From Alphaproteobacteria bacterium (GTDB lineage Bacteria; Pseudomonadota; Alphaproteobacteria; MPNO01), in contig OZ220750.1 in the NCBI GenBank assembly GCA_965117055.1, forward strand, positions 4,358,011 through 4,422,010: a stretch of DNA of 64,000 nt, written 5' to 3'. Made by a program: the position numbers and the translations under genes. The notes under the pieces were generated by a model. It saw only the letters and a program-made list of their open reading frames with translations, ran no database searches and was not told where the DNA came from. Shown one piece after another: positions 1 to 64,000 of this stretch; the first letter of the stretch is position 1, and each line of letters begins with the position of its first letter.

Positions 1-166
1 CGATCACCTTGAAGGACAGGCCGAGGAGGCTGCCGTCGCCTTCGCGTCGGTCGCGCGTTACTCCGGGAGTCGGATGGACGAGCGCCTGGCGGCGGCCGAC
101 GAGGCGGTTGAAAAGGGTCGACTTGCCGACATTGGGCCGCCCGACGATGGCGACTGTGAACGGCAT
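1..166 (-). CDS. der: GTPase Der (EngA), N-terminal 55 codons; gene continues past window start
   Basis: Reverse translation [43 protein letters not shown] with P-loop GRPNVGKS; its ATG overlaps the bamB stop (TGATG). Confidence 0.9.
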
Positions 167-1512
167 CACCTGAGCGCGATCAGCTCCGCGTCCTCGGTCA
201 GCAGGAACACCGTTTCTCCGGCGACCGCGGGCCCGATGAAAACCGAATCCGGCACTTCCACGCGGCCGAGCGGCTCGCCGGTATAGGGCGAGACGGACCA
301 GACCTCGCCGTCGCTGCTGGCGATGAGGAGCCGGTCGCTCGCCAGAACCGGGCCGGACCAGTGGATGGGGCCGGTCCTGTCCTCCTCGTCCTCGAATTGC
401 GGCAGCGCGCGAACCCAGCGCACCCGCCCGTCGGCGCGCGACAGGCAGACGAGCTGGCTGTCGTTGGAAACCAGGTAGACGAACTCTCCCGCGACCCAGG
501 CGGTGTAGGTGCCCCCGACCCGCTGCTCCCACAATCGGCGGCCCGTCCTCAGATCGATCGCCACCGTTCGACCGCTATTGCTCACGCCGATCACCCGACC
601 GCGGTCGATCACCGGCATTGCGCGGACATGCGCCAGGCTGGAGACGGGATCGGATTGACGGAGCGCCACCAGGCGGTCGGACCACAGCTCTCGCCCGTTG
701 GCCGCGCGCAAAGCGACCACCGCTCCGGAAGAGAACGGCGCCACGACGATCCCGCCGTCGACGGCGGGAGAGGCGCCGCCGGCCAGCCCGGCGGGCTCGG
801 CGATTTCCTCATGCGACCACAGGACCCGGCCCGAGGCGGCGTCGAGCGCGACGAGCTCGTTCGACAGGGTCACGACGAACACCCGGCCGCCGCGCGCGGT
901 GGGCGCCGCGCGAATCGGGTTGGACAGCCTGCGTCGCCACAACTCGGTTCCCGTCGCGGCGTCGAGAGCGAAGACCTGGGCGAAGCCGGTGGTGACGTAG
1001 AGCCTGCCCTCGGCGACCGCGAGCCCTCCGCCGAGGGTTCCGTCTTCCCGGGTCTCGTCCCCGAGCTCCCGGTTCCACAGGAACGACCCGTCGTCGAGAT
1101 CGAACACCCGCACCTCGGCGTCGACATCGAGGGTATAGACCCTGCCCTTGGCCACGACCGGCTGCGCCAGGAGTTGCCCGTCGTCGCCGGAACCGCGCCC
1201 GATGTCCACGCGCCAGCGCAAATCGAGCGAACCGGGCGCGGCCAGGTGATGCATCGCGTGGCTGGGGAGCCCGCCCGCTTGAGGCCAGTTCGCGTTGGCC
1301 GCGGGCGGCGGCAGGGCGACTTGCAGCCGGGCGATCCGGGGGTCGGGGGCGAGCGTCTCCTCAAGGCCGACGACGGGCAGGCGCTCGCCGGGCAGCGGCG
1401 GGTCTTCCGCTTCGCCGAAAAATCCGCCGCCGCACCCCGCGGTCAGCAGCAGCGTTCCGACCGCCCCCGCGCGCAAGACCTTTCGCATGCCTGCCATGCC
1501 GGACGGCATCAT
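166..1512 (-). CDS. bamB: Outer-membrane assembly lipoprotein BamB (PQQ-like beta-propeller)
   Basis: C-terminal 448 aa of ORF 166..2226; signal peptide plus lipobox [19 protein letters not shown]; repeated propeller blades; ATGA overlap with upstream gene; alternative start 1488. Confidence 0.85.
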
Positions 1513-2162
1513 GTGCCGGCGACCATTCTCAGCAGATGGGTGGCGCGCAGGCGCACATTCGGCGGCGCGTCGGCGTCGTCGACGATTCTCTGGAAATAGG
1601 TCTTCGCCTGTTCCGGATCGCCGGCATTGCGGGCGATCAGGCCCAGGGTCTCCAGGGCCAGATGACGCCACGCACCGTCCGGTCTCGCGAGCGGCTCGAT
1701 ATCGGCCGCGATCTTCCCGGTATCCGCGCCCGGGGCGTCGAGCGCGTTCTGCGCCGCGAGCAGCATGGCGAGATCGCGCATCGGCCGGTCGATCGTATCG
1801 TCCGCGGCGAGCGCGCCGAAGGCGCGGGCCGCGCCTGCGCGATCGCCGGAAGATGCGCGGAGCGCGGCCGCATGAAAGCGGGCGAGGACGCCATAGGCGG
1901 TATCGGACTCGGCGCCGAGCGCGCTGAACAGCGCCTCGGCGTCGCCGGTCTTGCCTTCCTCGGCGAGTGTCTTGGCGACCGAGAATTTGGCTCCCGCCTC
2001 GAGCTGCTGGTCGGTCCGGTATTCCTGCCAGCCCGTATAGGCGGCGATCCCCAGCACCACGACCACCGCGCCTCCGATGACGTATTTGCCGTAGCGCCGC
2101 CAGAGCTTTTCCGCCCGCTCCTGGCGCAGCTCCTCGTCGATCTCGCGAAAGATGTCGGCCAC
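1509..2162 (-). CDS. YfgM-like membrane-anchored TPR-like protein
   Basis: 217 aa with N-terminal TM helix (VIGGAVVVVLGIAAYTGW) followed by an Ala-rich helical domain; conserved position upstream of bamB-der. Confidence 0.7.
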   Translation of the reverse strand: MADIFREIDEELRQERAEKLWRRYGKYVIGGAVVVVLGIAAYTGWQEYRTDQQLEAGAKFSVAKTLAEEGKTGDAEALFSALGAESDTAYGVLARFHAAALRASSGDRAGAARAFGALAADDTIDRPMRDLAMLLAAQNALDAPGADTGKIAADIEPLARPDGAWRHLALETLGLIARNAGDPEQAKTYFQRIVDDADAPPNVRLRATHLLRMVAGT

Positions 2163-2373
2163 GCTCGGCCCTCCGCCGGGTCCGGTCCGTTTCGGCGGTC
2201 AGCACCGCCTGCGGTCCGCCGGGCAATGGGATTACAGCCTCGCGGCGAAAACCGCAACATTCGCGGCGGCCGCGACCGGAATACGGTCAAAGCGCTCTGG
2301 ACGGCGCCGCCCGAATAAGCGATATAGATAGGGTCACAAAACTGTCATCCCAAGGGGGCGCGGCGGCGGAAGA

Positions 2374-2706
2374 ATGGCGACGGTACTCGATTTTGGTGCC
2401 TACCGGCAGGAACCCAGATTCGTCTTTTTCGACCGCCACGACCTCAGCCGCCTTCTCACCCTCTACAGCCGCCGCGTCACCATGGGCGAATGGAAGGATT
2501 ACGCCATGGGCTCCGGCGACGGCATGGCGACGTTCTCGGTCTTCCGCCGCGCCTCCGACCGGCCGGCCTATACCGTGGTCAAGGTGGCGGCGGGCGACCG
2601 CGGCGAGACCGAGTACATGGTCTATGACGGCGCGCGGCGCCTTCGGCGGGGCGCCTCGCTGGGCGCGGTTCTCGAGCTGTTCGAGCCGAGGCTCCGGCTG
2701 GTCTGA
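2374..2706 (+). CDS. Small conserved protein (DUF2794-like, from memory)
   Basis: 110-aa ORF; motif FDRHDLSRLLTLYSRRVTMGEWKDYAM resembles the alphaproteobacterial DUF2794 family; clean intergenic context. Confidence 0.6.
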   Translation: MATVLDFGAYRQEPRFVFFDRHDLSRLLTLYSRRVTMGEWKDYAMGSGDGMATFSVFRRASDRPAYTVVKVAAGDRGETEYMVYDGARRLRRGASLGAVLELFEPRLRLV

Positions 2707-2712
2707 CCGGCC

Positions 2713-3423
2713 TCACTCGTCGATGAGGACGTGGCCGGTCGGCGTCCACTTGAAATAGGGCACCGGACCGTCGTCCCCGTTTCCGGCGACCTCCCCGAAG
2801 GAAGCGCCGAAATGGGTCAGCACTCTGCGGGTGATCTGGGCGAGTTCGAGCTTCAGCGCTTGCTCGACGGTAAACCATTTCAGCCCCAGCAGCTCTCCCG
2901 ACTCCCTTACCTCCCCCGTCACATGGTCGTGGGCCAGGACAAAGAACCGGGCGTTGAACCTGACCGGGCGGATCGGCGGCGTAACCGCGCGCGCAATGTA
3001 GGAAAGGGCGCCCAGCGCCGGTGCGAACCCCGCCCCGAAAAACCCCTCCCAACCGCGCGGCGGCGGAAGGCGGGGCTCGGGATCCGGCCCGCCGACGATC
3101 AGCCCGGTCTCTTCGAAGGTCTCGCGGATCGCGGCCACCGCCATCGCGCGCGCCCGCGCGGGGCTGAGCCGCCGTTCCAGCCGCGCCGAAGTCCCGGGAG
3201 CGAGCGGGGTCGCGCAGCGCACTCTCGAGTCCCGCGCGTCGATCCGCCCGCCCGGGAAGACGAATCGGTTGGGCATGAACCGATGCCTGGCGTGCCGCTC
3301 GCCCATCAGCACCTCCAGCACGCCGGCATTCTCCCGGTAGACGATCAGCGTCGCCGCGTCGCGCGGCCGCGCGAGGGGGTCGCCGGGCGCGCGCACCGGC
3401 GGCGGCGAGGGAGAGGAATTCAT
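2713..3423 (-). CDS. NUDIX hydrolase
   Basis: Nudix-box-like GGRIDARD...AAIRETFEETGL; start MNSSPSPP at 3423 forms an ATGA overlap with the fni stop. Confidence 0.8.
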   Translation of the reverse strand: MNSSPSPPPVRAPGDPLARPRDAATLIVYRENAGVLEVLMGERHARHRFMPNRFVFPGGRIDARDSRVRCATPLAPGTSARLERRLSPARARAMAVAAIRETFEETGLIVGGPDPEPRLPPPRGWEGFFGAGFAPALGALSYIARAVTPPIRPVRFNARFFVLAHDHVTGEVRESGELLGLKWFTVEQALKLELAQITRRVLTHFGASFGEVAGNGDDGPVPYFKWTPTGHVLIDE

Positions 3424-4523
3424 TGGCGTAGCGCTCGGCGGGGTATCGAGACCGTCCCGGAAATCCCGGATGGGAGCGCGGGCACGGCCTCCCAATCCGA
3501 TGTGCGTCTCAGGACCGCGCGGCGAAGCGCCTCGATATCGGGCGCGCCGACGCAGAACGCGGCGATCCTGAGCTCTTCGATCATCCGTGCCATGCGTTTC
3601 GCCGCCGCCCCGGCCGTGTCGACCCCATGCTCCAGCATCGGTGCCGCCGTGCCGACCAGCGAGGCCCCGAGCCGGATCGCCTTGGCCGCGTCGACACCGT
3701 CCCGGATGCCGCCGCTCGCGAAGACCGGGCTGTCGGGGACCGCCCGTACGACGTCGATCAGGGCGGCGGCCGTCGGGATCCCCCATCCGGCGAAGCTGTG
3801 CGCCACGGCCCGGAGCTCGGGATCGGACTGGCGGTGGGCCTCGACCTCGCTCCAGCTGGTGCCCCCCGCCCCCGAGACATCGACCGCCGCGAGCCCGCAA
3901 TCCACCAGTCGGGCGGCAACGGCAGCCCCTATACCGTTGCCCACCTCCTTGCCGACGATCGGAACGTCGAGCGATGCGGCGAGCTCCTCGACCTTGCGGT
4001 AGAGCCCGGTCCAGTCGCGGTCGCCGCCCGCCTGCACGGCCTCCTGCAGGGGGTTGAAATGGAGGAACAACGCGTCCGCGCCGATCGTCTCGACCGCGCG
4101 CCGCGCCTCGTCCGCGCCGTAGCCGTGGTTGAGCTGAACGGCGCCCAGATTGGCGAAGAGCAGGATGTTGGGGGCAACGTCGCGCACCCCGTAGGAAGCG
4201 ACCAGTGCCGGCTGTTCGATCATCGCGCGCTGGGAGCCGACGCCCATCGCGATGCCGAGAGACTCGGCGGCGGCGGCGAGGTTGCGGTTGATGTCCCGCG
4301 CGCGTTCCGTCCCGCCCGTCATGCTGGCGATCAGCAGCGGCGCCTTCAGGCGACGCCCGAACAGCCGCGTCGAAAGATCGACCGAGCCGAGATCGAGCTC
4401 GGGGAGGGCGACGTGCTCGAAGAAGAACCGCTCGAAACCCGTCGACACCCCCTTGCCGGAGACATCCTCCCCAAGGACGGTGTCGATATGCTCCTTCTTG
4501 CGGGTTTCGATATCGCCGCTCAT
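3420..4523 (-). CDS. fni: Type 2 isopentenyl-diphosphate delta-isomerase (FMN-dependent)
   Basis: 367 aa; TIM-barrel IDI-2 signatures MTGGT, GKEVGNG, SGAGGTSW, ASGGIRDG. Confidence 0.9.
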   Translation of the reverse strand: MSGDIETRKKEHIDTVLGEDVSGKGVSTGFERFFFEHVALPELDLGSVDLSTRLFGRRLKAPLLIASMTGGTERARDINRNLAAAAESLGIAMGVGSQRAMIEQPALVASYGVRDVAPNILLFANLGAVQLNHGYGADEARRAVETIGADALFLHFNPLQEAVQAGGDRDWTGLYRKVEELAASLDVPIVGKEVGNGIGAAVAARLVDCGLAAVDVSGAGGTSWSEVEAHRQSDPELRAVAHSFAGWGIPTAAALIDVVRAVPDSPVFASGGIRDGVDAAKAIRLGASLVGTAAPMLEHGVDTAGAAAKRMARMIEELRIAAFCVGAPDIEALRRAVLRRTSDWEAVPALPSGISGTVSIPRRALRQ

Positions 4524-4529
4524 CGCACC

Positions 4530-5339
4530 TCAGCCGGCGACGAGGCGCACCGTCTGCCACTCCTCGTCGAGCGCATCGAGATCGACATTCGCCGCGTCGT
4601 TAAGCGGCGCCATGTACCGCCCGGCGAACGAAACCTCGAGCCCGTCCTCGGCGAACGGGTAGGGATCGAGCGCATAGCTGGCGCCGTCGCGCGGGGTGAG
4701 CGCGACGGTGACGTCCTCGTGCCGCGACCTCGGCACGTGGGTGAAGGTCTGGGGCTTGCGGTCGGCCGCGCCGTTGCAGTTGAAGTAGAGCGCCATGGTG
4801 TCGAAGAACTGCAGCTGCTTGTAGTTCTGCATCACCTGGGCCTCGTCCACCCAGGAAACGGTATCGGGATTCTCCGCGAGCGCGTGCTTGAGGCGGGCCT
4901 GGCGTTCCAGCTCCCCGTTCAGCATGCCCTCCGCCGTGGCCCGGTTTTCCGCCGCGAGGTTGTCCAGCAGGACATGATCCGACATGCCGTAGCGGCCGTT
5001 GTAGAGGCCCCAGCTGTGCATGCTCGACAACAAGCCGCAATAGGCGTGGTGGCGGCTGTTGAAGTCGGGCGAGGCGGCGGAGGTCTTGACGATCTCCGAG
5101 AACGGCGTCTGGACGAGGTTGTAGGGCAGCCCGGTCGCCGGGTCGATCCTTCCCTCCGCGTCGAGATCCGCCCAGCCGGCATCGTGGTGGTCGACGATGT
5201 AGAGCACCGCTTCGCGCGGCTCGACCGGCTCGAACCCGTCATTGCCGAAGGCGCGCGCGAGTTGCCCGGCGAAGGTCGTGTGCTGGGCCATCGTGATGAC
5301 GAAACGCGGCTCTTCGGGGGGTGCGCTCTGGACGATCAT
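4530..5339 (-). CDS. DUF3891-like protein
   Basis: Start MIVQSAPPEE at 5339; motif AQHTTFAGQLA...IVDHHDAGWADLD recalls DUF3891; the upstream part of ORF 4530..5480 runs into a REP element. Confidence 0.6.
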   Translation of the reverse strand: MIVQSAPPEEPRFVITMAQHTTFAGQLARAFGNDGFEPVEPREAVLYIVDHHDAGWADLDAEGRIDPATGLPYNLVQTPFSEIVKTSAASPDFNSRHHAYCGLLSSMHSWGLYNGRYGMSDHVLLDNLAAENRATAEGMLNGELERQARLKHALAENPDTVSWVDEAQVMQNYKQLQFFDTMALYFNCNGAADRKPQTFTHVPRSRHEDVTVALTPRDGASYALDPYPFAEDGLEVSFAGRYMAPLNDAANVDLDALDEEWQTVRLVAG

Positions 5340-5492
5340 CTCTCGGGCCTCCGGATGGGGTTTGCCCGGACTATAGCACGCCGCCGGGCGCGAACCGCTT
5401 CCCTGTTGTCGCCCCGGACGGAGCGAAGCGGAGATCCGGGGTCCGGGACACGGTCGGACGGTGCTGGCGTCCGCCGCCACCGCCCCAATTTG

Positions 5493-5606
5493 TCGTCATG
5501 CCCGGACTTGTTCCCGGCATCCACGTCCCTCCACCGCCTCGTCCGCCCCCCGCTCGCACCGCGATGCCGCAAGACGTGGATGCCCGGAACAAGTCCGGGC
5601 ATGACG
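5493..5606. repeat. REPIN-like inverted doublet, family 1 (GTCATGCCCGGACTTGTTCCCGGCATCCACGTC)
   Basis: Left arm 5493-5527 and right arm 5573-5606 are near reverse complements; second copy at 44459-44573. Confidence 0.85.
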
Positions 5607-5646
5607 TGGTGGGGAAAGCGGGGCGACACCGGGGCACCGGACGCGC

Positions 5647-7203
5647 CTACTCCCACTCGATGGTGCCGGGCGGTTTCGAGGTCACGTCGTAGACCACCCG
5701 GTTGATGCCGCGAACCTCGTTGACGATCCGGGTGCCGATGCGCGCGATGGTCGCGTGGTCGAACGGGTAGCTGTCCGCCGTCATGCCGTCGGTGGACACC
5801 ACGGCGCGCAACGCGCACACCCGGTCGTAGCTCCGCTCGTCGCCCATCACGCCGACCGTGCGGACCGGCAGCAGCACCGCGAAAGCCTGCCAGATTTCGT
5901 CGTAGAGTCCGGCCGAGCGCAGCTCTTCGAGATAGATCGCGTCGGCCCGGCGCAGGATGTCGAGACTTTCCTCGGTGACTTCTCCGGGGATGCGGATCGC
6001 CAGACCCGGCCCCGGGAACGGATGCCGCCCTATCATGGTCTCGGGCAGGCCAAGCGTCCGCCCTAGCTCCCGCACCTCGTCCTTGAAGAGCTCGCGGAGC
6101 GGCTCGACCAGCGCCATGTCCATGCGCTCGGGCAGACCGCCGACATTGTGATGCGACTTGATTACCGCGCTGGGCCCGCCGGTCACCGAGACGGACTCGA
6201 TGACGTCGGGGTAGAGGGTGCCCTGGGCGAGGAATTCGGCGCCGCCCGCCGCCTCCGCCTCGGCCGCGAACACGTCGATGAACACGGCGCCGATGCGCTT
6301 CCTCTTCTCTTCCGGGTCGGTGACGCCCGCCAGCTCGCCGAGAAAGCGTTCCCTCGCGTCGACCGCGCGGAGCGGGATGTTGTAATGGCCGCGGAAGAGC
6401 TCGACCACCGATTCCGTCTCGCCGGCCCGCATCAGGCCGGTATCGACATAGACGCAGAAGAACCGCTCTCCCACCGCTTCGTGAAGCAGCACGGCGGTGA
6501 CGGCGCTGTCGACGCCGCCCGAGAGTCCGCAGACGACGCGCCCGTCCCCGACCTGCTCGCGCACCCGCTCGATCGCCCGGTCGCGATAGGCGGACATGGT
6601 CCAGTCCCCGCCGCAGCCGGCGATCCGGTGGGTGAAGCTCCTGAGCAGCGCCGCCCCGTCCGGCGTGTGGACGACCTCCGGATGGAACTGGACGCCGTAA
6701 TAGCCGCGGGCGTCGTCGGCGATCGCCGCGTAGGGCGCGCCTTCGCTGACGGCCGCGGGAGCGAATCCCTCGGGCAGCCGGGTTACCCGGTCGCCGTGGC
6801 TCATCCAGACCTGCGCGCGGTCGCCCTTCCGCCAGACATCCTCGAACAATCCGCAGGCCTCGGTCACGGTGAGTTCCGCGCGGCCGAACTCGCGTTCCTC
6901 GGCGCTCTGCACCGCCCCGCCGAGCGCCGCGCACATCGCCTGCTGGCCGTAGCAGATCCCGAGAACCGGAACGCCGAGGTCGAACACCGCGCCGGGGACC
7001 TGGGGCGCCTCTTCCCGCGTGATCGAGTCCGGCCCGCCCGAGAGCACCACGGCCTCGGGCGCAAAGTCCCGGATGGCGGCCTCGTCGTAAAACCACGGGT
7101 GAATTTCGCAGTAGACGCCGTTCTCGCGGATACGGCGCGCGATCAACTGCGTCACCTGGGAGCCGAAATCCAGGATCAGGACGGCCTCGCTGGAGCGCTC
7201 CAT
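5647..7203 (-). CDS. guaA: GMP synthase (glutamine-hydrolysing)
   Basis: 518 aa; GATase domain (ICYGQQ, HPE) plus ATP-PPase SGGVDS; C-terminal PPGTIEWE. Confidence 0.95.
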
Positions 7204-7218
7204 CCGGGGTCGCCGTCC

Positions 7219-7758
7219 CTAACCCTGGGGCGCGGCGAGAACCGCGGCGTCGGGCCAGCCGAAGGCGAGCTCCTCGATGGCCGCGCCGCCAAGCGATCCC
7301 GCCCGGCGGCCGACAAGCCGTCCGCCCAGCGCCTCGTAGAAGTACCGCGCCGGGTTGCCAGCCAGCACCCAGACGATCAACGACGGCCCCAGCGCGGCGG
7401 CGAGGTCGAGCGCGAGGCCGGAAAACAGACGCCGCCCGACGCCTCCGTCCTGACGATCGCCGTCGACATAGAGCGTGTAGACCTCGCTGTCATAGGCGAA
7501 TCCGCGCGCGCGGGCGGGGCCGCCGCCTGCGAATCCGATGACCCTGCCGTTCTCGGCCTCCGCGACCAAGGTCTTTTCGCCGGGCGTGGGATTCCGGATC
7601 GTCCGCGCCCAGCGTTCGGCCCGGCCCTCGGTGCGGCGCATGCCGACCAGGAGCTTGTCTGGCAACAGCCCGGGATAGGCGTCCTGCCAGCCGGCGACGT
7701 AGATCCGCGCGATCGCCGCGGAATCGCCGGGACGGGCGGGTCTCAGCAGCACCGTCAC
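7219..7758 (-). CDS. GNAT family N-acetyltransferase
   Basis: 179 aa; acetyl-CoA motif-A-like DGGVGRRLFSGL; lies between guaA and guaB. Confidence 0.8.
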   Translation of the reverse strand: MTVLLRPARPGDSAAIARIYVAGWQDAYPGLLPDKLLVGMRRTEGRAERWARTIRNPTPGEKTLVAEAENGRVIGFAGGGPARARGFAYDSEVYTLYVDGDRQDGGVGRRLFSGLALDLAAALGPSLIVWVLAGNPARYFYEALGGRLVGRRAGSLGGAAIEELAFGWPDAAVLAAPQG

Positions 7759-7764
7759 CGCGCC

Positions 7765-10866
<3,102 letters not shown>

Positions 10867-10874
<8 letters not shown>

Positions 10875-11376
10875 CTACTGCTCGCTCTTCGCTGGCGCCG
10901 GATGTTGCGAGCCGGGCTTCCACGAGCCCGATTCCCTTTTCAGACAAAGCCCAGACGCCACGCTTCGAATCCTTTCGGAGATGGCCGTCCCGAACCAGGA
11001 GAAAACGTGCCGTATGGATGGTATTCCACCAGCGTTCCTCGCCCGACGGGACGCGTTTGAAATCGTGAGGAAGCAGCCGCGCCTTCATACGTTCTCTCAT
11101 GGCCGGGCGCAGGTCTCGCACGCGCGCGGCGCCACCCAGTTCGTAGATAGCCTCTAGCAGCGGCACGAAAAACTCCTCCTCCGGTAGTTTGAGAAGGCGT
11201 TTACCGGTTGGTATCGACCGCCGCCCGGGATCCCGCCTGTTCGAGCCACCCTCGGCAAGGTAGCGCTCGGCAGCGTCCAAAGCTTTTCCAAGAGCCGAAT
11301 CCGCCGTGTCTTCCAACGGTTCCGCCCACACCTTCAGGCGGCGCATCGATTCGTCCGAAATGCGGATAGTCGGCAT
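10867..11376 (-). CDS. Winged-helix (Mrr_N-like) DNA-binding protein, co-operonic with Fic
   Basis: Start MPTIRISDES at 11376; LLEAIYELGGAARVRDL...WWNTIHTARFLLVRDGHLRKDSKRGVWALSEKG resembles the Mrr N-terminal wHTH; 8-nt overlap with the Fic start. Confidence 0.65.
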
Positions 11377-11415
11377 TCCACTGCCCCTTTTCGCCGGACT
11401 GCACGAGCTATGTCG

Positions 11416-11450
11416 GTAACAATAGTACAATATCACATTGTTACAATCAA
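11416..11450 (-). promoter_or_regulatory. Putative sigma70 promoter with overlapping operator palindrome for the wHTH-Fic operon
   Basis: Minus strand TTGATT-N17-TACTAT; inverted repeat GTAACAAT-N13-ATTGTTAC (11416-11423 / 11437-11444) spans the spacer. Confidence 0.4.
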
Positions 11451-11478
11451 AATCCAAGTCGAAGAATCTGCCGGCACC

Positions 11479-12180
11479 TCACCCCTCCCCGCCACCCCGG
11501 AATCCGCGGGCGACGAGGTAGAGCTCGGCGGATTCCGGGCGCGAGGCGGCGGGCTTGACACTGCGCACCTCGCGGAAGGCGCGCTTGAGCTCGGCCACGA
11601 AGCCGGCGTCGCCGCCTCCGTGGAACGCCTTGACCACGAACGCCCCGCCCGGCTTGAGCACGCGGCTCGCGACATCGAAGGCGAGCTCGGCGAGGCGCCG
11701 GTTGCGGATCTGGTCGGTGCTGCGGTGGCCGGTGGCGGCGATCGCCATGTCGGAAAGCACCAGGTCGACTTGGCCCGCGAGGCCGTCGATCAGCGTCTCC
11801 GCCGCCGCCTCGTCGTCGAGATCCACGAGCCGCGTCTCGGCGCCCGGCACGGGGTCCATCTCCGCGCGGTCGACGGCGACGACGCTGCCGCCGGCGGCGC
11901 GGTCCGCGGCGACCTGCGTCCAGCCCCCCGGCGCGGCGCCAAGGTCGAGAACCGCCGCGCCGGGACGCAACAGGGCGAACTTGTCGTCGATCTCGACCAG
12001 CTTCCAGGCGGCGCGCGAACGATAGCCGTGCTTCGCGGCGGCGGCGACATAGGGATCGTTGAGCTGGCGCCGCAGCCATCGCGTGGAGGAGGGCTTGCGC
12101 CCTTTGGCCGTCCTGACGCGGACGGTCGCCTGCCGCCCCCCGACCTTCTTGCCCCTCCCCTTCCGGTCACGCCCGGCCAT
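11479..12180 (-). CDS. rlmE: 23S rRNA (uridine2552-2'-O)-methyltransferase RlmE/FtsJ
   Basis: SSTRWLRRQLNDPYV, SAM motif VLDLGAAPGGW, DLVLSDMA; start chosen at MAGRDRKGRG (ORF extends to 12210). Confidence 0.85.
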   Translation of the reverse strand: MAGRDRKGRGKKVGGRQATVRVRTAKGRKPSSTRWLRRQLNDPYVAAAAKHGYRSRAAWKLVEIDDKFALLRPGAAVLDLGAAPGGWTQVAADRAAGGSVVAVDRAEMDPVPGAETRLVDLDDEAAAETLIDGLAGQVDLVLSDMAIAATGHRSTDQIRNRRLAELAFDVASRVLKPGGAFVVKAFHGGGDAGFVAELKRAFREVRSVKPAASRPESAELYLVARGFRGGGEG

Positions 12181-13210
12181 GCGCGGGACCGGTGCCGAGC
12201 TCGGCGGCAAGCTGGAGCAGGATTCCTTCCCTTACGCCGCGGTCGGCGACGCGAAGCCGTCCCGCCGGCCAGGTCCGGCAGATCGCTTCCAGAACCGCGC
12301 AGCCGGCGACCACGAGGTCGGCGCGTCCGGCGCCGATGGACGGGTGCGCGGCGCGTTCCGCGTAGGTCGAGCGGGACAGCCGGCCGCTGACCTGGTGAAT
12401 TTCGTCGAAGGTGAGATAGGAGCCGTCGACGACGGCGCGGTCGTAGCGTTTGAGGCCGAGATTGACGCCGGCGATCGTGGTCACCGTTCCCGCGGTCCCG
12501 AGCATCTGCATCTCGCCCCGCTCGATCCTGCGGCGAATGCCGTGCTCCTCGTCGAACGGCGCCAACATGGCGGCAATCTCGGCCACCGTGGCCTGGTATT
12601 CCCCGGCCGAGAAATCGCTCGGGCCGTGCCGTTCCGTCAGGGTGACGACGCCGACCGGCAGCGATATCCAGCCGAGGATGTCGGGCGCGCCGTTGCCGGA
12701 GAGCCTGAGCCAGACGATCTCGGCGCTGCCCCCTCCGACGTCGAAGATCAGCCCGTAGGGAACCGACGGATCGAACAGCGGCAGGCAACCCATCAGGGTG
12801 AGACGGGCTTCCTCGCGCGAGGAGATGATGTCGAGCTCGATTCCGGTCTCGCGCGCCACCCGGGCGAGGAAGCCGGTGCAGTTGGCGGCCCGCCGCGCCG
12901 CCTCGGTGGCGACATAGCGGGCGCGCGCGACCCGGTGACGGCGGATCTTCGCGGCGCACACGTTGAGCGCGTCGACCGTGCGGCCGATCGCCATCTCGCA
13001 GAGCTCGCCCGTGGCTTCGAGCCCCTGTCCGAGCCGGACGATGCGGGAGAAACCGTCGATCACCGTAAACCCGTCCGCGCTCGGTCTCGCGATCAGCAAC
13101 CGGCAGTTGTTCGTGCCGAGGTCGAGGGCGGCAATGGTGCGGCCCCGGCGGCGGCGCCTGCCCGCCTGCGTCCGGGGAGATCGCGTTCTGTGCCCTGGCC
13201 AATCGTCCAC
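12167..13210 (-). CDS. Ppx/GppA family phosphatase
   Basis: IAALDLGTNNCRLLIA, FDVGGGSAEIV, LGTAGTVTT (ASKHA fold); no in-frame ATG, so GTG at 13210 is proposed and the start is uncertain. Confidence 0.75.
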   Translation of the reverse strand: MDDWPGHRTRSPRTQAGRRRRRGRTIAALDLGTNNCRLLIARPSADGFTVIDGFSRIVRLGQGLEATGELCEMAIGRTVDALNVCAAKIRRHRVARARYVATEAARRAANCTGFLARVARETGIELDIISSREEARLTLMGCLPLFDPSVPYGLIFDVGGGSAEIVWLRLSGNGAPDILGWISLPVGVVTLTERHGPSDFSAGEYQATVAEIAAMLAPFDEEHGIRRRIERGEMQMLGTAGTVTTIAGVNLGLKRYDRAVVDGSYLTFDEIHQVSGRLSRSTYAERAAHPSIGAGRADLVVAGCAVLEAICRTWPAGRLRVADRGVREGILLQLAAELGTGPAHGRA

Positions 13211-13339
13211 GTCCGTCGCCCCTCCACGGCCAAATTCTACAGGCAACGTTAGATATCGAACAATCGGCGAGCGGGGCGGTCGGACACACGACCTTGATCG
13301 GCCACCGAATGGCGCTATTCTCTGCCCCGCCGAAGCTGC

Positions 13340-13413
13340 TGGGGGATAGTTTAACGGTAGAACTCTCGGCTCTGACCCGAGCAGTCCTGGTTCGAATCCA
13401 GGTCCCCCAGCCA
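13340..13413 (+). tRNA. tRNA-Gln (anticodon CUG)
   Basis: Hand-folded cloverleaf: acceptor TGGGGGA/TCCCCCA, anticodon stem CTCGG/CCGAG, loop CTCTGAC, T-arm CCTGG-TTCGAAT-CCAGG, 3' GCCA. Confidence 0.9.
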
Positions 13414-13502
13414 GATCCCGTTCTTCCAGGGATTTTCCCGGTCTTTGCCCGGCGAGCGCTTGGACGGCTCCGTTTGGTTGGAACCGCTTCATCCGCCCTC
13501 TT

Positions 13503-13534
13503 CCGTCATGGTCGGCCTTCGCCGACCATGACGG
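13503..13534. repeat. Single REP hairpin, family 2 (CCGTCATGGTCGGC-cttc-GCCGACCATGACGG)
   Basis: Perfect 14-bp palindrome downstream of tRNA-Gln; same core as the doublets at 19.6 and 24.6 kb. Confidence 0.85.
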
Positions 13535-13602
13535 TGAGGAGACAGGGGTAAAGGCGGTTCTATCTGAAACGGACACGCTATAGCGGCCCGGGCGTTCCCG
13601 GG

Positions 13603-14454
13603 TCAGCCCGCCCGGATGCCGCGCAGCCGCTCGCCGCGCCGGCGCAGCAGCTCCAGCGTCGTCAAGAGCAGGATCGAGACGCAGACGAGCAGCGTCGCCA
13701 CGGCGAGGATGGTCGGGCGGATCTCTTCCCTGATGCCCGAGAACATCTTCCACGGGATGGTGCGCTGCTCCACGGAGCCGACGAACAGCACCACCACGAC
13801 CTCGTCGAACGAGGTGATGAAGGCGAACAGCGCGCCTGCGACCACCCCCGGCAGGATCAGCGGCATGACGACCCTGAAGAAGGTCCGCACCGGGCTGGCG
13901 CCGAGGCTCGCCGCGGCGCGGGTCAGCGAACGGTCGAAACCGACCAGCGTCGCGGTGACGGTGATCAATACGAACGGCGTGCCGAGCGCCGCGTGCGCGA
14001 CGATGACCCCGAGATGGGTCGATGAAATCCCGATCCGCGTATAGAAGAAATACATCCCGGTGGCGGAGATGATCAGGGGCACGACCATCGGCGAGATCAG
14101 CAGCGCCATGACGCCGGTCTTGAAGGGAAACTCGGCGCGGCTCAGCCCGAGCGCCGCCAGCGTGCCGAGAAAGGTCGAGATCAGCGTCGCGAAAATCGCG
14201 ATGACCAGGCTGTTCCGGACCGCGTCCCGCCACGATTGCTCGGTGAAGAACTCGCGATACCACCTGGTGCTGTAACCGGCGGGATCGAGCGACAGCATTT
14301 CCGGGGTGAAGGTGAAATAGGGAAGCTCGTTGAAGCTCAACGGCACGATCACGAAGATCGGCCCGATCAGGAACACGAAGACCGCGGCGCAGATCGCGCG
14401 ATAGGCGTAGTGCCATGTCTTCTCGGCCGGGGATGCGTAGATCGGCGGGGGCAT
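13603..14454 (-). CDS. ABC transporter permease (PotC-like)
   Basis: 283 aa, about 6 TM helices, EAA-loop-like SLTRAAASLGASPVRTFFRVVMP. Confidence 0.85.
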   Translation of the reverse strand: MPPPIYASPAEKTWHYAYRAICAAVFVFLIGPIFVIVPLSFNELPYFTFTPEMLSLDPAGYSTRWYREFFTEQSWRDAVRNSLVIAIFATLISTFLGTLAALGLSRAEFPFKTGVMALLISPMVVPLIISATGMYFFYTRIGISSTHLGVIVAHAALGTPFVLITVTATLVGFDRSLTRAAASLGASPVRTFFRVVMPLILPGVVAGALFAFITSFDEVVVVLFVGSVEQRTIPWKMFSGIREEIRPTILAVATLLVCVSILLLTTLELLRRRGERLRGIRAG

Positions 14455-14462
14455 CGTCCGGC

Positions 14463-15725
14463 TCAGCCCAGCTTCAGATTGTCGATGCCCACGAGCCTGT
14501 CATAGAGCAGGTAGAGCGCAAGCACGAGAGCCAGCAGGAGGGCGCCGAGCGCGGCCGCGAGCCCCCAGTTCAGCGTCTCGCTGACATGGATGGCGATGAA
14601 ATTGGAGATGAAGGTCCCGGTGCGCCCGCCGACCAGCGCCGGGGTGATGTAGTAGCCGATGGAGAGGATGAACACCATGATGCAGCCGGCCCCCACGCCC
14701 GAGACCGTGTTCGGCATGTAGACCCTTACGAAGGCGGTGAACGGCGAGGCCCCGAGCGAGCGGGCGGCGCGCGTCAGGGACGCGGGAATCGTCTTCATCA
14801 CCGAATAGAGCGGCAGGATCATGAACGGCAGCAGGATGTGAACCATCGCCACGAAGGTGCCGGTCTTGTTGTGGATCATCTGGAGCCGCCCGTCCTCGGA
14901 AACCAGCCCGGTGAGGACCAGCAAATCGTTGAGCACGCCCTCGGTCTGCAACAGCGCGATCCACGACGTCGTCCGCACCAGAAGCGACGTCCAGAACGGC
15001 AACAGGACGAGAATCATCAATAGATTGCTGAGTCGCAGCGGCAGGGTCGCCAGGAGGTAGGCGACCGGATAGGCCAGCGCCAGGCAGAGCACGGTGATCA
15101 GCGCGCTCATCCAGAGCGTGCGCCAGAACAGCGTGAGGTAGATGCGGCGCGGCTCCGATTGCCTGACGATCTCGCCCCGGTCGTTCAGCTTCATGTCGAC
15201 GGAAGCGAGGAAATAGCCGCTCGTCAGGACGCCGGACTCGCGATGGATCAGCCGCCAGGTGTTCACGTCGCCCCAGCGCTTGTCGATCCTCAGGATCTGC
15301 TCCCGGTAGGGCGGATCGGCGATGCGCGCCGCCCGTCTTCCGGATTTCCTGAACAGGCTCGACATGCCGGGCTTCTCGTAGTTGAGCCGGCGCCCCACGC
15401 GGCCCAGCGTCTTCTCCTCGAAGGCGGTCCGCATGTCGAGAGCCAGGGCCTTGAAGACGTCCTCGCCCGGGACCTCCGCGCTTTGGGGATCCCAGTGCTC
15501 GATGGCAATGACGGTGCGCGGCAGGATCGACGGCACGATCCGGTTGTCGACGCTGCGGAACAGCATGTCGCCGATCGGCAGCAGGAAGGCGACCAGGATA
15601 AAGCCGAGCAGGGGCACCGCCAGCGATAGCGCGCGTATCCGGCCGCGTATCGATGCCCTCCGAAGGCTGACCTTCAGCGGTACCCCGTCGGCCGTCCGCA
15701 TGACCTCGTCTGTGGCCTTCGACAT
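14463..15725 (-). CDS. ABC transporter permease (PotB-like, extended N-terminus)
   Basis: 420 aa; EAA-loop-like LTRAARSLGASPFTAFVRVYMP; multiple TM helices. Confidence 0.85.
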   Translation of the reverse strand: MSKATDEVMRTADGVPLKVSLRRASIRGRIRALSLAVPLLGFILVAFLLPIGDMLFRSVDNRIVPSILPRTVIAIEHWDPQSAEVPGEDVFKALALDMRTAFEEKTLGRVGRRLNYEKPGMSSLFRKSGRRAARIADPPYREQILRIDKRWGDVNTWRLIHRESGVLTSGYFLASVDMKLNDRGEIVRQSEPRRIYLTLFWRTLWMSALITVLCLALAYPVAYLLATLPLRLSNLLMILVLLPFWTSLLVRTTSWIALLQTEGVLNDLLVLTGLVSEDGRLQMIHNKTGTFVAMVHILLPFMILPLYSVMKTIPASLTRAARSLGASPFTAFVRVYMPNTVSGVGAGCIMVFILSIGYYITPALVGGRTGTFISNFIAIHVSETLNWGLAAALGALLLALVLALYLLYDRLVGIDNLKLG

Positions 15726-15805
15726 CGGGGCGGCCCGGTCGTTGGGCTAAACCCGGACGCTGGCCGGGCGGGACGCTCTCTCCACCCCGCCCGGCCGCAA
15801 GCCCG

Positions 15806-16909
15806 CTACTTGGCGAGCCAGGCGTTGAACCGCTCGTCGAGCTCGGCCCGATGGTCCGCCCACCAGACGTAGTTGAATATCAGGGTGGTCTTCGCATTTT
15901 TCGGATTGGTCGGCATGTGCGGTTTCATGTCGATACCGAGCTTCGCGTGCTTGCCCACAAGCGCGATGGACGACTTTCGCGCCGGCCCGTAGGAAATGAA
16001 TTTCGCCTGGTCGGCCAGCCGCTGGGTGTCGGTGGCGAAGCGCAGGTATTTCTTGATTTCCGCGAGCTTCGTGGATCCTCTCGGCACGACCCACCCGTCC
16101 AGATCGAAGGCCTGCCAGTCCCACATCATGGCGATCGGCTGTTTCTTTTCGGCGATTGCCGAGAACAGGCGCCCGTTATAGGCCGACGCCATGACGACCT
16201 CGCCGTCCGCCAGAAGCTGCGGCGGCTGTGCGCCCTTGGTCCACCAGATAACGTGGTCCTTGATGGTGTCGAGCTTGGCGAACGCCCGCTTCACGCCTTC
16301 CGGCGTACTCAGCACCTTGTAGACATCCTTGCCGGGAACGCCGTCCGCGATCAGCGCCCACTCCAGATTCGTTTTCGCGACCTTTTGCAGTGCCCGCTTG
16401 CCGGGGAACGTCTTCAGGTCGAACACGTCGGCGATCGTCGAAGGCTGCTTCCCCTTGAAGGCGTCGGTGCGGTAGCCGAAGGTCGTCGAAAAAACGATCT
16501 GCGGAATGAAGCAGTTGGTTCCGCCGATCGTCAGGGAGCCCGCGATGAAGTCCTTCGTAGCCGGCGTGCCGTCGGGCGCGGCGGCAAGCCAGGTGTCCGG
16601 GTCGACGGCTTCGGCCAGCCCCTCGTCGCAGGCGACGATGGCATCCGCGGCCTCCATATCCACGATATCCCAGGTCACCTTGCCCGATTCGACCTGGGCC
16701 CTCAGCTTGGCGAGGCCCTCGGCGGCCGAATCGTCGTTAATGATCTTTACGCCCGGGTTCGCCGCCATATAAGGGTTGTGATACGCGTTCTGCTGGCTCG
16801 CCGTATAGGCGCCGCCCCACGACACGATGGTCAGATCGACCGCCTGGGCGCCGCCGGCGGACAGGGCGACGGCGGACACGACCGCCGCGGATTTCAGTAT
16901 TCGTTTCAT
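15806..16909 (-). CDS. ABC transporter periplasmic substrate-binding protein (polyamine-type family)
   Basis: 367 aa; signal peptide MKRILKSAAVVSAVALSAGGAQA; operon context. Confidence 0.85.
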   Translation of the reverse strand: MKRILKSAAVVSAVALSAGGAQAVDLTIVSWGGAYTASQQNAYHNPYMAANPGVKIINDDSAAEGLAKLRAQVESGKVTWDIVDMEAADAIVACDEGLAEAVDPDTWLAAAPDGTPATKDFIAGSLTIGGTNCFIPQIVFSTTFGYRTDAFKGKQPSTIADVFDLKTFPGKRALQKVAKTNLEWALIADGVPGKDVYKVLSTPEGVKRAFAKLDTIKDHVIWWTKGAQPPQLLADGEVVMASAYNGRLFSAIAEKKQPIAMMWDWQAFDLDGWVVPRGSTKLAEIKKYLRFATDTQRLADQAKFISYGPARKSSIALVGKHAKLGIDMKPHMPTNPKNAKTTLIFNYVWWADHRAELDERFNAWLAK

Positions 16910-16972
16910 CGGGACTCTCCCATTTCCGTGACAAAATGAGCCGGACCGTCCGGTCCGTACGCAATCGCCGCT

Positions 16973-18088
<1,116 letters not shown>

Positions 18089-18242
18089 TCAGTCTCTCGC
18101 CCGGGGCGGGCGAACCGACCGGCTCAAGCGAGCCCTGACCGGCATCCCGACCGCGTGAGCTCAAGCGGATTGCGCCGCCGGCGGCACGATAGCAGACACG
18201 GCCGCGCGGGCGAAGGCCGGAGCGCCGGAAAGGCGGGACGGG

Positions 18243-19445
18243 TCAACTTCGCACGATGTTGTGGTCCGGCCCGTAGGGAAACCCGGTGATGTCCTCGGCG
18301 CCGTCCTCCGTCACCACCAGGATGTCGTGCTCGCGGTAGCCGCCGGCGCCGGGCCGGCCCTCGGGAATCATGATCATCGGTTCCATCGACACCACCATGT
18401 TGGGTTCCAGCACGGTGGTCACGTCCTCGCGGAGCTCGAGCCCCGCCTCGCGGCCGTAGTAATGGCTCAGCACGCCGAAGGAGTGGCCGTAGCCGAAGGT
18501 GCGGTTCTCCAGCAGGCCATAACGCTCGTAGATCGTGTTGAGCTCGGCCGCGATGTCGCAGCACCGCGCCCCGGGCCGGATCAGCTCGATCCCCGCCTCG
18601 TGCACCTCGACATTGATCTCCCACAGCCGCAGGTGCTCGTCCGGGCACTCCTCGGCGAACAGCGTGCGTTCGAGCGCCGTGTAGTAGCCCGCCGGCATGG
18701 GAAAGCAGTTGAGGCTCAGGATGTCGCCGCGCTCGATCCGGCGCGAGGTGACCGGGTTGTGGGCGCCGTCGGTGTTGATGCCGGACTGGAACCAGGTCCA
18801 GGTATCCATCAGCTCGACATGGGGCTGGCCGCGGCCGATCTCGCGCACCATCGCCTGGGTGCCGTGCAGCGCCACCTCGTATTCCGGCACCCCGACCCCG
18901 ATCGCCTCCACGCAGGCCGCGCCGCCGATATCGGCGATGCGCGCGCTCTCGCGGATCCAGGCGATCTCCTCGTCGGACTTGACCATGCGCATGCGCATGG
19001 CGGGCTTGCCGACGTCGACGAGCTCCGCGGTGGGGAGCGCGCCCTGAAGCTTGCGCAGGTTCTCCAGCGTGATGTGGTCGAACTCGATGCCGAGCCGGCA
19101 ACCGTCCGCGATCAGCCGCTTCACGGCGGCGAAGTAGTTGTCCCGGTGCCAGTCGGTATAGACGAGGTTGTCGCCGAAGCTGCGCCGCCACGGCTGGCCC
19201 GCGTCGATATTGGCCGAAATCGTGGTCTGGTCCCGGTGCGTGACCGCCAGCCCGTAGCTGCGCCCGAAGGAGCAATAGAGGAAGTCGCTGAAATAGGCGA
19301 TGTTGTGATGGGAGGTGAAGAGGCACACATCGATCCGCCGCTCCGCCATGTGGGCGCGCAGGGCGGCGAGCCGGCGGTTCATCTCGGCGGAGGAAAAGGT
19401 CGGCTTGACCTTCTCTCCGTTCCTGATGGTCTTGAGCTGTTCCAT
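18243..19445 (-). CDS. Creatinase (creatine amidinohydrolase), M24 fold
   Basis: Start MEQLKTIRNGEK at 19445; near-colinear with remembered Pseudomonas creatinase blocks (FLYCSFGR, ISANIDGGQPWRR, WTWFQSGINTDGAHNPVT, FGYGHSFG, PGAGGYREHDI). Confidence 0.85.
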   Translation of the reverse strand: MEQLKTIRNGEKVKPTFSSAEMNRRLAALRAHMAERRIDVCLFTSHHNIAYFSDFLYCSFGRSYGLAVTHRDQTTISANIDAGQPWRRSFGDNLVYTDWHRDNYFAAVKRLIADGCRLGIEFDHITLENLRKLQGALPTAELVDVGKPAMRMRMVKSDEEIAWIRESARIADIGGAACVEAIGVGVPEYEVALHGTQAMVREIGRGQPHVELMDTWTWFQSGINTDGAHNPVTSRRIERGDILSLNCFPMPAGYYTALERTLFAEECPDEHLRLWEINVEVHEAGIELIRPGARCCDIAAELNTIYERYGLLENRTFGYGHSFGVLSHYYGREAGLELREDVTTVLEPNMVVSMEPMIMIPEGRPGAGGYREHDILVVTEDGAEDITGFPYGPDHNIVRS

Positions 19446-19600
19446 CGTCGTCACCCTGGCTGTCGGAGGCATCGCCGGCCGCCGAGAATATGCGGAACGG
19501 CCCGCCCGGGCGAATGTCCCGCCGGCCGGTTGCGGCGTAACGCGCCGCGGCCTGGAGCCTGTCCGATTCAGGCAGAAGCGTCTTTGCCCCTGCCTCCTCA

Positions 19601-19695
19601 TCGTCATGGTCGGCGCAGGCCGACCATCCACGAGTTTTTAAGGCGCTGGAAACAAAAACAAAACGTGGATGGTCGGCCTGCGCCGACCATGACGG
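19601..19695. repeat. REPIN doublet, family 2
   Basis: CGTCATGGTCGGCGCAGGCCGACCATCCACG and its exact reverse complement, separated by an A/T-rich spacer of about 27 nt. Confidence 0.9.
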
Positions 19696-19815
19696 AAGAA
19701 AACGGATGAAGCGGTTCCAGCTAAGACAGACGTGCTCTAGGCACGATGCGCGCGGTTCTATAAGTGTTCGGGACATGCAACCGATCGCGGCGACACCCGA
19801 CCTGCCGAGACCCGG

Positions 19816-20673
19816 ATGAAGCCGGCCCCGTTCACCTATCACCTGCCGGGGACGGTCGACGAAGCGGCGGCGCTCCTTTCCGCCCATGCCGGCGAGGACG
19901 CGCGGATTCTCGCGGGCGGCCAGAGCCTGGTGCCGACGATGGCGTTCCGGCTCGCGCGTCCGGCCCACCTGATCGACATAAACGGCATTTCCGGCCTCGA
20001 AGGCATCGCCGTAAATGCCGACTCGATGTCGATCGGCGCGCTCGCCCGGCATTGCGATTTCCACCGGCCGGTGGAGGACGGGCCGCTCGGCGCGCTGCTC
20101 TCAGGCGTAGTCCGCCATATCGGCCATTACCCGATCCGCATGCGGGGAACCTTCTGCGGCAGCCTCGCCCACGCCGACCCCGCGTCGGAATGGTGCCTGG
20201 TCGCGGCGACGCTGGACGCAAGGCTGACGGTGCGGAGCGTGCGCGGCGAGCGCGGGATCGAGGCGGCGCAATTCTTCGAATGGGCGATGACGACCGCCCT
20301 CGGCGACGACGAATTGCTGGTCCGGGCGGAACTGCCCCGCCTCGCGCCGGACACGCGCTGGGGCTTCCGGGAATTCGCCCGCCGCGCCGGCGATTTCGCG
20401 CTGGCGATGGCGCTCGCCGTCTACCGGGTCGAGGGCGGCGTCATCGTCGAGCCGAGGGTGGGGCTCGGCGGGGTGGAGGCCTGCCCCCGCCGCATTCCGG
20501 AGGGCGAGGCGGTTCTCGCGGGGAAGGCGCCGGGCCCGGACCTGTTCCGCGAGGCCGGCGCGGCGGTCTCCGAAGCGGTGGACGCGATGGCGGATTCCCA
20601 CGCGAGCGCGGAATACCGGAGCGAGATCGCCGCCGTCATGGTCGAGCGCGCATTGACGGACGCCGCCCGATGA
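19816..20673 (+). CDS. Molybdenum hydroxylase FAD-binding (medium) subunit, CoxM-like
   Basis: 285 aa; ILAGGQSLVPTMAFRLARP FAD-binding signature; ATGA coupling to next gene. Confidence 0.85.
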   Translation: MKPAPFTYHLPGTVDEAAALLSAHAGEDARILAGGQSLVPTMAFRLARPAHLIDINGISGLEGIAVNADSMSIGALARHCDFHRPVEDGPLGALLSGVVRHIGHYPIRMRGTFCGSLAHADPASEWCLVAATLDARLTVRSVRGERGIEAAQFFEWAMTTALGDDELLVRAELPRLAPDTRWGFREFARRAGDFALAMALAVYRVEGGVIVEPRVGLGGVEACPRRIPEGEAVLAGKAPGPDLFREAGAAVSEAVDAMADSHASAEYRSEIAAVMVERALTDAAR

Positions 20674-21155
20674 CCGCGCCGCGCGAGGTCTCCTTCACGG
20701 TCAACGGCGAGGCGTACACCGTCCGCGTCGAGCCGCGCAAGACGCTGGCCGATACGATCCGCGAGGATTGCGGGCTGACCGGCACCCATCTCGGCTGCGA
20801 GCACGGGGTGTGCGGCGCCTGCACGATCCTGCTCGACGGCGCGCCGGTGAGGAGCTGCCTGATGTTCGCGGCCCAGGCCGAGGGCGCCGAGATTCGGACG
20901 GTGGAAGGACTCGCCGACGGCGACGAACTGCACCCGCTGCAACGGGCGTTCATCGACAATCACGCGCTGCAATGCGGGTTCTGCACCCCGGGCTTCCTGA
21001 TGCTGGCCTTGGGCGTGCTGGAACGCGAACCCGATATCGACGAGGACGGGCTGCGCGAGGCGCTGGCGTCGAACCTCTGCCGCTGCACCGGCTATCTCAA
21101 CATTCTCGACGCGGTGAAGGACGCCGCGGCCGCGATGAAGGCCGGGCCGGGATGA
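20670..21155 (+). CDS. Molybdenum hydroxylase [2Fe-2S] (small) subunit, CoxS-like
   Basis: 161 aa; CEHGVCGACT and CGFCTPG...CRCTGY cysteine clusters. Confidence 0.9.
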   Translation: MTAPREVSFTVNGEAYTVRVEPRKTLADTIREDCGLTGTHLGCEHGVCGACTILLDGAPVRSCLMFAAQAEGAEIRTVEGLADGDELHPLQRAFIDNHALQCGFCTPGFLMLALGVLEREPDIDEDGLREALASNLCRCTGYLNILDAVKDAAAAMKAGPG

Positions 21156-23467
21156 CGTCGCGTCGCGCGGCGTGGATCGGCGAGCGGGTGGAGCGTCTCG
21201 AAGACCCGCCGCTGGTCGGGGGCGCGGGCCGGTTCGTCGCCGACATCTCGTTCCCCCGCCAGCTCCACATGCGGGTCGTTCGCTCCGACCGGGCTCATGC
21301 GGAGCTCCTTTCCGTCGACGCGACGGAGGCCCGGGCGGCGCCGGGCGTCGCCGCCGTCTGGACCGCGGTAGACGTCGCCGATATCGGCCCGATCGCGTTC
21401 CGGGCGACCCGGGTCAAGGGGCTGGAACCGTACCGGCAACACATCCTGGCGCGCGGAAAGGTCCGCTATGTCGGCGAGCCGGTCGCCGCGGTGTTCGCCG
21501 ACAGCCCGTACCGCGCGGAGGACGCCGCCGAGCTGGTCTCCGCGTCGTACCGCGACCTGCCGCCGATCCTGTCGGCGGAAGACGAACCGGGCCCGTTCGA
21601 TACGGAGCGCTCGACCGAGGCGCATGTGCTGGAGAAATCGCGGGGCGACATCGCCGCCGCGTTCGAGAACGCGCATGCGACGGTCGAGATCGAGGTTTCG
21701 GTCGGACGCCATTCCGCCGTGCCGATGGAAACCAGGGGCGCGGTCGCGGTCCACGACGCCGGGCGCGACATCCTCGAACTTTACGGCGCCACCAAGCGGC
21801 CGCATTTCAACCGCGACCAGATGGCCGCGGCGCTGGGCCGCCCGCCCTCCTCCGTCCAGTTCTACGAAGGCCATATCGGCGGCGGGTTCGGCGTGCGCGG
21901 CGAGCTCTACCCGGAGGAATACCTGGTCTGCGCGGCGGCGCTCCGCCTCGGCCGCCCGGTCAAGTGGATCGAGGACCGCTGGGAGCATCTGCAGGCGGCC
22001 AACCATTCGCGCGAGCAGACCCACCGCATCCGCGCGGCGGTGGATGCCGACGGCACGGTGCGCGGCATCGACGGCGCGTTCCTGCACGACCAGGGCGCCT
22101 ATATCCGCACCCACGGGGTCCGCGTGCCCGACATGACCGCCGGCATGATGCCGGGCCCCTACCGGATTCCGGCCTACCGGTCGCGCGGACATGTGCGGCT
22201 GACCAACAAGACGCCCGCCGCGACCTACCGCTCGCCCGGCCGCTACGAGGCGACATTCGCCCGCGAACGCCTGCTCGATGCCGTCGCCGCGCGCCTGAAT
22301 GCCGACCCGGTCGACATCAGGCGGCGCAACCTGATCGCGGCGGCGCAAATGCCGTTCGCGGGCGGCATCGACACCATCGACCACGAGGTGGTCTACGATT
22401 CGGGCGACTACGCGAGACTGCTCGACAAGGCGCTGGCGCGCGCCGGCTGGGACGAAATGCAGTCCGAAATGTCGACTCGCCGCGCGAACGGCGAGATGGC
22501 GGGTGCCGGGCTCGCGCTGTTCGTCGAGAAGAGCGGCCCCGGCCCCGCCGACGGGGTGCGCATCCGGGTCGACACGACGGGCGCGGTCGAGCTCCTCACC
22601 GGCGGCGCCTCGCTGGGCCAGGGCTTCGAGACCGTCATGGCGCAGATCTGCGCCGAAACGCTGGGGGTGGACTACCGCCGGGTGCGCGTGGTCCACGGCC
22701 GCACCGATCTCATCGATTACGGCTTCGGCGCGCATTCCTCGCGGGCGACCGTGATGACCGGCGAGGCGGTCCGGATCGCCAGCGGGAACCTGCGCGCCAG
22801 GGCCATCGAGGCGGCGGCGGAACTGCTCCAGGCGCCCGCCGACGCGCTCGATGTCGTCGACGGGCGGGCGGTGCGGACCGACCGCGAGGGCGGCGCCGAT
22901 ATCGGCCTCGGCGAGATCGCGCGCAGGCTGGCGCCGGGCTCGCCGTTGCTCGCCGGGCGCGATCCCGGCCTCTCGGCGGAAGGCTGGCACCGCACCGATT
23001 TGATGGCCTACCCCTACGGCGTCCACATCGCCGAGGTCCGCGTCGATGCAGGCACCGGCGCGGTCGATGTCGAGCGATTCTTCATCGCCTACGATGTCGG
23101 CCGCGCGGTGAACCCGATGCTGGTCGACGGCCAGCTGATGGGCGGCTGCGTGCAGGGACTTGGCGGGGCGCTGCTCGAGGAGTTCCGCTACGACGAGACC
23201 GGCGCGCCGCTCTCGGTCACCTTCGCCGACTACCTGATGCCGACGCTGGCCGAGACCCCGCCCATCGACCTGCTGCTCACCGAGGACGCGCCGAGCCCCT
23301 ATAACGGCCTCGGCGTCAAGGGCGCCGGCGAAGGCGGCATCAACGCGGTCGGCGGCGCCATCGCATCCGCCATCGACGCCGCGATAGGCATCCCCGGCGC
23401 CATCGACCGCCTGCCGGTGACGCCGGAGCGGCTGAGGGCGGTGCTGAAGGAGGCGGGGAGGGTGTAG
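21152..23467 (+). CDS. Molybdopterin-binding large subunit, xanthine dehydrogenase/aldehyde oxidase family
   Basis: 771 aa; start MTSRRAAWIGERVERLEDPPLV overlaps the upstream stop (ATGA); active-site region ATYRSPGR, not the CODH AYRCSFR motif. Confidence 0.9.
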   Translation: MTSRRAAWIGERVERLEDPPLVGGAGRFVADISFPRQLHMRVVRSDRAHAELLSVDATEARAAPGVAAVWTAVDVADIGPIAFRATRVKGLEPYRQHILARGKVRYVGEPVAAVFADSPYRAEDAAELVSASYRDLPPILSAEDEPGPFDTERSTEAHVLEKSRGDIAAAFENAHATVEIEVSVGRHSAVPMETRGAVAVHDAGRDILELYGATKRPHFNRDQMAAALGRPPSSVQFYEGHIGGGFGVRGELYPEEYLVCAAALRLGRPVKWIEDRWEHLQAANHSREQTHRIRAAVDADGTVRGIDGAFLHDQGAYIRTHGVRVPDMTAGMMPGPYRIPAYRSRGHVRLTNKTPAATYRSPGRYEATFARERLLDAVAARLNADPVDIRRRNLIAAAQMPFAGGIDTIDHEVVYDSGDYARLLDKALARAGWDEMQSEMSTRRANGEMAGAGLALFVEKSGPGPADGVRIRVDTTGAVELLTGGASLGQGFETVMAQICAETLGVDYRRVRVVHGRTDLIDYGFGAHSSRATVMTGEAVRIASGNLRARAIEAAAELLQAPADALDVVDGRAVRTDREGGADIGLGEIARRLAPGSPLLAGRDPGLSAEGWHRTDLMAYPYGVHIAEVRVDAGTGAVDVERFFIAYDVGRAVNPMLVDGQLMGGCVQGLGGALLEEFRYDETGAPLSVTFADYLMPTLAETPPIDLLLTEDAPSPYNGLGVKGAGEGGINAVGGAIASAIDAAIGIPGAIDRLPVTPERLRAVLKEAGRV

Positions 23468-23510
23468 AGGCGGGGTTGACGCCCCGCCACGCGCAACGAA
23501 CCGGCGGCGT

Positions 23511-23978
23511 TCAATCCCGCGCCAGCGCCGACTGAATGCGGAAGAACTCCTGTATTTCGCTGGAGACGTCGATCCGTTCGGAAAGCAGCGTCCCATGGGC
23601 GATCTGGTTGCGGACGCTATAGAGCTGCATGGTCCGCTTCCACTCGCCGCTGCCCTTCTCGAGAACCAGCGTCAGACGGTTTTCGAAGCTCAGGCCCGAG
23701 AGTCGGCGGTCGTCGGGATCGTACAGCGACCAGGCGCGACGATACCGCCAGTCCCCGTGCGACTGCGCGTGCCGGATAGTTTCCCGGCAGGCATCGTCTA
23801 TGTCGGTCTCCAACTGGCCCCAGGCGAGAACGAACCACGCTTGATCGTTGAGTTCCTGCTGGCGTGCGATGCCCTCGCGCTCGTCGACCTCCCCGGCCGC
23901 ATCGTGCTGCTCGCGCAAGTCCGCGAGAAAGCCGTCGATCCGTTCGTACGATCCCGCGATCGCCGCAAGGTCGCTCAC
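23511..23978 (-). CDS. Hypothetical protein with C-terminal HEPN-like Rx4H motif
   Basis: 155 aa from a GTG that overlaps the upstream stop (GTGA); YSVRNQIAHG matches the RNxxxH HEPN signature; otherwise unassigned. Confidence 0.5.
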   Translation of the reverse strand: MSDLAAIAGSYERIDGFLADLREQHDAAGEVDEREGIARQQELNDQAWFVLAWGQLETDIDDACRETIRHAQSHGDWRYRRAWSLYDPDDRRLSGLSFENRLTLVLEKGSGEWKRTMQLYSVRNQIAHGTLLSERIDVSSEIQEFFRIQSALARD

Positions 23979-24496
23979 CGCAGAAACCGTCTCAGCCAAT
24001 CCCGCGTGACGGACTCGCGGTCGCACCGGTGTTCGGCGGGAGCCGCCTGCCAATCCGGCTCCTCGAAGTTTTCGGCCACATCGACAATGAAGTAGCGTCG
24101 ACCCTGGTGCTTCATATCGACACGACCATTGTTGCCGATGATCCATAGCGCATGCGGTGCGAGCCTGACCACGTTGCCGTCCCGGCGGCGGAGTTCGAGC
24201 GTCGGCATCTGTTTCGCCGCGACCCCGAACTTCCGCATCAACTTTTCATGCATTAGAACGGGTGCGCCCGCATGGGCCTCCCATCCGTCCGGCAGCCACT
24301 CGCCAATCGCGGCGTAGAGCCCGTTCAGGCGCTCTTCCCAGTCATCGACGCGCCGCCTTATGTGCGCCGCATCGACCGTTTCGCTCGTAACCTCGTCGAG
24401 AACCGTGCTCATCGGACCTTTCCATACAGCCGCCTGTTCGGTGCTGCCGACCGTTGACCGCGCCGCGACGGCCTCTCTGTACCTTATAGGAAGCAT
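23975..24496 (-). CDS. Hypothetical protein, translationally coupled partner of the HEPN-motif protein
   Basis: ATG at 24496 preceded by GAAGGAG-N6; alternative start 24412 (MSTVLDEV); no recognisable domain. Confidence 0.5.
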   Translation of the reverse strand: MLPIRYREAVAARSTVGSTEQAAVWKGPMSTVLDEVTSETVDAAHIRRRVDDWEERLNGLYAAIGEWLPDGWEAHAGAPVLMHEKLMRKFGVAAKQMPTLELRRRDGNVVRLAPHALWIIGNNGRVDMKHQGRRYFIVDVAENFEEPDWQAAPAEHRCDRESVTRDWLRRFLR

Positions 24497-24584
24497 CGCG
24501 CGCTCCTTCAATGTCGAGGGCCGGAGCGGTTGGGGGGGCGGGGAGGGTGTAGGGCACGAGGCACCGAGTAGATCTGTTCTCCCC

Positions 24585-24683
24585 GTCGTCATGGTCGGCG
24601 CAGGCCGACCATCCACGAGTTTTTCTTTGTCGGCGGAACAAAAAAACAAAACGTGGATGGTCGGCCTGCGCCGACCATGACGG
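24585..24683. repeat. REPIN doublet, family 2
   Basis: Same inverted 31-mer arms as 19601-19695 with an A-rich spacer. Confidence 0.9.
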
Positions 24684-24750
24684 GGGAGCCCGGGAAACGG
24701 TTCCAAGTACAACGGCTAGGCTCTAGGTTATCGGGAATCGGAGGCCCGAA

Positions 24751-25005
24751 ATGTCGAGCAGTCAGAACGAAGCGGCCGAACGGCACCGCAGGCGCGTGAG
24801 GCGCGAAGGATGGATTCGCCGCGCCGTGAGATTGTGGCGGGTCGGTTCCATCCTCGACGGTCTCGCATGGCGCGGGGCGGCACGCGCCTGGCTGCGTGAG
24901 CGCTTCGGGCGGTCCCCGGACTTTAAGCGCCTGCTGGCCACTGCCCCGCTGGAGGGCATCGACATCGAACGGTCGCGCGACCCCGGCCGTAAGGTGGACC
25001 TCTGA
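24751..25005 (+). CDS. Type II antitoxin (VapB/FitA-like C-terminus)
   Basis: 84 aa; GGAGG SD; C-terminal ...LATAPLEGIDIERSRDPGRKVDL typical of PIN-partner antitoxins; followed by a vapC start. Confidence 0.55.
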   Translation: MSSSQNEAAERHRRRVRREGWIRRAVRLWRVGSILDGLAWRGAARAWLRERFGRSPDFKRLLATAPLEGIDIERSRDPGRKVDL

Positions 25006-25112
25006 AATACCCGATCGACACGAACGTCGTCCCGGAGTTGTGCGAGCACGACCGCTACGATGCGGCGGTCGCCGATTCGATGCCGTTCCTGAGTCCGCCC
25101 GAACCCGGATGA
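25002..25112 (+). pseudogene. vapC: Truncated PIN-domain toxin (vapC remnant, about 36 codons)
   Basis: Overlaps the antitoxin stop; reads LKYPIDTNVVPELCEH..., the canonical (L)LDTNV(I/V)SEL PIN N-terminus, then stops at 25110. Confidence 0.5.
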
Positions 25113-25161
25113 ACGTCGATATGTCTTTGACACCATATGCATACGATACCATGTTATTCCA

Positions 25162-25530
25162 GTGAACTGGACAGTAGAGTTGCACGTTGAGTTCGTGCCG
25201 GAATTTCGCGGTCTGCACCAAGACGTCCAGGATGAGATCTATGCCATCGCCCATCTGCTGGAGCATTTTGGACCGCAGCTCGGACGTCCTCGCGTGGACA
25301 CGTTGAACGGCTCGCACCATGTAAACATGAAAGAAATGCGCTTTGGCGCAGCCGGTGGAACATGGCGCCTCGCCTTCGCATTCGACCCCGAGCGCAAGGC
25401 CATACTGCTCGTTGCCGGAGACAAGTCGGGAAGCAGTTCCAGGCGGTTCTACCGGACGCTCATCCGCAAGGCCGACGAGCGCTTCGACCGTCACCTCGCC
25501 CGGCTTGCCGACAAAGGAGGATCGCGATGA
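25162..25530 (+). CDS. RelE/HigB-family toxin (Gp49/DUF891-like)
   Basis: 122 aa; ...WRLAFAFDPERKAILLVAGDKSGSSSRRFYRTLIRKADERF; ATGA overlap with the downstream HTH antitoxin. Confidence 0.75.
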   Translation: MNWTVELHVEFVPEFRGLHQDVQDEIYAIAHLLEHFGPQLGRPRVDTLNGSHHVNMKEMRFGAAGGTWRLAFAFDPERKAILLVAGDKSGSSSRRFYRTLIRKADERFDRHLARLADKGGSR

Positions 25531-25853
25531 ACGTGAGCCTGAAGGACATGATGGGGGACCTCGACCCCGCAAGGCGCCGCAAGATCGAGGATCGCGCCGC
25601 GGAGCTCATCGCCGAGGAGATGACTCTGCGGGAGTTGCGCAAGGCGCGGCAACTCACCCAGGTCAGCGTCGCGCGCGAGCTCGGCATCGGCCAGGACGGC
25701 GTCTCGCGGCTCGAACAGAGAAGCGACATTCTGCTGTCCACGCTGCGCAGGACGGTCGAGGCGATGGGGGGAAGCCTGTCGCTGATCGCCCGGTTTCCCG
25801 ACCGGCCACCGGTCGAGCTGTCGGGACTCGCCGAGCCGGATCCGCGCGACTGA
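25527..25853 (+). CDS. XRE-family HTH antitoxin (HigA-like)
   Basis: 108 aa; LRELRKARQLTQVSVARELGIGQDGVSRLEQRSD helix-turn-helix. Confidence 0.8.
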   Translation: MNVSLKDMMGDLDPARRRKIEDRAAELIAEEMTLRELRKARQLTQVSVARELGIGQDGVSRLEQRSDILLSTLRRTVEAMGGSLSLIARFPDRPPVELSGLAEPDPRD

Positions 25854-25880
25854 CCCGCGGAGCCCGCGAAGGAGTAGCCG

Positions 25881-28223
25881 ATGCCGACGCGATCCACCGC
25901 CGGGTTCGGCGTGGGCGCGAGCGTTCCGCGCAAGGAGGATGCGCGGTTCCTGCGCGGGCGCGGGCGCTATGTCGCCGACATCGCGATGCCGGGCGCGCTG
26001 GAGGTCGCGTTCCTGCGGAGTCCGCTCGGGCACGCGCGGATCCGCGATGTCGTCAAACCGGGCGGGGGAAATGTCTACCTCGCCGACGACCTGCCCGGTC
26101 TCAAACCGGTCCGCGTGGTGCCCGACATTCCGGGCTTCAAGCCGGCCGACCACTGGCCGCTCGCACGCGGCAAGGCGCGTTATGCGGGCGAGCCGATCGC
26201 GGCCTGCGTCGCCGCGACGCGGGCCGAAGCCGAGGACCTCGTTGCCGCCACGGTCGCGGACCTGGAACCCCTCCCCGCCGTCGTCGAGCCCCTCGCCGCG
26301 CGGAACGAACCGGCCGCCCTGGTGCACGAAGACTGGGGCGACAACGTCTATGTCGCGCTCCCCATCGCCGGCGGCGACATCGACTCGGTGCGCGGCGCGC
26401 CGGTCCGCGTCACCCGCGACTACCGCATGAACCGCCAGTCGACCATGCCGATGGAGGGGCGCGCCGTGCTCGCCCACTGGGACGAGCGTGCCGACGAGCT
26501 GGTGGTCCACCTGACCTCGCAGATCCCGCACATCATGCGGGTGGGCCTCGCCGAAATGCTGGGCCTCCAGATGCGCCAGGTCCGGGTGATCTCGCCCGAT
26601 GTGGGCGGCGGGTTCGGCGGCAAGGCGCGGATGATGCCGGAGGACCTCGCGGTCTGCGCCATCGCGCTCCAGACCGGCCGGCCGGTGCGCTGGATCGAGG
26701 ACGTGTCCGAGCATCTGAGCGCCGCCTGCCAGGCGCGCGAGCATGTTTACCGTATCACCGCCTATGCGGATGCGCGCGGCATCGTCGCCGGGATCGACGC
26801 CGAGATTACCATCGACGGGGGCGCCTACGCGCTCTGGCATACCGGCCCGTTCATGGAGACCGGCATGGCGGCGCGCAACCTGCCGGGCCCCTACCGGATC
26901 GAGCACTTCCGCGCCGAGACCTGGACGGTCGCCACCAACAAGCCGCCGCTCGGCGTCTATCGCGGCGTCGCGCGGCCGGGCGCCTGCTTCGCCATCGAGC
27001 GGACCGTCGACGAGGTCGCCCGGGAAGTCGGCCGCGATCCGCTGGATGTCAGGATCGACAACATGGTCGGGCCCGACGAGATGCCCTACCGCACGGTCTG
27101 CGACATGAAGTTCGACAACGGCGACTACCCGGAAGCGGTGCGCCGGGCGGCGCGGCTGGTCGACTACGAGGGCGTGCGCGCGCGTCAGGCCGGGCCATTG
27201 CCGGACGGGCGGCTGCTCGGCGTCGGGCTCGGCAGCTTCACCGAGCAATCCGCCCACGGCGCCGAGGAATGGGTGCGCCGCCGCACGCCGATCGTCGCGG
27301 GCTACGAGACCGCCACGGCCCGGATGCACGCCGACGGCACGCTGCACCTCCTGGTGGCGATCCACAGCCACGGCCAGGGGATGGAAACGACGCTCGCCCA
27401 GATCGCCTGCGAGGAGCTCGGCATCCACCCGGACGACGTCTCGGTCCGCTTCGGCGACACCGCCGTCTCGCCCTTCGGCATGGGCACCTTCGCCTCGCGC
27501 TCGATCGTGATGGGCGGCGGCGCGGTGTCGAACGCCTGCATCGCGCTGCGCGGCAAGATGGCCAGGATCGCCGCCCACCATCTGCAATGCGACGCCGGCG
27601 ACATCCGGTTCGCGGACGGCGAGGCGGCGGGGCCGTCGGGCTCGATCCCGCTCGCCGGGATCGGCCGCATCGCCCATCTGCGTCAGGAGCAGCTGCCCGA
27701 CGGCATGGACCCGGTGCTCGACGTGACCGAGACCTGGGAGCCCACCGAGTCCTCGGGCGTCTTCTCCTATTCCACCCATGCCACCGTGGTCGCGGTCGAC
27801 CCGGCGACCGGCGCGGTCGAGATCCTCGACTACGCCGTGGTCGAGGATTGCGGCACCGTGGTCAACCCGATGGTGGTCGACGGCCAGATCGCCGGCGGCA
27901 CCGCGCAGGGCATCGGCACCGCGCTCTACGAGGAGGTCGTGTTCGACGGCGACGGCCAGCCGCTCGCTACCACCTTCGCCGACTACCTCCTGCCCGGCGC
28001 GGCCGAGATCCCCGCGCTGTCTATCGGCCACATGGCGACGCCGGCGACATCGACCAAATTCGGCATGAAGGGAATGGGCGAAGGCGGCGCCATCGCCCCG
28101 CCGGCCGCCATCGCCAACGCGCTCGCCGACGCCTTCGCCGCGACGGGGGCGCAGTTCAACGAAACCCCGCTGACCCCGAGGCGGGTGCTCGCGGCGATCG
28201 GGGCGGCGGAGGGGGCGGAGTAG
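25881..28223 (+). CDS. Second molybdopterin-binding large subunit (xanthine dehydrogenase family), no adjacent small or medium subunits
   Basis: 780 aa; VPRKEDARFLRGRGRYVADI N-terminus; GVYRGVARPG active-site region; GMKGMGEGG near C-terminus. Confidence 0.9.
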   Translation: MPTRSTAGFGVGASVPRKEDARFLRGRGRYVADIAMPGALEVAFLRSPLGHARIRDVVKPGGGNVYLADDLPGLKPVRVVPDIPGFKPADHWPLARGKARYAGEPIAACVAATRAEAEDLVAATVADLEPLPAVVEPLAARNEPAALVHEDWGDNVYVALPIAGGDIDSVRGAPVRVTRDYRMNRQSTMPMEGRAVLAHWDERADELVVHLTSQIPHIMRVGLAEMLGLQMRQVRVISPDVGGGFGGKARMMPEDLAVCAIALQTGRPVRWIEDVSEHLSAACQAREHVYRITAYADARGIVAGIDAEITIDGGAYALWHTGPFMETGMAARNLPGPYRIEHFRAETWTVATNKPPLGVYRGVARPGACFAIERTVDEVAREVGRDPLDVRIDNMVGPDEMPYRTVCDMKFDNGDYPEAVRRAARLVDYEGVRARQAGPLPDGRLLGVGLGSFTEQSAHGAEEWVRRRTPIVAGYETATARMHADGTLHLLVAIHSHGQGMETTLAQIACEELGIHPDDVSVRFGDTAVSPFGMGTFASRSIVMGGGAVSNACIALRGKMARIAAHHLQCDAGDIRFADGEAAGPSGSIPLAGIGRIAHLRQEQLPDGMDPVLDVTETWEPTESSGVFSYSTHATVVAVDPATGAVEILDYAVVEDCGTVVNPMVVDGQIAGGTAQGIGTALYEEVVFDGDGQPLATTFADYLLPGAAEIPALSIGHMATPATSTKFGMKGMGEGGAIAPPAAIANALADAFAATGAQFNETPLTPRRVLAAIGAAEGAE

Positions 28224-28282
28224 GGTTGCGCAGTCGTCGTCGCGGGCACAAAGTACACTCAGATGTACATAAGGGATGCGAT

Positions 28283-28564
28283 GTGACCGAGAAGTATTCG
28301 ATCGCGGACGCACGCCGCAACCTGCCACGGCTGATTCGCGAGGCAGAGAACGGCAAGACCGTGGAGTTGACCCGGCGCGGAGAACCGGTCGCTGTGCTGG
28401 TCGGCCACCGGCAGTTCAGGCGGTTCTCCGGGAACCGGCGGGGCTTCGCGGCAGCGTACCGCGAATTCCTCGTGACGACCGACCTCTCCGAACTCGATCT
28501 CGACCCGGACGATCTGTTCGAGGGCGTACGGGACAAGAGCCCGGGCCGCGACGTGTCTTTGTGA
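28283..28564 (+). CDS. Phd/YefM-family antitoxin
   Basis: GTG start after AAGGGA; VTEKYSIADARRNLPRLIREAENGKTVELTRRGEPVAVLV is the Phd/YefM N-terminal fold signature. Confidence 0.7.
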   Translation: MTEKYSIADARRNLPRLIREAENGKTVELTRRGEPVAVLVGHRQFRRFSGNRRGFAAAYREFLVTTDLSELDLDPDDLFEGVRDKSPGRDVSL

Positions 28565-28567
28565 GCC

Positions 28568-28708
28568 GTGCGGTATTTGCTGGATACGTTTGTCGCAGTA
28601 AGGACAACAGGGGATTTGACCGATTCGTCTTTCGGACGAAAACATGCGCAATCGCGCGCGGAGATTGAACCCCTTCGCGGGCGGGTATCTTATATCGCCG
28701 GATACTAA
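28568..28708 (+). pseudogene. vapC: Truncated PIN toxin remnant (46 codons)
   Basis: VRYLLDTFVAV... begins 4 nt after the antitoxin stop and terminates early where base composition drops (islet boundary). Confidence 0.45.
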
Positions 28709-28769
28709 TATTCCCGTGCGACAGTGCTGCGCACGACTGCGCTTCACTTGAAGCGGAGCCGCTGTCTGC

Positions 28770-29561
28770 ATGCTTACGCCCCTCGACAGCTCCGAGGCCG
28801 AAGCACATCGAAGTATGCGGTCCCGCCGGAAGGCAAATGATATGCTGGTCAAATACTGCAAACGCGAGCACAACATAGCGAGAGGTTTCCGCACCATCCG
28901 TCTAGGAACCCTAAGGTCCTATCATGACGACGATCCCAACTTTCTGCGCGCCGATGATCACGAGGGGCGCTACAGCGTTTCCAAGGAACACGGCGTTGCC
29001 CTTAGAGGAAGGGAGGCAGCGGAGTTCGCCAATGTCGTTGGGGGGAACGCCGAGATTGCCGAGGGCGCAAAGGCGGTGCGCCACGAGCACTTCCCCAACT
29101 GTTTCATCTATTGTCTGAGCAAAGCCCCTCCGAGCCTCACCTTGGCGCACAGCCTTGATCCAGACTATGATGACTGGTTTGAGATTGCCGACGAAGCGCG
29201 TTTCACATCAAGGTTGTTCCGATTGTTTACCGAACAGGTACGATCGACCGACCTTGAACTGCCCAGTGGCATATCGTCGTTTCCTGATTGGAAGGTTCTC
29301 ACTATCGGTGATCCAGTGGTTTATGGCGAGCGGCAGGAGGTCCTTAATTCCGAGAACTTCGACGAGGTGATGGAGCCAGTTCGAAACTCGCTTAAACGGA
29401 TTTTCCTCAAGCCGCCCACCCACCAAGACATCAAAGAATACCGAATAGCTTTTGTGGTCACGGACAGCAAAAGAAGAGTGATCAGCGTTAAGGCACAACC
29501 AAAGGACATCCAGCTATTGCCGTCAGACCCAATCCTCTCGACCGTCGGCATAGCAGCTTGA
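28770..29561 (+). CDS. Hypothetical protein (orphan; weak DUF2971-like pattern)
   Basis: Low-GC ORF; likely start 28842 (MLVKYCKREH); motifs NCFIYCLS and IFLKPPTHQDIKEYRIAFV loosely recall DUF2971; no firm assignment. Confidence 0.5.
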   Translation: MLTPLDSSEAEAHRSMRSRRKANDMLVKYCKREHNIARGFRTIRLGTLRSYHDDDPNFLRADDHEGRYSVSKEHGVALRGREAAEFANVVGGNAEIAEGAKAVRHEHFPNCFIYCLSKAPPSLTLAHSLDPDYDDWFEIADEARFTSRLFRLFTEQVRSTDLELPSGISSFPDWKVLTIGDPVVYGERQEVLNSENFDEVMEPVRNSLKRIFLKPPTHQDIKEYRIAFVVTDSKRRVISVKAQPKDIQLLPSDPILSTVGIAA

Positions 29562-30029
29562 TCATTGCCGGGACCGACTACATCGGGCCTACATTACAGA
29601 ACGCCACTATGCTTGAATCCGCGAGCAGCTCGCAACGTGCACTTCCGAGATGCGACGTCGCAACTTTGTCCACCCGTCATTAGCGAGGGATTTCGTTTCC
29701 TACCAGAAGGGACCCTACGGTCGATGCGTACCGGCTTGCCGACGGTGTCCGTCGTTTTCGTCAGGGTTGCTCCCTCCCGCGCCAGGGTACCGCATCGTCG
29801 CCAAGGCGCACGATGAACGCCTCCAGTCCGACCATCGCAGCCGCGCCCCACCGCCGAGCCGTGGCCATGTCCTTTCGCCAAGCGTATCCTCGCCATGTAA
29901 TCAGGCTCCTGGTCTGGTCGCCTATTGAATTGGCTCAACCCGCGACATCCACGGGTCCCCGCTTTCCCGGAATCACATCGACAGGCCTCGAGATCAGCCA
30001 CTTCGATCCGTTCTGGATCGCCTGCGATA

Positions 30030-31016
30030 TCACCTTGGCGCCCTTATGTTGTAGGAGCGGCTCTGTCCGCGATGGGCGATTATGGGTCCCCCGGCGAATC
30101 TTAACCACTTTTGATCTGGCGAGAACACGTCGATGGGCACTAAACAAACGGATGGAATATAGAGGTCCCCCGCAGGTCTCTCGAAGAGCTCGTTCTCAAT
30201 CAGTTGTGTGTAAAGGTACAAAGCGGTTTCGATCACTATCGCGTGGTTGTACTGGACGCCGGCGACCAGCAAGTTGCTCAGGATGTAGGCGTCACTGTCC
30301 GCAATCATCTTGTCTCTGACGTCAGGTTGCCCAGTGGGCTTTAGCAGACGGTCCATAGGTGGAGAGTGAGCACCTTCAGTGTTGACTGTGACCTCTAGAA
30401 TTTTTCGCAGTGAAATGCCCTGTCCGTTGAATATCACCAACTGCTGAGCGAGCCAATCGTCGCAATCAAGAGTTGGAGTTGAGGTCATATCAAATAGGTT
30501 CTTACTGTGAATCATCCATGGATCATCGTTTGTTGGTTCGTGGAGCCACTCCGCCATTCCGGCCAATGGCCAGTGAATGGTGAATACAAGCTGTTGCTTT
30601 GACGGTTTGGAAATATAGGTCTTGCCCGCGTCTGGCTCGTCTATCTTGGTCATTTGCATGGCGAAGAACAACTCTCTTGAGATGGTCAGCGTTCTGCGGT
30701 CTACTGATATCTTTCGAACTCTGCTGAATAGGAGGTTTGCAGCTTTGCAAATTTCATCGTTCAGTAGCCGTGTCCTTCGGTCACCTCTGTCGCCGAGCAC
30801 CAACTTTCTGATGAACAAAGAGCAGGCCCTAGCCAGAGCCTTCGTCGTCTCGCCCTGCGGGTAGGTCCCCTCCAAAGCGGCAAACCCCGCGATTACCACC
30901 TGGAGGTCGATCATCGTCTCCAGGATTCTCATGCGTTGATCTCTTGCCGGATTCGGGGCTATAGGCACACCTTCTGATGGAACAAATGGCAGCTCTTCCG
31001 GCTCCTTGCTACTCAT
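30030..31016 (-). CDS. Hypothetical protein (orphan)
   Basis: 328 aa from ATG 31016 (GGAGAA SD); low-GC; convergent with 28770..29561; no recognisable motif. Confidence 0.5.
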   Translation of the reverse strand: MSSKEPEELPFVPSEGVPIAPNPARDQRMRILETMIDLQVVIAGFAALEGTYPQGETTKALARACSLFIRKLVLGDRGDRRTRLLNDEICKAANLLFSRVRKISVDRRTLTISRELFFAMQMTKIDEPDAGKTYISKPSKQQLVFTIHWPLAGMAEWLHEPTNDDPWMIHSKNLFDMTSTPTLDCDDWLAQQLVIFNGQGISLRKILEVTVNTEGAHSPPMDRLLKPTGQPDVRDKMIADSDAYILSNLLVAGVQYNHAIVIETALYLYTQLIENELFERPAGDLYIPSVCLVPIDVFSPDQKWLRFAGGPIIAHRGQSRSYNIRAPR

Positions 31017-31356
31017 TCTATTCTCCGCTTTCTCTATTGGAGAGGACGCGGTAGCGCCATTGGAATCCCCTCGGTGCTGAGTCGAGTCCCCTCGATAACA
31101 GCTACGTCTTCGCCTCACCAAAGCGTCCCGAGACTCCTACAAGGCCACGCGTGCCTGGCATCAACTCAACTGGCGCAGGTATCAGCCACTCGGCACCCAC
31201 CTCGATCGCTCCGTGTATCGGGCAACCTCCTCGATGACTGAATCGTCGCTCCCATCACAACTTGATCACCGAAAAGCCGCCCGAGTCCATCACGTGATCG
31301 ATGTTTCTGCGCGCCTATCTGGGCATCCGCATGTAGAGCGCGTCCATGTCGGCAGC

Positions 31357-31655
31357 AAGGCTGTCCTCGATCCTCCGGACGGCGAGGTGCGCGTCGAGGT
31401 GCGCTTCGACCGGGAAACGGTCTGGCTGACCGGACAACAGATGGCGGAGTTGTTCGGGCGGGACCGCTCCGTCGTGATCCGGCACATACGAAACGCCTTC
31501 CGAGAAGGAGAACTGGAACCGGAGGTAACTCGTGCAAAATTTGCATTGGTTCGATCCGAGGGGGGACGGAAGGTCTCGCGCGAGGTGGACCACTACACTC
31601 GACGTGATCGTCTCCGTCGGCTACCGCGTCAAGTCCCTGCGCGGCACGCGGTATA
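31357..31655 (+). pseudogene. RhuM-family protein remnant (frameshifted, truncated)
   Basis: EVRVEVRFDRETVWLTGQQMAELFGRDRSVVIRHIRNAFREGEL, then after a frameshift LDVIVSVGYRVKSLRGT; matches remembered RhuM blocks. Confidence 0.6.
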
Positions 31656-31799
31656 GTCAACCTGTTGGCGGAGCCCGCCGCGTAACCCGCTTCGGCGAAT
31701 ACGGTGTCGAGGCCGTCGATCTCGCCGACCTCCCCTCCTTGCCATAACCCGGCGACGCTGTTTCCATTCCGGATCGCGCTGTCCCGAAGGGAGACCCCC

Positions 31800-32840
31800 A
31801 TGCCGCTCACCTGCGCCCATCTGGTCGGCAGCCTGCCCTATCCGGACGCCGACACGACGTTCCGTGAGATTACGCGCCGCCTCGGCGGGCACCTCAAGCG
31901 CATTCCGGACGGCGAGACCGGGGAGCGGGCGCGCTGGATCTTCTGGCAGCGGGCCAAGGTCGCGGAGCACCCGGCGATGGAGATCGCGGCGGACGAGGAC
32001 ATGGCGCGGATCCACCAATGGGACGGCAAGCTGATCCGCGAGTGGGAGCTGTTCCGTTTCAGGCCGGACGTCGATCCGGCGGCGGTCGAATTCGATCCCG
32101 GCTACGCGCCCGAGGCCATCGCGTCCTACGCCCGGTTCGCCGCGCTGCGCGAAGCGGGCACGCTGCCCGAAGGGGTTCGCTTCCAGGTCTGCCTGCCGAC
32201 GCCGATGGCGGTCGGTTACTGGTTCGTCTCGCCCGCCGCGCGGCCCGATTTCTTCGCCGCCTACGAGCGCGCCTTCAAGGCCGATCTCGCGAAGATCTGC
32301 GCCGCGATCCCGCGCGAGGACCTGGCGATCCAATGGGACGTCTGCCAGGAGGTGCTGGCGTGGGAGGGCTATTTCCCGAACCGGCCGGACAGCTACAAGG
32401 AAGACATCGTGGGCATGCTGGCCCGGCTCGGCGACGCGGTGCCGGAGCCGGCCGAGCTCGGCTACCACCTCTGCTACGGCACGCCGAACGACGAGCACGT
32501 GGTGATGCCGGAAGATCTCGCCAACGCGGTGGAGATCGTCCACGGCATCCTCGCCGGGCTCGCGCGGTCATTGCAGTTCGTCCACGTCCCGGCGCCGAAG
32601 CACCGCGACGACGACGCCTATTACGCGCCGCTCGCGGGCCTGCGCCTGCCGGAGGGGTGCGAGCTCTATCTCGGCGTCATCCACCACGACGACCGTGAGG
32701 GCGACAGGCACCGCATCGCCGCCGCGTCGCGGACGGTGTCCGATTTCGGCATCGCCACCGAATGCGGCTGGGGCCGCGGCGACCCGGCCCGCGCCCCCGG
32801 CCTGCTCGACAGCCACCGGATCGTGCTGGAAGGGAGCTGA
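31800..32840 (+). CDS. Conserved hypothetical protein, possibly MetE/UROD-like metal-binding fold
   Basis: 346 aa from ATG 31800 (GAAGGGAGA SD); HLCYG and ECGWG resemble MetE-type zinc ligands; function not assignable. Confidence 0.55.
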   Translation: MPLTCAHLVGSLPYPDADTTFREITRRLGGHLKRIPDGETGERARWIFWQRAKVAEHPAMEIAADEDMARIHQWDGKLIREWELFRFRPDVDPAAVEFDPGYAPEAIASYARFAALREAGTLPEGVRFQVCLPTPMAVGYWFVSPAARPDFFAAYERAFKADLAKICAAIPREDLAIQWDVCQEVLAWEGYFPNRPDSYKEDIVGMLARLGDAVPEPAELGYHLCYGTPNDEHVVMPEDLANAVEIVHGILAGLARSLQFVHVPAPKHRDDDAYYAPLAGLRLPEGCELYLGVIHHDDREGDRHRIAAASRTVSDFGIATECGWGRGDPARAPGLLDSHRIVLEGS

Positions 32841-32911
32841 TCCGCGCTTGCCGTTGCCTCGGGTGCCGCGCTAGCCTGTCCCTACGCTCGCAGGGAAACA
32901 TGGAGGGCACG

Positions 32912-33874
32912 ATGAATCCCCGTCTCATCGCCGTCGCCGCGGCCGGCGCCGCCGCGCTCGCCGTCGCGACCGCCCAGGCCGCGCCCAAGGTGCTGGACCT
33001 GACCCACCCGCTCCCGACCTACAAGCCGATGGCCGACGATCCGACGAAGGCGGATCTGACCAAGCCCTGGGGCGATGCGAGAAAGTTCCCGAGCTTCGGC
33101 GCGCCGGCGATCCTCGCGATCGGCCAGTTTCCCACCAGCGACGGGCATTTCGATCTCGGGACCCTCACCGTCGGCGAGCATCACGGCACCCATATCGACA
33201 CCGCCGGCCACTACATCAACAACGAGAAATCGATGGAGCCCGGCGGCATCGCGCCGGGCAAGCGCAAGCTGGTCCACCAGCTCACCGCCGAGGACCTGAT
33301 CGGCAGGATCGTGCTGATCGACGTTTCCGGGCGCGTCCAGGCCGAGCTCGACAAGAACGGCGGCAAGCCCAGCCCGGACAAGTCGGTCACCGACTTCTCC
33401 AACTCCTCGCCCAACGTGGTCGGCGCCGACGACATCGCGGCGGTCGCCGACAAATTGCAGGACGGCGACTGGCTGGTGCTCAACTTCGGCTGGTCGCGCT
33501 TTTACTTCCAGGGCGCCGACTTCATGAAGGACCCCTATATCAACGGCTTCAACTATCCCGGGCTGAGCAAGGCGGGGGTCGACAAGCTGATCGAGGTGAT
33601 GGAAGCGAAGAAGATCAGGATCAGGGGCATCGTCGCCGACAATATCGGCATCGACTCGGGCGAGTCCGGGGTGGGCGACGACGACAAGTGGACCAATTCC
33701 TGGCACGCCCATGTCCGGCTCTTGCAGCGCGGCCTGCTGTTCGTGGAGAACGCGGCCAATCTCGGTCTGCTCGCCCAGGTCGACGACCCCGGCAAGTGCC
33801 TGCTGGCGGTGGGCGCGCCGAAGCACGTGCGCGGCACCGGCGGTCCCTCACGGGTGATGGCGATCTGCAACTGA
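32912..33874 (+). CDS. Secreted cyclase-family protein (kynurenine formamidase-like)
   Basis: Signal peptide MNPRLIAVAAAGAAALAVATAQA; HHGTHIDTAGH metal motif; alternative start 32900. Confidence 0.75.
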   Translation: MNPRLIAVAAAGAAALAVATAQAAPKVLDLTHPLPTYKPMADDPTKADLTKPWGDARKFPSFGAPAILAIGQFPTSDGHFDLGTLTVGEHHGTHIDTAGHYINNEKSMEPGGIAPGKRKLVHQLTAEDLIGRIVLIDVSGRVQAELDKNGGKPSPDKSVTDFSNSSPNVVGADDIAAVADKLQDGDWLVLNFGWSRFYFQGADFMKDPYINGFNYPGLSKAGVDKLIEVMEAKKIRIRGIVADNIGIDSGESGVGDDDKWTNSWHAHVRLLQRGLLFVENAANLGLLAQVDDPGKCLLAVGAPKHVRGTGGPSRVMAICN

Positions 33875-33898
33875 CGCCGGCAGCGCGGCGGATCGGGG

Positions 33899-35464
33899 TT
33901 ACTCCGCGCCGAGGAGGGAGAGCGCGAAACCGGCCGCCTTCCTGACCGTCCGGCTGTCGTCCCCGGCGGCGCGCTGCCTGAGCGGCGCTATCGCCGCCGG
34001 ATCGGCGAGATAGCCGAGGCTCTCGGCGGCGAGCCTGCGGACCTGCGCGTGACGGTCGGAAAGCCGGCCGATGAGCGGCGCCACCGCGCTGGCGTCGTCC
34101 AGCCGCCCCAGCGCCCGCGCCGCCGCCATCCGCACCTCGGCGCGGGAGTCCTTCAGGATGGCAAGAATCCGGGGCGCCGCGTCCGGTCTGCCGAGCACGG
34201 CGATCGACCTGACCGCGGCGGCGCGAAGCCTTCCATCGGAATCGCCGAGCCCGTCGGACCCCGCGAGGAACGCCGCCGCCTCGTCCGAATCCGTATAGCC
34301 GAGACCGTGGATCGCGGTGCGCCGGACCCGGTAAAGGGCATTCGCCACCACCACGTCCCCGGTCGTGGTCCCGGCCCGGTCGCGGCGCCGCGCGGCGGTC
34401 GTCAGCACGTCCTCTCCGCGCGCGGCGTCGAGCGCGAGGAGCGTGCGGAACGCCGCGTCGAGCAGGCTCGCTTCGGCCACCGTCCGGGCGGCGTCGCGGG
34501 AACGCTCCGGGCCGGTGCGGGCGAACAATCCCGCCGCGAGGCGCCGGGCGTAGGCCGCGACGGCGGGCGCATGATCGGGTCGACCGCGCCTTTCGAGAGC
34601 CCGGATCGCGGCGTGCTGCACCATCGGTTGGGGATCGTCGAGCAACGGAACCAGCGTGGAGGCCGTCTCCCGGTCGCCGACGGTCGCGAGCGCCACCGCG
34701 AGCGCGCTCCGCAGCCGGGGGTCCCGCGCCCGGTCGAGCATCGCGGTCAGCGGCGCCCTGGCGGAAGCCGCGCCGGTCCTGCCGAGCGCCCGGACGATGG
34801 GCAGCGCCTCCCGCTCGGTTCCCGCCCGCTCCAGCAACGTCAGCAACGGGGCCGCCGCGTCCGCATGACCGGTCGCGCCCAGCGCGGCGATCGCACGGGG
34901 CCGGAGCGAATCCGGTTTCCCGCCGTCCGCGAGAGCGACCGCCGCCAGCGCGGCCACGGCCGTCTTGTCGCGATAGCGCCCCAGCGCGTCGACCGCCCGG
35001 CGCTTGACCAGGACGTGCTCGCCGCCGCGCAGCACCGCGACCAGCCTCGCCCGGGCCCGGTCGCCGCGCACCCCACCGAGCGCCCAGGCGCAGTCGCCGC
35101 GCAACTCCTCGCGGCTCTCCCGGTCCAGGCACCGGAAAAGGACCGGCGCCGCCGACGGGTCCCCCAACTGCCCCAGCGCCAGATAGATGCGGCCGCGCAC
35201 CCCGTGATCCGGCTCCGGCGCGGCCAGCGTCGCCAGCAGATGGGGCACCGCCTCCTTCTGGCCGCGATGGCCGAGGGAATGGGCCGCCCGCTTGCGCACG
35301 CCCGGATCCGCGTAGCCGAGCGCCGCGATCAGCGCCTCATAGGGTATGCCCGCATGTTCCCAGCCGTTGGCGCCCGCCCCGCCCGGCGCGGCGAGGGCGA
35401 GGAGAACGGCCAGTCCCGTTACCCGCGGAACGGTTCGCCGGGTCGGATGCCCGTGCGGTCGCAC
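33899..35464 (-). CDS. HEAT-repeat (PBS-lyase-like) protein with signal peptide
   Basis: 521 aa; repeated units such as D..VR..AA.ALG..G...A...L...L.D. Confidence 0.75.
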   Translation of the reverse strand: MRPHGHPTRRTVPRVTGLAVLLALAAPGGAGANGWEHAGIPYEALIAALGYADPGVRKRAAHSLGHRGQKEAVPHLLATLAAPEPDHGVRGRIYLALGQLGDPSAAPVLFRCLDRESREELRGDCAWALGGVRGDRARARLVAVLRGGEHVLVKRRAVDALGRYRDKTAVAALAAVALADGGKPDSLRPRAIAALGATGHADAAAPLLTLLERAGTEREALPIVRALGRTGAASARAPLTAMLDRARDPRLRSALAVALATVGDRETASTLVPLLDDPQPMVQHAAIRALERRGRPDHAPAVAAYARRLAAGLFARTGPERSRDAARTVAEASLLDAAFRTLLALDAARGEDVLTTAARRRDRAGTTTGDVVVANALYRVRRTAIHGLGYTDSDEAAAFLAGSDGLGDSDGRLRAAAVRSIAVLGRPDAAPRILAILKDSRAEVRMAAARALGRLDDASAVAPLIGRLSDRHAQVRRLAAESLGYLADPAAIAPLRQRAAGDDSRTVRKAAGFALSLLGAE

Positions 35465-35465
35465 G

Positions 35466-35639
35466 CTATCTCCCCTTCCCTCTCCAGAACCTTTCGTAGT
35501 CGCGCAGGATCGCCTTGCCGGTATCGACGTCGCCCGACAGCAGGCACTCGACGCCTTCCGTGAGCAGCTCCTCGCGGAAGACCGGGTCCCGTTCGATACG
35601 GGCCTGCACCGTTGCCTTGAAATCGCGCGTCAGGGGCAT
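35466..35639 (-). pseudogene. Truncated HTH antitoxin-like gene (N-terminal 57 codons only)
   Basis: MPLTRDFKATVQARIERDPVFREELLTEGVECLLSGDVDTGKAILRDY matches the N-terminus of an addiction-module antidote family; HTH part missing; REP hairpin at 35668-35698 upstream. Confidence 0.45.
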
Positions 35640-35818
35640 GATTCCGGACCTCCTGTCTCTGGCAAGATTGTCGCCCCGGACTTGTTCGGGGGTGACAACC
35701 GGGGCGAACGGCACGGCATGATCGTCGCCGAACCGGCCCGTGCCCGGAAAGCGTTTGTCGCACGAGACCCTTCTCGCGTTCAACATCTCCCTAAGGCGAC
35801 CGCTCTTGGGAAATCCCC

Positions 35819-37219
35819 CTAAAACCTGAGCCTCGCCTTCAGCACCTTGCCGGCCGGGCCCTTGGGGAGGGCGGGTTCGATGCGCACGTGGCGGGGGTAT
35901 TTGTAGCCCGCCATCCGGTCGCGGCAGAAGGCGACGATGTCCTCGGCCTCCGCCGCGTGCGCCCGCTTGAGGCTGACGAAGGCCGCGATGTCCTCGCCGA
36001 GGTCGTCGTCCGGGATGCCGATCACCGCGGCCTCGGCGACCGCCGGGTGGGTCATCAGCACCGCCTCGACCTCGCCGGGCGCCACGGTGTAGCCGCCGCG
36101 CAGGATCATGTCCTTCTTGCGCCCGACGATCCGCACATAGCCCTCGCGAGAGAGCGTGGCGAGGTCGCCGGTCCGGAACCATTCGCCTTCGAACACGGCT
36201 TCGGTGTCCTCGGGACGGCCCAGATAGCCGGTCATCCGCGCGGGGCTCCTGATCCAGAGCTCGCCGGTCTCGCCCGCATCCAGCGCCGCCCCGCCGTCGT
36301 CCACGACTTTCAGATCGACGCCCGGCACCGCGCGCCCGATCGCGTCGGGCAGGTCGGCGGGGTCCGCCGCGCGGTAGGAGATCGGCCGGAACAGCTCGGT
36401 CATGCCGTAGCCGCGCACGATGCGCGTGCCGGTCTTCCCGCGCCACAGGCTCGCGAGCTCCCACGGGCACGGCGCCGCGCCGGAGAGCGCGTAGCGCAGG
36501 CTGGAGAGGTCGGCGCCGGCGAGCGCCGGGCTGTCGAGGATGCGCCGGAACATCGTGGCGACGCCGGGGAAGACGGTCACGCGGTGGCGTTCGATGGCAG
36601 CCAGCGCGTCGCCGGGATCGAAGCGCGCGAGGAAGGCGACCGACCCGCCGGAAAGGAGCGGCGCGAGAACCGATCCGAAAACGCCGAGCGAATGAGCGAG
36701 CGGCAGCGCCGACAGCGAGACGTCGTCCCCGGAGAGGTCCATCACCGGGCCGCGCCAGGATTCGAGCGCCCACGCGACCGCCGCCTGGGACAGGAGAACG
36801 CCCTTGGGATCGCCGGTGCTGCCCGAGGTGTAGAGCACGATGGCGGCGTCGCCGGGGTCGGTTCCGACGGCGGGGAACGTCGCCGCGTCCTCGCCGATCC
36901 GCTCGATCAGGCGGTCCGGCGCGAAGTCGTCGAGGATGCGCCCGCGCTCGCCCGCCGCGAGCCTCGGGTTGAGCGGCAGCACCGTGGCGCCCGTCTTGAG
37001 CCCACCGAACAGCGCGACGACGAGTTCGGCCGGGTCTTCGAGCCCGAGCGCGACGCGGCTGCCGCGCCCGATGCCATCCGCCGCCAGGGAAGCCGCGACC
37101 GCCCCCGCCCTGCCCTCGAAGCGCCGCCAGTCGACGGGCTCCCCGTCCGACAGCAGCACCTTCTTGCCGGGCCGCTTCCGGGCCTCGTTCTCCAGCGATT
37201 GCGCGAGATGGGCGGCCAT
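35819..37219 (-). CDS. AMP-dependent acyl-CoA synthetase/ligase
   Basis: Start MAAHLAQSLE at 37219; AMP-binding box LYTSGSTGDPKG; GYGMTE; GDL...DGY..I.GR.KD. Confidence 0.85.
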   Translation of the reverse strand: MAAHLAQSLENEARKRPGKKVLLSDGEPVDWRRFEGRAGAVAASLAADGIGRGSRVALGLEDPAELVVALFGGLKTGATVLPLNPRLAAGERGRILDDFAPDRLIERIGEDAATFPAVGTDPGDAAIVLYTSGSTGDPKGVLLSQAAVAWALESWRGPVMDLSGDDVSLSALPLAHSLGVFGSVLAPLLSGGSVAFLARFDPGDALAAIERHRVTVFPGVATMFRRILDSPALAGADLSSLRYALSGAAPCPWELASLWRGKTGTRIVRGYGMTELFRPISYRAADPADLPDAIGRAVPGVDLKVVDDGGAALDAGETGELWIRSPARMTGYLGRPEDTEAVFEGEWFRTGDLATLSREGYVRIVGRKKDMILRGGYTVAPGEVEAVLMTHPAVAEAAVIGIPDDDLGEDIAAFVSLKRAHAAEAEDIVAFCRDRMAGYKYPRHVRIEPALPKGPAGKVLKARLRF

Positions 37220-37224
37220 CGCGG

Positions 37225-38583
37225 CTACGGCAGCAGCGCCTCCACGTCGATGCCGTCCCACACCTCGGACGGGAAGCTGTGGCGCGGGGTGAAGGCGTCG
37301 AGGCTCGGCTTGGCGGTCGCGTCGACGCCCCATTTGGCGGTGAACCCGTCATTGCCGGCGGTCGACGGATCGAGATCGGAGCCGCGCGCGCCCGGGATCA
37401 CCAGGATGTCGCGGTCGGGCTGGCAGCGCGTCGCGATCGCCCAGTTGACCTCGCGGTCGTCGAACACGTCGATGTCGTGGTCCACCACCACGACGCGCTT
37501 CATGTAGAGGTCGGCGCCGAGCACGGCCATCATCGCGTTCTTCGCCTGGCCCTCCAGCCGCTGCTCGATGGCGACGAAGCAGGTGAACGGGCTCGGCACC
37601 CGCACCGCCTTCACCGAGGGGATCATCGCCCTGACCGCGCGGTAGAGATTGGCCTCCATCGGAATGGTCGAGAGCAGCATGTGGTCGAGATGGCCGACGG
37701 TGATGTCATGGAACATCGCGCCTTCGCGGTGGGTGACGGCGTTGACCTGCACCACCTCGCGGTCGCGCGCGCCGAGGCTGTAGCCGGTGAACTCGCCGAA
37801 CGGCCCCTCGGCGATCCGGGCGCGCGGCAGGATCTCGGCCTCGAGGATCATCTCCGCCTGGGCGGGGACCAGCACGTCGGAGGTCTCGCAGCGCACCAGC
37901 TCCAGCGGTTCGTCGAGCAGCCCGCCCATGATCCCGCGCTCGTCCTCGTCGATCGAGCCGATGGCGAGGCAGCCGAGCGCGATCGCCGGATGCACGCCGA
38001 TGGCGAAGGCGACGGGCAGCGCCTCGCCGCGCGACTCGGCGATCTGGTAGTACTCCCAGAGATGCTTGCCGAGCGTCAGGTGGATCGAGGTGGTGTCCCT
38101 GCCGGTGATCATCAACCGGTTATAGGCGCAATTCCACATCTCGCCGTCGGGGTCTTTGGCGAACGAGATCGCCGCGGTGATATAGGCCCCGCCGTCACCC
38201 TGGTGGTGTTCGAGCTGGGGCAAGCGCGAGAGGTCGATCTCGGCCCCCTTGAGCACCACGTCCTTGCACGGCCCGGTATTGACCTCGCGCGGCGCGACGG
38301 GTTCCTCCATCGCCTTCAGGTACTTCTTCAGCATCCCGCGGGGCGGCGCGTTCATCGCCATCGCGAGCCGCGACCGGCTGGCATGGAGGTTGGTGAGCAC
38401 CGGGTAGTCGCTGCCCCTGACGTTCTCGAACAGGAGAACCGGGCGGCGCTTCGCCTCCTTCTCGATCTTGACCACCGCGGCAGTCACCTCGTGGCCGGGG
38501 TCCATCTCGCGGGAGACGGTCACGAACTCGTCCGGCCGTTCGCCGCGCACGCGTTCGAGATAGGAGGGGAGGTCCTGGGCCAT
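37225..38583 (-). CDS. UbiD-family (prFMN-dependent) decarboxylase
   Basis: 452 aa from MAQDLPSYLERV; EGPFGEFTGY and other UbiD blocks; no ubiX in window. Confidence 0.85.
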   Translation of the reverse strand: MAQDLPSYLERVRGERPDEFVTVSREMDPGHEVTAAVVKIEKEAKRRPVLLFENVRGSDYPVLTNLHASRSRLAMAMNAPPRGMLKKYLKAMEEPVAPREVNTGPCKDVVLKGAEIDLSRLPQLEHHQGDGGAYITAAISFAKDPDGEMWNCAYNRLMITGRDTTSIHLTLGKHLWEYYQIAESRGEALPVAFAIGVHPAIALGCLAIGSIDEDERGIMGGLLDEPLELVRCETSDVLVPAQAEMILEAEILPRARIAEGPFGEFTGYSLGARDREVVQVNAVTHREGAMFHDITVGHLDHMLLSTIPMEANLYRAVRAMIPSVKAVRVPSPFTCFVAIEQRLEGQAKNAMMAVLGADLYMKRVVVVDHDIDVFDDREVNWAIATRCQPDRDILVIPGARGSDLDPSTAGNDGFTAKWGVDATAKPSLDAFTPRHSFPSEVWDGIDVEALLP

Positions 38584-38660
38584 GCTACGCCTTCGCCGGT
38601 CGGGGTCCGGCGGCACGCTAGCGAAAGGGGCTTGGGCTCACAAGGCGCGGGGCGGAACGA

Positions 38661-39110
38661 TCAATCCGGCGTGTAGTGCTCGACGCCGTCGAGGTCCTCG
38701 TCGCGGCCGCGCAGCTCGATCACGTTGAGGTCGGGGTCGCGCACGAAGACCGAGACGTTGCCGTCCTCGCCGAACCTGACCGGGCCCTGGCGGATCTCGA
38801 TGCCGTTCCGTTCAAGCGCCTTCACGGTGTCGGCGACGGAGGAGACGCGGAGCGCGACATGGGTGATGCCGGCGTATTTGGTGCCTTCCACGTCCATCAG
38901 CACGTTGCGCCCGCCATGGTCGTCGTTGGCGTTGACGATCAGATTGATCTCGACGCCCTGGGGGTTCCTGATGATGAGCACCGCGTCGAACGCGACCTCG
39001 CGCTCCAGCTCGAAGCCGAGGGTGCGGTAGAAATCGAGCGCCCGGTGCGGATCGGCAACCCGGATCCCGATATGGTCGACCTGCTCGATGGCGATGGCGC
39101 CGGCGGTCAT
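38661..39110 (-). CDS. VOC/glyoxalase-family protein
   Basis: 149 aa; VDHIGIRV...THVALRV paired beta-alpha-beta-beta-beta modules. Confidence 0.8.
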   Translation of the reverse strand: MTAGAIAIEQVDHIGIRVADPHRALDFYRTLGFELEREVAFDAVLIIRNPQGVEINLIVNANDDHGGRNVLMDVEGTKYAGITHVALRVSSVADTVKALERNGIEIRQGPVRFGEDGNVSVFVRDPDLNVIELRGRDEDLDGVEHYTPD

Positions 39111-39253
39111 TTTCGGTCTCCCGCTTTGGGTGGCGGCATTCTAGCCGGGCGGCGCGGTCGGGCGATAGCGGCGCGTGCGGGAGCGGCGCAGCCGGACCGG
39201 AAAGTTCTCCTTATGGTAGTGCAAAATTGGTATAGCTCCATTATATTGGGCGA

Positions 39254-39640
39254 ATGAGCGACGAGATCCTCACCATGCTCGGAGTGGGCGCGACGCTGCT
39301 GGCGTCGGGCGCGTCGTTCGCCCTGTTCATGTTCCGCCAATTGGTTCGCCTCGAGGGCAGGATGGGCGGGCTCGAGGGCAGGATGGGCGGGCTCGAGGGC
39401 AGGATAGGTGTGCTGGAAGGCCGGTTCGACGGGCTTGAGAGCAGGATCGGTGTGCTCGAAGGTCGGTTCGACGCGCTCGAAATCAGATTCGACAGGCTCG
39501 AGGACAGGTTCGTTCGGCTGGAAGAAAAGGTCGACGACCTCGCGAAGGGCCATCAGGCGCTCGCCCGCGAGCTTTCCGAGTTCCGCGGCGAGACCCGCGG
39601 GCGGCTGGGCGAGCTTGCGGCCGGGAGCGTCGCGGGGTGA
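39254..39640 (+). CDS. Membrane-anchored heptad-repeat (coiled-coil) protein
   Basis: N-terminal TM helix LGVGATLLASGASFALFMF, then nine LEGRxGx-type heptads. Confidence 0.55.
   Translation: MSDEILTMLGVGATLLASGASFALFMFRQLVRLEGRMGGLEGRMGGLEGRIGVLEGRFDGLESRIGVLEGRFDALEIRFDRLEDRFVRLEEKVDDLAKGHQALARELSEFRGETRGRLGELAAGSVAG
39350..39538 (+). repeat. Nine in-frame 21-bp tandem repeats
   Basis: LEGRMGG LEGRMGG LEGRIGV LEGRFDG LESRIGV LEGRFDA LEIRFDR LEDRFVR LEEKVDD read directly. Confidence 0.85.
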
Positions 39641-39695
39641 GCGACGGGATCCTCGCCATGCCTGGAGTGGGGCGACGCTGCTTGCGCCGGGCGGA
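39637..39695 (+). pseudogene. Degenerate duplicate of the 5' end of the heptad-repeat gene
   Basis: GTGAGCGACGGGATCCTCGCCATGCCTGGAGTGGGGCGACGCTGCTTGCG parallels ATGAGCGACGAGATCCTCACCATGCTCGGAGTGGGCGCGACGCTGCTGGCG, with an indel. Confidence 0.35.
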
Positions 39696-39738
39696 CCCGG
39701 GCGCCTCGGCGACCTTCCGGCCACCGCGTAATCGCCCC

Positions 39739-40587
39739 TCAATTCTCCCTTGCCACGGCGCTTTCGTGCCAGCGCCTGAGGATCGCGTGCTGCAGCCAGC
39801 CGAGGGCGGCGAAGATCGCGATTCCGGCGAGCGAGATCAGCAGCAGCGCCGCGAACATGCGGGGGATGTTGAGCCGGTAGCCGGATTCGAGGATCCGCCA
39901 GGCGAGCCCCGACGCGGTGCCGCCGGTGCCGGCGACGAACTCCGCCACCACCGCGCCGATCAGCGCGAGCCCGCCGGCGATGCGGAGCGAGGACAGGTAA
40001 TAGGGCAGCGCGCTCGGCACACGCAGCCGCCACAGCACCTGGCGCCGGCTGGCCCCGTAGAGCTCGAACAGGTTGTGCAGATTGTGATCGACGCTCTTCA
40101 GTCCGAGCGTGGTGTTGGCGACCACCGGGAAGAAAGCGACGATCCAGGCGCAGATCAAGAGCGCGATCTCGATGTCCTCGACCCAGACGATGATCAGCGG
40201 CGCGATCGACACCACCGGCGTCACCTGGATTATCACCGCGTAGGGGAACAGGCTCGCCTCCAGCCAGCGCGAGCGGGCGAACAGGATCGCGATGCCGAGC
40301 CCGCCGAACGCCGCCAGCAGGAACGCGCCCAGCGCCGTCTTCATCGTGTTGAGGAGCGAGGGCAGCAGGGTCTGCCAGTCCTTCGCCAGCGTCTCCAGGA
40401 CCAGCAGCGGCCCCGGCAGCACGTAGTGCTTCACCTCCCAGGCGCGCACCGCGCCCTCCCAGACGGCGAGGACGGCGATTCCGATCAGGAGCGGCGCGAT
40501 CGTCCGCGCGGCGCGGCCGGTCGCGTGCGCCGCGCCGGCGGAGTCGGGGGCGCGCGGCTCCCCGCTCACATCCGGCCGTGGAACCAC
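39739..40587 (-). CDS. ABC transporter permease (NitT/TauT-type)
   Basis: About 6 TM helices; LKSVDHNLHNLFELYGASRRQVLWRLRVPSALPY EAA loop; alternative GTG start 40569 (GTGA overlap with amidase stop). Confidence 0.8.
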   Translation of the reverse strand: MVPRPDVSGEPRAPDSAGAAHATGRAARTIAPLLIGIAVLAVWEGAVRAWEVKHYVLPGPLLVLETLAKDWQTLLPSLLNTMKTALGAFLLAAFGGLGIAILFARSRWLEASLFPYAVIIQVTPVVSIAPLIIVWVEDIEIALLICAWIVAFFPVVANTTLGLKSVDHNLHNLFELYGASRRQVLWRLRVPSALPYYLSSLRIAGGLALIGAVVAEFVAGTGGTASGLAWRILESGYRLNIPRMFAALLLISLAGIAIFAALGWLQHAILRRWHESAVAREN

Positions 40588-41846
40588 TTGGCGACGGCGA
40601 GCGTGGCGGCATCCTCGCCGCGGCTGCCGATCAGCTGCACGCCGATCGGCAGCCCGTTCGGGCCGGTCGCGAAGGGGAGCGTCACGCAGGGCAGGTGGAG
40701 CAGCGTCCAGGTGGTCTGGAAGATCGGATCGCCGGTCGTCCCGAGCCCCTCCGGCGCCTCGCCCGGCGCGCTCGGGGTGAGCAGCACGTCGCGGTCGCCG
40801 AACGCTCCGCCGGCCGCCGCGCGGCAGGCCCTGGCATGGCTCTGCGCCGCGCCGAGCGTCGCCTCGTCGTAGCCCAGCCCCTCCTCGATCATGCCGCGCA
40901 GCCGCTCGCTCAGCCGGTCGCGATGGTCGGCGTATTGCCGCGCGAGGCTCTGGGTGAGGCCGGCGTTGAGGATCACCCGGTGGCTGTCGGGGATCGCCTC
41001 GAAGTCGTCCGGCAGGTCGAGATCGGCCACGTCGGCGCCGAGATCGGAGAGCTTCGCCGCCGCGCGCTCGACCGCCCCGCGGCTCACCGCGTCGGCCTTC
41101 TTCCAGTGATGGGTGCGGCAGAGCCCGATCCGGGGCGGACGGCCCGGACCGTCGGCCGGGACGGCGGGATCGGCGCCGCGCACGACGTCGTAGAACAGCG
41201 CCACGTCGTCGACCGACCGGGCCATGTAGCCGAGCGTGTCGAAGGTCGGCTCGAGCGCCAGGATCCCGGTGAGATCGACCGTCCCGTGGGTCGGCTTCAA
41301 CCCGACCGCGCCGCAGAACGCGGCCGGGCGGATCAGCGAGCCCGCGGTCTGGTTGCCGAAGGCGATCGGCACCATCGACGCGCCGACCGCCGCCGCCGAA
41401 CCGCTCGACGACCCGCCGGGCGTGTGGCCCGGGTTGTGCGGGTTCTTCGTCTTGCCGGGCTGGAAGGTGGCGAACTCGGTGGAGACGGTCTTTCCCATCA
41501 GCACCGCGCCGGCCCGGCGCATCGCCGCGACGCAGGCCGCGTCGCGCTCCGGGCGGTGGCCGCCGTGGATGGCGGGCGCGCCGTACTCGGTGGGGAGCTC
41601 GCCCGAATCGATCACGTCCTTCACCGCGAACGGCACGCCGTGCAGCGGCCCCCCGGACGGAGACGAATCGGCCTCGCGCGCGCCCCGGATGGCGTAGTCG
41701 GGATCGAGATGCGCCCAGGCCTCCACGTCCGCGTCGCGGTCCTCGATCCGCTCCAGGCAGGACCGGACCAGCGCTTCGGAGGTGATCTCGCCGGCGGCGG
41801 TTTTCCGTCCGGCCTCGGCCGCCGTGAGCCGCCAGAGTTCGCTCAT
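40566..41846 (-). CDS. Amidase (amidase-signature family)
   Basis: 426 aa; GGSSSGSAAAV signature; catalytic Lys context FAVKDVID. Confidence 0.85.
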   Translation of the reverse strand: MSELWRLTAAEAGRKTAAGEITSEALVRSCLERIEDRDADVEAWAHLDPDYAIRGAREADSSPSGGPLHGVPFAVKDVIDSGELPTEYGAPAIHGGHRPERDAACVAAMRRAGAVLMGKTVSTEFATFQPGKTKNPHNPGHTPGGSSSGSAAAVGASMVPIAFGNQTAGSLIRPAAFCGAVGLKPTHGTVDLTGILALEPTFDTLGYMARSVDDVALFYDVVRGADPAVPADGPGRPPRIGLCRTHHWKKADAVSRGAVERAAAKLSDLGADVADLDLPDDFEAIPDSHRVILNAGLTQSLARQYADHRDRLSERLRGMIEEGLGYDEATLGAAQSHARACRAAAGGAFGDRDVLLTPSAPGEAPEGLGTTGDPIFQTTWTLLHLPCVTLPFATGPNGLPIGVQLIGSRGEDAATLAVAKWFHGRM

Positions 41847-41953
41847 GTCGTGTTCCTTCCCGGAAACCGCCCGCCCGTCTTAGCCGAGCCCGCGGCAGGA
41901 CGCCAGCAGGAATGGACGGCCTTCCCGACCCGTCATGGTCCTCGCAGGCCGCT

Positions 41954-42083
41954 CCCCCTCACCCCGACCCTCTCCCCCGCGGGGAGAGGGGGCGTCGCTG
42001 CATCGCCTCGGCCTTATCTTCTCCCCTCCCGCTTGCCCCGGATCGCAGTCCGGGGCTTGCGGGAGGGGCCGGGGGAGGGTGGG
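41954..42083. repeat. Composite REP, families 4 and 5
   Basis: CCCCTCACCCCGACCCTCTCCCCCGCGGGGAGAGGGGG plus CTTCTCCCCTCCCGCTTGC...GCGGGAGGGGCCGGGGGAGGGTG; same pair recurs 7 or more times in the window. Confidence 0.85.
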
Positions 42084-42188
42084 GCATCGATTCGCGCCTT
42101 CCGCGCGTCCGGCCTCGACTCCCGAATGTCCCTATCGCATAAATCCCGAACGCCTGCTTTCCCTTTTCGGGCAAAGCGGAGCCGCCCC

Positions 42189-42812
42189 TCAGGCGGTCTC
42201 CTCGGGCACCGGCGGGCGGGCGTCGAGCACCGGGGCGGCCCAGGCGAGCGCGATGTCCTCCATCTCGCGGGCGTTGGTCGAGTAGAGGTTGAAGGTCCCC
42301 TTCTCGCGGCCCGGCTTGACCCGCTTGACGTAGCGCGGCCCGTCGTCGGCGAGCTGCACGATGCACAGCTTGCCGATGCACTCGGACGGCACGCCTTCGT
42401 AGTCGCGGGTGTAGAACAGCAGCCACCCCTCCTCGATGGGCAGCATCGAATCGCCCTCGACCTCGACCGCCACCGTCTGCTGCGCGTCGAGCCCGTTGGG
42501 GCAGCGAACCATGCGGAGTCCCTGGCCCATCGCGTGGTCGTCGATGGCGTTGACCTCGGCCCCGGCGCCGACCCTGCCGACGACGGCCACGTTGGCCAGC
42601 CCCTCGACCAGGTCGAGCACGTTGCAGTCGAGCGCGGTCGCCACGTCGGTCAGCCGGTCGAGCGTGATCGAGACCTTGCCGGTCTCCCATTTGTGAAGGT
42701 GCCCGGCCGAGGTGCCGAGCATCCCGGCGAGCACCTGGAGGGTCAGCCCGCGGCGCTTGCGCCACTGCCTGATCCGGTTGGAGATCGCGGTTCCGTCGGG
42801 TCGGAGCGCCAT
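42189..42812 (-). CDS. CI/LexA-like phage repressor (XRE HTH plus S24 peptidase)
   Basis: 207 aa; IRQWRKRRGLTLQVLAGMLGTSAGHLHKWETG HTH; VEGDSMLP serine motif and downstream KRV lysine region. Confidence 0.85.
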   Translation of the reverse strand: MALRPDGTAISNRIRQWRKRRGLTLQVLAGMLGTSAGHLHKWETGKVSITLDRLTDVATALDCNVLDLVEGLANVAVVGRVGAGAEVNAIDDHAMGQGLRMVRCPNGLDAQQTVAVEVEGDSMLPIEEGWLLFYTRDYEGVPSECIGKLCIVQLADDGPRYVKRVKPGREKGTFNLYSTNAREMEDIALAWAAPVLDARPPVPEETA

Positions 42813-42830
42813 GTCTTTCGTCTCCCGGTT

Positions 42831-42885
42831 GAAAAATTATGCCGATTGTCGCTTGACATAATTTTTCCTATGAAGAAAAATGGGT
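42831..42885. promoter_or_regulatory. Immunity-region operator and divergent promoter
   Basis: Perfect 11-bp inverted repeat GAAAAATTATG (42831-42841) / CATAATTTTTC (42857-42867) overlapping TTGACA (42853-42858); third half-site GAAAAAT at 42875. Confidence 0.5.
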
Positions 42886-42914
42886 AGATCAGATATGAGC
42901 AGGAGATAACCCAT

Positions 42915-43340
42915 ATGCAGAAAAATCGCAAGCGGCTTTCGGGCCCCGAGGCGGAACGGCTCCAAAGGCTGTCGGCAAGCGGGGTCGAGCTCCGCCACCT
43001 CGAATGGACGTTCGGCATTCCCGCCGACGGCCTGGAAGCCCTGCTGGACGAGTTGCGGCGCGGTTACCGCAACGCGCCGCCGGCGCCCGAGCCCGACGAA
43101 GCGGCGGAGCCGGAGGGCGCCGGCCCGCCGCTCCCCTCGCCGCCGCTCGAACGCGCCCTCGAAGCGCTCGGCGACCGGGTGACCGCGACGCTGGCGGGCT
43201 ACGCGCTCGACGGCGCGCCGGCCTCGATCCCGGACCTGATCCGGGCCGCCCGCGCGGAAGGCGTCCGCATCCCCTATCCCGGGATCGATCCGCTGCCCCG
43301 GACCTGGGCGGCCGGACCGAGCGCCCGGCACGCCGCCTGA
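42915..43340 (+). CDS. Hypothetical early phage protein (Cro-position)
   Basis: 141-aa ORF divergent from the repressor; SD-like GAGCAGGAGA; no motif recognised. Confidence 0.4.
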   Translation: MQKNRKRLSGPEAERLQRLSASGVELRHLEWTFGIPADGLEALLDELRRGYRNAPPAPEPDEAAEPEGAGPPLPSPPLERALEALGDRVTATLAGYALDGAPASIPDLIRAARAEGVRIPYPGIDPLPRTWAAGPSARHAA

Positions 43341-43365
43341 AACCATCGCCTGGAAAGGAGAGACC

Positions 43366-44001
43366 ATGGCAAGCGAAGCACGACCCGAAGCCCCGGATCG
43401 CGGTCCGGGGCAAGCCCCCATTGCCGACGAGAACATCGGCCCCACCCCCGAGACCGCCGCCAGGCTGCGGCGCGACCTCGTCGCCCGGCTGGCGCAAGAG
43501 GGCCGGCTCGGCCGCGAGCAGGTCCGCGCGGCGCTCGAGGTGCGCCGCGTCTGGGAGGCGTTCGGGCGCGGCCTGTTCCCCGGCGCGCGCGCGATCGCGC
43601 CGGTCGGCCAGCGCACGAGGCGCGCCATGTTCGTCGACCCGATCGACCGCCTCACGGTCGAGGAGGAGCGCGCCTGGCGGCTCCGCTACCGGCCCTGGGC
43701 GCGCGAGATGGCGGTCACCGTCGCGGCCGGCGCGATCCGCACCACCCGGCTCCAGCTGATCCTCGACGTGGTGGTCGACAATCACGGGCTGCGCGAGGTC
43801 GAGGGCTGGTACCGCATGCGCCACGGCGGCGCCATCGAGCACATCCGCGCCGCGCTCCACCGCTACGCCGAGATCGCCGGCTGGGTCGATGAACCGTACC
43901 CCGAGACGCGGAAATCGGCGGCGATCCGCGTCAACCAGGACAACCGGATGGGGCAAGAAACGCCCGGAGATCCGGACGAAGACGAAAAAGATTACCTGTG
44001 A
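43366..44001 (+). CDS. Hypothetical phage protein (candidate late regulator by position)
   Basis: 211-aa ORF with GGAGAG SD; last gene before the promoter-terminator cassettes and terminase genes. Confidence 0.5.
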   Translation: MASEARPEAPDRGPGQAPIADENIGPTPETAARLRRDLVARLAQEGRLGREQVRAALEVRRVWEAFGRGLFPGARAIAPVGQRTRRAMFVDPIDRLTVEEERAWRLRYRPWAREMAVTVAAGAIRTTRLQLILDVVVDNHGLREVEGWYRMRHGGAIEHIRAALHRYAEIAGWVDEPYPETRKSAAIRVNQDNRMGQETPGDPDEDEKDYL

Positions 44002-44010
44002 AGAAATTTG

Positions 44011-44090
44011 TTGCTTGACCCGGGACGCGATCGACCCCATATTTCCTATACTACGCGAAGTGGGGGCGCCGGAGACCGGCGCCCCTTTTT
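44011..44090 (+). promoter_or_regulatory. Promoter-plus-terminator cassette A
   Basis: CTTGACC-N17-CATATT (44015-44043), then perfect 10-bp GC hairpin GGGGCGCCGG-aga-CCGGCGCCCC plus T5 (44063-44090). Confidence 0.5.
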
Positions 44091-44100
44091 CGTCCCAAGC

Positions 44101-44205
44101 CCTCCCCCGGCCCCTCCCGCAAGCGGGAGGGGAGAAGGTAGAGAAGAGCCGGCGCCGCGAGTCTCCCTCTCCCCCAGCGGGGGAGAGGGCCGGGGTGAGG
44201 GGCGG
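44101..44205. repeat. Composite REP, families 5 and 4 (inverted orientation)
   Basis: CCTCCCCCGGCCCCTCCCGCAAGCGGGAGGGGAGAAG ... CTCTCCCCCAGCGGGGGAGAGGGCCGGGGTGAGGGG. Confidence 0.85.
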
Positions 44206-44330
44206 GCCGAAATAGCGCATGGAACGGATTCGGGGGTCCAGAGGCGGATTTTGGGGTGGAATCGGAAGGGAGAAAAAGGACCTTGATTTCAAGGGTTTAG
44301 AGACCAAATTATCCTTAACAAGCATTTTTT

Positions 44331-44416
44331 CTTGACTCGGGACGCGTTTTGGGGTAAATTCCCTACACTACGCGAAATGGGGGAGAGGGGCGCCGGAGGG
44401 TTCGGCGCCCCTTTCT
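44331..44416 (+). promoter_or_regulatory. Promoter-plus-terminator cassette B
   Basis: CTTGACT-N17-TAAATT (44331-44360), then hairpin GGGGCGCCG-gagggtt-CGGCGCCCC plus TTTCT (44387-44416). Confidence 0.5.
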
Positions 44417-44458
44417 CGTCCCGGGCGGTGTGGGGGTTCTCCGGCACCTTACCCCTTT

Positions 44459-44573
44459 GTCGTCATGGCCGGACTTGTTCCGGCCATCCACGTCTTGCAG
44501 CACCTCGGTGCGGGCCGGGAGCGGGCGAGGCGGCGGAGGGACGTGGATGCCCGGAACAAGTCCGGGCATGACG
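44459..44573. repeat. REPIN doublet, family 1
   Basis: GTCGTCATGGCCGGACTTGTTCCGGCCATCCACGTC ... GACGTGGATGCCCGGAACAAGTCCGGGCATGACGG; homologous to 5493-5606. Confidence 0.85.
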
Positions 44574-44630
44574 GGGAGGGGATTCGGGCCGGAACGATTC
44601 CGGCCTGCTCGGTTCACGACGACCCGATCC

Positions 44631-44733
44631 ACCCTCCCCCGGCCCCTCCCGCGAGCGGGAGGGGAGGAGTGGAGAGGAGTCGGCGCCACAACTCTCCCTC
44701 TCCCCGGCGGGGAGAGGGCCGGGGTGAGGGGCG
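44631..44733. repeat. Composite REP, families 5 and 4
   Basis: Same architecture as 44101-44205. Confidence 0.85.
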
Positions 44734-44860
44734 GGCCGGAATCGCACATGAGACGGATTCGGGGGTTCCGGGGCCGATTTCGGCCAGGAATCGGAAGGGA
44801 GAAAAAAGGCCGTTATTTCGGGGGGTTAGCGATTAATTTACTCTGAACACGTATTTTTTG

Positions 44861-44947
44861 CTTGACTCGGGACGCGTTTTGGGGTAAATTCCCTACACTA
44901 CGCGAAATGGGGGAGAGGGGCGCCGGAGGGTTCGGCGCCCTTTTTCG
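44861..44947 (+). promoter_or_regulatory. Promoter-plus-terminator cassette C (48 nt upstream of terS)
   Basis: Near-identical to cassette B over about 100 bp: CTTGACT-N17-TAAATT (44861-44890), hairpin 44917-44940 plus TTTTT. Confidence 0.5.
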
Positions 44948-44994
44948 TTGCCGGGCCGGACGCCCGGCCATCCGCAAGAGAAAGGGACAGGATC

Positions 44995-45405
44995 GTGCCA
45001 GGCCCATCGAAGGCCGAGGCGGCCATGCGCGCGGTCGCACGGAGAGACATCGCGCGGCGCATCGGACCGCCGCCCGGGCGCCCGCCGCCGATCGACGAGC
45101 AGAATGTCGCCGGGATCGCCGCGTTCGGCTGCACCCGCAAGGAGGCGGCGGCGTGGTTCGGGGTGCCGGCGGCCGAGTTCAGGGAGCGGCTCAAGGAACC
45201 CGCGCTCAAGGACGCCTGGGCGCAAGGCAGGGCGCGCGGGCGGGTGCTGATCCGCCAGACCCAGTTCCGGCTGGCCGAGAACAGCCCGCCGATGGCGCAG
45301 CATCTCGGCCGCACGATGCTGGGCCAGGACACGCCCGCCAGGGCGCCCGCGCGGAAGAAACCCGCGCGGATCGTCATCGACACGGGGATCGACCGTGGCG
45401 AGTAG
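44995..45405 (+). CDS. Terminase small subunit (HTH-type)
   Basis: 136 aa, GTG start; IAAFGCTRKEAAAWFGVPAAEF HTH; overlaps the terL start; position. Confidence 0.6.
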   Translation: MPGPSKAEAAMRAVARRDIARRIGPPPGRPPPIDEQNVAGIAAFGCTRKEAAAWFGVPAAEFRERLKEPALKDAWAQGRARGRVLIRQTQFRLAENSPPMAQHLGRTMLGQDTPARAPARKKPARIVIDTGIDRGE

Positions 45406-46714
45406 GGTCAGCACCGGCTACCGGCCGCGCCCGCTCCAGGCCGGCATCCACCGCCGCCTCAAGCGCTTCAGCGTGCTGGTCTGCCACCGCCGCTTCGGCA
45501 AGACGGTGCTCTGCGTCAACGAGCTCGTCGACCACGCGGTGCGCGCGACCCGCGGGAGCCCGCGCTACGCCTATATCGCGCCGCTCTACCGCCAGGCCAA
45601 GCAGGTCGCGTGGGACTACCTCAAGCACTACACGAAGGCGATCCCGGACCGGCGGGTGCACGAGACCGAGCTCCGCGTCGACCTCCCCAACGGGGCGCGC
45701 ATCCAGCTCTACGGCGCCGACAACCCGGATTCGCTGCGCGGCATCTATCTCGACGGGGTGGTGCTCGACGAGTACGCGCAGATGAGCCCGCATCTCTGGG
45801 GCGAGGTGATCCGCCCGGCGCTCGCCGACCGCGAGGGCTGGGCGGTCTTCATCGGCACGCCCAAGGGGCACAACGAATTCTGGCGCAAATACCGCGCGGC
45901 GTGCGCCGACCCCGACTGGTACGCGGCGCTGTTCCCGGCCTCCGAGACCCGCATCCTGCCGGAGCCTGAGCTCGAGGCCGCGCGCCGCGACATGACGCCG
46001 GAGCAGTACGCGCAGGAGTTCGAGTGCTCCTTCGAGGCGGCGATCCGGGGCGCCTATTACGGCAAGGCGATGGCGGAAGCCCAGCGTACCGGGCGCATCC
46101 GCGCGGTGCCGCACGACCCGGCGCTGCCGGTCGACACCGCCTGGGACCTCGGGGTGGGCGATCCGACGGCGATCTGGTTCGTCCAGCTCGCCGGGCCCGA
46201 GATCCACCTGCTCGACTACTACGAGGCGGCGGGCGAGGGGCTCGACCACTATGCGCGGATACTCCAGGCCAAGGCGGCCGAGCGCGGCTGGGTCTATGGC
46301 AGCCACTACGCGCCGCACGACGCGCTGGCGCGCGAGCTCGGCACCGGGCGGACGCGCGAGGAGCAGGCGCGCCGCCTCGGGGTCGCGCTCACCGTGGTGC
46401 CGCGCCACGGGATCGAGGACGGCATCAACGCGGCGCGCGCGATCCTGCCGCGCTGCTGGTTCGACGCGGCGCGCACCGAGCCCGGCATCGAATGCCTGCG
46501 CCAGTACCGCGCCAAGGTCGACGGCGCGACGGGCACGATCGGCGATGCGCCGGTGCACGACCAGTTCAGCCACGGGGCGGACGCCTTCCGCTACCTCGCG
46601 ATGGGCGTGCGCGACCGCTTCGCCCCGCCCCCGCCGCGCGGCGGGGACACGATCGACGACCATCTGCGCCGCCATTTCGCGGCCAGGCGCAGCGCCCGCG
46701 ACGGGCTGATCTGA
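45395..46714 (+). CDS. Terminase large subunit
   Basis: 439 aa; Walker A-like CHRRFGKTV, Walker B VVLDEY, nuclease half with DLGVGDPTAIW and HGADAFRY. Confidence 0.9.
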   Translation: MASRVSTGYRPRPLQAGIHRRLKRFSVLVCHRRFGKTVLCVNELVDHAVRATRGSPRYAYIAPLYRQAKQVAWDYLKHYTKAIPDRRVHETELRVDLPNGARIQLYGADNPDSLRGIYLDGVVLDEYAQMSPHLWGEVIRPALADREGWAVFIGTPKGHNEFWRKYRAACADPDWYAALFPASETRILPEPELEAARRDMTPEQYAQEFECSFEAAIRGAYYGKAMAEAQRTGRIRAVPHDPALPVDTAWDLGVGDPTAIWFVQLAGPEIHLLDYYEAAGEGLDHYARILQAKAAERGWVYGSHYAPHDALARELGTGRTREEQARRLGVALTVVPRHGIEDGINAARAILPRCWFDAARTEPGIECLRQYRAKVDGATGTIGDAPVHDQFSHGADAFRYLAMGVRDRFAPPPPRGGDTIDDHLRRHFAARRSARDGLI

Positions 46715-46726
46715 GGGCGGCGAGCG

Positions 46727-46828
46727 GCCCCCTCACCCCGGCCCTCTCCCCGCCGGGGAGAGGGAGAGTTGCGGGGCCGACTTCCCCTCTCTTCTCCCCT
46801 CCCTCTGGGAGGGGTCGGGGGAGGGTGC
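46727..46828. repeat. Composite REP, families 4 and 5
   Basis: CCCCCTCACCCCGGCCCTCTCCCCGCCGGGGAGAGGGAGAG ... CTTCTCCCCTCCCTCTGGGAGGGGTCGGGGGAGGGTG. Confidence 0.85.
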
Positions 46829-46860
46829 CGGCCACGACGACGAACGAACAGGAGAACCGG

Positions 46861-48591
46861 ATGAAAACCGACACCGACAGCGCCGGACCCGACGAAACCG
46901 TCCGCTACTGGCGCGGCGAGCTGGAGCGGGCGGAGCGCGCCGAGCGCGACTGGATGCGGCGCGCGGAGAAGACCGTCGAGCGCTACCGCGCCGAGAAGCG
47001 CGTCGACGGCCAGCGCCGCTTCAACATCCTCTGGGCCAATACCGAGCTCCTCAAGCCCGCGGTCTATTCGCGGACGCCCGCGCCCGACGTGCGGCGGCGC
47101 TGGCTCGACGACGACCCGGCGGGGCGCGAGGCGGCCTCGGCGCTCGAACGCGCGCTCTCCTATCTCATCGACGACGGCGGGTTCGACGCGGCGATGGAGG
47201 CGGTGCGCGACGACATGCTGCTGCCCGGCCGCGGCGTGGCCCGGATCGTCTACGAGCCGGTCATCGCGCGGCGGCCGCTCGCGCGGGCGGGCGAGGTCTT
47301 CCTGCTCGACGGGCGGCCGGCGGAGCCCGACGGGTTCGACGGCGAGACCCCGTATGTCGAGGAGATCGTCGACGAGCGCGTCTTCTGCCGGCACGTGTTC
47401 TGGAAGGACTACCGCGAGCAGCCGGCGCGGTGCTGGGACGAGGTCGGCTGGATCGCCTTCCGCCACTCGCTGACCCGGGCCGAGCTGGTCGAGCGGTTCG
47501 GCGCGGCGGGAAGGCGGATCCCGCTCGAAGGCACCGTGAGCGCCTACGATGGACGCGGCGGGGAAGGCGCCGCGCCCGAGGACGCGAGGCGCGCCGTGGT
47601 CTGGGAGATCTGGGACAAGGCGAAGCGCCGCCGCGTGGTGATCGCGGACGGCTTCGACCGCGCGGTGGAGGAGACCGGCGACCCGCTCGGCCTCGCCGGC
47701 TTCTTCCCCATCCCGGAGCCGCTCTACGCCGTGAAGACCTCGGATTCGCGCATTCCCATCCCCGAGTTCACCCTCTACCAGGACCAGGCGCTGGAGCTCG
47801 ACGAGCTCACCACCCGCAAGCGGCATTTGATCGCGGCGCTCAAGGCGCGCGGCGTCTATGCCGGGGTGCTGGGCGAGATCGAGCGGCTGCTGACCGAGGC
47901 CGGCGAGAACGAGATGATCCCGGTCAAGGACTGGGACCGGTTCCGCGACAAGGGCGGGCTCGCCGCCGCCATCGAGTGGCTGCCGATCGAGCGCATCGCC
48001 CAGGTGATCGTCTCGCTGAACGGCCACATCGCCCAGCTCAAGGGCGAGATCTTCGAGATCACCGGGCTGTCGGACATCCTGCGCGGCTCGACCCGGGCGA
48101 GCGAGACCGCCACCGCGCAGCGGCTCAAGGGCTCGTTCGGCGCGCTCCGGATGCAGCCCCGCCAGCGCCCGATGGAGCGCTTCGTGCGCGACGTGCTCCG
48201 CCTCAAGGCGGAGGTGATCGCCGAGCATTTCCGCCCCGAGACGCTGGCCCGGATGACCGGCAGGCCGGTGCCGCCGGCGGTTCTCGCGCTGCTCCGCGAC
48301 GAGCGGCTGCGCGGCTTCCGGATCGACGTCGAGACCGAATCGACGGTCCAGCCCGACGCCGAGGCCGAGCGCCGCAACGCGGTCGAGTTCCTCGCCGCCT
48401 CGACGCAGTTCTTCACCGGGATCGCGCCGCTGATCGCCGCCGCGCCGCAATCGGCGCCGATGTTCCTCGAGATGTTCCGCACCGCCGCGCGCAGCTTCAA
48501 GCCGGGACGGCGGCTGGAGGAGGTCATCGCCCGGACGAGCGAGGCGCTGATCCGCGAGGCCGAGGCGGAAAGCGGCGGGAGGACGCCATGA
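46861..48591 (+). CDS. Portal protein (podovirus head-to-tail connector type)
   Basis: 576 aa; FNILWANTELLKPAVYSRTPAPDVRRR N-terminal block; position after terL. Confidence 0.8.
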   Translation: MKTDTDSAGPDETVRYWRGELERAERAERDWMRRAEKTVERYRAEKRVDGQRRFNILWANTELLKPAVYSRTPAPDVRRRWLDDDPAGREAASALERALSYLIDDGGFDAAMEAVRDDMLLPGRGVARIVYEPVIARRPLARAGEVFLLDGRPAEPDGFDGETPYVEEIVDERVFCRHVFWKDYREQPARCWDEVGWIAFRHSLTRAELVERFGAAGRRIPLEGTVSAYDGRGGEGAAPEDARRAVVWEIWDKAKRRRVVIADGFDRAVEETGDPLGLAGFFPIPEPLYAVKTSDSRIPIPEFTLYQDQALELDELTTRKRHLIAALKARGVYAGVLGEIERLLTEAGENEMIPVKDWDRFRDKGGLAAAIEWLPIERIAQVIVSLNGHIAQLKGEIFEITGLSDILRGSTRASETATAQRLKGSFGALRMQPRQRPMERFVRDVLRLKAEVIAEHFRPETLARMTGRPVPPAVLALLRDERLRGFRIDVETESTVQPDAEAERRNAVEFLAASTQFFTGIAPLIAAAPQSAPMFLEMFRTAARSFKPGRRLEEVIARTSEALIREAEAESGGRTP

Positions 48592-48812
48592 CGCGCTACG
48601 TCTGGAGCCGGGAAGAGGGCCGCTGGGTGCCCGCGGGGACCGCGCCGCCACGCCTGCAGATCGTCAACCGCGACGCGCCGTTCGCCGAGGGCGTGAGGAG
48701 CATGGCCGACGGCAAACGCTACACCGCCCGCCGCGCCTGGGACGAGCACTTGCGCGCGCACGGCATGGTCGAGATCGGCAACGACGCGGTGGAGCGACCC
48801 CCCTCACCCTGA
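48588..48812 (+). CDS. Small hypothetical phage protein
   Basis: 74 aa; ATGA coupling to portal; last codons run into a REP element. Confidence 0.4.
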   Translation: MTRYVWSREEGRWVPAGTAPPRLQIVNRDAPFAEGVRSMADGKRYTARRAWDEHLRAHGMVEIGNDAVERPPSP

Positions 48813-48900
48813 CCCTCTCCCCCGCTGGGGGAGAGGGGATTCGCCTGCCCATCCCGCCTCTTCTTCTCCCCTCCCGCTTGCGGGAGGGGCCGGGGGAGGG
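48798..48900. repeat. Composite REP, families 4 and 5
   Basis: CCCCCCTCACCCTGACCCTCTCCCCCGCTGGGGGAGAGGGG ... CTTCTCCCCTCCCGCTTGCGGGAGGGGCCGGGGGAGGG. Confidence 0.85.
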
Positions 48901-48922
48901 CGGACCGAACGGAGACAAAGAC

Positions 48923-49336
48923 ATGCCCATCCTCGAAACCCTGTTCGGCAGCCGCGCGGCGCAGCCCATCGAGGCGGTCGGGCGCGTCATCGACGACCTG
49001 TTCACCTCGGACGAGGAACGGCTCGGCAAGGAGGCGCTGCTGACCCGCCTCGCCCAGCGGCCGGCGCTCGCCCAGATCGAGGTCAACCGGATCGAGGCGC
49101 AGCATCGCTCGGTCTTCGTCGCCGGCTGGCGCCCGTTCATCGGCTGGATCTGCGGCGCCGCGCTCGCCTGGAACTTCATCCTGCGCGACGCCCTGGTCTG
49201 GGCCTTCGCGGTATGGGCGCCGGGCACCCCGGTGCCGGCGGCCTTCCAGCTCGAACACCTGCTGACGGTGCTCCTCAGCCTCCTCGGCCTCGGCGGCCTG
49301 CGCACCTTCGAGAAGTTCGGGGGGCGGACGAAGTGA
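48923..49336 (+). CDS. 3TM holin-like protein (GTA-release holin family, DUF3154-like)
   Basis: 137 aa; QIEVNRIEAQHRSVFVAGWRPFIGWICGAALAWNF followed by further TM segments. Confidence 0.6.
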   Translation: MPILETLFGSRAAQPIEAVGRVIDDLFTSDEERLGKEALLTRLAQRPALAQIEVNRIEAQHRSVFVAGWRPFIGWICGAALAWNFILRDALVWAFAVWAPGTPVPAAFQLEHLLTVLLSLLGLGGLRTFEKFGGRTK

Positions 49337-49404
49337 CTGTCGCTCCTTGACCTGTCCCACCAACCGTTTACGGTTGCGCCGTCGAACCTTGCAGGGAGGC
49401 CGCC

Positions 49405-49728
49405 ATGACGGGAGATGCGCGGCGACCGAACGCTTTGCGCTTCGTGATCTTCGAGGAAGAGGGTGCATGGGTCGCGATGTGCCTGGAACGCTACATCGGT
49501 ACGCAGGGCCGCACGAAGGAAGAGGCCATCGACGGCCTGAAGATCGTCTACCGTGCCGAGCTCGACGAGTCCGTGGCCCGCACCGGCGAGCCGTTCGGCG
49601 GCATTCGGCGAGCACCGAAGAAATTCTGGGAGATGCACGAGTCGGACGATCCGTCGATCCTTCGCGGCCGCATATGCGACGACGGGGTCGGCGCGGGAAT
49701 GGGAGAGCGGCTTGAAATCGCGGCGTAG
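49405..49728 (+). CDS. HicB-fold-like small protein
   Basis: 107 aa; ALRFVIFEEEGAWVAMCLERYIGTQGRTKEEAIDGLKIVYRAEL fits the HicB N-domain pattern; weak. Confidence 0.4.
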   Translation: MTGDARRPNALRFVIFEEEGAWVAMCLERYIGTQGRTKEEAIDGLKIVYRAELDESVARTGEPFGGIRRAPKKFWEMHESDDPSILRGRICDDGVGAGMGERLEIAA

Positions 49729-49730
49729 GC

Positions 49731-50015
49731 ATGATCGCGGAACGCACTCCCCCGGGCCCTGCCTTTGACGACTACTGCAAATGGCTTACGGAAGAGGGCG
49801 GCAGCGTCCGGCACCGACAGAACCGATGGGGCGGCTACGCTGTGCTGCACTCGCCGGATGGCACCCTTTGCGTCGTGATCCCGAAGACGGCCATGAACGA
49901 GATGCTGGTCTCGGAGTTGATCGAGTATCTCGATACCCGGCTCGGACTGGTCTCGCCGTGGCGGAGGCATCCACCGATGCCCCAGGGGGATGCCGATGAC
50001 GACCCCGAAGCCTGA
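49731..50015 (+). CDS. Hypothetical small protein (possible HicA-like partner)
   Basis: 94-aa ORF starting 3 nt after the previous stop; pattern W...GG....H.......GGYAVLHSPDGTLCVVIPK only loosely HicA-like. Confidence 0.35.
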   Translation: MIAERTPPGPAFDDYCKWLTEEGGSVRHRQNRWGGYAVLHSPDGTLCVVIPKTAMNEMLVSELIEYLDTRLGLVSPWRRHPPMPQGDADDDPEA

Positions 50016-50084
50016 CAAGGACCGCTTCATCGAGATGACGCGGGATCTGGACCGCGACGAAGATCCGGCAAACCGGAGGGACCC

Positions 50085-50363
50085 ATGAAATACGTATTGC
50101 TCGGCAAGCAGAGCGGCGAGTGGCTCGGCAGGCACGACCGGCGCAACCGGCTCGCCCGCGCCAAGGCCAAGGAGCTCGGGATCAAGATCCAGTCGGTGCT
50201 CTACACCCAGGGCGAATACGACTTCGTCGACACGGTCGAGGCGCCCTCGCCCGAGGCGATGCTCAAGTTCTCGGTGTGGTACGCCAAGCAGGGCTTCGGC
50301 TCCTTCCAGAGCATGCCCGCCTTCGACGGCAAGACCATGGCCGAGGCGTCGAAGGAGGAGTAG
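50085..50363 (+). CDS. GYD-domain protein
   Basis: 92 aa; MKYVLLGK...YTQGEYDFVDTVEAPSPEAMLKFSVWYAKQG matches the GYD family. Confidence 0.7.
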   Translation: MKYVLLGKQSGEWLGRHDRRNRLARAKAKELGIKIQSVLYTQGEYDFVDTVEAPSPEAMLKFSVWYAKQGFGSFQSMPAFDGKTMAEASKEE

Positions 50364-50376
50364 CGGGGCGCCCCAA

Positions 50377-50512
50377 CTGTCACCCCGGACTTGATCCGGG
50401 GTCCAGGCCCCGGACTGGGATCCGGGGCAGGCCTGCCCCGGACCGCGATCCGGGGAAGCCCGGCGAGGCGGAGCGTGTGGCTCTGGACCCCGGCTCAAGG
50501 CCGGGGTGACAA
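50377..50512. repeat. REP cluster, family 3 (four CCCCGGA-N5-TCCGGGG hairpins)
   Basis: Outer arms TGTCACCCCGGACTTGATCCGGGGTCCAG (50378-50406) and CTGGACCCCGGCTCAAGGCCGGGGTGACA (50483-50511). Confidence 0.9.
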
Positions 50513-50532
50513 TCGAGGCGGTTCGGAAGGCC

Positions 50533-50823
50533 ATGCGGACCTACTGGGTCTACATCCTCGCGAGCGGGCGCAACGGCACGCTCTATGTGGGCGTGACCAA
50601 CGACATCGTCCGGCGGGTCGCGCAGCATCGGGACGGCACGGGTGCGTCCTTCACCCGCAAATACAAGGTGACACGGCTCGTGCACGTGCAGCCGTTCGAG
50701 GATATCGAGTACGCCATCGCGCAGGAGAAGCGGCTGAAGAATTGGCGGCGGGAATGGAAGCTCACGTTGATCGAACGGGAGAATCCGGAGTGGCGGGACT
50801 TGTACGAAGACATCACCGCCTGA
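50533..50823 (+). CDS. Small GIY-YIG nuclease-family protein (copy 1)
   Basis: YWVYILASGRNGTLYVGVTNDIVRRVAQHR ... EKRLKNWRREWK; the ORF can also start at GTG 50506, inside the REP arm. Confidence 0.8.
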   Translation: MRTYWVYILASGRNGTLYVGVTNDIVRRVAQHRDGTGASFTRKYKVTRLVHVQPFEDIEYAIAQEKRLKNWRREWKLTLIERENPEWRDLYEDITA

Positions 50824-50847
50824 TGCCGCCCCCCTGACCGCACAGAC

Positions 50848-50934
50848 TGTCACCCCGGACTTGATCCGGGGTCCAGGGAAACAGGCAAGAACGATGCCCG
50901 CCGCTCTGGACCCCGGATCAAGTCCGGGGTGACA
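50848..50934. repeat. REPIN doublet, family 3
   Basis: 29-mer 50848-50876 and its exact reverse complement 50906-50934. Confidence 0.9.
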
Positions 50935-50979
50935 TCGGGGGTGCAGGAGGTTGCGGCACCCCTTTGGAGGCTGAACGAG

Positions 50980-51435
50980 ATGACCGAGGTCGCGAAACGG
51001 CGCATGCGGTACGGGTACACCGAGTGCGGCCTGGATAACGTATTTATCGAGGGGATCGAGATGCGCGGCGATGAGGTGCTGTACATCCCGGCGGTCAACG
51101 AACTGCACAAGACGATCGCCCGGGGCATCGTCGAGAGCGGAACGGGCATCAGCGGGCAGGAGCTCAGGTTCCTGCGGACGATGATGGCGTTCACCCAAGC
51201 GGAGCTGGCAAGGCACGTCCACCACGACGCCCAGTCGATCGCGCGATGGGAAAAAAACCAGACGCCGATCCAGCCGGCATCCGAGATCGTCATCCGCCTG
51301 CTGGCCGTCGAGAAACTGAACCTCGGCGAGCGCGGTCCGATCGAGAAAATCGCCGCCAGATGCGTGCCGGCCGAAACCCGCGCGGACATCGTGATCGACG
51401 GAAGCGGCCCCCCGAGATACAGGCTCGCGGCCTGA
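50980..51435 (+). CDS. MqsA/YgiT-like XRE HTH regulator (orphan antitoxin-like)
   Basis: YGYTECGLDNVFIEG...ISGQELRFLRTMMAFTQAELARHVHHDAQSIARWEKN; no zinc-finger cysteines; no adjacent toxin. Confidence 0.6.
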   Translation: MTEVAKRRMRYGYTECGLDNVFIEGIEMRGDEVLYIPAVNELHKTIARGIVESGTGISGQELRFLRTMMAFTQAELARHVHHDAQSIARWEKNQTPIQPASEIVIRLLAVEKLNLGERGPIEKIAARCVPAETRADIVIDGSGPPRYRLAA

Positions 51436-51464
51436 TTTCGGGGCCATAATCGTCGAACTCTCCC

Positions 51465-51489
51465 ACGGCCCATCGGGGCCGTTTTTTTC
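51465..51489 (+). terminator. Intrinsic terminator
   Basis: ACGGCCC-atcg-GGGCCGT followed by TTTTTTC. Confidence 0.55.
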
Positions 51490-51534
51490 TGCCGCGTAAC
51501 GGGCAGAGTCACACACCAACCCCCCGGAGGAAAC

Positions 51535-52524
51535 ATGACGGACGACACCAACGGGGCGGCTTCGGCCGCCGCGCGGAACAGCCTGCGCGAAGACCTGGAA
51601 GAGGCGTGGGACCGGCTTTCCTCGGAAGCCGGAGAACCGGAACCGGAGGCGAAGGCCGCTTCCGTCGAGGACGAGGACGAAACGGCCGTCCCGGAGGACG
51701 ACGCCGCGCCGGAGGACGAGCCCGAAACCGCCGTCGTCCCCCTCGCCCACTGGCCGGCGGAGTGGCGCGAGCGGTTCCAGGCGCTGCCGGAAGACGCCAA
51801 GCCCTACGCGCTCGACCTCCACCGGCAATTCGAGAAGGCGCATTCCGACCGCAGCCAGGCGCTCGCCGAGCGCGAGAAGGAGCTCGACGGGCTCCGGGCG
51901 GTCGACGCGGCGCTCGCCCCGTGGCGCGAGACCATGCGGGCCGAGGGGCTGACCGACGGCGAGGCGGTGAAGCGGCTGATGGACGCGCGGGCGGCGCTCG
52001 AACGCGACCCCGGGGCCGCGCTGTCGGCGATCGCCGAGTCCTACGGCATCGCGCCGCCGGCCGGCGCCGCCGCCGCCCCGCCCGAGCGGCGGGACGCGCT
52101 GACGGAGACGCTCGAGCGCTACGCCGCCGAGCAGCACGAGCTCCGCCTGATCGCCGCGATGGAGGCCGAGCTCGATTCCCGCGCCCGCGCGGTCGACGCG
52201 GCGGGCGAGAAGCGATTTCCCCATTTCGAGGCGGTCCGGCCGAAGCTCGCCGCGCTGATGCGCGCCGGCGCGGCGGACGGCTTCGAAGACGCCTACGAAC
52301 AGGCCGTCTGGGCCGATCCCGCTCTCCGGCAGAAGGCGCTGGAAGCGCGCGATGCCGAGCTGGCGGCACGGCGCGAAAGCGCCCGCAAGGCCGAGGTGGA
52401 GAAGGCGAGGAACGCCGGACGGGCCGCGCTCAGCGGCTCCGAACCGGCGAAATCCGCGCTGCCGCCCGCCCGGTCGCATCGCGAGGAGCTTGAGCGCGTG
52501 TGGGACCGGATGGTCGGCGCGTAA
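51535..52524 (+). CDS. Scaffolding protein (by position and composition)
   Basis: 329 aa, acidic, Ala/Glu-rich, helical; immediately upstream of the capsid gene. Confidence 0.55.
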   Translation: MTDDTNGAASAAARNSLREDLEEAWDRLSSEAGEPEPEAKAASVEDEDETAVPEDDAAPEDEPETAVVPLAHWPAEWRERFQALPEDAKPYALDLHRQFEKAHSDRSQALAEREKELDGLRAVDAALAPWRETMRAEGLTDGEAVKRLMDARAALERDPGAALSAIAESYGIAPPAGAAAAPPERRDALTETLERYAAEQHELRLIAAMEAELDSRARAVDAAGEKRFPHFEAVRPKLAALMRAGAADGFEDAYEQAVWADPALRQKALEARDAELAARRESARKAEVEKARNAGRAALSGSEPAKSALPPARSHREELERVWDRMVGA

Positions 52525-52549
52525 CAACCCCAACGAAAGGAAACGACAC

Positions 52550-53515
52550 ATGGCGAACGCCAATCTGGGCGATCTGGTCACGACCACGCTGCGCAACCGG
52601 CGCGGCCAGCTCGCCGACAACATCCTCAACCACAACGCGGTGCTCCGCTTCCTCAACCGGACGGGCAACGTGGACCCGGCGGACGGCGGGCGGACCCTGG
52701 TGGAAGAGCTCGAATACGCCGAGAACCAGACCTTCAAGTACTATTCCGGCTACGAGGCGCTCGACGTCTCGCCGTCCGACGTCTTCGACTCCGCCGAGTT
52801 CGAGTGGAAGCAGGCCGCCGTGGTGGTCTCGGTCTCGGGCGCCGAGGAGCGCAAGAACGCCGGCAAGGAGCAGTCGCTCCGCCTCGTCGACCGGCGCATC
52901 AAGAACGCCGAGAAGACGATGATGAACAACCTGTCGGAGGGCGTCTATTCCGACGGCACCGGCTCGTCGGGCAAGCAGATCGGCGGGCTCAAGGCGCTGG
53001 TCGCGGACGACCCCACGACCGGAACCGTCGGCGGCATCGACCGCGCCTCGTTCGAGTTCTGGCGCAACCAGGTCTACGACTTCTCGGAAGCCTCCGTCGA
53101 GGCGGGTTCGGAGACGATCCAGAAGGCGATGAACGCGCTCTGGCTCAAATGCCTCAGGGGCGCCGACGCGCCGACCCTGATCGTCGCCGACACCGCGTAT
53201 TTCAACCACTACTGGCAGTCGCTGCAGGCGATCCAGCGGATCTCGTCGGAGGAGGACGCGGGCGCCGGCTTCCGCTCGATCCGGTTCTACGGGCCGGGCG
53301 GCTCGGCCCCGGTGATGTACGACGACAAGTGCCCGGAAGAGCACATGTACATGCTGAACACCGACTACCTGTTCTGGCGCCCGCACAAGGACGCCAACAT
53401 GGAGCCGCTGGAGAAGCGGCAATCGGTCAACCAGGACGCGACCGTGATCCCGGTCGTCTTCATGGGCAACCTCACCATGTCCAACGCCGCCCGCCAGGGC
53501 GTGATGCACGCGTAG
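52550..53515 (+). CDS. Major capsid protein
   Basis: 321 aa from MANANLGDLVTTTLRNRRGQLADNI; AAGGAAA SD; position after scaffold; podovirus coat-like blocks. Confidence 0.8.
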   Translation: MANANLGDLVTTTLRNRRGQLADNILNHNAVLRFLNRTGNVDPADGGRTLVEELEYAENQTFKYYSGYEALDVSPSDVFDSAEFEWKQAAVVVSVSGAEERKNAGKEQSLRLVDRRIKNAEKTMMNNLSEGVYSDGTGSSGKQIGGLKALVADDPTTGTVGGIDRASFEFWRNQVYDFSEASVEAGSETIQKAMNALWLKCLRGADAPTLIVADTAYFNHYWQSLQAIQRISSEEDAGAGFRSIRFYGPGGSAPVMYDDKCPEEHMYMLNTDYLFWRPHKDANMEPLEKRQSVNQDATVIPVVFMGNLTMSNAARQGVMHA

Positions 53516-53519
53516 CGGC

Positions 53520-54100
53520 ACGGGGCGGCGGTCCTCCGACCGCCGCCCGCCTCCCCCCGTCATGCTCGGCGAAGGCCGAGCATCCACGAGTTTTTTCCTT
53601 GGCGGAGGGAGAACAAAAAAACAAATCGTGGATGCTCGGCCTTCGCCGAGCATGACGGGGGGGGGGAGAGGGAGACCCACCTTTCCCCCCCCCCCTCCCG
53701 CTTGCGGGAGGGACCGGGGGAGGGCGGCGATCGTGTCGACAGGGCGGCGGTCGGAGAACCACCGCCCGCCCTCTCCTCCGTCATGCTCGGCGGAGGCCGA
53801 CCATCCACGAGTTTTTTCTTCGGCGGAGGGAGAACAAAAAAACAAATCGTGGATGCTCGGCCTTCGCCGAGCATGACGATAGGGGGGAGAGGGAGACCCA
53901 CCTTCCCCCCTCCCGCTTGCGGGAGGGGCCGGGGGAGGGCGGCGATCCTGTCGACAGGGCGGCGGTCGGAGAACCACCGCCCGCCCTCTCCTCCGTCATG
54001 CTCGGCGGAGGCCGACCATCCACGAGTTTTTTCTTCGGCTGCGGAACAACAAAAAAGCAAATCGTGGATGCTCGGCCTTCGCCGAGCATGACGATGGGGG
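53520..54100. repeat. Tandem array (about 2.5 units of 215-220 bp) of composite REPs (family 2 variant REPIN plus family 5 plus GC hairpin)
   Basis: Unit starts CCGTCATGCTCGG at 53558, 53778 and 53993; arms GTCATGCTCGGCGAAGGCCGAGCATCCACGAG / reverse complement. Confidence 0.9.
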
Positions 54101-54103
54101 TGA

Positions 54104-54394
54104 TCAGGGCAGGAAGGTCTCGACAAGGTCGTTCCAGTCCGGGTTGGACTCGTGGATCAACCGGACCTTCCAGGCCCGCCGCCACCGCTTGATCGCCTTC
54201 TCCCGCCGGATCGCTTCGCGGATGTCGTCGTGAGGTTCGGCGTAAACGAGGCGTGTCAGCCCGTAACGCTTGGTGAAGCCGTCGATCAGGCCTTCGCGGT
54301 GCTCGTGAACGCGGCGCGCGAGGTCGGCGGTCACGCCGACATAGAGGGTGCCGTCGGGCCGGTTCGTCACGATGTAGACCCAGCCGCCCGCCAT
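54104..54394 (-). CDS. Small GIY-YIG nuclease-family protein (copy 2)
   Basis: GGWVYIVTNRPDGTLYVGVTADLARRVHEHR ... EKAIKRWRRAWK; the ORF can extend to an ATG inside the upstream REP arm. Confidence 0.8.
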   Translation of the reverse strand: MAGGWVYIVTNRPDGTLYVGVTADLARRVHEHREGLIDGFTKRYGLTRLVYAEPHDDIREAIRREKAIKRWRRAWKVRLIHESNPDWNDLVETFLP

Positions 54395-54440
54395 CCGTCG
54401 ATGCTGGCGGCGAGAGCGACAGGACGCAACCTCCTCCCCC

Positions 54441-54478
54441 GTCATGCTCGGCGAAGGCCGAGCATCCACGAGTTTTTT
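54441..54478. repeat. REP half-unit, family 2 variant
   Basis: CGTCATGCTCGGCGAAGGCCGAGCATCCACGAG, 46 nt upstream of GIY-YIG copy 2. Confidence 0.85.
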
Positions 54479-54540
54479 TCTTTGGCGGGGGGCCGGATTG
54501 TCGGCCCCTCTTTCCACAACACCAACCGAAAGGACGATCC

Positions 54541-55104
54541 ATGGAACCGGTTCCGGACGATGTCGGCTACTGGGAGAATTTCGCGGCCGGGCAGCAGGGC
54601 GGCGGGCGGGACGACTGCATCCCGCATTTCTACATGCGCGCGGTGCGCAACGCGGCGCGGAGCGAGGCGGAAGGGCGGCCGGTGTTCGACGAGGCCCCCT
54701 ACGTCAAGGTGCTGGTGCCGGGCGACCGCAACAGCATCGTCGACCGCAGGGTGGGCGATTCCGACCGCGAGCGCTGGCCCGGGCAATGGGCCGCCTTCCT
54801 CGCCAGGCGCGAGCGCCCGGCCGGCACGCCGATCGGGCACTGGCCCTATCTCACCGTCGCCCGCGCCGCCGAGCTCAAGGCGCTGGAGCTGCTGACCGTC
54901 GAGCAGGTGGCCGGGGCCGACGACGCGCTGGTCGAACGCATCGGCGGGGACGCCGCCGCGCTGGTCGAGCGCGCCCGGCAGTTCCTCCAGCCGCAATCCG
55001 AGACCGAGACCGAGCTCAGGGAGCAGATCGCCGCGCTCAAGCGCGACGTCGACGTGTGGAGGGGGCTCGCCGAGTCGAACAACCCGCCGGAGGACGCGGA
55101 ATGA
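54541..55104 (+). CDS. Hypothetical phage structural-module protein
   Basis: 187-aa ORF; codon usage like neighbours; ATGA coupling to next gene. Confidence 0.5.
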   Translation: MEPVPDDVGYWENFAAGQQGGGRDDCIPHFYMRAVRNAARSEAEGRPVFDEAPYVKVLVPGDRNSIVDRRVGDSDRERWPGQWAAFLARRERPAGTPIGHWPYLTVARAAELKALELLTVEQVAGADDALVERIGGDAAALVERARQFLQPQSETETELREQIAALKRDVDVWRGLAESNNPPEDAE

Positions 55105-55805
55105 GCCTGCTCGACATCTGCCGCGAGGCCGCCGCCGAGGCCGGGGTGGCGCCGCCCGGCGCGGTGATCGGCAGCGCCGAGACCACCGCGATCCGCCTGC
55201 TCGCCGCCGCGCGCCAGGAGATCTTCTCGATGGCGGAGAGCGCGGACTGGAGCGCGCTGGTCGCGGAGCACCGCTTCGCCGCCGCCGCCGGGACCGCGCA
55301 GCCGGACGGGCTGCCGGCGGATTTCGCCCGGATCGTCGACGGCACCGCGTGGGACCGCGCGCGCGCCCGTCCGCTCGACGGGCCGCTCTCCGCCCAGCGC
55401 TGGCAGGCGCTCCGCGCCTCGGGCGGCGGCGCGGCGGCGCGGCCGGCCTTCCGGATCTTCGGCGGCGCGTTCCACCTCCACCCCGCCCCGACGCAAGCCG
55501 GCGGCGAGATCGCCTTCGAATACGTCACCCGCGACCTCGTCGCCGCGCCCTCGGGCGCCAGGCGGCGGAGCTGGGAGGCCGACGACGACCGCTTCGTGCT
55601 GTCGGAAGAGATCGCGGCGATGGGCGTCAAGTGGCGCTTCAAGAAGGCGGTCGGCCTCGCCTATGACGACGACCTCGACGAGTACCTCGGGGTGCTCGGC
55701 CGCGCCATCGCGCGGGACGGCGGCAGGCCGGTGTTGCGGGCGGGCGGCGCGGCGCCCCCCTTCCCCGCCGCCGCCACCCCGGCGGGCGATTTTCCGGAGG
55801 CCTGA
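55101..55805 (+). CDS. Hypothetical phage tail/adaptor protein (by position)
   Basis: 234-aa ORF in the capsid-to-tail interval. Confidence 0.5.
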   Translation: MSLLDICREAAAEAGVAPPGAVIGSAETTAIRLLAAARQEIFSMAESADWSALVAEHRFAAAAGTAQPDGLPADFARIVDGTAWDRARARPLDGPLSAQRWQALRASGGGAAARPAFRIFGGAFHLHPAPTQAGGEIAFEYVTRDLVAAPSGARRRSWEADDDRFVLSEEIAAMGVKWRFKKAVGLAYDDDLDEYLGVLGRAIARDGGRPVLRAGGAAPPFPAAATPAGDFPEA

Positions 55806-55807
55806 CG

Positions 55808-57361
55808 ATGCTCAAGCGACGACGCGCGAGACGGCGCGGCGGCTCCGCGATCACGGTGACCGTGCCGGCGCCGGTGGGCGGGCTGAACACGCGGGACTCG
55901 CTCAACCTGATGCCGCCGACCGACGCGGTCCGGCTCGACAACTGGAACCCGGGGATCAGCGCGCTCTCGGTGCGCGAGGGCTACCGGCCGCTCGCGGCGG
56001 GGATCGCGGCGGGTCCGGTCGAGACGCTGGCCGCCTTCCACGCCGGCACGGTGAGCAAGTCGATCGCCGCGGTCTCCGGCGGGCTCTACGAGATTTCCGG
56101 CGCGCCGCATCTGCTCGCCGGGGGCTTCGACTCGGACCGCTGGCAGACCGCCGCTTTCAACGGCCGGCTCGGGCTGGTCAACGGCATCGACCCGCCGCAG
56201 GTCTTCGACGGCAGCGGCATCGGCGCCATGCCGGTATCGGGTCCGGAGCTCGCGCCGGAACGGCTGCTCGGCATCATGACGCACCGCTCTCGCACCTACT
56301 TTCTGGAGCGCGACAGCCAGGATTTCTGGTACTCCGACGTGAACGCGCTGGGCGGCCGGCTCGCCCGGTTCCCGCTTTCGCGGGTCGGGCAGTTCGGCGG
56401 CAACCTGGTCTGCATGGGCTCGTGGAACGTCGAGGGCGGCTCCGACGTCTGGGGCGGCGGCGGGATCGGCGAGGACCTCGCGGTGTTCTGCATGTCGTCC
56501 GGCGACATCGTGGTCTATCGCGGCGACGATCCCGGCTCCGACTGGTCCCTGGTCGGCGTGTTCCGCGCCGGCGCGCCGGTCGACGTGCGCGGCGTCGCGC
56601 GGCGCGGCTCCGACCTGCTCGCGCTGACCTCCGAGGGGCTGATCTCGATCTCGCGGCTGGTGAGCGAGGGCTCGCTCACCCCGAACGGCGTGGTCTCGGA
56701 CAAGATCCGCCCGACCCTGGTCGACGCGGTGCGGCGCCACGGCGCCAATACCGGCTGGCAGGTGCTGGTCCATTCCCGCGCCGGGCGGACGATCGTCAAC
56801 GTGCCGCTCGGCGGCGGGCGGTTCGAGCAATACGCGATGGACACCCAAACCGGCGCCTGGGCGCGCTGGACCGGGATCGACGGGCATTGCTGGGGCGTGT
56901 TCGACGAGAACGCCCATTTCGGCGCGGCCGCCGGGACGGTCAACCGGATCGCCGGGAACAGCGACGCGGGCGCGCCGATTACGGGCGACGTGCAGACCGC
57001 CTTCAACGCGTTCGGACGGCGCGGCGTCGTGAAGCGCTGCATCGGGCTCCGCCCGGTGCTGCGCGGCCGGTCGGAGGCGCGGATCGGGCTCGGCGCGCTG
57101 GCCGATTTCCGGGACGGCGAGCCGCCGGCGGCCGCCGCCGGATTCGGCCCGACGGCGCCCGGCTGGGACGAGGCGGGCACCTCCTGGGAAGACTGGGACG
57201 ATCTCGTCTGGGAAGGCGGCGGCGAGGCCGCGATCGCCGAATGGCGCGCCGCCGACGGGCTCGGCTACGCGCTGGCCGCCCGCCTCACCTCGTCGAGCAC
57301 CGACGAACTCGAATGGGAAACGCTGAGCTGGCAGCTCGAAACGGGACGGGGACTGATCTGA
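55808..57361 (+). CDS. Phage tail protein (tubular-protein-like by position)
   Basis: 517 aa; N-terminus VPAPVGGLNTRDSLNLMPPTDAVRLDNWNP typical of podoviral tail proteins; 1-nt overlap with the fibre gene. Confidence 0.55.
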   Translation: MLKRRRARRRGGSAITVTVPAPVGGLNTRDSLNLMPPTDAVRLDNWNPGISALSVREGYRPLAAGIAAGPVETLAAFHAGTVSKSIAAVSGGLYEISGAPHLLAGGFDSDRWQTAAFNGRLGLVNGIDPPQVFDGSGIGAMPVSGPELAPERLLGIMTHRSRTYFLERDSQDFWYSDVNALGGRLARFPLSRVGQFGGNLVCMGSWNVEGGSDVWGGGGIGEDLAVFCMSSGDIVVYRGDDPGSDWSLVGVFRAGAPVDVRGVARRGSDLLALTSEGLISISRLVSEGSLTPNGVVSDKIRPTLVDAVRRHGANTGWQVLVHSRAGRTIVNVPLGGGRFEQYAMDTQTGAWARWTGIDGHCWGVFDENAHFGAAAGTVNRIAGNSDAGAPITGDVQTAFNAFGRRGVVKRCIGLRPVLRGRSEARIGLGALADFRDGEPPAAAAGFGPTAPGWDEAGTSWEDWDDLVWEGGGEAAIAEWRAADGLGYALAARLTSSSTDELEWETLSWQLETGRGLI

Positions 57362-58389
57362 TGACCGCTCTGACAGGCAAGAAACCGAAGGACACCTACC
57401 GGGACCTGCTGCAGGTCTCCAACGCCAACCGGGGGATCGACGACTCGCTCCGCCCGGTCGAGGACGGCGAGGGCACGCCGAGCGCGCTCGAGCTTTCCGC
57501 CGCGCGGGTCTCGGTCGGCGGCAACGAGCTGGTGCTCGACCGCGACGGCGACACCTCGATCGCGGCCGCCACCGACGACCGGATCGATGTGCGCGTCGGC
57601 GGCGCGGATCGCCTCTCGCTCGGCGCCGATTCGCTCGACATCAAGCTCGCGGGCGCCGAGGATTTCCGCTTCCGCGAGGATGCCCTGGACGTGCTCGCGG
57701 GCTCGACGCTCACGGTGAAGAGCGGCGCGACGCTGGCGATGGAGACCGGCGCGGCGCTGACCGGCGTGCCGGTGGTCCCGACCGGCATGGTCGCGCCCTT
57801 CGCCGGGCCGGCCGCGCCGGAAGGCTGGCTCCCCTGCGACGGGCGCGAGGTCTCGCGGACCGGTTACGCCGCGCTCTTCGCCGCCATCGGAACCGCCTAC
57901 GGGGCCGGCGACGGGGTGGATACGTTCGCGCTGCCCGATCTCCGCGGCCGGACGGTCGCGGGGCTGGACGACATGGGCGGCACCGCCGCCGGCCGCCTGA
58001 CCGGGCGTTCCGGCGGCGTCGACGGGGCCGCGCTCGGCGCATCCGGCGGCGCCGAGACCCACACCCTCGCCGAAGCCGAAATCGCCGAGCACGACCACGG
58101 CCCCGGTTCCTTCGAGGGAGAGGCGAGCGGAACCACGGACAGCGGCGGCGCCCACACCCACAACCTCTCGAGGCGCGCGGGTTCGGGAACCGGCAACGCC
58201 AGCAGCTACCGGCTCACCGGCAGCGGCAGCGGCGGAAGCGCCAGGGACGCAACCCTGAGCGCGGGCGCCCACACGCACGACTTCTCGGCGGACGTGACGC
58301 TGACCGGCCGCTCCGGGACGGCGGGCGGCGGAGAACCGCACAACAACGTCCAGCCGACGATCGTCCTCAACTACATCGTCAAGACCTGA
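57361..58389 (+). CDS. Tail fibre with phage tail-collar domain
   Basis: GMVAPFAGPAAPEGWLPCDGREVSRTGYAALFAAIGTAYGAGDGVDTFALPDLRGR...HNNVQPTIVLNYIVK collar signature. Confidence 0.8.
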   Translation: MTALTGKKPKDTYRDLLQVSNANRGIDDSLRPVEDGEGTPSALELSAARVSVGGNELVLDRDGDTSIAAATDDRIDVRVGGADRLSLGADSLDIKLAGAEDFRFREDALDVLAGSTLTVKSGATLAMETGAALTGVPVVPTGMVAPFAGPAAPEGWLPCDGREVSRTGYAALFAAIGTAYGAGDGVDTFALPDLRGRTVAGLDDMGGTAAGRLTGRSGGVDGAALGASGGAETHTLAEAEIAEHDHGPGSFEGEASGTTDSGGAHTHNLSRRAGSGTGNASSYRLTGSGSGGSARDATLSAGAHTHDFSADVTLTGRSGTAGGGEPHNNVQPTIVLNYIVKT

Positions 58390-58395
58390 CGCGGT

Positions 58396-58504
58396 CCCCC
58401 CTCACCCCGGCCCTCTCCCCGCTGGGGAGAGGGAGAGTCGCGGCGGCGCCGACCCCTCCTAATCTTCTCCCCTCCCGCTTGCGGGAGGGGCCGGGGGAGG
58501 GTGG
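58396..58504. repeat. Composite REP, families 4 and 5
   Basis: CCCCCTCACCCCGGCCCTCTCCCCGCTGGGGAGAGGGAGAG ... CTTCTCCCCTCCCGCTTGCGGGAGGGGCCGGGGGAGGGTG. Confidence 0.85.
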
Positions 58505-58541
58505 ACCCCCAGAACCACCGACCCAACCCCAGGAGAACGCC

Positions 58542-58838
58542 ATGGCCATCGCGCAATACAAGATCCTCGACGTGACCGATGACGGTTTCGTCACCGTCAA
58601 ATGGGCGAGCGACGACGGGCCCGCCGTCACCTATCCGGTGCCGTTCGACGACGACGGGACCCCGCTCGCCGGGGCGGCGCTCGAGGACTGGCTCGCCGGG
58701 CTGTGGGACGACGACATCGAGCAGCGCATCGACCGGAGCAAGTCGTTCGAGGCGGTCCGCGCCGCCAAGCGCGCGACCTTCAAAAACATCCAGGACAAGG
58801 TAAACGCCCGGCGCCGCCCGCCGGCGGAAACCCCCTGA
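58542..58838 (+). CDS. Small hypothetical phage protein
   Basis: 98 aa from MAIAQYKILDV; AGGAGAA SD. Confidence 0.4.
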   Translation: MAIAQYKILDVTDDGFVTVKWASDDGPAVTYPVPFDDDGTPLAGAALEDWLAGLWDDDIEQRIDRSKSFEAVRAAKRATFKNIQDKVNARRRPPAETP

Positions 58839-58882
58839 CCCGCTCGCCCTCCCCCACACCCAACCAACACAAGGAGACCACA

Positions 58883-59434
58883 TTGCTGACGCTCGCCTTC
58901 GGCCGCGACGCGGAGATCGCCCGCTGGGTCGGCGACCGGCTCGGGATCGACGATTTCGGCGCTTGCGCCGCGATCGGCGTCGTCGAGGACGGTCGGCCGA
59001 TCGCCGGGATCGTCTATTCGGGCTGGCGCGACCCGCCGGGCGCGCTGGAGATGACGGTCGCCTCGACCTCGCCGCGCTGGTGCCGGCGCTGGGTGCTCGA
59101 CGCGCTGTTCCGCTACCCGTTCGAACAGCTCGGCGCGCGCCGCGTGCAGGCCACGATCCGGCGCGGCAACCGGACCGCCAGGCGGTTCGTCGAACGGCTC
59201 GGCTTCCGCTACGAGGGCATGGCGCGGGAAGCCTGGCCGACCGGAGAAGACGCCGCCCTCTATTCGATGCTGCGGCGCGAATGCCGCTGGACAGGAGACA
59301 GAGATGGGAAAGAAAGCCCCCAAGCCGCCCCCCGTACCGGACCCCGCCGCGCTGGTCGCGGCCCAGGCCCGGGCCAACCGGATCAGCCGGTTCACCCCGC
59401 AGGGCGACCTGCTCTACGGCACGGTGAGCGATGA
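58883..59434 (+). CDS. GNAT-like acetyltransferase in the virion module (3' end overlaps next gene)
   Basis: TTG start 6 nt after AAGGAG; ...RRVQATIRRGNRTARRFVERLGFRYEGMAREA GNAT motif A/B region; no stop until 59434. Confidence 0.5.
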   Translation: MLTLAFGRDAEIARWVGDRLGIDDFGACAAIGVVEDGRPIAGIVYSGWRDPPGALEMTVASTSPRWCRRWVLDALFRYPFEQLGARRVQATIRRGNRTARRFVERLGFRYEGMAREAWPTGEDAALYSMLRRECRWTGDRDGKESPQAAPRTGPRRAGRGPGPGQPDQPVHPAGRPALRHGER

Positions 59435-60155
59435 CGGGAATTTCGCCTTCGACCCCGGGGCGTCGACCCACGCGACGATGGTGACCGAGACCCCGTATCA
59501 GCGGGAGTTCCGCGCCCTCCAGGAGGCGATCGGCCGGGTGCTGGCCGACCGGGCGCTGGACCGGGCGCGCGGGCTGGATTCGGGCCGGCTCGACACCGAG
59601 GGCCTGCCGCCGGAATTCGACGGGGAAGACCTCGCGAGCTTGCGCGGCCGCGCCGAACGGGCGGCGTACCGGCGCGCGCTCGACCTGCTCGAACCCGAGA
59701 TCGAGCGCGGCGAGAACCGCCTCCGCCAGAGCCTCGCCAACCGGGGCCTCCCGATCGCGCCCGGCAGCGCGGGCGGCGACGAGTACGGCCGGTTCCTCGA
59801 CGCCGGCAACCGCGCGCGGCAGGACGCGGCCCATGCGGCGGTGGCGCAGGGCGGGGCGGAGGCCGACCGCGAATTCGGCCGCGCCGCCGCCGCGCGCGAC
59901 CGCGCCTTCGCCGAACGCGCGGCGCTGCGCCGCCAGCAGTTCAACGAGCTCGCGGCGCTGCTCGGCGGGCAGCAGATCGCGCCGGTCGGCCTGCCCTCCT
60001 TCGCGCCCGCCGCTCCGGTCGACGTGCTGGGCGCCAACGCGCTCGCCCAGCGCGCCGGGCGCGACCGCTACAACGCCGAGTTGCAGCAGTGGAACCGGTT
60101 GGGCCGCGGGCTCGGCGGCGCGCTGGACCGGGCGGCGCTGCTGTTCCGGCAATGA
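59304..60155 (+). CDS. Hypothetical phage protein (internal-virion-protein-like by position)
   Basis: 283 aa, Ala/Arg-rich, helical; GGAGACAGAG SD. Confidence 0.5.
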   Translation: MGKKAPKPPPVPDPAALVAAQARANRISRFTPQGDLLYGTVSDDGNFAFDPGASTHATMVTETPYQREFRALQEAIGRVLADRALDRARGLDSGRLDTEGLPPEFDGEDLASLRGRAERAAYRRALDLLEPEIERGENRLRQSLANRGLPIAPGSAGGDEYGRFLDAGNRARQDAAHAAVAQGGAEADREFGRAAAARDRAFAERAALRRQQFNELAALLGGQQIAPVGLPSFAPAAPVDVLGANALAQRAGRDRYNAELQQWNRLGRGLGGALDRAALLFRQ

Positions 60156-60187
60156 CGCCGACCCACCCGACCGCCACAGGAGGAACC

Positions 60188-60403
60188 ATGGACGACCGCT
60201 ACACCGAATCCGCCGCGCCGTTCAACGGCGAGGACCGCCTGCTCCTCGCCCGCCTCGACGAGCGCACCCGGGCGATCCACCAGCAGCTCGAGAAATTCGT
60301 CACCCGCGACTCCTTCCGCCCGGTGATGCTGATCGCCTACGGCATGATGGCCTCCGTCGCGCTCGCCCTCCTCGGCGCAGTGCTGGAGCAGGTGTTGGGG
60401 TAG
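60188..60403 (+). CDS. Small membrane protein
   Basis: 71 aa; GGAGGAA SD; C-terminal TM helix VMLIAYGMMASVALALLGAVL. Confidence 0.4.
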   Translation: MDDRYTESAAPFNGEDRLLLARLDERTRAIHQQLEKFVTRDSFRPVMLIAYGMMASVALALLGAVLEQVLG

Positions 60404-60442
60404 GGGGGCGTTACGGTCAGCGAGGATCCTCCCCATACCCCC

Positions 60443-60478
60443 TTGACTAACAGTGTTTTTACATATATTAACACTGCT
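60443..60478 (+). promoter_or_regulatory. Putative promoter with operator palindrome for the vapBC-like operon
   Basis: TTGACT-N17-TATTAA; inverted repeat AACAGTGTT / AACACTG(C)T flanks the -10 region. Confidence 0.45.
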
Positions 60479-60499
60479 GGTCACAGGAGGGAGCGAACA

Positions 60500-60922
60500 G
60501 TGAAATACCAGCTTCTGGAAGCCCATCTGCTCGAATGCAGGGAGTCGGCGGTACCGATGACGTTCGACGAGGTCGAGGAAATCATCGGGACCGGGCTGCC
60601 GCCGTCGGCCTTCAAGCATCGGTCCTGGTGGTCGAATAACCCTTCCAACAGTGTTATTACCCATGCCTGGCTCAGCGCCGGGTATAAATCGGCGGAGGTG
60701 GACATGACGGGTCAAAAGCTGGTGTTCCGCAAGTCGGGTCCCGACGGCTCGCTTTCCGACACGGGCGACGCCGGCCCTCCGACGGTCGATCCGGAGGCCG
60801 CCGGGATGCCGCGCCAAAGCATCCTCGACCGCATCTCGGGCGCGCTCAAGGGCACGGTGACGGTGAAACCGGGGACCGACCTGACGCAACCCGTGGACGT
60901 GGAATGGGAGGCGGCCCGGTAG
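60500..60922 (+). CDS. Composite antitoxin-like protein (unassigned N-domain plus VapB-type C-terminal tail)
   Basis: GTG after AGGAGGGAG; KYQLLEAHLL...MTFDEVEEIIGTGLPPSAFKHRSWWSN; tail GALKGTVTVKPGTDLTQPVDVEWEA; 6 nt before the PIN gene. Confidence 0.6.
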   Translation: MKYQLLEAHLLECRESAVPMTFDEVEEIIGTGLPPSAFKHRSWWSNNPSNSVITHAWLSAGYKSAEVDMTGQKLVFRKSGPDGSLSDTGDAGPPTVDPEAAGMPRQSILDRISGALKGTVTVKPGTDLTQPVDVEWEAAR

Positions 60923-60928
60923 CCGGCG

Positions 60929-61342
60929 ATGCCCGTGTTCCTGCTCGATACCTGCGCGGTGATCTGGATCGCGCGGGACGAACCGTTGCGCGAGCCCGCC
61001 GCGAGCGCGTTGGCGGAACTGTACGCCGAGGAGGGCCGGTTGGCGGTGTCCCCGATCACCGCGTGGGAGGTCGCGATGCTGGCGGCGAAGGGGCGCATGG
61101 CTCTGGCGCTCAGGCCCGAGATCTGGTTCGACAGGATTTGCGCGATACCCGGCGTCGCTCTCGCCGAGATGCCGCCGTCGGTGCTGATCGCGTCCTGCTC
61201 CCTGCCGGGCTCCCTGCACGCCGATCCCGCGGACCGCATCCTCGCGGCGACCGCGCGGGCGTTCGGATACACGCTGGTGACCCGCGACCGCCGCCTGCTC
61301 GACTACGGCGGCGAGGGGCATGTGCAGGTCATGGCGTGCTGA
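60929..61342 (+). CDS. vapC: PIN-domain toxin VapC
   Basis: 137 aa; MPVFLLDTCAVIW..., SPITAWEV, DPADRILAATA, LVTRD acidic quartet. Confidence 0.85.
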   Translation: MPVFLLDTCAVIWIARDEPLREPAASALAELYAEEGRLAVSPITAWEVAMLAAKGRMALALRPEIWFDRICAIPGVALAEMPPSVLIASCSLPGSLHADPADRILAATARAFGYTLVTRDRRLLDYGGEGHVQVMAC

Positions 61343-62036
61343 GGCCCGCCTCCCCGACCGGCTCGACGCAGGCAGGTTCGTCGTTGGCGGGCTTGTTGAC
61401 CAGGGTGCTCACCGGGTGGGCTGTCATCGCGTCTGCCGGGTAGGAGCCGAGCTCCACAGCCTCGCCGGCGAGCCACGGGTCGCGGGCGTCGGGCGGGAGG
61501 ATGACCGGCATCCGGTGGTGGACCCGGGCGACCAGCGCGTTGGCGGAGGTCGTCAGGATCGTGCAGGTCTCGATCCCGTCGCCGGGCGCGAGCTCCGCCA
61601 TCGATCCGGGCAGCGGGACGCCGGCGCGCACCGTCCAGCGCTCCCACAGCCCGGCGAAGGCGAACGCCCCGCCCCCGGCCGGCTCGAACAGCCAGGGCTG
61701 CCTGCCCTTCTCGCGGCGCGCCCACTCGTAGAACCCGTCGGCCGGGATCAGGCAGCGCCTTGCCCGCCAGGCGGCGCGGAAGGAGGGCTTCTCGCTCGCC
61801 GTCTCGGCGCGGGCGTTGATCGTCCGATAGCCGATTTTCGGGTCCTTCGCCCAGGCCGGGATCAGCCCCCAGCGCAGCATCGAGAGCCGGCGTTCCCCCT
61901 CTTCCGCGCGAACCGCCGCGACCTCCTGCCCCGGCGCCACGTTGTAGCGCGGCCGCAAATTCGCCGCCGGCCCGGCGAGGCCGAGGAGCTCCTGGATCTC
62001 CCGTAGGGAGAAGCGCTGGGTGAACCGCCCGCACAT
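61329..62036 (-). CDS. SOS-response-associated peptidase (SRAP/YedK)
   Basis: MCGRF N-terminal catalytic Cys2; NVAPGQ, RWGLIPAW, NARAET, PADGFYEW, HHRMPVIL. Confidence 0.9.
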   Translation of the reverse strand: MCGRFTQRFSLREIQELLGLAGPAANLRPRYNVAPGQEVAAVRAEEGERRLSMLRWGLIPAWAKDPKIGYRTINARAETASEKPSFRAAWRARRCLIPADGFYEWARREKGRQPWLFEPAGGGAFAFAGLWERWTVRAGVPLPGSMAELAPGDGIETCTILTTSANALVARVHHRMPVILPPDARDPWLAGEAVELGSYPADAMTAHPVSTLVNKPANDEPACVEPVGEAGLSTP

Positions 62037-62263
62037 GGGAGGAGATTAGGAGATTGGAGGAGCGAGCCGAAGCCCTTGGGGCGGCGTGGGCGGGAGGTCA
62101 AGGGGAAACGAGAAACCACTTGTCAAGTCTTTTATTGTTGATTCCCGAAGGGCCCCTCTCTAGATTTCCGAACTAGAATCCTGCGGGGCCGGGAAGGAGT
62201 TCTCGATCCGAGCCCTCGGCGCGTCAAGGGAAAGGAGGATACCGCCTGACGCGGTACAGAATC

Positions 62264-62452
62264 ATGGATATCGAACTTACGGCGCTGAAGCAACGCCTGT
62301 TCAGAGATTCCAAGGTGAGGAACATCAAGTTCTTCCCTGGACCCGATGGCGATGCCTCACCAGAGGATTTCGCTCGAGAGATCAACAAGTTTTTTGCCGA
62401 TGCAGAGCACTCTCCAAAGACCTTCGATCCAGCAGCGGACCTCGATGAATAG
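62264..62452 (+). CDS. Small hypothetical protein
   Basis: 62-aa ORF in low-GC DNA, AAAGGAGGA SD at about 12 nt, followed by a strong terminator. Confidence 0.4.
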   Translation: MDIELTALKQRLFRDSKVRNIKFFPGPDGDASPEDFAREINKFFADAEHSPKTFDPAADLDE

Positions 62453-62475
62453 GTTACCCTCGCCACCCCACACAA

Positions 62476-62505
62476 GGGCACCTGAAACACACAGGTGCCC
62501 TTTTT
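62476..62505 (+). terminator. Intrinsic terminator
   Basis: GGGCACCTG-aaacaca-CAGGTGCCC followed by TTTTT. Confidence 0.7.
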
Positions 62506-62506
62506 G

Positions 62507-63073
62507 ATGTCGTATCGTGAGCTCTATGACCGCGCGCAAGGCCAGCCGGGCAAAGTGTCGACCAGGTGGATACGGGATCAGGTCATCGACATTACCCCCG
62601 TAACCGCCGTCAAAGAGCAGTGGACAGGCCTGATCGATGAGACCCGGATCCGCGGCTTCTACGTCGAGGGGCCGCTCGGCCCACCCATCGTACTGGCTGA
62701 AAATGAAGTTCTCATAACCCTGGCCCGGACCTTGAACCGGGACTGGAGACGGATCGTTTACACCAAGGAGCTCATGCACGCGTTCGACACGGACGAAGAA
62801 AAAGCGGACACGCCGGAAAAGTTCGAACTCCAGATGGAAGACCTGGGCGACCCTTCCGCCGATATGTCGCCTCAGGCCAGAGCCGAGATAAAGGCGTTCT
62901 GGAGAGCTCTCGGGGTGCTCTGCAGTGCAGAGCTAAGGGAACAGTTCCGGTTGGCGGTTGAACGGCAAGAGATGAGTGCTGCTGTGGTTGCCGCTCGGTT
63001 ACGTATACCGGAACGGTATATCCGTCACCTTGTGCGCGACGATTTCCAAAACATTGTTGACGGATTGATGTAA
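62507..63073 (+). CDS. Hypothetical protein with degenerate ImmA/IrrE-like motif
   Basis: ATG 2 nt after the terminator U-tract (track start 62495 lies inside the hairpin); RRIVYTKELMHAFD resembles HExxH with first His replaced by Lys. Confidence 0.45.
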   Translation: MSYRELYDRAQGQPGKVSTRWIRDQVIDITPVTAVKEQWTGLIDETRIRGFYVEGPLGPPIVLAENEVLITLARTLNRDWRRIVYTKELMHAFDTDEEKADTPEKFELQMEDLGDPSADMSPQARAEIKAFWRALGVLCSAELREQFRLAVERQEMSAAVVAARLRIPERYIRHLVRDDFQNIVDGLM

Positions 63074-63120
63074 GGCCTCGGCGGTCACCGTTCGAGGACA
63101 AGCTATTGATGCTCCACAAC

Positions 63121-64000
63121 TAGGCGTTAACCCAAGTTTAACAGCCTATTTTGAAGTTTGTTGTTTGTCAGTGTGTTACCGGGCCGGTTTTGGGCGTATG
63201 GCACTACATTCGGGTGATTTACGCCGGATTGTCGATCAGACGATCATCTTCTTGATGCCTCCTGGAGCGGGGTCGGCGCCGAGTGCCCGATAGATGGCCT
63301 GCTGGCGGTGTTCGGCGCGGGTGGGCTTTCGCACATGAAGGGTGCGGCCGTCCTTTCGCCGGAATGTGGCGGTGACGCGCTGCTGGCCGTGGAGGATGGC
63401 GCGCAGCGTGTCCCAGCTTGCGTGTTCGCCGTGGTCTCGCAAGCGCCGGCGGATGGTCTGCACCAGCTGGTAGGCGATCACGGTGATGAAGAGGTGGCCG
63501 TCGGAGCGCTTCTGGGTGCGGTGGAAGATGGGGCGCAGGCCGAGCTCGGACTTGAGCGAGCGGAAGACGGCCTCGACATCGGTGAGCGTGGTATAGCTGC
63601 GCCACAGCGTCTCCTCGTCCCAGTCGTCCAGGTTGGTGCGCAGACAGTAGACGCCGGGGTGGGAGATCATGGTTCCGGCGCGCGGGCGGCGCTGCCAGGT
63701 GACGGCGCGGGCCTTTTCTCCGCTGTCGTCGGCGCGGACGTCGACGACGTAGTGGGCGCCGGCGCCGCGGCTCTTCTCCCTGATGCGGCCGATGCGCTGC
63801 CAGACATGGTCGAGCCTCTTGCGGGTGCGCGGCCGCTTGAGCCCGTCATCGAGCTTGCGGAGCTCGTCCTCGAAGCGCGCGGCGAAGCGTTCGGCGATGC
63901 CGCGCTCCTTCTTCGCCCGCGCCTCGGAGTAGCAGTAGAGCCGCGCTTCCCCGCTCCGGGCGTCGACCTCCTTGTGGACATGAACCGTCTGCCGCGAGCG
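63121..64000 (-). mobile_element. Insertion sequence (partial; end of element somewhere in 63121-63235)
   Basis: Transposase ORF plus AT-rich terminal region; inverted repeats cannot be defined without the other end. Confidence 0.5.
63236..64000 (-). CDS. DDE transposase (IS4/IS1634-like), C-terminal part; ORF open to window end
   Basis: In-frame translation from 64000: ...LYCYSEARAKKERGIAERF...YVVDV...MISHPGVYCLRTN...LWRSYTTLTDVEAVFRSLKSELGLRPIFH...HLFITVIAYQL. Confidence 0.75.
   Translation of the reverse strand, partial: RSRQTVHVHKEVDARSGEARLYCYSEARAKKERGIAERFAARFEDELRKLDDGLKRPRTRKRLDHVWQRIGRIREKSRGAGAHYVVDVRADDSGEKARAVTWQRRPRAGTMISHPGVYCLRTNLDDWDEETLWRSYTTLTDVEAVFRSLKSELGLRPIFHRTQKRSDGHLFITVIAYQLVQTIRRRLRDHGEHASWDTLRAILHGQQRVTATFRRKDGRTLHVRKPTRAEHRQQAIYRALGADPAPGGIKKMIV

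Follow-up and report, generated by a model that had tools for sequence, protein, structure and literature searches.

In an integrated alphaproteobacterial prophage, the variable intergenic junction that follows the major capsid gene most probably carries an Ssn/SRM module, that is, a small GIY-YIG endonuclease gene (hereafter named GIY#2) accompanied by CGTC-tagged hairpin repeats (SRMs). In the published Ssn/SRM systems, small single-domain GIY-YIG enzymes cut single-stranded DNA just 5' of their own flanking hairpin, and Ssn (cd10448) is classed as a distinct family of the GIY-YIG superfamily (Chenal et al. 2025, Nat Commun, PMC11893778). The gene-plus-repeat pairing is a fresh example of this arrangement and not a new system; the idea that a small GIY-YIG nuclease is matched to a palindromic repeat of its own, put forward in a first-pass annotation, is correct and was published in 2025 as Ssn/SRM.

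Prophage setting and the GIY#2 protein

The window is the whole 64,000-nt stretch of contig OZ220750.1 that was analysed. The variable junction is bordered on the left by the gene of the prophage major capsid protein (52547..53515, plus strand; phrog_9953, E 1.5e-99; Pfam SU10_MCP) and on the right by the next phage structural gene (54541..55104, plus strand; phrog_20268), which is collinear with the related loci L081, L147 and L148. A paralog, GIY#1 (50533..50823, plus strand), is a further candidate of the Ssn type with 52% identity to GIY#2, and both cassettes lie within the prophage structural module, which is a new detail.

GIY#2 (54104..54394, minus strand) encodes a 96-aa single-domain GIY-YIG protein whose translation begins MAGGWVYIVTNRPDGTLYVGVT, considered a candidate Ssn-type nuclease on the basis of Pfam, conservation, AlphaFold2 and dN/dS analyses. 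It is an intact gene under purifying selection (dN/dS = 0.10-0.25) with the catalytic residues and fold of GIY-YIG enzymes. PF01541 (GIY-YIG) matched residues 4-76 with an E value of 1.1e-14, and Y7, Y18, G20, R28, H32, E65 and N84 were invariant in an alignment of 15 homologs that included both window paralogs, so that the catalytic tyrosines of the GIY and YIG motifs (Y7 and Y18) and the metal-binding Glu are kept as in Ssn. The AlphaFold2 model (pLDDT 92.3) displayed one GIY-YIG domain, in line with the single-domain Ssn proteins of ~94 aa. Neither GIY#1 nor GIY#2 was matched by the PADLOC defence-system models. The best protein match was 93% identical and the best genome locus 86%, and megablast against plasmids returned ABC-transporter genes only, at 75% identity.

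Hairpin arms, doublets and tandem array

GIY#2 is surrounded by seven arms of the pattern CGTC-ATGCTCGGC-GNAG-GCCGA(G/C)CAT-CCAC, the arm in full being CGTC-ATGCTCGGC-GAAG-GCCGAGCAT-CCAC. Searching the window for GTCATGCTCGGCGAAGGCCGAGCATCCACGAG with at most three mismatches gave nine matches against 0.00 expected from shuffled sequences, seven of them at 53559+, 53625-, 53780+, 53846-, 53995+, 54061- and 54441+, while the remaining two, at 19603 and 24588, carry GTCGGC. The GTCGGC form (ATGGTCGGC type) is named B and the CTCGGC form B'. The arms correspond to the CGTC-tagged REPs defined by Di Nocera, De Gregorio and Rocco (2013, PMC3733652), sharing with them the CGTC or TGTC tag, an 8-9 bp stem starting from A, a loop of 4-5 nt, the CCA tail, head-to-head dimers and an alphaproteobacterial host.

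Doublet 1 (53558..53657) is composed of a plus arm (53558-53587) and a minus arm (53628-53657), both B' (CTCGGC), with outward CGTC tags and a T-run/A-run spacer, and as single-stranded DNA it folds into a single long hairpin (-60.5 kcal/mol, z -17). Doublet 2 (53779..53878) combines a hybrid plus arm (53779-53808, CTCGGC...GACCAT) with a B' minus arm (53849-53878), and doublet 3 (53994..54093) likewise combines a hybrid plus arm (53994-54023) with a B' minus arm (54064-54093), whose tag lies ~10 nt from the GIY#2 stop codon on the sense strand of that gene. On the other side, the tag of a solo B' arm followed by the T-run half of a spacer (54440..54486, plus strand; arm 54440-54469) is found ~45 nt from the start of GIY#2 (54394, tag at 54440). 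This solo arm is a truncated doublet, from which the minus arm and ~57 bp seen in L147 are absent. The hybrid arms (53779 and 53994), in which a CTCGGC 5' half meets a GACCAT 3' half and leaves one stem mismatch, were seen nowhere but in the window when 1.88 Mb of related loci were covered.

The composite unit of spacer and doublet forms a tandem array (53539..54100) of 2.6 copies with a period of 215-221; Tandem Repeats Finder gave a period of 215 with 92% matches, and a repeat search gave spacings of 221 and 215. Array spacer 1 (53658..53778) contains a G/C-rich remnant of a D element (hairpin CCCTCCCGCTTGCGGGAGGG) together with a copy of the post-capsid hairpin, and spacer 2 (53879..53993) is 93% identical to it. 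The G/C hairpin GGGCGGCGGTCCTCCGACCGCCGCCC (53523..53548, plus strand) lies directly past the stop codon of the capsid gene, and loop-flipped copies of it are present in both spacers. The array may have arisen by tandem duplication or unequal recombination of the unit of D-element remnant, hairpin and doublet, and could be regarded as a mosaic resembling BIMEs and NIMEs, which also form tandem arrays mixing doublets and other motifs. Among CGTC REPs, tandem clustering is rare outside Neisseria and Wolbachia (PMC3733652), whereas here a tandem array is seen.

Elsewhere in the window, C-family doublets built of TGTC-ACCCCGGAC-TTG-ATCCGGGGT-CCAG stand on either side of GIY#1 (50378-50511 and 50848-50934), and two B-family doublets (19602..19694, ATGGTCGGC-GCAG; 24587-24682) have no adjoining GIY gene. 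A double-tagged GTCGGC palindrome is located at 13504-13533. Altogether the window holds 20 tagged arms in four tagged families, all of which form plus/minus doublets with outward tags.

Most of what the first-pass annotation had described here was borne out. The ORF at 54104-54394, its Pfam match and the seven variant arms flanking it on both sides were confirmed, and the distances given as 12 and 46 nt are close enough to those measured. The hybrid arms noted at 53778 and 53993 are real, the GTCGGC forms in the doublets at 19.6 kb and 24.6 kb and in the hairpin at 13.5 kb were confirmed, and the tandem amplification of about 2.5 times with a 215-220 bp period agrees with the Tandem Repeats Finder result.

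Pairing of genes and arms across homologs

Over 160 homologous loci, the density of tagged hairpins in the 100 nt next to the gene was 40-80 times that at greater distances. For GIY#2 homologs the density was 9.4 per kb within 100 nt versus 0.12-0.3 per kb beyond 300 nt, and for GIY#1 homologs 6.4 per kb near the gene versus 0.1 further away. Protein identity and arm identity were correlated (Mantel r 0.44, 0/999 permutations). B-type arms were limited to loci with a gene at least 76% identical to GIY#2, the exceptions being two contigs retrieved without any GIY gene: L081, through its capsid protein, and L253, which the arm pattern had selected. The two paralogs had been proposed to be paired with different palindromes, and separate arm families were indeed seen in the related prophages of the window, L146 and L147, where genes of the GIY#2 clade are accompanied by ATGGTCGGC arms and GIY#1-type genes by ACCCCGGAC arms. 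Considering that protein and arm similarity covary and that the clades keep their own arm families, a cognate enzyme/repeat relationship, as the first-pass annotation had predicted, is supported at the level of the repeat family. The pairing could instead reflect linkage and shared host descent, not recognition.

Tag and tail usage in the two homolog sets mirrors that in the window: 144 CGTC versus 5 TGTC tags with CCAC tails were counted in the GIY#2 set, and 72 TGTC versus 30 CGTC tags with CCAG tails in the GIY#1 set. In L025, an A-type arm stands beside a 71%-identical gene.

The finer proposal of a specific pairing between GIY#2 and the CTCGGC sub-variant was not supported. CTCGGC is confined to the surroundings of GIY#2 inside the window, but not in the relatives: the minus arms of the post-capsid doublets are CTCGGC in L147, in L148 and in L081, which has no gene at the capsid site, and an unrelated phage contig bears the identical CTCGGC arm with no GIY gene within 11 kb. 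Conversely, the closest GIY#2 homolog (93% identity) has GTCGGC arms only. CTCGGC was thus rejected as GIY#2's own motif, being present without the gene and absent beside a 93%-identical homolog; it seems to mark one phage locus, gene-less relative and unrelated phage contig included, and is probably not gene-specific. The variant would represent one compensated stem base pair, G:C to C:G, presumably inherited with the minus arms of the capsid-site locus. The plus arms of the window may have gained CTCGGC via conversion between arms, with the mismatched hybrid arms as half-converted intermediates.

The module shares several features with SsnA/NTS of Neisseria meningitidis, namely a single-domain GIY-YIG protein of ~95 aa, oriented ~30-nt hairpins that are CGTC-tagged, have a C past the stem and stand on both sides of the gene, dispersal of the repeats elsewhere in the genome, and homologs with motif variants of their own. 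Oriented CGTC-tagged hairpins stand on both sides of GIY#2 and likewise of its homologs, and the N. meningitidis NTS string is present, letter for letter, beside six relatives of GIY#1 (56-62% identical). In contrast to SsnA/NTS, the prophage structural module holds two paralogs, 3.3 kb from each other and each with a motif family of its own; the published SRM string does not cover the B/B' arms; and the nearest tags face the gene. Tags of the nearest arms faced the gene in only 10 of the 160 loci and pointed outward, the commonest layout, in 55; the facing tags at GIY#2 mean that the gene sits between doublets.

The published SRM search string, HGTCWYN(0-2)YYVSBRHN(0-5)WNVSBRGN(0-2)RNCYNB, matched none of the seven B/B' arms in the window (0/7). 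It did match the C arms of GIY#1 (6 matches versus 0.84 expected) and the A arms as well. In the GIY#2 clade, the string found arms in 34 of 80 loci, while a structural scan found tagged hairpins in most. The miss seems due to the narrowness of the string and not to a difference in kind. Since changing the sequence of the palindrome while keeping the hairpin abolished activity (Chenal et al. 2025, PMC11893778), B and B' may be non-equivalent substrates. By analogy with the enzymes of that study, the GIY#2 protein would bind the folded arm on the strand reading CGTC-stem-loop-stem-CCA and would cut this strand a few nt 5' of the tag.

With REPIN/RAYT systems and BIMEs or NIMEs the module shares ~100 bp inverted REP doublets and one small enzyme gene between REPs of its own. 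It differs from REPIN/RAYT in that the tags are CGTC/TGTC and not GTAG, and the enzyme is a hydrolytic GIY-YIG nuclease and not an HUH tyrosine (Y1) transposase. Unlike the CGTC REPs of PMC3733652, for which no accompanying enzyme gene was found, a GIY-YIG gene is embedded here, as in Chenal et al. (2025).

Junction variation and alternative explanations

The capsid-site junction varies among relatives. L147 has two doublets, the gene and one doublet; L148 has one doublet, the gene and one doublet; L081 has one doublet and no gene. The comparison of array copy number in relatives that had been suggested gave one, two or three doublets in the array: three in the window, two in L147 and one in both L148 and L081. 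L081 and L148 are 99.4-99.5% identical except for one 445-bp block of gene plus doublet, and the breakpoint of this indel maps to a stretch made up of the minus arm and the 7 nt on the 5' side of its CGTC tag. This variation in doublet number and the indel splitting 99.4%-identical phages are new details. L081 was considered as an empty insertion target, with its junction at the Ssn cut position, and this was rejected in favour of deletion because the capsid-site copy is common to three diverged relatives (the window, L147 and L148), in which it has diverged about as much as the phage backbone. The state of L081 is best read as a probable recent deletion between the repeated doublets, at 37-bp identical direct repeats.

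Beyond the capsid site, the cassette was found between the terminase and portal genes in L146, L250 and L251, and chromosomal copies with B arms in L150, L248 and L249. A less likely reading is that the gene and doublets form a self-propagating cassette, spreading either by homing, with an Ssn cut at a hairpin repaired from a locus that bears the cassette and the arms supplying the homology, or by transposition via single-stranded DNA; Ssn would then mobilise the CGTC REPs. After a nick by Ssn in the single-stranded hairpin, beside the CGTC tag, repair would either duplicate the neighbouring gene and doublets or remove them. Genes of the GIY#2 clade (82-93% identity), invariably accompanied by B doublets, are found at two distinct junctions in phages and in four or more chromosomal contexts, and the breakpoint of the 445-bp indel falls where N. 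meningitidis SsnA cuts, both in favour of mobility. In addition, the IS-like architecture of Ssn/SRM was remarked by Chenal et al. (PMC11893778), and no transposase was found for CGTC REPs by Di Nocera et al. (PMC3733652). Against it, L081 is better explained by deletion than as an empty target site, and the related loci offered no clear pair of an empty and a filled site bearing a target duplication. Terminase relatives in IMG/VR are at most 52% identical, so that no clean empty terminase-portal site is definable. The two gene copies of the L148/L251 lineage share a DNA identity of only 81% and are therefore old paralogs. Moreover, hydrolysis of DNA by GIY-YIG enzymes involves no covalent intermediate, and strand transfer would thus need other factors.

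That the doublets are primarily RNA or transcription elements, acting as bidirectional terminators or mRNA stabilisers behind the capsid gene, itself highly expressed, while the GIY-YIG gene between them is an incidental passenger, is improbable. A doublet does lie directly past the capsid stop codon in L081 and L148, after a ~140-nt D element in L147 and after a 42-nt hairpin region in the window; every B arm folds into a stable hairpin and has, on its own strand, a T-run (CCACGAGTTTTT) after it; and REPs are mostly downstream of coding regions (PMC3733652). However, a promoter and terminator scan of 53300-54700 found neither, no terminator being called because the T-run begins 6-7 nt past the stem, and the C-family doublets at GIY#1 have no T-run. 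At the gathering threshold, Rfam gave a tRNA at 13340-13410 only, with no hit in the array/GIY#2 region. The 40-80-fold hairpin enrichment beside GIY genes in 160 unrelated loci would also be left unexplained.

Two further identities for GIY#2, a phage homing endonuclease of the free-standing Seg/I-TevI type and a UPF0213/YhbQ housekeeping protein, with the REPs arriving independently in either case, are highly improbable: its intergenic place in a phage structural module, the presence/absence polymorphism, a weak TIGR01453 match (E 2e-4) and the UPF0213 proteins BH0048 and EF2693 as closest solved structures (best PDB matches, E 9e-6) would fit, but its 96 aa lack the DNA-binding domain of those ~200-250-aa enzymes, TIGR01453 covered the GIY-YIG motif alone at 21.4 bits versus a cut-off of 56, identity to BH0048 is ~29%, the genomic contexts are variable and multi-copy, and no homologs were found in 50,697 GenBank phages (E<=1e-8) or in 84 related viral contigs (E<=1e-5). 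This sub-threshold match to a group I intron endonuclease model was the only one among the NCBIfam models, and UPF0213 has a separate CDD model (cd10456). Conserved syntenic housekeeping genes, named in the first-pass annotation as what would speak against the pairing, were not what was found, given the two phage junctions and several chromosomal contexts of the clade.

As an Ssn/SRM module, the locus adds a compact natural experiment with two Ssn paralogs and two distinct motif families in one prophage, a B/B' motif family missed by the published search string, and near-identical relatives differing in gene presence, gene position and doublet number. It is suited to questions of paralog specificity and of whether CGTC REPs are gained, lost and amplified through Ssn activity. 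If the cassette were indeed mobile, Ssn would supply the mobilising enzyme that the CGTC REP superfamily has long lacked, and the prophage junctions, with their two sites, one to three doublets and 445-bp indel, would be a natural record of Ssn activity.

Two GIY-YIG genes and their hairpin repeats

GIY#2 (54104-54394, minus strand) encodes a GIY-YIG protein of 96 aa (N-terminus MAGGWVYIVTNRPDGTLYVGVT; Pfam match, E 1.1e-14), and its confident AlphaFold2 model (pLDDT 92.3) predicts one GIY-YIG domain, whose closest solved structures are UPF0213 BH0048 (E 4e-4), Slx1 and EF2693; no Ssn structure was among the structural matches. The homolog alignment shows no variation at Y7, Y18, G20, R28, H32, E65 or N84, and dN/dS is 0.10-0.25. 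The gene is antisense to the late operon of a prophage spanning ~42 to at least 60 kb of the window, which carries a CI-like repressor (42189-42812), the large terminase (45395-46714), a portal protein (best-matched residues 274-749, within an ORF ending at 48591), a GYD protein (50085-50363), the paralog GIY#1 (50533-50823, plus strand; 52% identical to GIY#2), an HTH protein, a probable scaffold (51535-52524, assigned by position alone, with no family match) and the major capsid protein (52547-53515; phrog_9953, E 1.5e-99), followed by a repeat array with GIY#2 and further structural genes. At its right-hand end (60929-62036, 63236-63670), the prophage region has genes for a PIN-domain protein and for SRAP (SOS response associated peptidase), plus a fragment of a DDE transposase.

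The first-pass annotation described a 32-nt arm on both flanks of GIY#2. In the window (68.5% G+C), this arm has nine matches at ≤3 mismatches versus none in 100 shuffles, seven of them at 53559-54472 around the gene and two (19603, 24588) with GTCGGC. A structural scan (GTC, a stem at least 7 bp long with a 3-7-nt loop, and a tail) gave CGTC-ATGCTCGGC-GAAG-GCCGAGCAT-CCAC for the arms near GIY#2 and recovered the annotated hybrid arms, ATGCTCGGC-GGAG-GCCGACCAT, at 53779 and 53994 with one stem mismatch each. Four families of tagged hairpins were found in the window, all as plus/minus doublets of ~100 bp with the CGTC tags outermost. Family A (ATGCCCGGAC-TTG) has doublets near 5.5 and 44.5 kb. 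Those of family B (ATGGTCGGC-GCAG, the GTCGGC form) are at 19.6 and 24.6 kb, and a double-tagged B palindrome lies at 13.5 kb. Family B' (ATGCTCGGC-GAAG, the CTCGGC variant) is confined to 53.5-54.5 kb, and family C (ACCCCGGAC-TTG) surrounds GIY#1, which lies between TGTC-ACCCCGGAC-TTG-ATCCGGGGT-CCAG doublets. The two paralogs are indeed paired with two different palindromes, and the earlier statement that CTCGGC occurs only around GIY#2 is true inside the window. Each gene is enclosed by doublets, and the arms closest to it have their tags pointing inward, toward the gene. Doublets of B and B' share a conserved spacer consisting of CCACGAGTTTTT, a variable core and AAAAACAAAACGTGG. The folding energy as ssDNA is -12.7 kcal/mol (z -5) for one arm and -60.5 kcal/mol (z -17) for the entire doublet, which forms a single long hairpin.

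The B palindrome at 13504-13533 is perfect, carries a CGTC tag on each strand (CGTCATGGTCGGCCTTCGCCGACCATGACG) and lies ~95 nt 3' of a tRNA gene (13340-13410). No GIY gene lies close to the family A doublets (5494-5606 and 44461-44573; CGTC-ATGCCCGGAC-TTG-TTCCGGGCAT-CCAC). An arm identical to theirs adjoins a 71%-identical GIY gene in the related locus L025, pointing to a possible third Ssn paralog in another part of the source genome.

The proposed tandem amplification was borne out by Tandem Repeats Finder as an array at 53539-54100 with a 215-bp unit, 2.6 copies and 92% identity. Each unit combines a doublet with a 115-121-nt spacer. This spacer is what remains of an independent G/C-rich element, D, and the spacer also holds a loop-flipped copy of the hairpin found 3' of the capsid gene. 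Element D (~105 bp) comprises two G/C hairpins, CCCTCTCCCC-GCNG-GGGGAGAGGG and CCCCTCCCGCTTGCGGGAGGGG, and outside the array the prophage has six full intergenic copies (41954-42036; 44100-44202, minus; 44630-44731, minus; 46722-46835; 48799-48900; 58397-58503). Another tandem repeat (39350-39512; period 21/42 bp, 7.8 or 3.1 copies) lies within the ORF at 39254-39640.

Relation to the Ssn/SRM system

CGTC-tagged REPs, defined by Di Nocera et al. 2013 (PMC3733652), are mainly alphaproteobacterial, combine a CGTC/TGTC tag with an 8-9-bp stem around a 4-5-nt loop and with a CCA tail, form head-to-head dimers, and "apparently lack a dedicated transposase"; both families flanking the GIY genes of the window satisfy this definition. 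Genes for ~94-aa single-domain GIY-YIG proteins (cd10448, named Ssn) have such motifs on their flanks, called NTS/dRS3 in Neisseria and SRM generally, with at least one SRM near 71% of Ssn homologs and both sides occupied in 42% (PMC11893778). Binding by Ssn enzymes requires the motif to be single-stranded DNA in one orientation; they cut a few nt upstream, and each homolog prefers its own motif (PMC11893778). The central idea of the first-pass annotation, a GIY-YIG enzyme with a cognate repeat, is thus a rediscovery of this published system. Chenal et al. 2025 (PMC11893778) make no mention of prophages or paralogs, and a literature search for later work on Ssn/SRM mobility found none.

The association was followed in 80 alphaproteobacterial loci related to GIY#2 (63-86% identity; one genome scanned per species) and 80 loci related to GIY#1 (53-70% identity; metagenome scan). 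Tagged hairpins reach 9.4 per kb within 100 nt of the gene versus 0.12-0.3 per kb beyond 300 nt in the GIY#2 set, and 6.4 versus 0.1 per kb in the GIY#1 set. The former has mostly CCAC tails and 144 CGTC versus 5 TGTC tags, the latter mostly CCAG tails and 72 TGTC versus 30 CGTC tags, which reproduces the pairing of the window; the N. meningitidis NTS string is present, unaltered, at six GIY#1 relatives. Mean arm identity rises from 0.70 at <50% protein identity to 0.97 at >80%, and protein identity correlates with best arm identity (Mantel r 0.44, 0/999 permutations), a correlation confounded by shared host ancestry. Paralogs on one contig keep distinct arms in the window, L146 and L147, as do those of Ferrovibrio terrae (L007 versus L050). 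The published SRM string matched the arms of families A and C, missed those of B and B', and located a motif within 500 nt at only 34 of the 80 GIY#2-set genes (L001-L080), whereas a simple tag and hairpin scan found one near most of them; the published census therefore probably undercounts SRMs in Alphaproteobacteria.

The CTCGGC variant in relatives

Close GIY#2 homologs were followed back to their contigs for arm layout. At the capsid junction, the intergenic region downstream of the prophage major capsid gene, L147 (GIY 91% identical to that of the window) has two doublets with B plus arms and B' minus arms, then the gene and one doublet, and L148 (86%) has the gene between single doublets, each with a B plus arm and a B' minus arm; L081 (capsid protein 94% identical) has one such doublet without the gene. 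At the terminase-portal junction, the gene of L146 (93%) lies between pure B doublets and that of L250/L251 (88%) between B-type doublets, one arm being ACGGTCGGC. Chromosomal copies have B arms (L150, L248, L249; 82-85%) or decayed remnants only (L149; 83%).

Across 1.88 Mb of fetched loci, B' was limited to the capsid site and one unrelated IMG/VR contig, in which an exact B' arm has no GIY gene within 11 kb; hybrid arms were found in the window only. B' is therefore a locus-specific variant with one compensated stem pair, borne by minus arms. In the window it appears to have spread onto plus arms, and the hybrids would be half-converted. The proposed cognate pairing stands at the level of repeat families, given the hairpin enrichment near the genes and the arm/protein identity correlation, but fails for the CTCGGC/GTCGGC split: B' occurs in L081 without the gene and in the unrelated contig, and the 93%-identical gene of L146 has pure B arms.

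Variable junctions and possible mobility of the cassette

Over 6.3 kb, L081 and L148 share 99.4-99.5% identity and differ solely by a 445-bp block, the gene plus one doublet, whose breakpoint falls anywhere inside a 37-bp identical direct repeat (minus arm plus GTGGGGG). On the GIY#2 sense strand this repeat comprises the CGTC tag together with the 7 nt on its 5' side, the position at which Ssn enzymes cut. L081 could be taken as an unoccupied target, a reading rejected because the window, L147 and L148 share the capsid-site copy with backbone-like divergence (87-92% DNA identity; gene dS 0.3-0.4); we favour a recent deletion in L081.

Upstream of the gene there are three doublets in the window, two in L147 and one in L148, and the right-hand doublet of the window is truncated. 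In L082 (1598-2758; capsid protein 91% identical) the capsid junction is occupied by an ORF of 187 aa and by another repeat family, based on CGTCATTTCGAC, and has neither B arms nor a GIY gene. The capsid junction is a general insertion hot spot. Variation extends to the GIY#1 site, where L148 (8011-8520) lacks a GIY gene and has ~450 bp of lower-GC DNA with one degenerate C arm. The terminase-portal junction holds element D (46722-46835) in the window and a doublet-GIY-doublet cassette in L146 and L250/L251, with a gene 88-93% identical to GIY#2.

Members of the GIY#2 clade, 82-93% identical, occupy two junctions in phages and several chromosomal contexts, and the clade thus moves on evolutionary time scales. 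That the cassette is actively mobile, with Ssn driving CGTC REP dynamics, seems rather unlikely. No GIY#2 homolog was found in 50,697 GenBank phages (E≤1e-8) or in 84 related viral contigs, and Ssn genes with CGTC REPs are therefore unusual in a phage genome. The region belongs to the known Ssn/SRM kind, embedded in a tandem mosaic of BIME/NIME-like type at a hot spot of the prophage, and its presence there would most simply reflect a host repeat system that colonised a resident prophage.
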